Origin: Saccostrea cucullata
Taxonomy: Eukaryota
Direction of reading: 5' to 3'
Assembly (NCBI RefSeq): GCF_032062105.1
Contig: NW_026932975.1
Coordinates: 186,001 to 250,000, forward strand
DNA length: 64,000 nt
Shown: positions 1-64,000 of the stretch, one piece after another
Layout: every line of letters starts with the position of its first letter
Position numbering within the stretch: position 1 is the first letter of the stretch
The notes under the pieces: model-generated
Databases searched by the model: none
Seen by the model: only the letters and a program-made list of their open reading frames with translations
Told to the model about the DNA's origin: nothing
Translations under genes and position numbers: made by a program

Positions 1-530
1 AACAACCATTGATAATTGACAACATGTCGAGTTGAAGGCCACAGCAAGTGATTTCTTCGTATAAGATTTTGGACAAATTTTGCGTCATATGAATACAAAA
101 ATAGGTCTGCTAATAACGGGGCGCAGTTGGTACCCTTGAGAATTCCAATAGATTGTTGGAAGACTTGGTCTCCAAAAACAACATATATATTGTCAAACTC
201 AAGTATCTTTTTTATGTCAACTTTAGAGTACTTGTGTGTACAATCAGAATGTTTTAACAAATAATTTTGCAAATGACAAATGGAAAGGTAAGTTAATTTA
301 CGAGTTCCATTTTTATTGAAAATGCAGCTGTCAGTGAAATAAAAAAAGGCTGGACTTTAATTTATCGTGGGGAATGGTTGTGTATAAAGTTGAAAAGGCG
401 TAAGTTTTTAAGCTTTTTAAGATTTTGGTAAAATTTTATGATTTCAATTTTTCATTTTTTTCCATCAACAAAATTTCTTTCTGGAAACATTGAAAACATA
501 TTTGCATTCTTTGGAGAACTTCAAACAAAC
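1..530 (-). mobile_element. Penelope-like (Naiad-type) RT fragment, decayed
   Basis: Minus strand reads FSTLYTTIPHDKLK and VFQQSIGILKGTNCAPLLADLFLYSY. Confidence 0.85.
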
Positions 531-589
531 TGTTGGAATGCTAAAGATTTGTTAGCCTTTATTGTTTTTACATTCGTATTAAGCAGCAT

Positions 590-1800
590 TAACGTTTACA
601 TGAAAAAAAAAGAAAACAATGTGGCCTTAATTTCTACATTCAGATATATCGAGACGTTTATCAGTTAATTAAGAAAGCTACATTCATTTTTATGTCGACT
701 CGATATAACCCATATAACTCCATAAAAAGACTTCAAAGACTTCTCAGAGTTTGTCACATCTGTTTCATATTCACCAGATGTTTAACAAACTATAGAGAGA
801 TACATGGAGATAACTAATAGTATTTAAGCTCCAAAGTCCATTAATTATACAAAAACGCAAACACGATCTGTAAAGGAGGAGAGGTGGGATCAGGTGCTAT
901 GACGGAATGAGCACCCCCTGCCGACCGGTCACACCCTCCGTGTGCTCCTTGTCATGATCAGAAAACAACGGTAAATCCGGCAATTCAGTGTGTAATTAAT
1001 GGTTTAACAATTAGTTTTAAAAAAACGTCATTCAGAATATTATTTAATCATGTATTTTTTCACAGAAAATACAAAATGATGACTTTAAACGAGAATGCTG
1101 AAATTCTTGTTTCGTCAACATGTTTGACAATAGTTTGCCTCGTTTTAAAAATTTATATGTAGAGCATGCTCTTGCATAATAAATAATAAACTAACAGCTT
1201 AATTGTATGACAAACGAGAAAACAATCGTTTTCCATCGACAACTTTCCTTATTTATAAGGACTATTAGTTTTCCGCTGTCGTCAACTTTTCTTATGAATA
1301 CTATTTGTTTTTCGCTAACAACTGCATATGGTGTTTATGTTTTCAAACTAAGTCAATACGTAAAATCTTGATTTGAGTGTGATCAATTTTATAAATTGAG
1401 GTAGGCTACTGACAGATAAGTTGGTATAACACGAATTTCAACAAACTCTTAAAATTATCGTTGCGTTTAAATCTATGGCTCTTTTTATGTCCTTGTTAGC
1501 AAATATAACCTTTCATTGGGTCGAATGTAAACTCACAATCTTAATTCCAGTCATTAGACCTTTGTTGTTGTTCATACTGTTGTTTTCTTTTCTTTCTAAA
1601 TTTCACTACAGAATATTTTTTCAACCTGATCAACACATAAAGCTCACGGCACTTATGACCCGTTGAGGGAGTGTGCTTTCTCATCCAAAGGCAACTGGTA
1701 CTACTCAAGGAATTTTCATGCCCGTGTTTTATGCCCTGTTTTGATTAGCATTGTTTGCATTTTTCAAAGAACATTCCTTGTTTGTGATCTTCACACTTTT
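590..1800 (+). mobile_element. Penelope-like RT C-terminal + 3' UTR fragment, interrupted by an antisense copy
   Basis: STFRYIET (decayed YIDD) at about 635-655, LYDKR...NFPYL at about 1205-1255, 3' module at about 1620-1800. Confidence 0.75.
793..1187 (-). mobile_element. Penelope-like 3' end fragment
   Basis: Family 3' module GGTGGGATCAGGTGC...CCCTGCCGACCGGTCACACC. Confidence 0.85.
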
Positions 1801-4184
1801 CATGTTAATATTTGGTTGTGAATCAAATTCTAAATTACTTTAGGGTTAAGTGAACTTTTATGTCGAAATGCCAGTCGTTTCAAAAATAGGAAAATCTTCA
1901 ATAAAGTTCATTAATCTTAAAAAATTATTGCAATGAATTATTAAAAAATAATGTCCCTCATAAATAAAAATATAGAGAATATAATGTTTTTATCAGGTAA
2001 AGGTTAATACTAAAAAAAAGCCAATTTTATTGAGACTCATTTGAAGATTGATTTGATAATGAGTTTTAAATGGGTTTTCTATTATAAGTTCATTTTGATA
2101 TTGACCAAACAGAGGATCAAAACATTGTCCTCAGATTTAGAACTCTCTATACACTAACGAAAAATAATTTGGACTTGAAAGAAAATAATGCAGGGTTAAG
2201 GCAGACATAGTAAAATCATCCAGTTCATAAACATTAGCGTTTTCGATTGTCATCAATGTCTTTCCTTATTAAAACATCCAGATACGAAACTATAACGGAT
2301 CGAATTTTACGGTGTTGTTTACTTCGAAATGAAATAATTATTCACCGCAAAATGACTGATGTCTCGGTATATATTTCTGATTACAATAACTTTATTTCTC
2401 AAATTTGGAAATCAAATAGAATAAGGGATGAAATGTTAATAGCCGAATTCGAGAACGTTTTTGGCCGTTACTTAATTGGGTCATAATTTTTTAAAACTCA
2501 AAAACGGAAAAAAATAGGTTGATTTGTATTCTCAAAATTTTACACAATCCATGGTGTTTGATTTATTTAGCCTTTATTAAACAGTTCTAATAGATGTAAT
2601 TAAAGTCCGCCGAGAACCTGTTAGATTATAAGCAATAACTTTTCAGAATGTATAAATTAGAGGTCCGCTTTCGTTGTTGTTTCATTGTCTTTGACATAAA
2701 ATTTGTTATTGAGCATTTTTAATTAAAACCAGTAAATGAATCCATATCGAGTTAAGTTGACAGAAGATTGTTGTATGTTGACTGTATGTACACACCTAGA
2801 ATGTCATAATTATTGACCAAACTACGTAGACAAGGTACTTAAGTGCAATGTAATGAATACGTATAAAAAATGAGGATCAAAGATAATTAGCAATGGTGAC
2901 ATTCAGTAGTGTATACTTTTTTACAAATAGGATTGTTTTGAAGAAGTACAAAATGAATGTGTTCAGAGTCTTCTGTGTATCGTACTTTACCTGTATTTAT
3001 ATATTTGTTTCATGGAAGAGACTGACAAAGTATTTTTTACTTTTATTCTATGCTAAAAGATACCACATTTTTTTAAAATGAGAATTTTAAAAAATGTAGT
3101 ACACATGTATTGTATTTTCTAAAAACATGAGTGTCATCGGAAAAAATATTGAAATATATGTAATACATAAATCATCAAAATACATACATCTTTTCAGAAT
3201 TTTACTTTCTTTTCAGTAACTTTTAATATATATTTTCATAACTTTAACCATTTTCAATCCATAAAAAATGGACTTTCCGTGGAATTAGGCAAGGACTGTT
3301 GAAAAAAAAATTGGAAAAATCCCTTTTTTCATTAAAAGTTCACTCTTATTTAAAAGTTTGCGGTATCTTTGAAGTTTCGTTAATATTCTGAACAACAGAT
3401 TTTTCTGTGTAACTATGTTGGATTTTACTGACTGAACTATTGAAGGCTTTGTTGAGTGCTTTGACCTGCTGACCAAACAAATTACTACTCAGTCGGTAAA
3501 AGTTTAACTAACCTTTTCACTGATGTTGTCATTCAAACAGTTGTATGTATAGGAATTAGGTTTGATTATAAAAGTCATTTTTTGTTTACAAAGCTAAATT
3601 TAATGTAGTATAAATCAATTTTTACAATTGGTTCTTAAGATTATGTTTTATCATAAATGCATGTATAATTCATTGAATTGCGGGGTTAAAAAATGATAAC
3701 AATGCAAAGAACTAATCAAGGAACGTTTTATATAAACCAGTAAATCAATAGCATACCAGAGGGTTATAAAAATTTATTGATATGGCGCTGTAAAATTAAA
3801 ACCGCTGAAGATTTCTCAATGAAATATGACATTTTTTTCACCATTATTTTTTCAGGTTCAAATAGAAAGAGAAAAAATAAAATGGTTTATATTTCCAACA
3901 AAATGTCAATATCCCATTTAAAACATTTCTATGATTACAAATTGCAACCTTAGGTATTCTATTTGCCGCAATTCAAAGTTCCACTTTCGAAAACTCATAT
4001 AGACTTTGGAAACGTTTAAAAAAAAGCCGGAGATACAAATAACTTGTTTGATGAAATTCTTTCGTGATTTTCAAAAGAACAAAATCAGTTACAGTCAGTT
4101 ATTAACATCGGGGCATCTCATTAGGAACAATAAATTGATACAGAGAGTGTAGACATTGAGAAGCAATTGCGTCGATGCAAGTCA

Positions 4185-4348
4185 GACTCACGGCATTGTC
4201 GGGTGATCATGTAGTGTATCCGGTTAACAGGGGATATTGACTCCTTCTCGGCACCAGATCCCACTCCTGGAATTTCCAGGAGTTTGTGTTTATGCCTTGT
4301 TTACAGATTTGTTATGTTTGAAGTATTTATAAGATCGGTCGCTGTTTC
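4185..4348 (+). mobile_element. Penelope-like 3' module
   Basis: CAGGGGAT..ACTCCT..GGCACCAGATCCCACTCCTGGAATTTCCAGGAG. Confidence 0.75.
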
Positions 4349-5959
4349 GTTAACTTTACCCTTTTCATTTTATTTAATGATAATTGGGCAAATTATTAAA
4401 ATAAAAATCTAAAACTTTATACACTTTTTGAGCTTTTGTTGTTTTATTTGACTTTTTATCTGAATATTTTAAGCATAATCTACTTATTATGATTTTATCG
4501 TACAATTTTTTTTTATAATTCCTCGTACATAACCTCAAACTGACCTCAGTTGTTTAGAATCGGAGCTGAAAATTTGGGAAGCAACGAATATTTACGGCAT
4601 TTCAGCAAACTTATAAAAAGAATTTGTTTTGAAGGCAGCGTCAGTTTTATATACATTTTTAACCCCAGAGTTTGGGAAGACGTACATAACTAACTCAAAA
4701 ATAAAGTACCCGATGGTTAGACTAATAAATATTCGGCACAGTAAAAACAAAAACGGATAAAATTTGTATTAATACTTAATCAGACAATTTGCCCCCCTTA
4801 AGTTAAAAAAGTTCAAATTCAGATCATTATTGTGTCATTATTCATGGCTGCTTCTATACATAAAACCAACTTATGTGCTCAGAGATTCAAAGTTTGAATC
4901 AATGTGCTTGAGAAGTACTGTTGTACCCAAGTGACCTTGAAATGAAATGGAACAGTTGCTCATTTAATTAGCTTAACATACATTGGGGTAGACGTAGTTT
5001 AAAATAATATAGTACTTACAGATTTTAATAAAGTGTTTGTTCGTGTGACGTCAAATCAAACATCTAATCCTTTAAGAATGCACAGGTTTAAAAGAAAGAA
5101 AAGAATGAAAAAATAAAAAATAATTCTTTGAATTTTGCGATTTATGTGGAAATGGTATATGGTTTTGAGTTTGTTAAGGTACATGTATTACGTAAAGGGG
5201 TATCATTATTTTTTGCAATGAAGTGTTACACAGCATTGCTCTTGAGAGCTATCAATTCTATAATAAACTAATTATTTTGTGTCTGCTTGATCGACAAAAT
5301 GTAAAAGTTAATTAACTTAATAACAATTCTGTATTTAATTTTTACTCTACCTTGACCCGAATAATTCTGTTAATCCTTTTTTGCACCATTAGCTGAAATG
5401 AAAATTTTCTTTAATGAAAAATGCAAAGTCATTTCATATAAAATCAATTTATTTTTGTTGTTGAAAATACACATTATCAAGTAAATGGTTGTGCAAATGA
5501 AGATGAAAAATTATTGAGATAAAATTAATATGATGGGCACATTCCTTTTGTATCTTTTACATGTATGATATTTCTATCTTCTTTGAAGTGTACTGCATCA
5601 GTGCATAAGCATTTAAAGAGCAAGAGCAAGGATAATTAAGTCACGGAGATATGCAATTTTAAATTAAAAAAAAATGCAATTTGAGGTAGGGTAAGAAATA
5701 AATCAAATATTTTTAGGTATGACTTCACAATTACAATATTAGCATGCAATATATATAAACTTCTTATGGTTTCTGTAATATTCGAAAAAAAGAAATATGT
5801 ATACCAGTAAGATTAAAAGCATCTATCATCATCTGGTCGTTTCCTCATGTAGACATTTTTATACAAATAGTTTCCATGAATATTTGAATATCTATTGAAA
5901 CTTCCTATTCAACAAATTTTGTTATTCTAAATTTAATGAGAAAGATGAATGAACAATGG

Positions 5960-6590
5960 GTATAACAAACAATGAATAATAGTATTCAAACTCGAAGTTC
6001 ATTGATATAATTCAAAATGCGAGCAGAGCTAACACGGAACTCTAAAAAGATCAAAGGTGGTTCACTGAGGTGCTGCAGCATTCATCCCAATCCACTCCCT
6101 TTTCACATTAATATTCAGTTTTTTATAATGAGAATGAAAAACGTCAAGCAGCACTGGACTCGATGATGAATTGTAATTGCTGACATGGTCATTGCATCGA
6201 CTATAGAACCAAAGGGGCTTGCTCCCGGCATGTAATAATTATTTATTTAAAAAATCATATACGGTAATAATAAAGTGTAGTTTTATTACTACTGTATATG
6301 ATTTTTTAATAAATAAATATTGCACCTCAAGAGCGAGCCCCTGTGTATAGAACTTACAAAACGATGACTGCTGATATTCTTGTTTCATCAACTTGTTTGT
6401 CAATAATTTACATCGTTTTTGAAGTTGTACAAACGTAGATCATGCTTTTGCGTATCTTATACGCTTATACTGAGAGATATGAACTCCGTATGCAGGTGAT
6501 GAAGGTACATTGCTGCATAATGAAAACTTAGTCATCAACTTTATTGCTTGCAATAGGTGCGTTTCTAATCTCTTTTCATCGTCTTGGCGT
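5960..6590 (-). mobile_element. Penelope-like 3' fragment containing a MITE
   Basis: Collinear with the family copies at 21180-21535 and 10850-11370. Confidence 0.75.
6210..6345. mobile_element. 136-bp palindromic MITE with 8-bp TSD (hAT- or P-like)
   Basis: TIR CAAAGGGGCTTGCTC / GAGCGAGCCCCTGTG; TSD TATAGAAC at 6202-6209 and 6346-6353. Confidence 0.85.
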
Positions 6591-8574
6591 GTAAAAATTA
6601 ATTTTCAATATCCGACATTGCCAATGGGAGTGTCTTAACAACACATCTGACAGCAGATTATTTGATGAGCAAACTTTATAAACATTTCAATATAAGGTGA
6701 AGCACATGTCAAAAGTGAAATAAAAGGTTAAACAAACAATGAAAACCATAAGCTTTCTTTTATTTTGTTGATTAGAAATTCGATCTTTTTTTTTTACAAC
6801 TTTGCTGATCATCAAACATTTACCATATATATTGAAAATTAAAGATGAGTGATCATTCGTAAACCTGGCAGTTTCAAGAAAGAATAGCGCAAATAAAATA
6901 GTACAGGTGCACAAGAAGGGATGACAGGTTTGTTCATTGTTCCTGCACACGCTTGTCACGTAAGATGTTGAGTCTGGACTAATTCAACTGTCGTCAAAAC
7001 AAACACGATTAACAATTCATTATCATCCCATCTATGTATATAGTTTAGAAACAAGTCATTATTCTTGCATCACTTGATATCATCTTTTTTTTTGTTTTTT
7101 GTCGTGATAGAATGTTAGACATCTAAAAATAGTTTGTTTTTTCTAAAATAGGACATTCAATTTTTCCTTGTGACAGATTTGATTAGACAAACGTAATTTT
7201 TTCCAGCATATGTTGCAAGGAGAGTATATATACTGTACTTATGTTTATTCATTTTTTTTTATCTGACCATAGGTATTTTTTAACGTCGATAAAATCCTTC
7301 ACCAGTTTGTTCTCGACCAGTTTCACCAGTTTATTCTTTTGAATTTAATCATTTGCATTCATGATTTTATCTTATTCTGCAAACTTCATTGCTTTTTCAA
7401 AATTACTGATGTATAGTCTGTTTTTTGTAATTGAATGAAATATATATTGTTTTTTTTACCTGTTTGGTATTTAAATTAAGTATAGCTTCAATAGTGTATT
7501 TTTAAAACCAAAAAAATAGCACTTGAAATCGAAAGAAATCTCAAGATATGATACAGTACTAGTTCAAAAATTCAAAATTCCAGTTCAATTATTTTAAATA
7601 TTGCTTCGTCACAAAACATACAACTCAAAAATGAGATTTTCCCCAGATGAAGTGAATCAATCAATGCGATTAATAAGAAAGTAAAGATATCACAAACTTT
7701 TTTTTAAAAAATCACACAAAAGAATTATAAAGCCATAAAAAAATTAGACTACGTACACGATTTCTAGCAATGACTAATGTTCCAGAATCGCTTTAATACT
7801 CAACAAATGAAGCCAACATAGGAATATTGGATATGGATAAATGCATATAGGTAATGTACGTGTTTTTAAACTATAACTATTAAGATATTTGTTAGATGAC
7901 ATTAAGAAGAAAGAATATTTGAGAAGAAATCTATTTAAAATCAATAAATGATATTTTTGGAATTTTTAAATGATTTGAAAAATACCACAATCTCGTGAGT
8001 ATGTCATGAACAATGATGTATTTTCTCTTATTTAATGATCTTCTTAGGAAACTATTCTAACATTTACAAAAGTCCTATTTCAAATCGATTATGTTTTACA
8101 CTGGTTTGTTTATTTTCATCCTTTAAAAGATTTCATCCGTGCATATGTACGGTGTTGTTGATATTATTAAGCTGTATTTAAATTCTTCTGTGTCATTTTA
8201 AATACACAGCACAACTTGTTCTTGTTCTGGGATAACAAAACCACATTTACCTTTTTATTAGATACTGTTGTCTCCTATTTCTCCTTTGATCTTTATTTAA
8301 AGCTTACTGATAATTTAAATCAACAAAATCCGCACTATTTTATGTGCTTTTAATTTGTTCACACATAATGCATCACAGTACATGTGATTTATGGTACCAA
8401 TATAGCACTTAGCCTTCTAATCTATAATCAATTACTGTGGTTTCGTAAGAATGACATTTGCAATAGTATTTTTAGAGATGTTTGACAATTCTACTTTAGT
8501 TTGCTTTTCCAGTCAAACAATTATTACCAGGAGTTCTAGGTATTCTTGACTCTTTTATAAAGTTTGTTAACGTG

Positions 8575-8735
8575 AATGAAATAGCAAAGATGTCGAACAG
8601 TTATCAATCTTATTAATCCTGCAAATGTACAGAGCAAAAAACACGGACATCTGCAAAAACCAGGGGTGGGATCAGCTGCCTCAGAAGAAATAAGCATCCC
8701 TTGTAGATCAAGTACAGCTGCCGTGAGCATTCTGT
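8575..8735 (-). mobile_element. Penelope-like 3' module
   Basis: ACACGGAC...GGTGGGATCAGCTGCC...AGCATCCC...GCCGTGAGC. Confidence 0.75.
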
Positions 8736-10074
8736 AGTAAGCAGGTAAGCTGACAAATTTTAGTCAAAATATATAAAATTAATTTAATATAATTATACTG
8801 ATTTTTCTTACTTTCTTATTTGAAATAACAGTTTTTATATCGTACATGTATTTGAAATTATTTCTTTATTTGAATGGGTGATGAAGTTAAGTCTCACAGA
8901 AATTTGCCATAATGTAAAGAATATTTACATGTAGGCTTGATGCTCAGGCAAAATAGACGCCCCATATCCAATGTATATGCGGCGTCAATTTATCAATTTA
9001 TCTGTCTATATCAAATTGATAATCTATTTTTAAAAAAAACGAAGAAACAACAAGTTTTAAATCTGAATGTAACAAGAATTCCACATTTTAATCAAAGACT
9101 GTATCAAAATTTAGGAAAATTAAGAAGAGAACAAATGTGAATTTTAAGGAGAAAAAACTTTTTTTTTTACTGATTTGCAAAGTGCCATCGAGTACAAATG
9201 GCGATACACATTTTAAGTGGATAATCTAGCAGAGTAAATAGTCTAAAGTTCTGAAGATAAGGCCTGTCTCTTATGACCACAGATGGCTTCAGCGTTACCA
9301 CACAACGTGAGAGAGAACAGAGACTTCGGTATTAATTTTGAATTGTATATTCATGTACAAGTATTAAGATCGAGAGATCAAGATACAAATCTAAAGAAAA
9401 TCAATTACCCCGATAAAGCTTTTCACTCTATATCATTTATAAGAGTTATTCCTTTTTGCAAATCTCTCTCTCTCTTAACCGAAATTTAATGCAAATAATA
9501 AAGAAAATCTAGGTACATATGACAATTTTAATATCATGATGTAAATTATGCAGTGATTTGAATGCCTGACATAGTTCTGGAAAATATGCCTAGAATTGTT
9601 AGTAATAATAATTTTAAAGTAATTTCAATATGAAAAAAAAAATTGTCAGAATTCAAAGTTCTAGTAATTAGTAATTAGGACTGAATAAATGCAATGGAAA
9701 TCTATAATGTCTCGTTGTAAATGAAAATGTCTTTAAATACTAGTAGTTTTTTATGAGAAAGATTGGGGCTTAGTGGATCACTGGAACCAGCAATGTATCT
9801 TTGTTTGCAAAGACAGGTGTCAAACTTTTGAAATGCTAATATATGTTGTGCATGAGTGTGTAATTAAGTGTTCAAGCAGCTCAAACAAAATGCTTCTAAT
9901 CTAGCATGCATTTGTTAAATACAAACTATATGACGAATAACGTATTTTTTCCCCTAAAAATGTTTTTGTATTTAAATTGATTTTTTTTTTCACAAATAAG
10001 AATACTTAGTGCATTTATAGGCATGTTATAAAAATTAGTTTTCAGGGAATTTGAACACATTGATAGCAAGGGTG

Positions 10075-11372
10075 CGTTCTTTTATTCCGAAACTTCATAC
10101 AAATCCTTACGAACAAAGATACATAGCGGGTTCCAGTAAATGTTCAACCAAGTCTCTTTTTTAAATCCTCACTAAGATATTAACAGTAATGAAGGAGAAA
10201 CTTCAAGAGTATACAGTGCAACAAAATATTCGAGAAATGGAATAAATCAGATGTGGATAATTATACATTCCAGGGAACTTTTGGAAAATTTAGATTGCAA
10301 GATTTTTCCAAAATAAACTGCTTAAAAACTTACGATTTTTCAACTTTGTACACAACCATTTCCCACGATAAATTAATGGCCATGCTTTTTTGATATTGAC
10401 AGCTGCTTTTTCAATAAAAATGGAACTCGTAAATTTACTAACCTTGTCATTGGTAATTTGCAAAATTACACTGAAGTTGACGTCAAAAAGATGCTTGAAT
10501 TTTTGATTGACAATATCTATGAGGTTATTGGAGACCAGGTCTTCCAACAATCTATTGGAATACCCATGGGTACCAATTGCAGACCTTTTTTGTATTCATA
10601 TGAAGCAGAATTTTTCCAAAACCTTATTACCGTGAAAAGAGGACAAAACTTGCTATGGCATTCAACTCGACATTTAGATACATCGACGACGTATTGTCAA
10701 TTAGCAATGGTTATTTCCATTCTTATGTCGATAGGTTATATCCCGGTGAGCTTGAAAAAAGATACCATAGAGTCTGACACATCTGTTTCATATTTGGATA
10801 TTTTACTTGAAAAAGACGTTAATGGTAATCTAACAACCAAGCTCTAGGATAAACGTGATGACAAATTTTTCAATCGTCAGCTTTCCTTACTTATGCACCA
10901 AAATACCTTCAACACCTGCATATAAGGTTTATATCTCTCAGTTGATTCGATACGCAAAAGCATGCTCTGCGTATGTACAAATTCTAAAACGAGGAAAATT
11001 AAAGACAAACAAGTTGATGAAACAAGAATATAAGCAGTCTCGTTAAAAGTCATCATTTCGTAAGTTTCATGTTCGATTCAATGACCTTGTCAACAAATAC
11101 AATTTATCATTGAGTCAAATGCTGACTGACGTTTTTCATACTAATTGTTAGGCCATTATTTACACTCTAATTTGACGACGGATTTTTTCGTTATTTCCCG
11201 ATCATCACACAGAGCACACAGTAGGTGTGACCGGTCGGCAGGGGATGCTCACTCTTTCGTGGCACCTGATCCCAGCTCTGATGTTTTTGAGTTCCGTGTT
11301 GGTTCCGCTTCTATTTTTTATTATTTATGACTTTTGAGCTTGAAAACTGTTTGTTATTTCCATATATTTCAT
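10075..11372 (+). mobile_element. Penelope-like (Naiad-type) element, 5'-truncated pseudo-RT plus 3' UTR
   Basis: PKLH.NPY..RYIAGSSKCS, DFSTLYTT, GIPMGTNC, FRYIDD, ISQLIRYA.ACS; frameshifted; no GIY-YIG after the RT. Confidence 0.9.
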
Positions 11373-12104
11373 TCAATAAAGTTTGCTTTATTTGATCCAA
11401 AACGTTTTTCTTACGCTTAGATTTATATACTGTAAATATTCTACATTGTCCTCATGCATTTGATATTTAGATGGTTTTGAGTGAAAAATGAACTCGAATT
11501 AGATCGGGGCCATTCTAGTGCAATGGAATTTTAGAATACACATTACTAGCGAGAAACGCTTTTGTGATTTTTGAGTTTGACATGCAGCTAAAAAGTACAT
11601 GTAATAAATAATTTTCTTGGAAGTACTTAATCGGCTCACACAGTTTTAATACCATTGAAAATTTGTTTTCCTTGAAATTTTCGAAGAAAAAATAAAACTT
11701 TGGTTAAAGCATCAAAAACTTTAAAAATAAAGAGACGTATGAAAGATACAAAGTTAGAATCGTTCTTAATTCCAGAATGTTTTATGAAAGCCGGATTGTA
11801 GCAAACCTAGTTACATCAAGAATATTATTCTTGCAAATTGGAAATGTAAGGAAATGTCAATATTAAATAAAATTGCAAAATTCAATGCATCTTTTCTTCG
11901 AGCCTTTTAGTAGCACTATGTTTTTTATCCGAAGGATGCATTTATATTTTAGCTCTTTACTTCACTGCTTGACTAGATATGTATAAAGTATTTCTAAAAA
12001 TCCCAGTTTTTCTTTTATAAAGAAATTCGGTTTCAAAAATATTTACTTAGCTAAACATTTCGGTTGGACTTAAGAAATTTAATTTTAAAAAAGATTACAA
12101 TATG

Positions 12105-12240
12105 ATAGAAATGCTTTTACAATTATTTTTCATTCCTATGGATCTTTTTCAAAACAATTTTTGATTCTTAAAATCCATAAGTATTAGCTCTATTTATAGA
12201 AATGCTTTTTCAATTATTTTTCATTCCTATGGATCTGTTT
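12105..12240. repeat. 45-bp direct repeat, 91-bp period
   Basis: ATAGAAATGCTTTT(A/T)CAATTATTTTTCATTCCTATGGATCT occurs twice. Confidence 0.9.
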
Positions 12241-12649
12241 AGATTTACCATAATTGAATACAACAATTTTGCCTACCACGAAAAAATAAAACCCATACTC
12301 AATATACTGAGATTATCGTCTCACTCTAGATAGTGTCGTAATTAAACAGAGATATCGGTCAGTCTTTTAACACTGCCCAAATATACCCCATTTTCTATTA
12401 ACCAATTTATTATTTTTGCATAGACTTAATTTATAACTCATTTTTCAGAAAAAAAGGGATTAAAAAAGCCTATTAAGGGCATTTTCAATAAACGAAAAAA
12501 TCCAAATCAATTTTATCCAAAGCTGAATCAACAGAACAAAGGTACACTTTTCAAAATAGGAATGATAAACCTTGATAACTGAGATATTTTCTGTCTGTAT
12601 GATCAAGAATAAACACCAGAAATAATCTTTCTTCTTTCTTCTGTCCATT

Positions 12650-12860
12650 ATTTATACACCGAATTGACGACGGATTTTCCCGTTATTTCCTGATCATGAC
12701 AAGGAGCACACGGCGGTTGTGACCGGCAGCAGGGGATGCTCACTCCTCCATGGCACTTGATCCAACCTCTGATGATTCGGAGATCCGTGTTTGCTCTGCT
12801 CCTATTTTGTATTGTTTTATGGACTTTGATACTGAATTCTACATTCGTTATCTCCATATC
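12650..12860 (+). mobile_element. Penelope-like 3' module
   Basis: Close match to the family 3' module. Confidence 0.85.
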
Positions 12861-12894
12861 CTATTCCTACCCTTTCTCCATAATTATTTAGAAA

Positions 12895-14900
12895 GAAATA
12901 TGAAGACAACCAACATTTATTACGCTCAAAAGTTCAATGAAACAGTACAAATCAGGAGCAGAGCAAACAGAGAGCTCTAAAAACACCAGAAATGGAATCA
13001 GACGCAATGGAGGAGTAAGCCCCCCCCCCCTCTATCAGCCGCTCACGTCCACCGTAAGCTCCTTGTCATGATCGGGCAACGGAAAAATCCGTAGACAAGT
13101 TATACCCCATTCATACGACGAAAATTTGCTTATGTGTGCAAATTTACATATAAGAAAATATACACACGTAAGTAAAAGTTAATTTGCTATGCGTTTAGAC
13201 GAGATTTATGTACTGTAAGTAAATCCTTGTATTTTCATATAAAATAAGGAGATACACAGATTCAAAATTGTGGATTTTTATACAAAAAGGTTATTTTCTT
13301 GAACTATTTCGGTATAAGACTAACATTTGAATGTTCGAAATATAAGAAACTAGGGGGAAATCCTCAAAAATCCATTTATTTTTTGGTACGGATAAAAGCG
13401 AACTATTAGGAAAAGATTACACACGAAAAAAGAAAAATTGATTAAAATCATTGTTTAAAGTTGGATAATGCTTTGGTCTCGGTCCTTAAGACTATAGTAG
13501 CCGTTGGGTTTTAAGAAAAAGATGGTTGACTACTGGTTGACGTCTTCAGCACGATAAAGGACGACTGGAAATCTTTTTGGTGTTTGGAAATCTACAGTAC
13601 ATCAAGTTTGCGAGTTCATTTTGAAGTATCTGCTTGTATATTATATATATATATTCCAGGAGAATGAAATGGGCAATCGATAAAAAAGAAAAAAAAATAT
13701 GTGAATTTGAAATAAATACGAATCCCCATGAATCATGGAATACTTAAAAATGCTTATTTTCAGCAGTGTTGTTGAAATTCCTGTAACATCAATTTATATG
13801 TCAGTAGCTTGCCTTGATTTAAAATTAAAGAAGAAACTCAATCTGTAATTGGACCCGCCCGATTGATGCAATGCCTATACCTATCACAGCTCCGGAGCAT
13901 TCCCATGAAGACTACTCAGTACTGTACTTGAATAGTAAGGGGACTACTGATTGATCCTGCAGGACACATGTTTGTGCGACCACAGCTATATTTTTATAAT
14001 TTGTAGGCATAATCATAGGTTTGCCAGAAAGGGTGCAAGATGCGCACGTTTTTGCAAATTCAAATTTATCTCAGGGGGGACTGGAGATGTAGTGTGGATC
14101 CTTGTTTTCAGAGTTGAAAAAGCCATTTGTTGAAAGATCTTTGCTAGTACAACCCGGCGTATCCTTTAAAGCACTACCCTTATCAAAACTCTTCATTTTT
14201 ACTTTCAGCTGTCCTTGAAGTACATGTACACTAAAGATGGCCATAAAAAAATCCAGTTTTTTTCTTTTTCTTTCTAGCCGCCATGTTAACAGATTGATAT
14301 TATACACTTTACAATGCATAAACAACCGAAACAACACTTAAAATGTAGATTTATGCAATAAACAAAACAAAATACATACATAAGTAAATTTGCTGCGTGT
14401 TCATACGACAAAATTTACTCACAAGAACTAATAATTTGCGACAACATGTATGCAAAAGTTAATTTGCACCTAGTCCTGACCAGGTGTAAATTTACTTTTA
14501 TGAAGCAACTGTGAGAATTTACATGTGAAAAATCTGTATATACGACAAAAATTGCACATGTGAGTAAATTTACATATGAGTAAAAAATACTGAGCTATGC
14601 AAATCATGTCGTATGAATGGGGTATTAGTGTGCAAATAAGGCCTAACAGTGTAGATGAAAAAAAAGTCTTTTACACTGGAAGGCTCATTATATCGACCAT
14701 AGCATTGCTAAATTTTGATTAGTGACATTCTTGCCTCATTAACTCACCTGCCAGCAGCGTGCATCGTTTCGACGTAGAGCGTATCTAATCTAACGGTAGA
14801 CATAAACTTCAAAACGCAGGTGATTATGCTATATTGCTACACAAATAAGTGAAAATGACGATGAAAAAGTTGAAGTCATCACGTTTATCATAATGTATGT
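12895..14900 (-). mobile_element. Penelope-like 3' fragment split by a Harbinger insertion
   Basis: 12895-13102 and 14625-14900 rejoin into the family consensus. Confidence 0.7.
13103..14624 (+). mobile_element. PIF/Harbinger deletion derivative (1,522 bp)
   Basis: Perfect 17-bp TIR TACCCCATTCATACGAC, TTA TSD, transposase remnant YWLTSSAR*RTTGNLFGVWKSTVH at 13531-13602. Confidence 0.85.
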
Positions 14901-14914
14901 ACGAAATAAATTCA

Positions 14915-15030
14915 AATATATGGAGATAAAGGGCAGCTTTCAAGCTCAAAAATCCATTCAACAATTCAAAGGCAAAGCAAACAGTACCTCCAAAAATCTG
15001 AGGTGAGATCAGGCGCCACGGAGGAACGAA
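14915..15030 (-). mobile_element. Penelope-like 3' module fragment
   Basis: ACCTCCAAAAATCTGAGGTGAGATCAGGCGCCACGGAGG. Confidence 0.7.
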
Positions 15031-15074
15031 AGTATCAAAGATGAAATCACGTTTTTGCCTCGCGGATTATTCAG

Positions 15075-15710
15075 TACTCAAGAGCATGCTCTGAGTACAA
15101 TATTTTTTTTAAACCAAGGCATTTCAAAAATAGATAAGCTAATCTTTTCGTAAACATCAATACTAGTAGCCGTTATAATTAATTTTTAGTAAAAATAATC
15201 TATCATTTGGTCATTTGTTTGTTTGCTTTTAATGTTCCTTGAATTTTTTTTTACTCAGATTGAGACATCACCACTTGCTGCTGCAAGGGCTGCTTATTTA
15301 GACTTGTACTCTGCACTTCTGCACTTTCTGTCTTTGAGTAGTGAGAGATTTTTTTTTACATGCCATCACGTATTGGCACTCGAGACTTCGGTTTATTAAA
15401 CGGTCCGTTATGAAACCCGCGTTGTAAGGAACACACTCTTCTCTTGCGACGCTCTAACCACTGCAACGACTGAGGTCGTATGGGGACTGATATTTTTCGT
15501 GCCAATTGTTAGGTCATTGATTTTATATTTAATATTCGGTATACGCAGAGCTATCTGTAGGTGTGACCGAGTGACGGTATTGCTTACTTCTCCATAGTTC
15601 TTGATCCCATCTCTGGAATTTCGTGGGATCCATGTTTTATGCCCTTTCTATAGATTTTTATTGTACTTTTGTTGTCGATCACTGTTCTTTAGCTTCACCA
15701 GCTTTCACAT
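15075..15710 (+). mobile_element. Penelope-like 3' fragment interrupted by a SINE
   Basis: AGAGCATGCTCTG..., resumes at about 15478, 3' module at 15545-15710. Confidence 0.6.
15215..15475 (-). mobile_element. tRNA-derived SINE, decayed
   Basis: A-box-like CAGTGGTTAGAGCG, body similar to 24605-24845, (CAAA)n tail. Confidence 0.65.
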
Positions 15711-18700
15711 TACCTCAGGATTATTGCATATTAAAATTAGCTCCATATGGTTCTGTTGTTCTCAAAGACCCCCCTCCCATTTCCCCCAAGTAAAACCTAA
15801 CGGGTTCCCTCTTAAACCCAGGTGGCATTTTTCTGAACAATCTTGAACTTACTTATTTTATGGATTCCTGTTGAGAAATTCATATAACACGTTTTTGTCA
15901 TGCATTGAGTCATGCTTTAGAGTGCCTAACACAGATAGAGGACGTGATATTGATTTTGAAAATTGATATTATATCGATCGATCCTGGTCACGTACTCTGA
16001 GTATCACCTGATTTTTTTGACTGTGCATATTTTAAACAATTGATTGTTTTCAATGTTGCACTGCAAAATGCTATCTTTTTAAAAATTCATCAGACTATGA
16101 AAAACACGATATCGAAATAGGTCACATAACATATTCAAAGCATACAAGGAAACATATCTCTTGCTTTATTCAACAAAACTTTCATACCAATGAATGCAAT
16201 ATATTTACCCAGGTCAAGGATATGGAATGCATTTCCAACACGCTGGTATGTCAAATTGTTTCGTATTTTTTTAACTATGAAAATACGATTCAATAATTTT
16301 ACGAAGTGTTTTGTGAGATAATATTGTTTTCTTTTTCGTGCAAGCTCTGGTTTTGGTTGTTTATTTTTCCATTTTCTTTATTACCTTATGTGTGAACCTG
16401 TATTGTTTTGACCTTGAGTAAGTTTAGAAGTATGAAATGCCATTTTTTAAAATTATATCTTATAAAAGTTATGTAAAACGTTTAAAACAACGTATCCTTG
16501 CTTTTTCTTTCTTTTTTTAATTAAAAAAAAGACATTTCATTTTATCTAAAAAGTCATTAAATATTTTGAAATAAATTATTTCAAGATCATAAAAATTGGC
16601 TCAGGAAGTAAAACAGTGTTCCTCATATTTGATTCAGAACATGTGCATTATTATTTATCATTACTTTATAAGTTTCTCCGTTTTAAAAATAGATTCCCGA
16701 CACATCATTTTATTGAAAGCTCAAAATGATATTTATTCAAATTTTAGCTGTATACTTCTTTCTTGATCATGTGATACATTGTATATTTTCTTGCTCTGCA
16801 ATAAAATATTTGAAACAAAAACAACAGAGAGAAAAAAGAACGAATTGCAATTTTCTGAAAGAAATTATAACATTTCACAATTTTCATTTGTTTCTTTTTT
16901 CCTAAGTCACTAACGCTTTTAAACATTTTTTCTCAGGTACATATTATTATGCAATGGTCTGTAATAAGTTTTTATATTTAACATGCATAATCAAGGAATT
17001 TTAAATGTTTAAATGTATTTGTCTGCAAAAAAACCTTGAACTCAGACCAAAGGAAGTATCGGTTCCATAACGATAATTAAAAAAAGAGATAAAACCGTTC
17101 CGTAATTATAAAGCATGTAATCCAAAATAAAAATGAATGAATTGATTATGTAATAAAGTCATGGAGAAATCGTACCCGATATTAATCTTTTGACCTTAAT
17201 TGGAGCGTCAAAATATTTTTAATCAAGAAAATGTGTAAACATTTATATAGTTCTATTGAACCTAACAGCAATTACTTGAAGTGACCTAGTCTATGAAAAC
17301 ACGGCTTCCCAAATATTCTTGACCACTAAGAAGACCTAAATCCGAACTCTATTGAATGTCTGAACAAATAAAATATTTGACTGGCTGAAAAAACATCAAA
17401 GACAAAATAAATCTGTTTAAGAATAACAATTATGAATCTGATATTAAGATTTTTTTCGATCAGAGAACTTTAGACACTATATAGAGCAACGACCAGCCTG
17501 TCTTTGCTAAGCTTAATCTTTTGCTCTTTTTATTTGTGTTTGAAATTAGGGAAATAACGTCATTCATATAACTTTTTTTTCATAATTTAAGAACATGTGG
17601 ATAACCAATCAGTTATCAACATTACAAAGCTTAATTTTACAGTCCGTATGGCACGAACATTTTCTAAAAACCTTTCAACAAAATCCTAAATTTAATTCTT
17701 TTATTTCCGTAAAGGTAACATTTTACAAAAGAAGACATATAAAATTCAAAATCATTATAAGGTTTGAATAATGTTGATTTCACTCGATTCTAAAGACATT
17801 TTCTATATGGATTTGCAATAAGTCCGTTTTTACTACCAATTTTGTCCAAGATTGGACACAATGATTGTGCAGTGACAACACGTATTTTGGGACCGAAATC
17901 ATTCTACCTTGGGCTAATATAATTGTCCCTGTATGGTCTAATTGTATTTATTTCTATTTAATTGGATTATTTAGTTTAAAAATATATCTAAAATGTTTTT
18001 GGCGAATATTGACCAACAAGAAAAATTCCTTAAATGACATTCCACGATCCATATCTTGCAAAATGACTTAAAATCGCTAAAAAAAATTTCTATACATAAA
18101 GTAATTGAAACACGAAACAAGATTCTTGCATAATTCCATAAAAAAAATGAAAAAAATATTACAAATCAGATAATTCAATCACAAGGTTTATTTACTGCAA
18201 TGGCATACTTGTAACCTACAGAATATCATATATTTTTCATTGTTTAACCAACAGTGTTGCTTGATTAATTTAGGTTACAAGATTTCTGTGAATGATTTAT
18301 AAGAATGGATATAAAATTTCATATTTGTAAACATACTTTTTTAGATACTATAAATTAAAAATGATATTTCTGTTCTGAATTTCTTATCTCTTAAATTTTT
18401 AAATGGAGTTTTGGGTTCTTAAGGTCTTCAATCCCTAATAGGAACAAATTCAAAGAAATTAAAAACATAACAGATATGTAGGCATTGAATACTCAGTTTG
18501 TTTAGACATACTTCCCATTTATTACTATAAGTATGTATAGTGGGATGTGTCCTACTTCATGACCGTGAATTTTAGTAAGAGTTATCTCCCCTTTTTTAAT
18601 TAATACAAAAAATCAATTTAAAAAAATTTAGCCGGTAAAAAAATTGTTTTCAATTGTCATTCTATTTTTAATGTGTTAATGCGTCTTTCCACCTCAGGAT

Positions 18701-19860
18701 TTATTAATATTCAAATCATTTGAATTTTTATTTTGAAAAAACGCTTTTCCCCATAGACTTCAATGCAATCTTTGTTAATTAACTACTGCTTCATTAATGA
18801 ATTTTTTGAAAATTTTTCGCGGGCAAACCTTTTCCACTATAAAATGCCTTAATATAATATCAGAGTATTGTGTACTTGACGGACATTTAAGGGTAGAGAA
18901 TTTGGTCCCATTAGGGATGGAAATCCTTAAGTAGCCGATATTAGTGCCATATCATCAGTAATATTGGAAAATTTTAAACAAAATAATCAATTTTTAAAGC
19001 AGACATCATATAAATTAATAAACGACATTTTACACCTTTCTCCTCAAATGATATTCGGACCAACAATCCTCAATATCATTAAAACTTTGAAATAATTATG
19101 CAGATTGTTTAAAATTGTGTTGATTTTTTGATTGATTGAAAAAAAATTGAAGTAGAATTTTTTTAAGAGTTAAAAAATTATAATTTTACAAAATTGCGTT
19201 CTTAGTCTAAATATCATTAAATTAATTTTTATCACGAAATCTGTTCAGTGGTTAACCATTAATCACATTTTAAAAATAATCAGAAATCTTGTCCAAAAGC
19301 AGTTTAAAATTTCAACTGAATTAGGTTGCACTTTAGCGATGTTTTCATAATCCATATCGCCACCTATTCTTAACAGAAATAATCAAGAGTTTTGGCTAGT
19401 GGACAAATCTCTTACATGGGGCTAATATTGAGTCCGTGGTATAGAGAAAAGGTCATCGAGTGTTTCGGACAGGGGCAAAGAATAAACATTTGTCCTCTTT
19501 AAAAGAATATTGAACTTTAAACAAAAAACAGCTTAAGTTTTACTTTACATATTATAGTTAAAGGAAATTGAATGACTGTAGGACATCCAAGGCTATATAC
19601 ATGTAATACAAATAAAAGCAAACCTAGAACTGTTTACATTGGACATATCGTTGTCTGTCAATCAAAGAAAAATGTACTTTTAAAAAGTTTATACCTTTTC
19701 ATATTACATAACATTATATTGCACAATCCCAAGGCCTTACAGAAATGTACTAAGTAAAGATTTTTAAAACATCTTTGGTCATGTGTCGAGTATAGTTATG
19801 AACTTATTCAGTAACATAATAATTCGGAGACATGTAATCAGATCTTCTTTTTAAAAAAAG

Positions 19861-19905
19861 CAAGCATAAATATTATTATAAAGTTTATAATAATATTTAT
19901 GCTTG
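19861..19905. repeat. perfect palindrome, 22-bp arms, 1-nt spacer
   Basis: CAAGCATAAATATTATTATAAA G TTTATAATAATATTTATGCTTG. Confidence 0.95.
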
Positions 19906-20938
19906 GTTTTTAAACCTTCTGTGTATATACGATTTTTGTGTCAAGTATGACCCCCTTTGTTTTCCTTTTCAAACTGACACTATTAAACCCTGTATCGTTG
20001 ACCTTGTCCTTTTGAACTTTGTGCAACATCATTGCAAATCCTATTATCATAGTCGAAATGTGATTTTCCCCCCAAGATATTCCTTTCAGAGTTATGGTGT
20101 GTAACCAAAGGCATAGGTTTACATTTAAAAAAAAATAAGATATGGGTTATTCTTATTTTAAAAAATATGTACCGTCAGGTGCCTGCCTGTGCAATCAAGA
20201 TACCTTGACTCTGAACAAATAAGTATTAAAATAGAATATAATATACACGCCCTCTGTTCAAGCTAAATTTTGTACGTAGTATAGTTTTTTTATTAACTTT
20301 TTTTTTCTTTCTCAAAGTCATGACCACTGCAATTTAAAAAAAATCTGTTTGCTTGGCCTTCCCCAAAATCACTATATAGAGAAGCTTGCCCTCGAGTCTT
20401 CACCTGCTTTATCTAAAGTTCATAATGTTATTCAACTTTAAAGATTTGTTAAGAAAAATGGTTTAATAGTTTTGCAAATGTTGATTTAACTTTAATCTAT
20501 GATCATTGTACATGGTCATTTTGTTACAGGTTGCATTACAAACAAATATAAGCGTCTAACCTATTCAGAAATAAAAGTCTTCTGATTCCACATAATTTCA
20601 TAAAATATAACATTCAGGAAATCACAATTTCAAACTATGAACAATGAGTAATGAATTTCGAAGAGAACATGTTTTTTTTATATCTCATTTTGGCATTCCT
20701 ACAAAAAGAAGTGAGCAAAAGAAAGACAGTAGAATTTGAGGTTAGTGGGCCTTTTAAATTTAAATTTTAAAAGTAAGATTTTTAAAAAACCATGAAAACA
20801 ACTCATTGCTTCAACATTTTGTCTGTATACTCTAATCAAATAATATTGTTATTGATTTTAGAAAATAATTACTAGTATATATTACAAGCACTAATTTCAA
20901 TGGATTATTTTATCTAACAAAGCAAACGATTTGAGAAC

Positions 20939-21060
20939 AAGGATGAAATTTGTAAAGAATACAGATACAAGTTCAGGATAATAAAAAGTACAATGTATAA
21001 GGATGAAATTTGTAAAGAATACAGATACAAGTTCAGGATAATAAAAAGTACAATGTATAA
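20939..21060. repeat. exact 60-bp tandem duplication
   Basis: 20941-21000 is identical to 21001-21060. Confidence 0.97.
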
Positions 21061-21179
21061 ACGATGTTTTTTTTTTTTAATAAATGACTACCATGAAATT
21101 GTTAGTAATGGAGGTGATCAACAAAAAGTCATCAGCTAGACAGTATATTGGTCGATACAATGACCTTGTCGGCAAATAT

Positions 21180-21535
21180 AATGAAATACGTGGAGATAAC
21201 GAACAGTATTCCATATCAAAGTCCATAAAACAATACAAAATAGGAGCAGAGCAAACACGGACCTCCAAAACATCGGAGGTGGGATCAGGTGCCATGGAGG
21301 AGTGAGCATCCCTTGCCGACCGGTCACACCCGCTGTGTGCTCCCTTTGATGATTGGGAAATAAAGGGAAAATCCGTGGACAACTCAGTGTGTAAATACTG
21401 ACCTAACAATTAGTATGTAATTAACGTCATTCAGTATTTGACTTGATGGGTTACATTTGCTGACAAGATCATTGTATCGACTATAAAATTTACGAAATGA
21501 TGACTTTAAACGAGACTGCTGATATTCTTTCATCA
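21180..21535 (-). mobile_element. Penelope-like 3' end, best-preserved module, nested in a plus-strand copy (about 21125-21790)
   Basis: Near-identical to the reverse complement of 11030-11370. Confidence 0.88.
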
Positions 21536-23069
21536 ATATCAATCATAAAGTCAAATACTGACCGATGTTCAAACAAATTGGTGAGCTATTATTTTCAGAC
21601 TGATTTGTCTACTTATTTTCTTTGTTTGCCCGGTCATGACAAGGAGTTCATGGCCGATGTGACCGGTTGACCCTGCGGACGCTTACGCCCTCATCATAAG
21701 GAAAATATCAAAATACATCACACGTTGTTGCCTTCATATGCAGTTTTCTGATTGTGGACTCTCGATCAGTTATCCATATCTCAGCTCTTCTCTACTTCTC
21801 TCCTCTTAGTTTGGATAGTGCATTGTTGCAACCTCAATTGAAATACGACCACTATTGAAATATTTTTTTCAATATTGGATGAAGGTGCATTTCAATAATA
21901 AACGTGCATATCGTTTAAAACAAACTTCAACCCTCTTTAAACAAGAATATTTTGAGTTGATATTGAGCTCAAATTGGCTTGAAAGGTAAAACATTTAAAA
22001 ATATTTTTTTTTAAAAATGATCTTTTTTTTTACTAAAAAGTTTACTTGAAAATTTTGCACATTAAATTGAATATTAATCTTTAATAATACTGAGATATGA
22101 TTACTCTTTAATGTCAAAGGGACATTCAATGAAATATTTCATCAAAAAGGTACCCTCTAGGTTACCATAGGCAGAAGTATTATATTTCTTAAAGAAACAA
22201 TTTGGCCAAATTATAACTTTCATGCAATATATTCCATTAATACTTTGTCAAGTGTTCTATATCAATCTAAACAGAAGAATCTCTTTCTTATCAAACTGCT
22301 TCGTCACAATACCTCTCAACTCAAGAATTGAATTTTTCTCAGTCGAATCAGCTGGAGGCGTAAGTTGACTATAAAGAGATAAAAGAACATAAAGTCAGAC
22401 ATTGAACAAAAAGAGAATAAAAGATGCATAAAGTCTTTTGTGACGAAATACAAAGAATACTCAATACAAAATGGTTATTTTTCAAAGCGCAAACCGACAC
22501 AATCAACAATAGTTGGTAAAATAGGTAAGATTATCTAACTTTTAATACTTGTTTTGGCTTTTTTTATGATCAATCTTTGAACAGTGAATTTTTCAGTGGA
22601 ATATGTGTACTTAATTGTAAATATTTATTTCTGTTAAAAGGAAGAACTGTGATGATTCAAAGACATCATAAATACAGAGTAAATCTTCAAAACCTATAAT
22701 AAGAAAATGAGAAAATCATCAATATAATTATATTTTCTTAATATTCAAAATTATTTGCTAACAATACATGTTGGAAAGGAGGAGAATAATAAAAGAGCTG
22801 AAAAGGTGTGTATATTACCTATATACATCCAAAGTATATGTCCTTATTACTATCCCTGGTGGGATTAAAAATATTACTTAGGATTCAAGAAATTATATGC
22901 TTCATATGTTTCAAGGTTTCAATCCAACTGATTCTAAATTCATTCCAAGTCTTCATTTGACCTTAACTGAATCGACACTTTGTGAGGCGATTTTCCAGAG
23001 TTTTGACAAAAAATGTTGAAAAGATATTTTCTAATTGTCCCACCTTGGAAAACAGATTGCTGATGTAGT

Positions 23070-23480
23070 ATGAAAATAAATAACAGTAATCAAACTCAAA
23101 ATTTCATTTAAAACAATACAAACTGGGAGGAGAACAAACACTGATCTATAAAATCCTTGGAGAAAGGATCACGTGTCATGGCGAAGTTAGCATCTCCTGT
23201 CTAACCGTCACACCTGCCGTGTGCCCCTTGATGTGATAAGGCAAACAGAAAAAATACTTAGACAAATCAGTGTGAAAAAATAATGGCCTTACAACCAATA
23301 TGAAAACACGTCAGTCAGATATTGACTTGAGGATAGGTTGTATTTGCTGACTAGGGCCATTATATGGTATCAATCAAAGAACTTGTGAGATGATGAGTTT
23401 AAACAAGATCTTTGATATCATTGTATAATCAACTTATTTTTCAAAAACTTGTCTCGATTATTAAATTCCTGACATAAGTT
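23070..23480 (-). mobile_element. Penelope-like 3' fragment
   Basis: Diverged match to the family consensus. Confidence 0.7.
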
Positions 23481-23585
23481 CTTTTTGAAATATATTATTA
23501 GATTAGATCTAGATGTACACTTTACGGTCCCCTGTATGTAAGATATTATCATGAAAAGAGTGAAGATAATAGCGATCGATCTTAA

Positions 23586-24255
23586 GGTAGTCCGATCCTC
23601 AGGTTTACAAAATAAGCAATTAAGTAATCAAAAATACTCATGAAAGTATCTCTGAATCCATTAAGTTATGCAAATTTATCCACAGTATTTCTTTAAAGTT
23701 AAAGATTAAAGTTAATCATATTATATAAGAAAAATCGTCAAATCTCCAATATTGTTGCAGAAAAAGCGAAAAGGAATATCAGCTATGCATTTTCTAATTG
23801 CAAATTGATCAACAAATATATTTAAGGTTAAATAACGATAGGTATCCAGGCATTCAGAGATATTGTCATGGTTTTTATACTTATTTGGTATTTTTTGTCT
23901 TCTATTTCCGTCATGTATTCTATAATACATAGTGTAAAAGGCTTTTGCTATCATTACAAGACACCATAAATCACTTCTCATTTCATATCATGCTAATAAT
24001 CATTGGCATCTAAGGCTGGATTCAAGGAAATCTTATTTCTCTAAAACTATATTAATTTTTTGTTCTTTTATAGGGCACAAATGTCATCTTTTATAAGACC
24101 TTTTCTAAGACTTCAAAAAACCTTGAATCTTATAAAGATGAATATAATGAAAATTGTTGCATGAAAAAAATTTCATTTTCAAGCTTCATTTTGCTGCATT
24201 TCAAATTAAATACGAATTTTTGGAGTTATCCTTCCTGGTTGAGGATCGGATATCC
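23586..24255. mobile_element. non-autonomous TTAA DNA transposon (Kolobok-like), 670 bp
   Basis: TTAA TSD, TIR GGTAGTCCGATCCTCA / TGAGGATCGGATATCC, inserted in a PLE 3' end. Confidence 0.75.
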
Positions 24256-24259
24256 TTAA

Positions 24260-24540
24260 CTGACTGTAAACAATGCAAAAATGTGAAGAGGGCAAAAACA
24301 AGAACCCCTGAAAAATCCAGAGGTGGATTCAGAATTTAGAAAAAAGCGCACACAATTGGTTTGAAATAAAGCAGCCAAAAATACGCAGTGATCGGTTAAA
24401 TTTGCTAACAAGATCATTAAAGAGAAAATAGAATTTACAAAATACTTACTTTTAATAAAATCTCTGTAACATCAATTAAATCTGTCCGTATCAGGCCTCG
24501 GTTTGAAAACTGGTAATACTTGGAGCATGCTCTCGAATAA
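24260..24540 (-). mobile_element. Penelope-like 3' fragment (continues at 23550-23585)
   Basis: CCCCTG...CCAGAGGTGGATTCAG and GAGCATGCTCT motifs. Confidence 0.6.
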
Positions 24541-24604
24541 GCTGGGGAATGTTGACGTTATGTATGGTGTATGCAAAGACCTCTTCACAACACCTCCTAT
24601 GGTT

Positions 24605-24845
24605 GCATACCACTTACCGGTGAAAATGAAAATTTTGACCTATACTCGGGACTCGGGGCCATTGAACAGTGATGGATCTTTTTGTGCCTGCATCATCTGC
24701 GATACAGGGCCTCGATGTATACGGTCTCATCCCAATGATCGGTCTCCACGACCCACAGTGGGATTCGAACTCACCACATAGGACCATCTCCTTACTCCGC
24801 GACTCTAGATCAGACGTTCTACCACTGCATCACGCGGGCGACTCT
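24605..24845 (-). mobile_element. tRNA-derived SINE with V/Meta-like central domain
   Basis: A-box TGCAGTGG, B-box GTTCGAATCC, core GGATGAGACCG...CGAGG..GGCAC..AAAGATCC. Confidence 0.8.
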
Positions 24846-25418
24846 AACAAGTTTAAGACATGTCATTTGAAGCACTCTTAATGATGGAGAAGACAAATGA
24901 TGTGAATTTGTTTGTTTTCTTATATACATTTCATAATTAATTGATAATTGATTTACCCTTTAAAGTACATTTCCTCAAAGTTTTAAACATATGGTAACTG
25001 ACTACTGACAGACTGGCTTAGGTGCGTTGACCTGGACGTAGAGACATAGGTCATTTTATAAAAGCACATTTTCGCACTGGTAGATAGTTTTTAGTCAGTG
25101 ATTATATTGCTCGCACAATCATACTAAAGTAATTTCAATGTCTGATATTAAAAATAACTTTCCAGAGACATATTATCATATATTTTACTTGGCCAATCAT
25201 GAATATACACGTAATTAAATATTTGATATTTTTAAAAAAAATTTAAAAAGAAGTTATGCAGACACATTTCTTTAAGTGTTTTATTTTTATTATTATTATT
25301 ATTGCTTTTAATGGTTGGTATGTAAGCACGTACTTATATATTTTCGTTGTTCGGAGGAACTATGGGCTTTCACATCCTTCACATAAGGTCATCAGACTTA
25401 TTTTTAGGGGACACTGAA

Positions 25419-25420
<2 letters not shown>

Positions 25421-25462
<42 letters not shown>

Positions 25463-25483
25463 AGAGAAAGAGAGAGAGAGAGA
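25421..25483. repeat. compound (AC)n(AG)n microsatellite
   Basis: Read directly. Confidence 0.97.
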
Positions 25484-27039
25484 TTTCCGAAAATATTCAA
25501 ACTGCCAAAATTTGATTCATGTTATTCTTCCACCTGACAGATAATCCGTCCTGTTGTGATACCTCACATCAAGAAGACAATTCTGGAAATTTTTTTAGCC
25601 TATGGTTCTTGATTACGCTGTCACTTTTGTGATTACAGCTGTTGAAAGCATTTCATCACAACCTGACAAAACCTGACATAACCATAGACTTTGGTATTAA
25701 ATCTGAATTTCACCTATCAGGATGGTTCAAAGTACAAATTTGAACATTCAACCAATTTAGATTACATCTACCTTTATTTCTTTTATTTCATTTTTACAAT
25801 TCTTGGTAATCTTTCAAAACACGTTAAATATGCTCTGTCTCTCATTCGCTCTCTCTCTCTCAAATTACCTTGCATGTACTTCTGTTTTTGATATTTTCAA
25901 TCTTTTAAAAGGATATTTTTTTTAATTTCATCAATTAAATAGAAATAATGATTGTTTGCTTGATTGTCGTTAAACGCCGAATCAGTGGTATTTTTTTGTC
26001 ATATTTTTGGCGGAAAATGTTAATTATTTCAAAGGATATTACAAAACAATAAGCTTGGTATCATTGAAATTGATTGAAATCAGCATCAGGAATTCAAACC
26101 TAGCATTACTTCATATGAAAGGTTAAATTAAAAAAAAAACAGTGGTGTAATAAATACTCCTGTATTCACAATTTCAGTTAAGCTTACTTATGGAACTCTT
26201 TTTTTCAAACTTTATTCCATATCGTTGTTTGGTTAAGAAAATGACATTTATATGAAACAAAACAGCTTGCGTAGCCTTATGTTTGATTTGTGTCTAATAA
26301 TTGTATTCTTACATAAAAGAAACATTTGACTTTCACAGAGAATAAAACATAAGTAGATGTTCAAGTGTTAAAGGAGATAATATTTGGTTTAAAACGTGCA
26401 GTTTTTTGGGTCATGTTTGCTATGTTTTGTTTCATATGTGCAAATTTAATCCTGACTGCGGGTAAAACATGTAGATTGAATTTAAGCATACATTTCTTTC
26501 TCATAAAGTTGGGAAATATTTACTCAAACTTCAAATTCTACTTGAACTTTACAGAAATATAATTTGAATTCTGAAAGCCAATAGGAATATAATAAGACAC
26601 AAGAACCATTTGTTACAATCCCATTTCGTCAGATCATGTTTTTATGTACTCTATATGTACATTGAGAATAATAGTTTTTAATGTTTTTTGGCTCATTTCC
26701 TTTGGTGTACGTAATAAAAACTAGTACATAGAGATTTAAAGGTTGCAAGCTGGAGCACGGAAGGGAACTTACATAAAAATGTCATTTTAGAAACCTCAAA
26801 ACCAAGAATCAAATTCTATTTGCTATCATAATTAATTTTGTTGTCTTAATTATTTGAATCTTGTATCAACATTTGATATAAAGGCTTTGACAATGCCAAT
26901 ATTCCTAAAATTGAAAAAAGAAGAACTCACCTAAAGGAAGATAAAAGGTGGAATGCAAACAATATGACTAATCATTATAAGTGCTTTTCTTAACGAGAAA
27001 AAATGAGCAATATATATATTAATACTTTAATTTTGATCT

Positions 27040-27790
27040 CTTATCATGGCCCACCCAATCCTTGGAGGCATGAATTCAAAAATGAAGTTTATACATTACT
27101 ATAGGATGCTTGGATATCAAGACTCATCATGGTCTTACAGTAAAAACTTAAATCTATAACAGAAAGCTTTCACAAAAGTAGGTCCTTAACTAATGATGTT
27201 TGTTTGTTTTGAACATATTTTATTGTATAATTTATACAAAGGGATTGGTTACAAGTTCTTGCAACTTAAAAAAACCTTTCCATGTAATATATACAATAAT
27301 TATAATTAGTGATTGCCAAAATCAATTGAAGGTGTTAAGTTATACATATACATGATAAATACAAAATTTCAAGGTAAGACACTTACTAAGGATTCAGAGT
27401 TCTTACAATATGTAAATCTATAATGTTACATGTAAATGATTACAATGACAACAAAAATATTTGACAATAATGATAATAAATAATAAACATGATCACAAGT
27501 AAAATTCTCACATCATAAACAATCAAAGTTGTACAGATATGATTAGATGACAAAGAAACAAAAGAAGAAAACTAATGATACTGAAATGCAAGAATTTTCA
27601 GGGAGAGCAGATTCAATATTGTTCTTATCATGGTTCCAGAGTCGGGCGGGGACACAATAAGGGATGCACAATGAAGGTCGAAAAAAATAATAATAAGTCA
27701 TACTAGTTATATTAGTGTTGAAGAATTACCATATTGTGGAAAAGTTTGAAAAAGTGTCATGACTATTTGGAATATGGTGGGGATACAATG
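27040..27790. repeat. decayed oyster Cg170/Helitron-associated satellite-like monomers
   Basis: Segments 27045-27120 and 27590-27670 (opposite strands) resemble, from recall, the oyster ~170-bp repeat; needs RepeatMasker confirmation. Confidence 0.4.
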
Positions 27791-28170
27791 AAATGTGGAG
27801 ATAACAGACGGTATTCAAACTAAAATGTCCACTCAAACAATACAAACTGGGAGCAAACACAAACTCTAAAACGTCAGAGATGGGATCAGGTTTTATGAAA
27901 GAGCATCCCCTGCAGACCGATCACATAACACCATGTGCTTCTGGTCATTACCTTACAAAATTATTAAAATAGAATAATTTGTAGACAATTCAGTGTGTTT
28001 ATACATGTGATGGCCTAGCATTCAGTATGAAAAACGTCAGTCAGCACTTGACTTAATGAAAGATTTTTTTTTTGCTGACAAATTCATTGTATCGACCATA
28101 GAACTTGCGAGGCTTTAAGCGAGACTGCTTATTTTCTTGTTTCATCAACTGGTTTGTCAGTGGCTAGGCT
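27790..28170 (-). mobile_element. Penelope-like 3' fragment
   Basis: GATGGGATCAGG...GAGCATCCCCTGCAGACCGATCACA; CATTGTATCGACCATAGAAC. Confidence 0.8.
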
Positions 28171-31100
28171 TTGGGCTCAAAATTTTGCATGGAAATAAAT
28201 GCTATCCAAATTATAAAATATTCTACTGAAGAAAAGAGGGCCCAGGTTTTTCGGATGAGCATTACTCGTGGACGAATCATTTTCTTCATATGGGTATTTT
28301 GACGTCAAGAGTAACCGGGTGTCTGTGTGTATCCGGGTTGTCCTTAAAATTGCACGGTTTCATGCACGGTGCTTTCATCTCAAAGACAATTTCTATTGCT
28401 TATTCAATTCAATACATATATCTTGTAAATATGTGCTTGTTGTATCGGAACTTTTTCTACAAATTTTTCAAAAGGAAAACGCTGCGTTATAATTAAAGAT
28501 CATTTTATAAGTTGTGTGCAATCTTAAAGAATGATTCCATAGAGAAAAAAAAATAAGGTTAGTAGTCACATATCACGCCCTCTGTTTTCAGTATATTCAT
28601 AATGTAATATCAGTTATTTCAACATTATTAGCAGCTTCGTGGGACGCCCTTCCAAAATAATTTTCCGTCCAAGGTGTCAAAATTTTTATGCAAATACTAT
28701 TGGATTTTCAAGACGAAAAACTTTTAAATAATACACGTAAAATAAATAACGCCATCTAAATCAAAAACAATTTGAATCAGCAAAAAGAAAATTATCTGGA
28801 AATTATTTTCTAATGTAAAGTAATGAACACTAAGCAAACAGCTTCATTGATTCTCGAATCAAAATTACTGCCCTTTACACATCAAAGGGGCACATTTTAT
28901 AATATGGAAATTCCTTCCAAAATTAATTTCATATCAGAGAATCAACATTTATTTATATTAGTTTTATGTGTAAGACATTAACTTTATATCTGTTCATGCC
29001 TTGCAAATTTTCTGGACGTAATTAAAGAAATTGTAATAAGGAAATATTAGATCTTGTATTACTTCCAAACTAAAAATTCTAGGTAGTCTAATTCTAATAA
29101 AAAGTAAATAAATAATGTAATTAAAATGAAATTTTATAAGCTAAGTTCTAATATACATATATTGTGGAAATTTTGTTTTATTTATTTGTAATGAAGGTAA
29201 AGTGTTACATATCACTAACTAGAATGGAAAAGAAGAAAGGGGGACATGATGAAAGCAGTAGGTAGAAATGCTCTTAAAATTTTACTCAAGTGCATGTGTT
29301 CTCTTCTCTTCAGTGCCCTGTGATTTTTCTCTTCTTTTGTCGATTTTTTTTTTATTCACACATTTGAAACATGCAAAACGTAGTACTTTAAGTGCAAAAT
29401 AAAGGACGATAAAAGACACAGTCAGCTTCTTGAAGCATGAATGTTCTTGATCATGACCAAAGCATATTAATTTTAAAAGGAAGAATATAAAAATAAGATT
29501 GCCTATTGATATATTTTGAAAAATTAATAAAAAGTGATAAATAGTTTTGCATTCATATGCCATACAATTGTCGCAGATATATCAGATTACGCAATCAAAG
29601 TAATTAACAGTGTCCCTCGATATTGATCTATAGGGCCTTAGTTATTAAAGTGTTACAAATATTTTTTGACTGATATTCAAGAAAGATAACCACAAAATAA
29701 AAAAAAATCCTTAGTTCTTACAGTCAAGTTTGTCTGGTGATACAGTTCAAGAATAAGAATCTTGAACAAAAAGTTCTTACAAGACATTCTCTATAACTGA
29801 TTGGTGCAAGGTGGTACACTGATGTTGGCGATATAACCGCCATATTTTGATGGTATAATTTCAAGTGCAATATCAATAAGATCAGAATGGAATATGGTTA
29901 TACAAAATTCTTTATCTTGATTTACGTGCATCAGATGCATTTTAATGATATTGGAATCTTTCGGTCTATTTATTGACAGTGGTTGAGAGAAAAGAGAAAT
30001 AAAAGTGACCGAAAGGTTCCAAAATGAACTGCTATTTTCATATCTTTATCTTTTTAGAAAATAGATTCCAATTAAGATTTTTAATTTTTTTTATATAATT
30101 ACAAGGCAAATGCTTATTGAATAAAACGTCTGTATAAAATCAGGCTCAGTACTATGAATTGTTCGCTATAATAATTAAGTTTGGAGTATCATTTAAGCGG
30201 CTTTCTCGTGCATGTATATATTTTAGTGCATTTTAAAAGTAGACTGTATGAAAGAAAATTTATATTTTTAAACTATTTATATTTACTCAACCTGCCAAAA
30301 ATGTCGTTATTTAAATATTCTGATTTTATCTGAAATAAACAAAAATAATGATAGCACGATACTTATATTTTACACCCAATAATCTAACACAGTCACGCCT
30401 TCCGGATATAACTTACTAGTTTAACTTTTATAAATAAATAAAGATAGTAAGCTTCATTTAATTGGGAAATCAAGCGTCGAAAACTAATTTGTCAAAAAAT
30501 GAAGTTGAATACCAGGTATTCTAAAATATTGACGTCAGGTAGATTGTTTATCTCTGTCCTTATGATTCATATCTTGCAGTTTTTCTCTAAAAAAAATATC
30601 TTTAAAAAATTAATAAAAAGCTATTTTTGAAACAGTTTTCTTAAGTTGGTATAAAATAGCATAATTAATTTATTGGTCAATAACACTTGTATAACAAATC
30701 TTAAATGCACACTCCAAGCCATGTGCGACACTGAAACAATGAGCCAGAACGGACATGTTTCAATACTCTTGAATTGCCGTCATGCAAATATGAATTCGGG
30801 TAAATCTTGATTCCTATATTTTTAAAGTTTATCAACCTTTTGTTATACCGTCCGTTCATCGGTTCGTTAACTGTTTTCGTAAATAAATTACCAGAATGTC
30901 GTCAATGATTTAGAATGGAAATGACTTCAGAACAGAAAAATACCTGACCAGTTGATTAAAATTTTTATCTTGGAGCTTGAATCTGAGATCGTTATCCGCT
31001 GACATTTAACAGGAATTTTTACAGCACCTGTCAAAGCTTAAAATAATCTGCTTCAAGATTGCGTCAATTCCTAATCATCATTATAAGAATTTTGAAATGA

Positions 31101-31239
31101 TGAACTGTAACCTTATGCTCTTAACATTAACATTTTGATTAACAAAAATAAGTCATTCACATTTTACAAGTATTTCCTAGTTAGATAAAAATATTAAATT
31201 AAAACAACAAAAACAATCAAGAAAACTTCGTCGCTCTTC

Positions 31240-31950
31240 AAAGTCGAGCACGCACGATGATTCGTAAAAAATTCGAAAGAACTTTCAGACAATTTAAAAT
31301 CGTAAAATGTTCAAAAGCCAGTAGCATCAAAATGTACGACTTTTTCACATTGTAATAACAATCCCCACGATAAATTAAAAACTATGCTTTTTTATATCAT
31401 AGACAACTATTTTCTCAATAAAAATATGGAAGTCGGAATTTTTTTCTATATTGTGATTGGTATTCAACAAAATTACTTTTTTAAAATCCTATACTCTGAC
31501 ATTGATATTAAAAGGATGTTAAAGTCTTACAGAGAACTGTAATACTGGAATATAGATAATTGTCCTTTATTAGCTTACCTTTTTTTATATTCCTATGAAG
31601 AAGATTTTATTCAAAATCTTCTACATGAGAAGAAGAAAACACTTGTTTTGGCCGTTATCTCGACATATTTGATATATTATTAATTAACAGTAGTTAATTC
31701 CATTCAAATGCCGATTCGAACCTATCCTAATAAACTTGAAATAAAAAAAAATATACGCCACAAAGATTGCCTTTCTTTTTCATGCTGAAGTGAACTGTAG
31801 ATAGAAAAGGGATGCTTACTCCTCGTTAACAGCTGAACCCACCTCTGAATTTCCAGAGGTCCGTGTTGATTCTCTCTTCATTTTTTCATTTGTATTGTTT
31901 ATAAATTTCCTCAGTTCTATCATTGTTAGTTATCTTCACTTTTTCCATTC
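31240..31950 (+). mobile_element. Penelope-like RT fragment + 3' module
   Basis: YDFFTL..TIPHDKLK, FLYSYEEDFIQNLLH, 3' hairpin ACCTCTGAATTTCCAGAGGT. Confidence 0.8.
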
Positions 31951-31974
31951 CTCAGGTTATATCCACTTTAGCCC

Positions 31975-32265
31975 CATACGGAGGTGGGATCAGGAGCAAT
32001 GAAGGAATGACTATTCCCGGTCTCATTTGCCGTGTGCTTCTTGTCATGGTCAGATTGAACAAAATTCCGTAGCAATTTAGTGTGTAAATTATGGCCTAAC
32101 AACTATGGTGAAAAAAACACGTTAATCAGTAATTGACTTTACAATTGATCGTATTTGCTGACAGGGTAATTTGATTTATCATAGAACTTGTGAGATGATG
32201 ACTTTTAAAGAGACTATTAATTTGTTTGTCTCATCAAATTGTTTGTTAATAATTCGAGATTTTTT
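31975..32265 (-). mobile_element. Penelope-like 3' fragment
   Basis: GGAGGTGGGATCAGG...GCCGTGTGCTTCTTGTCATG. Confidence 0.75.
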
Positions 32266-32284
32266 TATCCGTATTTTTAAAATA

Positions 32285-32400
32285 CTTTACCACTTGCAAT
32301 GGGGGGTGCAAATTAAGACATATACTCTTCATCTAGGGCCTATGAGCAATGAGATTTTTTTGTCAGCACCAGTTGTAAAATGAGACCTTGGTTTAACTAA
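32285..32400 (-). mobile_element. SINE fragment
   Basis: Similar to 15270-15400. Confidence 0.5.
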
Positions 32401-32665
32401 AATACACACCCCTGCAGCATTTGTAGCAAATTGGATGTAAATATATGTGTATCATCTATTCAAGTTCGGTTAGGGTCAGGTTTAAACTGAACTGAGAATG
32501 CACCTGCTCAAAATAAATCTGTTCATTCATCCAATAATGTATAGGACGGAGACAGCATCGATCAAAGTCTAGAAATGTGCATCCCTAGATGCAGTAGCCC
32601 TGCTGTTTTTACCACATAAAGGGTTTCCAGTTATCAGTTAACTGAAAAGGGGCAGTCTCAAAAGC

Positions 32666-32727
32666 AGCATGAAAAGTTTTCAAACTTAACAGAAGTAAAG
32701 AAGCATGAAAAGTTTTCAAACTTAACA
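32666..32727. repeat. 26-bp exact direct repeat
   Basis: AGCATGAAAAGTTTTCAAACTTAACA occurs twice. Confidence 0.9.
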
Positions 32728-33299
32728 TGTAATTGGAGAAAACTAAAAATAAATCTATGTCTTTAACCATGTGGATACAGCATTTCCAATGCAAAAGATG
32801 GTTGGGCAATGCTTTTTTCATAACAGATGACTAAACATCTGTTTCTTTTTGTGTGATATACTTTTTTTGTTTGCTTTTTTTTTTTGTTTTTGTTTTTTGT
32901 TTCCTAAGCGATCACCTGATGACTATTTGATACTACTGTGAAATAGACCAAAGTTAAATCTAGTAATGTATTCATTACAAAAACAAGGGTTATCCGCAGG
33001 CGAATCATTGTTTTGTTAATATTCAGGTCGCTTGATTTAAATGCAAATTATTGGTTAACCATTTTTTACATATTTTCTAATTTAAAAGCTTACTTTTTAC
33101 GTAAATAATCTATTCTAAAGTATATTTATAATATTTTAAACGGATATTCTTATGGGTTAATTACGAAAAAGATTTGTCTATATTGAGTAAAAATGCAACT
33201 GGTCCAATTCTTTCCAAGATAAAAAAAAAAGCGACTTGATTATGGATATATTTAAATACTACACTTCCGACTTCTCTCTATCATCGTTTATTTTTTATA

Positions 33300-33690
33300 T
33301 AGCTTACTTAAGAAAACCTTGTTATCATTAAGATTCTTTACCATGCATATTCTGCACATGAAAATTTAAACATTAATTTCAATTGCTTACTTTTTAACAA
33401 AAAATCATTTATAAACGTTTGCATGCATATTCTGTACATAAAAATTAGAATTTATTTCAATAGCTTACATTTCAAATAAATCTTGTTATCAATCAATAAA
33501 TTACGTTTGTATGCAAATTCTGCATATCAAAATTTAAGTTTTATTTCCGACAACCTACTTTTAAAAAAATCATGTTATCATTTAGATACATTTGCATGCA
33601 TATTCTGACCAATAAAAATTTAAAATTAATTTTGACAGATTACTTTATCTAAAATATCTTCATTTCACTAAGATACTTTAGCATGCATTT
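33300..33690. repeat. degenerate ~85-bp minisatellite, about 4.5 units
   Basis: (C/T)ATGCA(T/A)ATTCTG at about 33342, 33422, 33510, 33595, partial at 33682. Confidence 0.75.
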
Positions 33691-33887
33691 ATTATTTTTT
33701 TTTTTGGACATATTTTTTACATAATTATTTATCAGAATCTTTGTTTTAATTTTCTCCTTGTTATATCTCATTCATAATGGTTCTTGTTGCAATGAGAGTA
33801 TTATATCTAAATCAACAGCCTTTATAAAACAATATTTTTAGCAATTTAGACTAGAATGCTAAATGTTTGTATATATAGACACACACA

Positions 33888-33913
33888 CCCCCCCCCCCCC
33901 CCCCCCCCCCCCC
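33888..33913. repeat. C26 homopolymer
   Basis: Read directly. Confidence 0.95.
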
Positions 33914-34598
33914 GAGAACAAAGCTATTTACGGTAAATATGTGGAGATAGTATTTTTTTCTGGCTTTTTAAAAATTGATTTTAAATAATATACAAGGGCC
34001 ATATTTCAGTGCTACATTTGCATGCTAATCAGAGGGGCATCTTATTTTCAGCGCACTAAAATATAATATTTAATCAATTTCTAGTTATATGTATGACGTA
34101 TTTCGCGGGCAACGTGAAACGAAAAAGGGGTGTAATGAATTCCTTTTCCAGAAAATACAATGTATAAAAACATTTTAATTCAGCAACAAACTTTTGTTTT
34201 AAATATTTTTTTTTAAAAAATGCTAACCTGATCCGTCCCTTCACATGGAATGATACAAGTTTATTATATAGTGTCTTATCTTCGTCATAAGTAAAAAATA
34301 CCGGTATATAGGTCCAAAGAAAACTGGTAAAAAGAACAGGTTTTTGTAATAACCGGATATGGTATTTAAAAATTATTAGTTATTAACTAGCATGCAACAT
34401 TTTTTGCACCATTTAATCATTTGAATAAGTAGTAATCCTCAATGTGCTAAGGAAAAAGTAACCTACCTTGTTTTAAAAATATATCATAATGTGAATGTAA
34501 AATAATTTCAATGTGCTTGTGTAAGTTATAAAGTCTATTAAAGCATAAATATGTTGACTAGAAAATTGCAATCAAATGAAAATTATAAAAAATCTTCA

Positions 34599-34897
34599 AA
34601 AATCTCAAATATTGCCCACATGTGACATCAAACATGCTAGATGCTACTTATTTATGTTAACATGCAAGACAAATATGTTGACATGCAACTTAAATGTAAA
34701 ATAATTTGACATGCAACTTTTTCTGGATTCTATAACTTATGTCCCTTATAAATATTTTGAAAACCCATCATATCATTATATCTAAAATCAGTTTTTGCAT
34801 TGCATTGAAACTTCTGTCAAAACTAAGTTGCAAACACAACTCTCATAAAACCTAGCATCTAGCATGTTTGATGTCACATGTGCAATATTGAGATTTT
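34599..34897. repeat. inverted repeat with perfect 30-bp core
   Basis: 34617-34646 is the reverse complement of 34853-34882. Confidence 0.9.
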
Positions 34898-35724
34898 TAT
34901 GATTATTTATTTGACTTCTGATGTATGTTGCATGGAAACTCCAGTCATATGACAATTTAAATCATATAACATATTTCCCTTATTGATATTTTGAAAAACC
35001 CAACATATCATTATATCTAAAAATATCTTCAAAGTATTTTGCATTATCAATTGATAAAGACTAAATCTTCTTTGAAGTTACTGCGATGGTCCAGTCATAG
35101 GAAAAGAACCAATTTTACTTATCAGTTGATAAGAGATTTTGAAGTTACCCCACCCTACCCCTTCACAAAAAATACATTTCAAGACACGATTTATTCACCC
35201 CACTTGGAGGTCTTTCATTTGCAGTAAATCTAATTTTAAAAAAATTGGAATAGAATACTCGTAAGTAATATTCAAAATTTGCCTCTACCAGGAGTAAAGA
35301 ACTTCAATGAAAAACTTGCAATAATGCCAATTGTTTCGTTTCTCTGTATCTTTTACGTCCCTCCGAGGAGGAAAGAAATTATTTCAAATCTATTTATCTC
35401 TCTCTAAATCTTTTAAACCAAACAAGTTTGAAAATATACTTCCTTATCAACAAAAAAATATTAGAGTAAACTAAAATATTACTATTGTTACAGTATTTAA
35501 AATTTTTACTTTAGTTAGTCAAAGTTTTTTATTATAATTTTAGAATTGTTCTATTCTAATATCTCCGATTCTTGAATGTAACTATTTGATATAAGATGGC
35601 AACATTATTATTATTTCTATAATACACATCACCGATGTTCAATTAAAAGATATCAAACCCTAAACCTCAAAGTTCAAAAGCAAAGTTCTATAGTAAATCA
35701 TAGAATCAGAACATTTACAAATAC

Positions 35725-37225
35725 AATGAAATATATGAAGACAACAAACAGTTTTCAAGCTCAAAGGTCCATTAAAACAATACAAATCAAGAGCAGAGCA
35801 AACAAGGGCATCCTAAACATCAGAGGTGGGGTAAGGTGCCATGAAGTGAGCATCTCTTGCCGACCAGTCACAACCGCAGTGTGCTCCTCAATCGTCGTGA
35901 TCGGGAAATAACAGGGAAATCTGTGGACAATTCAGTGTGTAAAATAATGGCCTAACAATAAGCATGAAAAACGTCAGTCAGTATCAGACAAGGCCATTGT
36001 ATCGACCATAGAACTTACGAAATGGTGAATTTAAAGCAATATGAGCTGAATTTTTGAGAATTTTATTTTGCTGGTAAAGTGTGTTATAATGATTAATCTG
36101 TATGTAACCTAAACCCTTATGATCAATAAAACAAAAATAAAGTTTAAAAATGTTTCAGAAGAAATATTTCTGTACAACCGAACATACAGTATTATATAGG
36201 AAAACATTAATGTACAGGACGACAATGATTCAATTTTGCTTCAATCAAAGCGTATAAAAAGTTCTTTCATAGCAAATATGAACAACAGAAGTTTATAAAT
36301 GTTCTATTTTTCTATCGTTGAAATAGTTAATTACAAATTTGCAACATTTTTTTTCCGATGTCAAACATGCAGCTCATATTGCTTTAAACGAGACTTTTGG
36401 TTTTCCAGTTTCATCATCTTGGTTGTCAATAACTTATTTCTTTTTAAATATTGCTCAAACATAGAGTATGCTCTTGCGTATCGATATAAACCCTGTATGT
36501 ACGTGATAAGAGTATATTAGGGTATATTGCTATATACGTAAAGGAAGTTGACGATTGAAAAGATAAATCAACACGTTTATCATGAAGCTTTGTTGTAGGG
36601 CTAACATAAACCTCTTTTTCTAGTAGATCCAAATATGAAACAGATGTGTCATATACATCATCTCGACATGTGAATGGAAATAGCTATTGTTAATTGATAA
36701 TACGTCGTCGAATACCTGGTCACCAATAATTACTTACGGTACCAATTGCTAGAAACTCAAGCATCTTTTTATTACAACATGTATCAACTTCAGAGTAAGT
36801 ATGTGTACAATAAGAATGGTTTTAACAAAATAATGTTGCAAATGACTAAGACAAAGTAATTATATTTACGTTCCAGGTTTATTGAAAAAGCAGCTGTCAA
36901 AAAGTAAAACTTTAATTTATAGTTGGGAATGGTTGTATGCAGAGTAGAAAAGTTGTAAGTTCAATGATGCTTTTGATAAAATGTTGTTATTTATTAAAAA
37001 TTTCAGAAATTCCCTGGAATTTTTAAGCACCCACACATATGATCTACACCACTTCTCGAATCTATTGTTACACAGTATTCCCGACGCTTCTCCATCACTG
37101 CTGTTCGTATTGTATCGAGCAGTAAAGAAAGAGGCTTGGAAGAACATTTACTAGAACCACTATGTATCTTGGAAGGATTTTTGTGAAGATTCGAAATCCA
37201 AAATAGAGATGGTAAACTACAGACA
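35725..37225 (-). mobile_element. Penelope-like (Naiad-type) element, 5'-truncated, containing a Kolobok-like insertion
   Basis: LHKNP..RYI.GSSKCSSKPLS, MWVLKNSREF, TTKLHDKR, 3' module at 35725-35930. Confidence 0.85.
36035..36383. mobile_element. non-autonomous TTAA DNA transposon (Kolobok-like), 349 bp
   Basis: TTAA TSD, perfect 14-bp TIR AGCAATATGAGCTG (21/23 extended); removing it restores the PLE consensus. Confidence 0.85.
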
Positions 37226-37429
37226 ATAGTTGACTATAGTAATTTTTAGGTGGGGTTGTTTCAGAAGAAAGGTCAAGAGTATTTTAAGTTTACGAACAAC
37301 ACACCCATGAGAACAATTTAGAAGAAGTAGCAGTAAGTCACCCGAGTGACTTAGATAACCTTAAAAATTCTTCACAGTTTATTGCATTATCCTTAAAAAT
37401 AACCACACGGTATTTATATTAAGATATTC

Positions 37430-37435
37430 TTTATT
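37430..37435 (-). promoter_or_regulatory. putative polyadenylation signal AATAAA of the spectraplakin gene
   Basis: AATAAA about 630 nt after the stop codon, followed by GT/T-rich sequence (CCGTGTGGTTATTTTT). Confidence 0.55.
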
Positions 37436-38066
37436 CACTGATATATCATACAAATATACAGACTCACGCCTCTCTCCCCCTGATTAAAGTGTACTCGCAT
37501 AATAAGAATATTAATGATGATGACAAATGAAAATGATAGTTTATGTACAGCAAAAATTAAAAACATCATTCAATCTCATATAAAAATATCATTATCTATT
37601 TTTTTTAAGTTAAAAGCGGTGTGTGTGAAACTTCTTTATAGAAAAATATACTCTTAAATTCAGCAACAAACTTTTGATTAAACTTATGATTCAGAGCAAA
37701 TAAATTGCATTTTATAGCGAGCAGGCTAATTTAAAACTTAAGCTAAATACAAAAAAATATACTAGTAAATCAAAGTTTGCTCGGAAATTATATATTTGAT
37801 CTTCAGATATACAACACGGTGTATTATAAAGCTTGGTAGAGTTGAATTGGTCCCTTATTATGGAATGGAGACAGTGACATGATGATGCAAGGTTTACTAT
37901 ATATCGCGCATTTCAAGAACTGTACAGGTACTCGTAATTACGGTCTATTGTACCATTATAATATCTATACGCTGACACTCATTACATAGTACGCCTTGAT
38001 CTCTTGCAAGTCTTTGAAAAATTTATTTAAAAAATAATATCATAAGATCTAATTTCAACTTTCGGA

Positions 38067-38500
38067 TCATCTCGGACCCTTTGGTGTTGATGGAAGACGT
38101 CTCATTGTATTCGCACTTTGACCATTTTGCATAGTTGGTGTTGTCCGACCTGATGGCGTGGTTCTTCCAGAAGGAGTTACTCTTCCGCTAGCGCTATAAG
38201 TGGGAGTTGTCCTCCCTGATCGAACTGGAGTTGATGTTTTAGGTGTCATGGGTGTTCGTGGAGTCCCCGTAGATGGCCTTGAAGTGGGAGTGTTTGATCG
38301 TGGCACATATGTGGGAGTCGGTTGTGGAGTTTTAGAGCGGGAATATGGCGAAGGGGATTGTGAAGTCCGAGGGGAATTATAGGAAGAGTTCATGCCCCTA
38401 GTCGGTGTAGATGGCGGCAAGCGAGACTTTGATTGGTTGTTCGTTATATTAGAAGATGAATTACTTAAACGCTTAGTTCTCTGTAAACTGCCCGTTGAAC
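38067..38500 (-). CDS. MACF1: spectraplakin terminal exon (GSTGSLQR...SGRTTP repeats...PKGPR*)
   Basis: 434 nt including TGA, phase 1 entry. Confidence 0.9.
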
Positions 38501-50500: not shown

Positions 50501-53500
50501 TAATATCAGGGATCATAAAACGTACTGACGCAGAAAACGTGATGGTCTTCTGACACTTTGTCATAACATCACCGTTGGTACTTTATGTAGATGAGACGAT
50601 GCAACAAAATTACTAGTATCCTGGACAAAAATAGTGTAGTTTTTATAGTTTACCATCATATCTTCTAAATATTTTGTGTTACAGTGTTGTCTTTACTTAC
50701 ATTTGATTAATACAAATACTTTCATTTTAACATAAACTTTTTATAATAAAAGATTGGTTATGCAAATCAGATTATGAAAATATTAATTGTAAATGCCATA
50801 ATTTGAACATTAAAAATACATGCAAAGAATTGTAACAAACAAACGTACGGTAAAAACATGCAGAATAATGCACTGTAAAAGAGCAGTGGAATAAAGAAAT
50901 ACGGACTTCTTGCCAGAGGGAATTTCACATACAACACTGACAGAAGCGTGTGAACAAACCTGTAGAAAAGCTTCCAAAAGTAAAGTCTTCCAAATTAAAG
51001 AAATCAAAGTTATTTGGATGATTTAGTAGGTAATGGTCTACAGTGATCGAAGGTATCACAGTCAATGGACCAAAGTTAACAGATGTTGCCCTATTTTCCG
51101 TTTACGTCAGATATCAGTACACACATATATTAATCAATTTTTAGCAGAGGTGAAGGAAAATTATTTTTCATTCTTATTAAAAAATTCAATTACTATCAAC
51201 AATTTTCTCTCTTCTGTTAAACATTGTAGAAATATTGTGCGGGCTATATAAAGATGTTATACAGGTGTAAAACGTCATTTGTGCTAAACATGTTAGTTAG
51301 AAAAGCCAGTTGTGTAAAAAAGTATTTTGCAGAAAGTGCAGTTTTCCTACCTTCAGGTCATCAATGTTCTGCTTAGTGGCGGATCCCTGATTTACTGGCA
51401 CCATGAATCGAGCCACCGTCTTGGAGCTCTCATCAAGCCAGTCACACAGGCTCTTCCAAGCATCGTAAAACTAAAATAAATGTTAAAATAAGTTAATATT
51501 TTGAAAGAAATAAAACATCTGTCAAAATACTTCACATATATTCATCACTATACATGTATATGTATTTACCCTTCATTTTGCCACAGAAAAAAATAACTAA
51601 AAGGTAGCCAATATGGTTTTCAGCAATAAACTTTAATAGTATTATTATTGTTTAGTTTTATTTACTTCTTCTTTACTCTTTAAGTGTAAATTTATAAAAA
51701 TGAAATATTTCAATAGTATATACCCGTTTGTCCTCTCTGTATGCCGACCTAAGAAGACGTCCTCTTTCATCTGTTCTTCGCATCAACTTTTTCCATCGTA
51801 ATTTGATTCCAACAAGGAGATTCTTTATATATATGGTATCTTGTTTCTTTCCAAAGTGTTTAAGATAGCTTCCATTCTTTTCAAGACTTTGCATTTTCTC
51901 TATATGCTGTTCCAATTCTGATTTTAATTTCTATATATAAAAGAGAAAAAGAGTACCGGTATGTTTGAAAATGAACAGAAGTAAATGTTTTCTTAATTAT
52001 CTTTCCTTCTATTCAAAGCTAAAAATATTTTCGTCACATTTACCCGTAAAAATAAAATTTTACTTACATTATGTTCTTCTATCTGCATGGTGACTTTCTC
52101 CACCAATTTGCTAGGATATTTGAAAGATCTCATGGCAATTTCGGCGCTATTTAACCATTCGGTAAACGTCTTCAGTGTATCATGGAACTCTCCAACATTA
52201 CGAAGATGTTCAGAAAGCTTATCCTAGAATTAAAGACAAATATATACAATATAAAAAGTACTTAAAAGGGTCATTAATCAACACATGCAGTTCATTTAAA
52301 GATGTTTTCCTTCAACTTACCTTTCTCTTTTCTGCACGGTCCTGTGTGTCTCGCCACCGATCCCCAAGCTTCCTTATTTTCTCCGTAATCTGAGCTGCAT
52401 CTTGTGGAGAACAAGATTTAGCCAGTTCTTGTCCTTTGGCAATAAGTCCCTGAGTTGCTTCATTTCTAGATTCTAGCTCCTCATATTTTGCCATGAAAGC
52501 ATCAAACTGGGCTTTTGATGTTTCTGGAAGAGCCCCGCAAGGAACGGCTGCTTTGAGCTCATTTCGGAAATCATTCACCCATTGATACGCATCATCCAAG
52601 TCTCCAAGGTACTTTTTCACTTGACGAAGATTTTCTTGCAATTTTGCTTCTTTGTCCCGTAGATTGGCCTGTGTGGCTCGAAGCTGTTCATTCATGGCAT
52701 CTCTTTTTTCTTTCAACTCAGGACAGTCTTGGATTGCATCAACGGCTGAACTTAGTTTCTTGCATATTTTATCTTGATTTTTTAAATCGTTATTCATCAC
52801 CTAGAGTCAAGAGTATATTCTTAGTTTCTTTGATGTCTTTCTAATTTTAATGTCAATAAAAAATGTACCTGACATTTCTATATTATGTAAAAAAAACTTA
52901 CTTGAAGTTTTTTCATATATGTTTCCAAACATTTAGGATCACCCTTCACACCTTCAAACTTCTCAAGGTCTGATTGCATCTTTTCTAAGCTACCTAAACT
53001 ATCGTTTATTCCAGCATCCAGCTCACCCAACTTCAGCTGCATAGAACTCAACTTTGCCTTTGAATAAACAAAAGAGTCAGCATTAGCTCATAACAGACAT
53101 TTATGCTCTCGCATATGAACATCTTTGAAACAAAATAATGAAATTATCACAGTTTATATAATTCAATGTAGTTAGTACTTCTCTGTCTGTGATTCCTTTC
53201 AGTAAAGCAGTCCATCTCTGGTTGATTTCTTCCACTGGTCTCTGAAGAGCTTCGGCAGCTACAGGAGACATGTCCTTTAGAGTTGCTAACTCTTGATTTA
53301 GTTGTTGAACGTCCGCCACATGAGGATGAAGTTCGGATTTATTGGACTGCAATACATGATTGGTAAGTGGATCTTTACTGCATGTATTTGAAATCATTTA
53401 CGAAGAAATAATCACTTTAAGAAATCAAGAATAAGCAAGAAATCGGGTAAAAGAAAGGTTTCAATTGACTACTCTAAAGTTGTCGACAATATAAATATTT

Positions 53501-56500
53501 CAAAAATGTATTCTAACATAATCTACATGTTTCTATGAACTGAATCATGCAACACCATGCAGAAATGAAATAGATCAACCAAAGTAAACCCATGCATCGC
53601 AGTAACTCCTCTGTGCCTTTTCACACTTTAAAATGTTTTAGCTGACTTTCGTAATTGGAAAGGGATAGAAATTAGTAAAACAGGAACTGCATGATGTGAT
53701 AAAAAAAATCTCTACATCACAAAAACACAAAGTAATATATTAATAGTAGAGGTTAATATATGCTATGAGGTTACGTGATTATCAATGGTCACGTTATAAT
53801 GCTACACAAGTATGATACAAACCCCTTGAGGTTCAATATATATGTTACTCGCAAACACCTGCAACATAGTTTATAGGAAGACGTCAACCAAAGCAAAGAA
53901 ATACACACCTAGTCCACTTACAGAAATGTCAATAAGAATAACAGTCTAATTGTATTACATGATGTATTGTTAAAATATCATAAATTTATAGTGTTTGATT
54001 TCATTATTTGAGAGGAAAAGAGTTTATTTTTATGTTATAAAGTTATATTACTTTCTAAAATGTTAGATTGGCTTGAAATTTACGAGAAGATTTAAGGATT
54101 AAAAACGTTAATATCATCTTTCAAACGCTAAAATCTCAGAATATTTGTCATTTTTCAATGTTAGTTAAGCACACTTTTGTTAGTTTTTAAATAATATATT
54201 TCTTAAAATAAATGATATTGTGATACAAATCAAATAATATAATAATATAACAGAGTTGTATCATTTATCATGTTCATGCAACATACTTTGAAATAAATAT
54301 CGCATACACGATTCATGCAATTGACAATGTTTGTTATATCTTACCTTCAGTTCCTCTATCTGGGATTTCAACGTCTTTGGATTACTGGAGGGTGCCTCCA
54401 TATCATCCAGAGCCTGTTCTGTTAAAGGCATCCAAGTCATAATCGTCTGCAACAAATCAAGTAATGGGTCATTTTATGATCAGTCCTATTTTCTAAATGT
54501 GTTTGTTATTGTCAATTATACTATGTGTTGACATATATTGCTTACTTCGTCATTTATTTACTAATAAATAACCATTCAATTCCAACCTTGTGTTTTCTTT
54601 TGTGTCAAACAGAGCACTACCGTATCAGGTATTCATAAGTACTAATAGTAATGGAATTTGACGAAATTTTTACTTACTTCTTGAAGCTCTTGGAATTTCT
54701 CAGTGTGACCAAGTGCTTTCTTTAGGTCCTCTTCCCTGTCACGTGCAATATCATGCACATCATCTGCTAAGACGTGGATGTCTTCTAACTGTTTTCTGAT
54801 CTCCATCAGACCTGGGTCACTACATAGTCCACTAAGTTCTTCTCCTAATTGTCTACACTCTTCAAATGAAAGTCTTGCTTTTCCAAGTTCTTTTCTTAAT
54901 TCCTGAATCAAATAAAGATCAAAAATATCATTTTTCATTCATTTCACTTTCTGGTCTAACATAAATGTAATATTAATTTTAAGGTTACAAATTTCTTTTA
55001 CCTTTAGTTCCTTTTGTTGTTCTTCAACAGTTGAGGAATCGACACCTGGTGGTTCTTGAGATAGGAAATTGTCCTTTAGATCCCGTAAGTTAGAGACTGT
55101 TTCGTTACAGGAGTCAAAAAACTTCTCTGCAACTTTCACAGCACTAGATAATTCAGCTTCCCTTTTCAAAGCAGCCTCTCTATTTTGATTATTCAGCGTT
55201 GCTATTTCTGTTAACTTTAACTTGAGGTCTTCAGCTAATCAATGCAATATAAAACGAAAATTAATTTTAAAAACCTTTGAATTCGAGTAATTCCTCTAAC
55301 TTGATGTTGTTTTTAGCAAGACTAAATGAATATTTCTTTTACCTTCTGCAGGATCATCCACTCCTTGATCTAGAACTTTCTTCACAGCTTCATCTGCAGC
55401 TGCAATGGCTGGACGCTGATTTTCCAGATCTTCAAGTAACAACTGAACGAGAAAAGCAATGGTATACATAAATAAGCGGTTCGTAATTAATATATTCTTG
55501 TAATTTATATAAAGTTCTTTTCAACGTGTCTTACATTGTTTTGTCTGATTTCGTCTCGCAGCTTATCAGGACTTGCTGCCACAGGATCTGCTGTTGCTAA
55601 ATCTCTGTTCAGTTGTTCTAGATCTCCTAGGATGTGATCCAATGAATCTGAGACCTCCTGCGTCATCTTACTCCTAGCTACTGTAAGTTCCTTTGCTTTC
55701 TCTCTCGCTTGAGTTTTAAGTTTTTCATATTGTTCATTATATTTTAAAAGTTTTGTCTGAATATCCCCTGCATCATCATCACAACACAACTCCATTAACT
55801 CCAAACCCGTTGTATTCAGATCTTCTAAGAAAGGTTTGTGATCCTCAATCTTTTGTTGAGTGTCCTGAAAAAAGTACAAATGTTTATATCCAAATGCCAC
55901 ATGCACTTCTTTTTGTTTGTTATTTTCTTGCATCGTTTGCTTTAAGATTGGAAAATATTGTAGTTGTAGTTGTAAATTAATGTTTTACCTCCAATAAGTA
56001 TTTTTGCATGTATTAGACATATATATATATTATATATTCCATACTTTGAGTTGATTTGTTCTCTTACTTTAACGAACATAATATATTAAGAAGGATTTGT
56101 AGATTTTAACTTTGTTTTTTAAAGGAAGGTACGGAACATATTAAGCTTATTTTTCAGTTTATCCTCTTGATCATTCAACAAAACAAAATCAAAGTAGATA
56201 AAAAAAATTTTAGTCGAAAAGATGGTCAAAACAAAAGGGTAAAACAAAATTGAGCTAGAATGTATATCTTTTTAACTAACTTTAATATTGTCCAACTGTT
56301 TTTTCACTTGTTCTAAAGTGTTTCCTGGTGATGAATGAGCTTTTAAGTCTGCTTCCATTTCGTCAAGCCAGCTGTGAATTTCTGTTTGGTTTTCACTGAA
56401 GTGTGTTGCAAGAGGAAGAGCAGATTCTAGTTGATGCAGACGTTCTGCACTTAATTGGCAGACGATATCAGCCTGTGTTTTGATGCTTTCTAGTCTTGAT

Positions 56501-59500
56501 TTGATTTCATCAGTTTGGGCATTGGTTGTTTCGCGTAACATTCTGTTACATTTGTTGATGATGTCTTTGACTGCATTTCTCTTTTGATTCAGATCCATGT
56601 TAAACGACTGTAAGGAAAATGTATTCATCAATAACACACTGACTGCAATTAAATAAGTACTGCAGTATTTTCAAAAACATCGTCGACTATTTACCACAAC
56701 TATAATTGATAGTATTTTAATAAAAAGCATTAAATCACTTTACCTGGTGGTCATGAAGTTGAATTGTGAGAGTTTCTGGTTCAACATTAACTGGTTCTGC
56801 CGTGTTGATTTCATTTTCAGCTTTATCCAGGTACTTCAACATTCCATCAATCTCGGTTAGAGCCTACAATGGACATGATAGATATACCCCACATTTGTAA
56901 TGTACAATTCATCATAAAATGTTGAGAAAAATATATACTGTAGCTATTCTTACCTCCAACGACACCTGCTGCACTAAATGTTCCGTTAATTCATGCCATT
57001 TTACTTCAACCTCCCCAAGGCATTCTTTCATTGCAAACTGATCACAAACTCTTTCATCCTCCATGATCTGTTTTGCTGATTGTCTGAGTTTTTCCATATC
57101 ATATTCTTTCTCCCGTTTGTCATTATACAACACATCTATCTTGGCTTTTATAGCCTTTTGATTTGCACCTTTTTGTCTTGTTTTTAACGAGGTAATTGCA
57201 TCAGTAAGCCAGGAATCCATCTGGCCGATGTTGTTTTCCAGTTCGGACACACTGCAAGCTACATCTTCAATTTCCATCGTTATTTGATCAGCCTCCTTCT
57301 CTACCTCTAACATTCTAAATAAAAATTACAACTCAGTGTATTTGCTATTAAAAAGCAGTGTGGGTTATATATATTCTTTTTATTCCAGAACATTGAACAA
57401 AACCTCAGGTTATTTATCAAATTTTACAAACCTTTCATTCAGTTCAAGGATTATCCCTTCTGCATCATTGTCCGAGGTCTTTTGTCCAGTTTCTCGTGAT
57501 ATCCTTTCTAAGAGTGTTTTATTCGTTTCTATTTCACCATTTAGAAGACGTTGTTCCTTTAACTGATTACCAAGTCTATCTTTGTCCAGACTTATTAATG
57601 GTCGATCCCCTAACGTGTTCTCAGTCTCTGATATCCATCTTAACAGTCCATCCAAGCGATTCCTAAGGTTTTGTTGCTGAGACACTGCCGACGAAAGTTC
57701 TTCTTCTTTCTCACTAATTTCTCCTTGTAAAGCTTCGTGTTTTTTCTTCATTTCAGTCATAGCTTTCTTAACTTCATCTGCTTTTTGTTTCATGTTTATT
57801 TCACTTAAACCTTTGACCAATTTTTCACCACCTTGAAGAAAATCCTTTAGCTTTCTGTCTTGTCCTATAAGATCTGCTTTTAAATCTTTCACCGATGCCA
57901 GGTCTTTTGCATCTTTTTCTGGATTTTTTCCGAGTCCATTTCCATGAATGTTGCTAAGACGACCCTCGATTTGTGGATAAACAGAAGAAAGTTTGTCTTT
58001 CAAATCATCGAAACCTTTCTTCTGTTTCATTAAGGCGGCAAGTCTTTCCATATGCTTGGAACAGTCACGTGACACATCTTTGTACTTTTCTTCCAGAGAT
58101 TCGATTTCGTCATCGATGATGTTGTTGTCGACGTCCTCCTTGATGGGAGGCAAAACCTGGATACGCTGTCGATAAGCTTCAGCCTCTTTTTCGAATTCCT
58201 TAAATAAAGAAAAAGGATCAACATAAAAAGATTGTGAAGATATGGAAGACAATTTGATTCAGAAGACAATTGCAACACTTACTCTCCCACATTTTACAAA
58301 GAAGTCGAAATGTTGACATGTACAAAGATCAACATCGTCATCGTCTTCATCGCTGTATGAGTAATTGTTAGTAATCAAGCCCTCTCTTTTTTCTATTGAA
58401 GCCATTATACTCATGTCATTGATCACATTTTGCACTCATTAATATCAAAAACATATCATCCCGTTGTCAGATACATACGTAGGATCTAGTTTCCTTTCTA
58501 GTACGTTCTCCCTTTTGTTTTCTGTCATGCTTTCAAATAAGCTAAATCAATGTCCGGTGCTTACATAATTTAGGTTGGTTCCATTTCAGCAAGAATTTTG
58601 ATCAACAGTATATTCCAACTTAAGGTTAAGCAAGCGATTTATCAAATTGTCAACACAGTACACTGAACTACCCGAGCTTCGATCAACTCTGTGAATCGAT
58701 GAATAATTCATGAATATGATGTACAAAATACAATTGAAAGAATAATTTGAAATTTAAAGAAATGTCGATCTCCGTCAAATTGATGCCAAGTGTTTATTTC
58801 TTGCTATCTTCTATTGCACACACCGTTCTCTCTGAGAATGTCGTTGTGAACTTCCAGATTAAAAGGATTTGTAAATAAACCATTGTGATAGCACTGAAAG
58901 AGCTTGAATGAAGAGGTGGATAACAGACGTAATCGATGATAGAGACAGAAAACTGGTAAACCGATTAATTCCTTATCTTTTGCTTTCTTTTTAAAAGTTT
59001 ATGGTCACTCCATGAATCAGAGGATACCAATTGTGTTGTAACCCGTTGAAAAAAAAACAAGGATTATGAATTTGTATTCAAATAGTTATACTAGCATTTC
59101 CTTCATGTATAATGCAATGATAAAAAAATCAATTGCATTTTGTGCCATACGGATTTTAAAACGTGAACTTTCATCGATAATTCCTGCTAGTACAGTATAA
59201 CAAAAATGTAAAAGAACTGGCCTGTACAACAAGGTTTAAAAACGTTAGCCAACTTCCAGATGTTCCAGATCTTATCCAAAGGTTATACACAGTAATGCTA
59301 CTCTTGCAAAGTTAAAACTTAACTGAGAAATCACTTCGTTCTACTAGATTAAATAATGCTTCTGCAGTGCATATTTATATATGATTTATATTCTTTTCAA
59401 GAGCAGTTTAACAAAGTTATTGAAACATTTTAAGACTTTAAAGGATTATTGATTTCAAGGATCTGCATGTAGATCTGTTGCTGAGATTATAGGATCAAGA

Positions 59501-62098
59501 ATTCAAACACCAGCATTACAACGGAACGTCAAGGATATTTTTCTAAGGTATTACACTCTCTTTCAGAGCATATTCATACATTTAAGACAACATATTAATA
59601 TTTCCTACCTCAAATATTTCCTCGATTGATTGACATTGCACGTCATGTAAATCAACCGCCATTACAGAACTTATCCAACTGAAAATGTGTTAACAATCAC
59701 CCGAGACTCAACCCATGTCGCCACCCGCTATCTTTTTTATGCTTAATAATCATTACCCTCGTATATCTCACATCTCTGTGTGTAAAATATCCGATATCCT
59801 ACATCAGTGATTTAAAACATTAAAGAGCCAATGATTCGAAACATGGTAAGTATTTATCATTTATTTATATATGCTGTGACCAAATTTAGTGAAGAGGGGT
59901 TTAACGCCACCTTAAAAAACAAACAAAAATAAATTTTATCCCAACACCAGATCTACCCAACATCATTTCTCCTAAAAGCATTCATTCATTTTTTTCACTT
60001 CCATACAAGTGTCATTTTAGACCCTTTATTAGTATTTCTCAACTTATGGTATATTATTAGGTCTAGATATAGAAAATCAATTAAATGGAAGAGATTATTG
60101 TGAATATTTAAAGTCCCGTCACGGTTATTAATCGGACTTCTATTTCTTTGATAGTATTACCCACTGATATGAATCTAAACCGGATTTTTTAAAAATCTTA
60201 TAATGAAATGAAAACGATGAAAGTATTTTAAAAATCAGATTTATTTTCTTAACCCACAGAAATGAACGACTTCATAAATCTACATGTGTGGCAAAAATAC
60301 ATGTTCTTCAGAAAAATTGCGATTACTGAGTATCTATACCAGATATTAAAATAAAATCTAAATTCAATTCAGATGCGATGTATATAAGAATATACAAGAT
60401 ACAAGAATTTAATAGGCTATCTATATCTCTAATTTTAATATCAGGAACTTTAAAATCAGTCTTTTGTTGTAATTTAATTTTCATTGTTTTCGTGTTGTAG
60501 GAGAGACATGCGATTTCAAGTCCTTCACAAAATATTTTCATGTCAGGCAACAGTTTCTTGAGTTTTCTTCAAATACCAAGCCAAAACAGGAAGAAACGAT
60601 ATTTTTTCATTCAAGGAAAGTAAGTCATTTAACAGTTTTTGATCAAGTCATTTGGTAAAAAGCAGGGAAACTAATTTTTCTGAATATATAATCTATTAAT
60701 ATAAGTATGTATTACATGTATAGGTAAACTTGTATTTATTATGCATCAATTACCTGTGCTGTATCTCGGAAATCATCAGCCATCTTAATAAAGCCCGAAA
60801 TTTCAACTTCTTTTCCTTGTAACTCTTCAACAAATTCCTAAAAAATTACCATACAAGATTTTTTCAAACTTGTCAATTTTATAGGATATAAGAAAACCTT
60901 TGATATTCAATGATTTCTCTTGTTAAATATGAATGTTAACTTGATAAACACCAAAAAATCTTATTCTGACAAAATATAGTTGTCAATTGGAACATTATAT
61001 TGATACCTTAAAATCATTATATTGGTTGTAAATGTTATCTTTGGAAGATTGAAGGTCACGTGACTTCTCTATTGCTTGGTCCAACCATTGGTCAATCTCT
61101 TGTAATGTCTTGTAGAACTGTTCTAAGTCCTCTGTCATTTTCTGGAAACGCTTACGTCTGCTTTCAGTTTCACCAAAAGCCTTGAAAGGAAACAAATTCA
61201 ATCTACATTGTATTATTCTTAAATATATGTAAACTCACAAGAAGGGAATGTGAACTTTTCTTGGATTTCTTTAAAATATATTAATCTAGCTTTCCTTGGA
61301 TTTACAATTTCAAGACTTCAAACATTCACGTAAATGTGCTTTTTTTTACATCGATTTCATAAAGAAATATGTTATTCTACACAAATCGTATTTTTCTAAA
61401 CAAATGTGTATTATTTTTGCCTAAAACCGCGAAAAATATATCTTTTAAAATAAAAATATCAATTTATATTATAATCTGTATTCAAACCTATAAGAATATC
61501 TAAACAACATGCACAGAAAATTGTAGCGGGTCGACTTCTAATAGTTATCATTCTCTATTTTTTATCAGATGCATTTCAAACAAAATTTAAAATTCTAGGA
61601 TGAAAAACTTTTTCGATAAAAGAAGTTAATTGAGTAAAACAGCTTTATAAAGTTTTTTTTCATGATGTCTAACCTTCTAAATTCAAATTAAGCATGCAAA
61701 TATAAAAATACTTTATGAATTATGACAAATGATAGTTACAAGATTTGAAGTTCAACAAGTAGCATATACACATAATCTTTTGTTATCTTTTCAATATTTA
61801 TTTACACTTAAAAAATTGCTTCTTTCGTTCATTAAAAAATAATTAAAAAAAAAATACAAATATTAAATGAAATTAAAATTTTGCACTTGTAATTTGTAAT
61901 TTTTAACCACTCCAGATACGGTCAAATACCTACAGCATTGAACCTGATTTTGAGGTCAGACACGTTGAAACGAAGTTTTTGGATCTGCTGAGCGCCATCT
62001 TCCTTCCGGTCCGTCTGATTGTTATCGATGAGCTCTTCTGCCTGCTTGATGGACGAGGTCACACCAGCCTTTCGCCTCACCATATCTTCTTGCATAAA
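38067..62098 (-). CDS. MACF1: Spectraplakin (MACF1/dystonin/Shot-like), 3' part: 33 coding exons, about 2,228 aa, 5'-partial
   Basis: Exons joined by hand at GT-AG sites keep one open frame. Tandem spectrin repeats, EF-hand [15 protein letters not shown] domain (QCQCR...VMVRVGGGW...NDPCRAKGRTN), Ser/Arg/Pro tail, TGA at 38067-38069. Symbol is family-level, orthology not tested. Confidence 0.93.
39110..39229 (-). CDS. MACF1: spectraplakin exon (AGSSGDNS...SSDFG)
   Basis: 120 nt, phase 1/1. Confidence 0.82.
39987..40127 (-). CDS. MACF1: spectraplakin exon ([10 protein letters not shown]...SSTSS)
   Basis: 141 nt, phase 1/1. Confidence 0.87.
40295..40324 (-). CDS. MACF1: candidate 30-nt alternative micro-exon ([10 protein letters not shown])
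   Basis: Long pyrimidine tract + CAG acceptor, GTAAGT donor, phase 1/1, open frame. Confidence 0.55.
40668..40785 (-). CDS. MACF1: spectraplakin exon, GAR C-half (FGEKQ...VRVGGGW...NDPCR)
   Basis: 118 nt, phase 0/1, GAS2 hallmark. Confidence 0.95.
41212..41349 (-). CDS. MACF1: spectraplakin exon, GAR N-half (QKTRL...QCQCR...EGKYR)
   Basis: 138 nt, phase 0/0. Confidence 0.9.
41467..41579 (-). CDS. MACF1: spectraplakin exon, degenerate EF-hand 2 (HFPTNKTEL...MKPVRH)
   Basis: 113 nt, phase 1/0, FPT..EL.AV.D.F signature. Confidence 0.87.
41830..42329. mobile_element. intronic hairpin-headed non-autonomous DNA element
   Basis: About 60-bp-arm inverted repeat at 41843-41976; TGATAAATA direct repeat at both ends; family not assigned. 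Confidence 0.6.
42561..42723 (-). CDS. MACF1: spectraplakin exon, EF-hand 1 ([12 protein letters not shown]...[12 protein letters not shown]...)
   Basis: 163 nt, phase 0/1, canonical EF loop. Confidence 0.92.
42816..42948 (-). CDS. MACF1: spectraplakin exon (SNMRLND...NPRV...DTLQE)
   Basis: 133 nt, phase 2/0. Confidence 0.88.
43121..43218 (-). CDS. MACF1: spectraplakin exon (EFHEEVTSK...RHYG)
   Basis: 98 nt, phase 0/2. Confidence 0.87.
43914..44102 (-). CDS. MACF1: spectraplakin exon (LLQRAKNQ...YKEHL)
   Basis: 189 nt, phase 0/0. Confidence 0.9.
44455..44598 (-). CDS. MACF1: spectraplakin exon (KFQEELR...CHPNAI...TRWDQ)
   Basis: 144 nt, phase 0/0, CHP motif of late spectrin repeat. Confidence 0.9.
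44696..44821 (-). CDS. MACF1: spectraplakin exon (AEEFQDA...IEKHE)
   Basis: 126 nt, phase 0/0. Confidence 0.88.
45039..45200 (-). CDS. MACF1: spectraplakin exon (TMQQELG...ESLKL)
   Basis: 162 nt, phase 0/0. Confidence 0.9.
45399..45558 (-). CDS. MACF1: spectraplakin exon ([10 protein letters not shown]...IEQHK)
   Basis: 160 nt, phase 2/0. Confidence 0.9.
46612..46700 (-). CDS. MACF1: candidate alternative exon ([13 protein letters not shown]...LMSP)
   Basis: CAG acceptor, CAG|GTGAGA phase-2 donor matching the exon at 45558, open frame. Confidence 0.45.
48914..49086 (-). CDS. MACF1: spectraplakin exon (RFQHQLA...SVVSR)
   Basis: 173 nt, phase 0/2. Confidence 0.88.
51351..51470 (-). CDS. MACF1: spectraplakin exon ([12 protein letters not shown]...IDDLK)
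   Basis: 120 nt, phase 0/0. Confidence 0.88.
51724..51930 (-). CDS. MACF1: spectraplakin exon (KLKSELEQ...REDKR)
   Basis: 207 nt, phase 0/0. Confidence 0.88.
52068..52223 (-). CDS. MACF1: spectraplakin exon (DKLSEHL...IEEHN)
   Basis: 156 nt, phase 0/0, FTEWL helix A. Confidence 0.88.
52321..52800 (-). CDS. MACF1: spectraplakin exon (VMNNDLK...AEKRK)
   Basis: 480 nt, phase 0/0. Confidence 0.9.
52902..53057 (-). CDS. MACF1: spectraplakin exon (AKLSSMQL...MKKLQ)
   Basis: 156 nt, phase 0/0. Confidence 0.88.
53179..53346 (-). CDS. MACF1: spectraplakin exon (SNKSELHPH...ITDRE)
   Basis: 168 nt, phase 0/0. Confidence 0.88.
54345..54446 (-). CDS. MACF1: spectraplakin exon (TIMTWMP...IEELK)
   Basis: 102 nt, phase 0/0. 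Confidence 0.88.
54678..54902 (-). CDS. MACF1: spectraplakin exon (ELRKELG...FQELQE)
   Basis: 225 nt, phase 0/0. Confidence 0.9.
55002..55234 (-). CDS. MACF1: spectraplakin exon (AEDLKLKL...QQKELK)
   Basis: 233 nt, phase 1/0. Confidence 0.88.
55343..55442 (-). CDS. MACF1: spectraplakin exon (LLLEDLENQ...DDPAE)
   Basis: 100 nt, phase 0/1. Confidence 0.87.
55535..55864 (-). CDS. MACF1: spectraplakin exon (DTQQKIED...IRQNN)
   Basis: 330 nt, phase 0/0. Confidence 0.9.
56281..56607 (-). CDS. MACF1: spectraplakin exon (SFNMDLNQ...LDNIK)
   Basis: 327 nt, phase 0/0. Confidence 0.9.
56744..56863 (-). CDS. MACF1: spectraplakin exon (ALTEIDGM...LHDHQ)
   Basis: 120 nt, phase 0/0. Confidence 0.88.
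56954..57314 (-). CDS. MACF1: spectraplakin exon (MLEVEKE...QQVSLE)
   Basis: 361 nt, phase 2/0. Confidence 0.9.
57432..58198 (-). CDS. MACF1: spectraplakin exon (EFEKEAEAY...ELNER)
   Basis: 767 nt, phase 0/2, within the 280-aa ORF. Confidence 0.9.
58283..58414 (-). CDS. MACF1: candidate alternative first coding exon (MSIMASIEK...VKCGR)
   Basis: ATG-initiated 44 codons ending at a GTAAGT phase-0 donor, 84 nt upstream of a phase-0 acceptor. Confidence 0.5.
59609..59662 (-). CDS. MACF1: candidate alternative start exon ([18 protein letters not shown])
   Basis: gtaATGG context, GAG|GTAGGA phase-0 donor. Confidence 0.35.
60754..60837 (-). CDS. MACF1: spectraplakin exon (EFVEELQGK...RDTAQ)
   Basis: 84 nt, phase 0/0, AG/GT flanks. 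Confidence 0.85.
61007..61180 (-). CDS. MACF1: spectraplakin exon (AFGETESRR...YNDFK)
   Basis: 174 nt, phase 0/0, spectrin helix A (IDQWL). Confidence 0.88.
61934..62098 (-). CDS. MACF1: spectraplakin exon (FMQEDMVRR...KIRFNA)
   Basis: AG/GT flanks, 165 nt, phase 0/0. Confidence 0.85.
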
Positions 62099-64000
62099 CT
62101 GTATGTAGAACATAATTATTAATGATATTAAATAACATAAATCATAATTTCATCATTAATCATTCTAACAATGCAAAAAAATTAACTCTGATCATCACCT
62201 TCTTATCTTTTAAAGGTATACAAGTCGACAGTGGTTTAATTAAAACAATGAAGTTTTGTCTTCTAATACCCAAGTTCGACAGGAATATAATCCAATCGCT
62301 AAGTCATAAAGATGACAATCATCTAAAATACAACAGTACCCTATCTATGTCCAACATATTCCGTCCAGATCATCAAACAGGTGAATAAGGACAGTTTTCT
62401 GAACTTAAATCCCAATAAAAGATACTTAGATGAACTAGAGGACCAAACTTATTGTCATCTGATGAAAGAGCTACACAAAATAATCCAGAAAAAAGAAGCG
62501 AGATCAGAGGCAGTTACATAAGTGAGGATTGGTATGTATAATGGCTTCTCATAAGAGAATCACCCCCAAAAAGTGGCAAAGAACATTTTGTTTTGCTGAT
62601 TAAGCCGCACTCTATTTAACCCCATGGTTTAAATGTTGGTATTCATTGTATTACGCATGCTTATTAGAAGATAGCTAAGTCCAGTCATAATATGTCTCAA
62701 ATAAATATACGTAGGTACTGTTTTGATCCAGTGTGTACAATGTACATGTATCTTGAAATAAGCGATTGATACAAAATGCATTTCCCTCCGTGATCAATTG
62801 CTTTAAGCAAAGTTCTTGTTTTAATCATCGTAATTGATTGTTTGTAAAACCTGTACCACTTTGTCCGTTTCTATCATCAAAAGGAGTAAAGCCGTCACAC
62901 TTGTATAGAGCTTAACGTTTCTACAATCAAAGCTGATGCAAAACATTTGAATGAAAAGTAAATTTGTGTCCATATACAGAAAATCTTCTTGCTTTCAAGC
63001 AACTCGTTATATTTTAACTTGTCACAAGGTAAAACCTATTACATTGTGCACTTTTCGGTTAATTTATCTCAAATTTTAATTAAAAATACTGTTTTTAAAC
63101 ACTTCAAAATTTTATCATATGATTTTTTTTTTGGATTTTGAAGATATTTCTTTATAAATCACTGATGAAGATAAATAAAGGTAATGTTCACTTACTTCTT
63201 TGTTGAACTTTAGAGAAACTAACACGGGCTCTTCCTCTTTGACACATTTATATCGCTCAGATACCCTATAGATCTTACGTTTTTTGACAAGTTTCATCAT
63301 TCTCAAGAGATATCAGAAGATTTCATCATCTACCCTTTGTTGCGTTTATTATCAATAGCCCGTTCCAGATTTCCGTGTATTCAGAATTCACATGGTACTA
63401 CGTGATGTATTTACAACGTGTAATTTCCCATGAGAATTGTAAATTGTTCACAAACGAATCCATATCATTTCTTATGGTCATAACCGGCCAGGTAAGTAAC
63501 TCCTATGCATCCTTTCATTCTTCGATTTACTGTTTTCTAACTGTTTTAATAACTTTCCAAACTAAATATTAAAAACGCCTTGTAATGGTATTTTTCTTAT
63601 ACAAGAGGCACATACATGAAACAGAGAGGTCAAACAGAGCCAACATATGGGCGAGGGTGACAGCTTTAGACCCTCGAGGACAGGAATGACACCAACGCTA
63701 AAGGAATACACACTTATCAAGCACCTTATATAACATTACCTGTATCTTTTTACATTTATAATTTTAACATTTTTCTGATTTCTTTTTTTTCCTCTATCGT
63801 AGGTAAGGAAAATGTAAATTGCAGGAATGAGAAAAATGTAGAATACGGACAATAAACAGGCTGATCAAGCTTTCGATATTAATCATAAGACCGATCAACT
63901 ATCAACGACTTTTGTGTTATACTACAAGGCCTATTTGTTTTGTTTTGACAAACTGTGTGTGAGACAAAATTCACTGGCCTACTAAAAATGTCATTCCATC

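Follow-up and report, generated by a model that had tools for sequence, protein, structure and literature searches.

Introduction

Dimeric hammerhead ribozymes were reportedly described in Penelope-like elements (PLEs) by Lunse in 2017, in the account of papers that cite this work. The PLE hammerheads are palindromic, lie in the pLTRs, are thought to cut as dimers and are weakly active in vitro, and circular templates have been proposed for PLEs (PMC4209133, PMC6765202). In the only PLE said to have been assayed in vitro, the hammerhead was dispensable for insertion and cut only together with protein (PMC11167929). Naiads, a group of PLEs, are described as lacking canonical hammerheads, and this loss was read as the ribozyme being dispensable (PMC8557442). 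About ten classes of self-cleaving ribozyme are counted, nine well studied and one proposed, and pistol, hatchet and twister sister were discovered by following up places where classes alternate (PMC10085705).

We analyzed a 64,000-nt stretch of DNA from Saccostrea cucullata (the window), in which a first-pass annotation had noticed a conserved block of ~85 nt after the RT stop of a Naiad-like element and suggested that it was either the RT recognition element or a non-canonical ribozyme. The block was present on the minus strand, and it belongs to a family of motifs built around two palindromes and a pseudoknot. Judged by its sequence, the fold of this motif matches no Rfam family and no RNA class described in the literature searched. 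The novelty concerns the fold; the role proposed below is already known.

Results

The motif lies in the 3′ UTR of a Naiad element

The focal copy sits in a decayed, 5′-truncated fragment of 359 nt that comprises the end of the RT ORF, the 3′ UTR and the 3′ terminus (Table 1). Its minus-strand identity to an intact element of the same genome (L021) upheld both the Naiad host and the sense strand named in the first-pass annotation. L021 has a pLTR and a single stop-to-stop frame of 1042 codons, in which a GIY-YIG endonuclease domain (aa 174-262, E 1.7e-4) precedes RVT_1 (aa 808-894, E 2.3e-4), both matches being below the Pfam curated cut-off. This is the Naiad arrangement, with an N-terminal GIY-YIG ahead of a C-terminal RT in one ORF. 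Translations of L021 and of a second element, L022, contain CSC and DKA, corresponding to the CxC linker and the DKA variant of DKG that define Naiads (PMC8557442). Partial tandems forming pLTRs, frequent 5′ truncation and a unit of 3310 nt (Naiad bodies are 3.3-4.4 kb) were also found; in genome G000, a 32-nt terminal pattern gave 1975 exact 3′ termini compared with 62 exact tandem junctions, and reversed-pattern controls gave 0. By these features, the host of the motif is identified as a Naiad Penelope-like element.

Three G000 contigs have tandem junctions ~3.3 kb apart, one of them with three junctions in succession; these head-to-tail arrays lie at C22741:105940-112592, C12737:39127-42466 and C19795:19814-23160. 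In intact copies such as L021, where it occupies 1969-2052 on the minus strand, the motif starts ~61 nt past the stop and ends ~74 nt short of the 3′ end of the element, and in tandem copies it is duplicated in the pLTR. The published elements Naiad_Sglo and Naiad_CGi (Penelope-2_CGi) are hosts of the motif, and the 3′ end of Naiad_Sglo is near-identical to that of our intact copies. In the accessible portion of PMC8557442, the only statement on RNA structure for these two elements is that canonical hammerheads are absent.

Fifteen motif matches were found in the window, 14 by BLAST and one partial, fewer than the ~18 first counted. Five of 84 positions separate the focal copy from L021, one of them being the G of an otherwise near-invariant CAG. 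Because this CAG is changed to CAA, the copy is likely dead. Its outer-stem 5′ strand reads ACACAG, one G>A change from the intact family, so that of the outer stem ACACGG/CCGTGT in the first-pass annotation the 3′ strand was correct and the 5′ strand was not.

Three other features were recorded. A direct duplication of ~58 nt lies just left of the focal fragment (window 20944-21060). Long coiled-coil-like ORFs on the minus strand of the window (52312-52800, 55505-55984 and 57410-58258) are, at a guess from their translation, probably spectrin-repeat/plakin-type exons of a host gene. Elsewhere, an unrelated LTR-type element with a 388-codon gag/protease-like frame (L023:1-1164, minus strand) stands beside a Naiad copy.

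Table 1. Positions in the window of the focal Naiad fragment, the parts of its motif and the other motif copies
Feature	Position	Strand	Evidence
3′ fragment of Naiad, 5′-truncated, decayed	21178..21536	-	blastn against intact copy L021, 83% over 373 nt
Whole motif, ~85 nt	21255..21339	-	
Outer stem, 5′ strand	21333..21339	-	at least 5 of 7 positions pair in 10 of 14 groups; no null test
S1 5′ strand CGGGUG, near-invariant	21327..21332	-	98% of cells paired, no two-sided change
Palindrome 1, 10 nt, putative intermolecular helix	21317..21326	-	two-sided change in all 5 pairs; 98.9% paired
Near-invariant CAG linker (here CAA)	21313..21315	-	alignment A1
Pseudoknot S2 5′ strand GGGAU	21308..21312	-	two-sided change in all 5 pairs; fully paired in 11 of 14 groups
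Near-invariant GCUYAC, candidate catalytic strand	21302..21307	-	A1 columns; partly imposed by search pattern
Palindrome 2 (CCAUGG in focal copy), putative intermolecular helix	21292..21297	-	all three pairs form in 11 of 14 groups
S1 3′ strand CACCUG	21286..21291	-	
Pseudoknot S2 3′ strand AUCCC	21281..21285	-	
Variable hairpin P4	21261..21280	-	4 bp or more in 12 of 14 groups; greedy search, no null
Outer stem, 3′ strand CCGUGU	21255..21260	-	
Longest Naiad fragment in the window (broken RT + 3′ UTR)	10084..11365	+	82% to L021; motif at 11212-11300
Motif copy	12704..12792	+	BLAST
Partial motif copy	880..947	-	BLAST
Motif copy	35800..35886	-	BLAST
Motif copy, 3′ half, holding the hairpin variant at 31841	31809..31867	+	BLAST
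Old motif copy, holding the hairpin variant at 4263	4214..4290	+	BLAST
Old motif copy	23166..23224	-	BLAST
Weak motif copies	27855-27925, 14979-15025, 8639-8703, 12981-13026, 31981-32018, 15581-15637		BLAST

Pairing is maintained across families by compensatory change

In the sense direction, the first half of the motif consists of the 5′ strand of the outer stem, CGGGUG, palindrome 1 (10 nt), 1-2 nt, CAG and the first strand of S2 (S2a, 5 nt). The second half continues with GCUYAC, 3-5 nt, palindrome 2 (6-8 nt), CACCYG, the second strand of S2 (S2b, 5 nt), a variable hairpin and the 3′ strand of the outer stem. Pairing was analyzed in an alignment (A1) of 18 chosen sequences, namely the cleanest copy of each family and the focal copy. 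Of its 342 cells, 96.5% were paired, compared with 36-49% when the partners were slid by 1-3 columns. Both sides had changed in 12 of 19 pairs, and on four of five measures none of 500 shuffles scored equally high. Two-sided change was seen in all five pairs of palindrome 1 and in all five of S2, the latter being the pseudoknot GGGAT/ATCCC that the first-pass annotation had correctly drawn. Palindrome 2 was 85% paired in A1, with four oyster rows one column off. S1, the annotated stem CGGGUG/CACCUG that is indeed present in the focal copy, is near-invariant and shows no two-sided change in A1, and its pairing is plausible. One S1 pair is G-U and would be A-C on the opposite strand, and an antisense reading, suggested by a resemblance to the 3′ end of pistol, was rejected on this ground.

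An independent parse covered all 25 strict matches, from 23 loci, sorted into 14 groups. Palindrome 1 was complete in 13 groups, and its inner two pairs formed in all 14 with six different central tetramers; S2 and palindrome 2 were each complete in 11. Strands combined across groups paired completely in 13% and 18% of cases, and none of 20,000 permutations matched the data (permutations and shuffles alike ignore the relatedness of the sequences). The palindrome and S2 segments are free positions of the search pattern, which fixes the invariant flanks. In the variable hairpin and the outer stem, the sequence differs between families and pairing is mostly kept (12 and 10 of the 14 groups, respectively, with no null test). 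In the 12 published consensuses, inspected by eye, both palindromes were self-complementary without exception, the cores of palindrome 2 being of eight kinds if L097 is counted, and S2 was complete in 10.

Folding energy did not stand out, with z-scores of +0.16 in the focal copy and of +0.28 and -1.08 in an intact copy, and folding of single sequences gave no significant result on either strand. Support for the structure comes from covariation and not from folding energy. From these alignments, it appears near certain that the motif is a conserved RNA structure under selection. Covariation had been claimed from three variants of the last hairpin, all of which we recovered (in the focal copy, at 31841 and at 4263); a single hairpin in three decayed copies was weak evidence, and the conclusion stands on the cross-family data. 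The palindrome noticed then is likewise real, although its 10-nt length and its own covariation had been missed, as had the second covarying palindrome (CCATGG). An inner hairpin, AGGGG/CTCCT, had to be discarded: 71% of its cells were paired, 0 of 5 pairs were compensatory and 500 of 500 shuffles did as well. In one locus (L064, ~2300-2450), an insertion of ~40 nt in the palindrome-1 region accompanies an imperfect palindrome 1 and CAA in place of CAG, and this may be a monomeric or decayed form.

The palindromes are predicted to join two RNA copies

The self-duplex of palindrome 1 had energies of -11.6 to -18.1 kcal/mol, compared with 0 to -1.2 for the hairpin, in all 13 cases tested. The central bases of both palindromes change yet stay self-complementary, and neither palindrome has a loop. 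A hairpin requires a loop, and a loop has no need of self-complementarity. Non-Watson-Crick pairs on the sense strand occurred as G-U and A-C in a ratio of 9:0 in palindrome 1 and S2 of the 14 representatives, 9:2 with palindrome 2 added, and 13:5 across all 25 matches; this lean to G-U favors single-stranded sense RNA over DNA. Because the palindromes are loopless, their centers are kept self-complementary and mismatches lean to G-U, we infer that pairing takes place between two RNA copies, and we regard it as highly probable that these copies meet through the palindromes. A tandem transcript would provide both copies in cis. The mark of dimeric PLE ribozymes, a non-hairpin palindrome completed by a second copy, is thus found here at the level of sequence and energy.

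The motif occurs in four phyla and alternates with a twister-like motif

When metagenome contigs were scanned with the RT C-terminus, 219 relatives came up, of which 80 were retained and 69 reach the RT end. The motif was present in 29 of the 69. A second, twister-like motif follows the RT stop in 11, no locus carries both, 20 carry neither and 8 are too short. Among published Naiad consensuses (PMC8557442 File S5), we inspected the terminal ~330 nt by eye in 42 out of 54 and added one through the motif search; 11 nematode and arthropod ends fell outside this reading, and motifs in long UTRs could escape it. The motif was found in 12 consensuses, from two Clytia, three oysters, Tegillarca, Pinctada, four hemichordates and the fish Chatrabus, and the twister-like motif in six, from Morbakka-1, three mussels and two clams. 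The motif therefore spans four animal phyla (hydrozoans, oysters, acorn worms and a fish), and the flanking UTRs of the elements bearing it do not align. In a quick, unbootstrapped RT tree, all motif loci fell in a single clade (40 rows, SH-aLRT 100) that also contains the twister-type locus L076, whose place within the clade is not fixed; L132 and L135 were excluded for short coverage.

As a control, core-pattern matches were collected from prokaryote and viral collections. Full pairing of palindrome 1 and S2 was lacking in 49 of 50, which look like chance, and occurrence in prokaryotes or viruses was rejected. The one match with both complete (L155, RAYO01000111.1) is a 407-base contig in a bacterial assembly; it matches the end of the Pinctada Naiad consensus and is likely contaminating bivalve Naiad DNA. 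Exact-pattern searches of G000 gave no match to the twister-type pattern and one to the UCCGGA variant, which is a lone altered copy. The Rfam check advised in the first-pass annotation gave no relevant match for the motif in window 21000-21700 (E<=10), in 18 motif-type loci (E<=5) or in L070 1545-1660 (E<=10). Literature searches, with most subscription journals and bioRxiv supplements outside their coverage, found no description of the motif.

The sister motif parses as a type-P5-like twister (P2, T1, T2 and P4) with palindromes in place of P1, and twisters are reported to manage without a P1 stem (PMC11662667). One locus (L076) gave a weak Rfam twister-P1 match (15.2 bits, E 1.2); there were 0 twister matches in 20 whole loci (E<=1) and none for L123 (E<=10). 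In a small alignment of this motif (A2), 78% of cells pair, and 62.5% in T1, where MAFFT shifts L136 by one column and leaves its compensatory pair uncounted. We assign the sister motif to twister with moderate confidence. It occurs in 3′ UTRs at L076:2850-2926, L086, L087, L093-L095, L105, L107, L110, L112, L123 and L136. The 5′ half of its second palindrome can pair with the T1 3′ strand, which suggests a monomer off state. Four of the loci, clam-type Naiads, also have SECIS_1 matches just under the gathering score directly after the RT stop (L086:2146-2208, L087:2831-2893, L105:2831-2892 and L112:945-1005). A minimal hammerhead core was found ~340 nt after the RT end in L122, a distant Naiad-related locus.

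A separate structured element lies at the 5′ end. On the minus strand of L022, at 5334-5268, just past the 3′-5′ tandem junction, it gave z = -3.6 with 0 of 300 shuffles as good, and by eye its core is common to oyster, mussel, hemichordate, coral and fish Naiad consensuses; it was not found in the window. In tandems this element adjoins the point where the RT must start, and it is a candidate for an RT-binding or initiation element. The RT-recognition role suggested for the 3′ motif is weakened, because the 5′ element occurs in Naiads whichever 3′ motif they carry and because the RNA required by the PLE tested in vitro is given as the first 172 nt of the ORF (PMC11167929). Conversely, the idea of a non-canonical ribozyme is favored by the position of the motif and its mutual exclusion with the twister-like motif.

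RNA reads and copy ends

The motif is present in RNA, in three oligo-dT runs from one study and in one contig set. No pile-up of read starts or ends was detected in the motif in these runs, which are unstranded and dominated by dispersed fragments; ~80% of the reads continue into unrelated sequence, and almost none span a tandem junction. For the Anolis PLE hammerhead, reads at the cut site were likewise not found, yet cutting took place in vitro with protein, as PMC11167929 reports.

Mapping of copy 5′ ends gave 92 alignments at 90 loci; 33 extending >420 nt upstream were set aside, and 59 young-copy alignments were used. Their 5′ ends were spread along the element without a single pile-up. 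Ten of the 59 fell in motif positions 8-47, where ~4 were expected (Poisson p 0.013, for an interval picked post hoc), and one fell at the guessed cut site. Many pLTRs start upstream of the motif, indicating that the RT copies through it and hence that the template is uncut or re-ligated. Such reading through is as compatible with an uncut tandem transcript, the main substrate of the Anolis PLE assay (PMC11167929), as it is with a circle. A circular or tandem template is consistent with the tandems with 2-3 junctions ~3.3 kb apart and with the pLTRs that reach beyond the motif on its upstream side.

Discussion

We give a probability of about 0.5 to the reading that the motif is a dimer-dependent self-cleaving ribozyme of undescribed fold, which would replace the dimeric hammerhead of PLEs. 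The wider claim, of a new ribozyme class in animals that is active only as a two-palindrome homodimer and interchangeable with twister and hammerhead in PLEs, falls slightly short of an even chance. Two copies, either the pLTR and 3′ copies of one tandem transcript or two transcripts, would pair via both palindromes. This pairing would complete a junction of S1 and two palindrome helices, in which the CAG-S2-GCUYAC strand of the partner would be docked by the pseudoknot, and the invariant bases would make an active site that cuts both copies. Unit-length RNA would then be re-ligated to a circle, and an RT going round more than once would give pLTRs of any length and multi-unit tandems. The compact pseudoknot and the invariant unpaired bases fit an active site, and a partial resemblance to the twister-sister core prompts the guess that the cut falls at GCUY^AC. 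The case for catalysis is an analogy of position for a core that matches no known ribozyme, and its odds are about even.

The same structure could act without catalysis, as a dimer-linkage or RNP signal whose palindromes keep together two transcripts, or the two ends of a single transcript, while the RT-endonuclease binds or switches template there and the invariant bases serve as protein contacts. Retroviral and Ty1 RNAs, which dimerize through palindromes, offer a precedent. All of the covariation is accounted for equally well by such a signal, the mild excess of 5′ ends inside the motif is compatible with RT pausing, and no cut site is seen in RNA reads or at copy ends; furthermore, the PAc protein is a predicted dimer and the PAc hammerhead is dispensable in vitro (PMC11167929). 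Dimer linkage leaves unexplained, however, why a twister-like motif is used within the same RT clade, and the 5′ element common to both Naiad kinds is a better candidate for RT binding. We consider a purely linking role possible, if on balance unlikely. Improbable, in our judgment, is a rearranged twister-sister-like ribozyme, in which GCUYA and (R)CAG would rebuild the internal loop and cut at GCUY^AC. In the TS-like core (G7 C8 U9 C10^A11 A12 / G36 C37 U38 A39 G40), C8-G40 and U9-A39 are paired, and a C at position 12 is reported to be almost inactive (PMC11620745). Our motif holds GCUYA and CAG, both pairs can form and the -1 position varies between C and U (10 U and 5 C of 15), but position 12 is C, the two strands are joined by the 5-nt pseudoknot strand without flanking P1 and P2, and the base ahead of CAG is G in 11, A in 3 and C in 1 of 15. 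There was also no Rfam twister-sister match (E<=10 or E<=5), and twister sister is given as a fold without a long-range pseudoknot (PMC6154101).

Two further explanations dispense with an RNA function. Symmetrical promoter, transcription-factor or endonuclease sites at the DNA level would suit a pLTR, where the promoters of PLEs reside (PMC6765202), and palindromes are typical of DNA sites; in our data, however, the sequence changes freely with pairing kept, the distant segments of S2 covary and sense-strand mismatches lean to G-U over A-C, which makes a DNA element very improbable. That the motif is a functionless GC-rich stretch, retained since 5′ truncation spares 3′ ends, might be argued from ordinary folding z-scores and from the decay of genomic copies, the focal one included. 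This is scarcely credible given the compensatory change across elements of four phyla whose flanking UTRs do not align and a negative control of 1 in 50, and it is largely refuted by covariation.

If Naiads carry substitute ribozymes gated by palindromes, dimer-dependent cutting would be a conserved need of PLEs, with a bearing on the origin of pLTR tandems in the closest relatives of telomerase RT. Were the homodimer class real, it would show that PLEs depend on cutting gated by a dimer, and on a circular template, irrespective of the fold that carries out the catalysis. Even without cutting, the motif would be an undescribed RNA family, predicted to dimerize and conserved in four animal phyla.

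Comparison with known RNA classes

HDV-like ribozymes have a nested double pseudoknot with P1.1 and a J4/2 strand. In our motif, the 3′ strand of the hairpin continues into the outer stem without J4/2, and there was no Rfam match to HDV-like, pistol or hatchet. Pistol has a pseudoknot from the P1 loop to the P2/P3 junction and a GU junction between P2 and P3 (PMC6154101), whereas the pseudoknot partner here comes directly after S1. The covarying topology also differs from that of hatchet, with its P1-P4 and conserved bulges in P2-P3. A SECIS is not indicated, since the 1042-codon ORF of L021 has no in-frame UGA and the Rfam SECIS_1 matches were on clam-type loci, away from the motif; the SECIS elements of clam and spider Naiads are nevertheless alike in being structured RNA in a Naiad 3′ UTR (PMC8557442).

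The motif resembles twister sister and its TS-like (lantern) form (PMC11620745) in a GCUYA strand, the counterpart of GCUC^A, found in 15 of 15 sequences and partly imposed by the search pattern, and in an AG able to pair with its CU. It differs in lacking the loop flanked by P1 and P2 and in having C at 12 and a pseudoknot; in place of an opposite strand G-C-N-A-G between P1 and P2 there is only (R)CAG, one base short, and the S2 strand links the two strands. Twister is characterized by a double pseudoknot, T1 and T2, from loop L4 and by a U-A cleavage step in L1 (PMC6154101). The motif has one pseudoknot and no L4 consensus, and a twister regex matched 0 of 29 motif loci. Compared with the type-P5-like twister motif of mussel, clam and cubozoan Naiads, it has a single pseudoknot in place of two and lacks the NAA cleavage loop and the U-NCC-AA-GN loop, but shares the slot after the RT stop, a first palindrome after a GG-U/G tract and, with most sister motifs, the presence of two palindromes.

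The minimal type-I hammerheads of PLEs have a different core. CUGANGA and GAAA are absent from A1, Rfam gave no hammerhead match, and the one match of a hammerhead-core regex among the 29 motif loci lay 790 nt downstream. Our motif has instead two palindromes, a pseudoknot and a four-helix frame, and its ribozyme status is a prediction. In other respects the two are alike: both occupy a site in the 3′ UTR and pLTR, are duplicated in tandems and covary at the level of families (PMC4209133, PMC6765202), and in both a palindrome would stand for a helix that a second copy completes.
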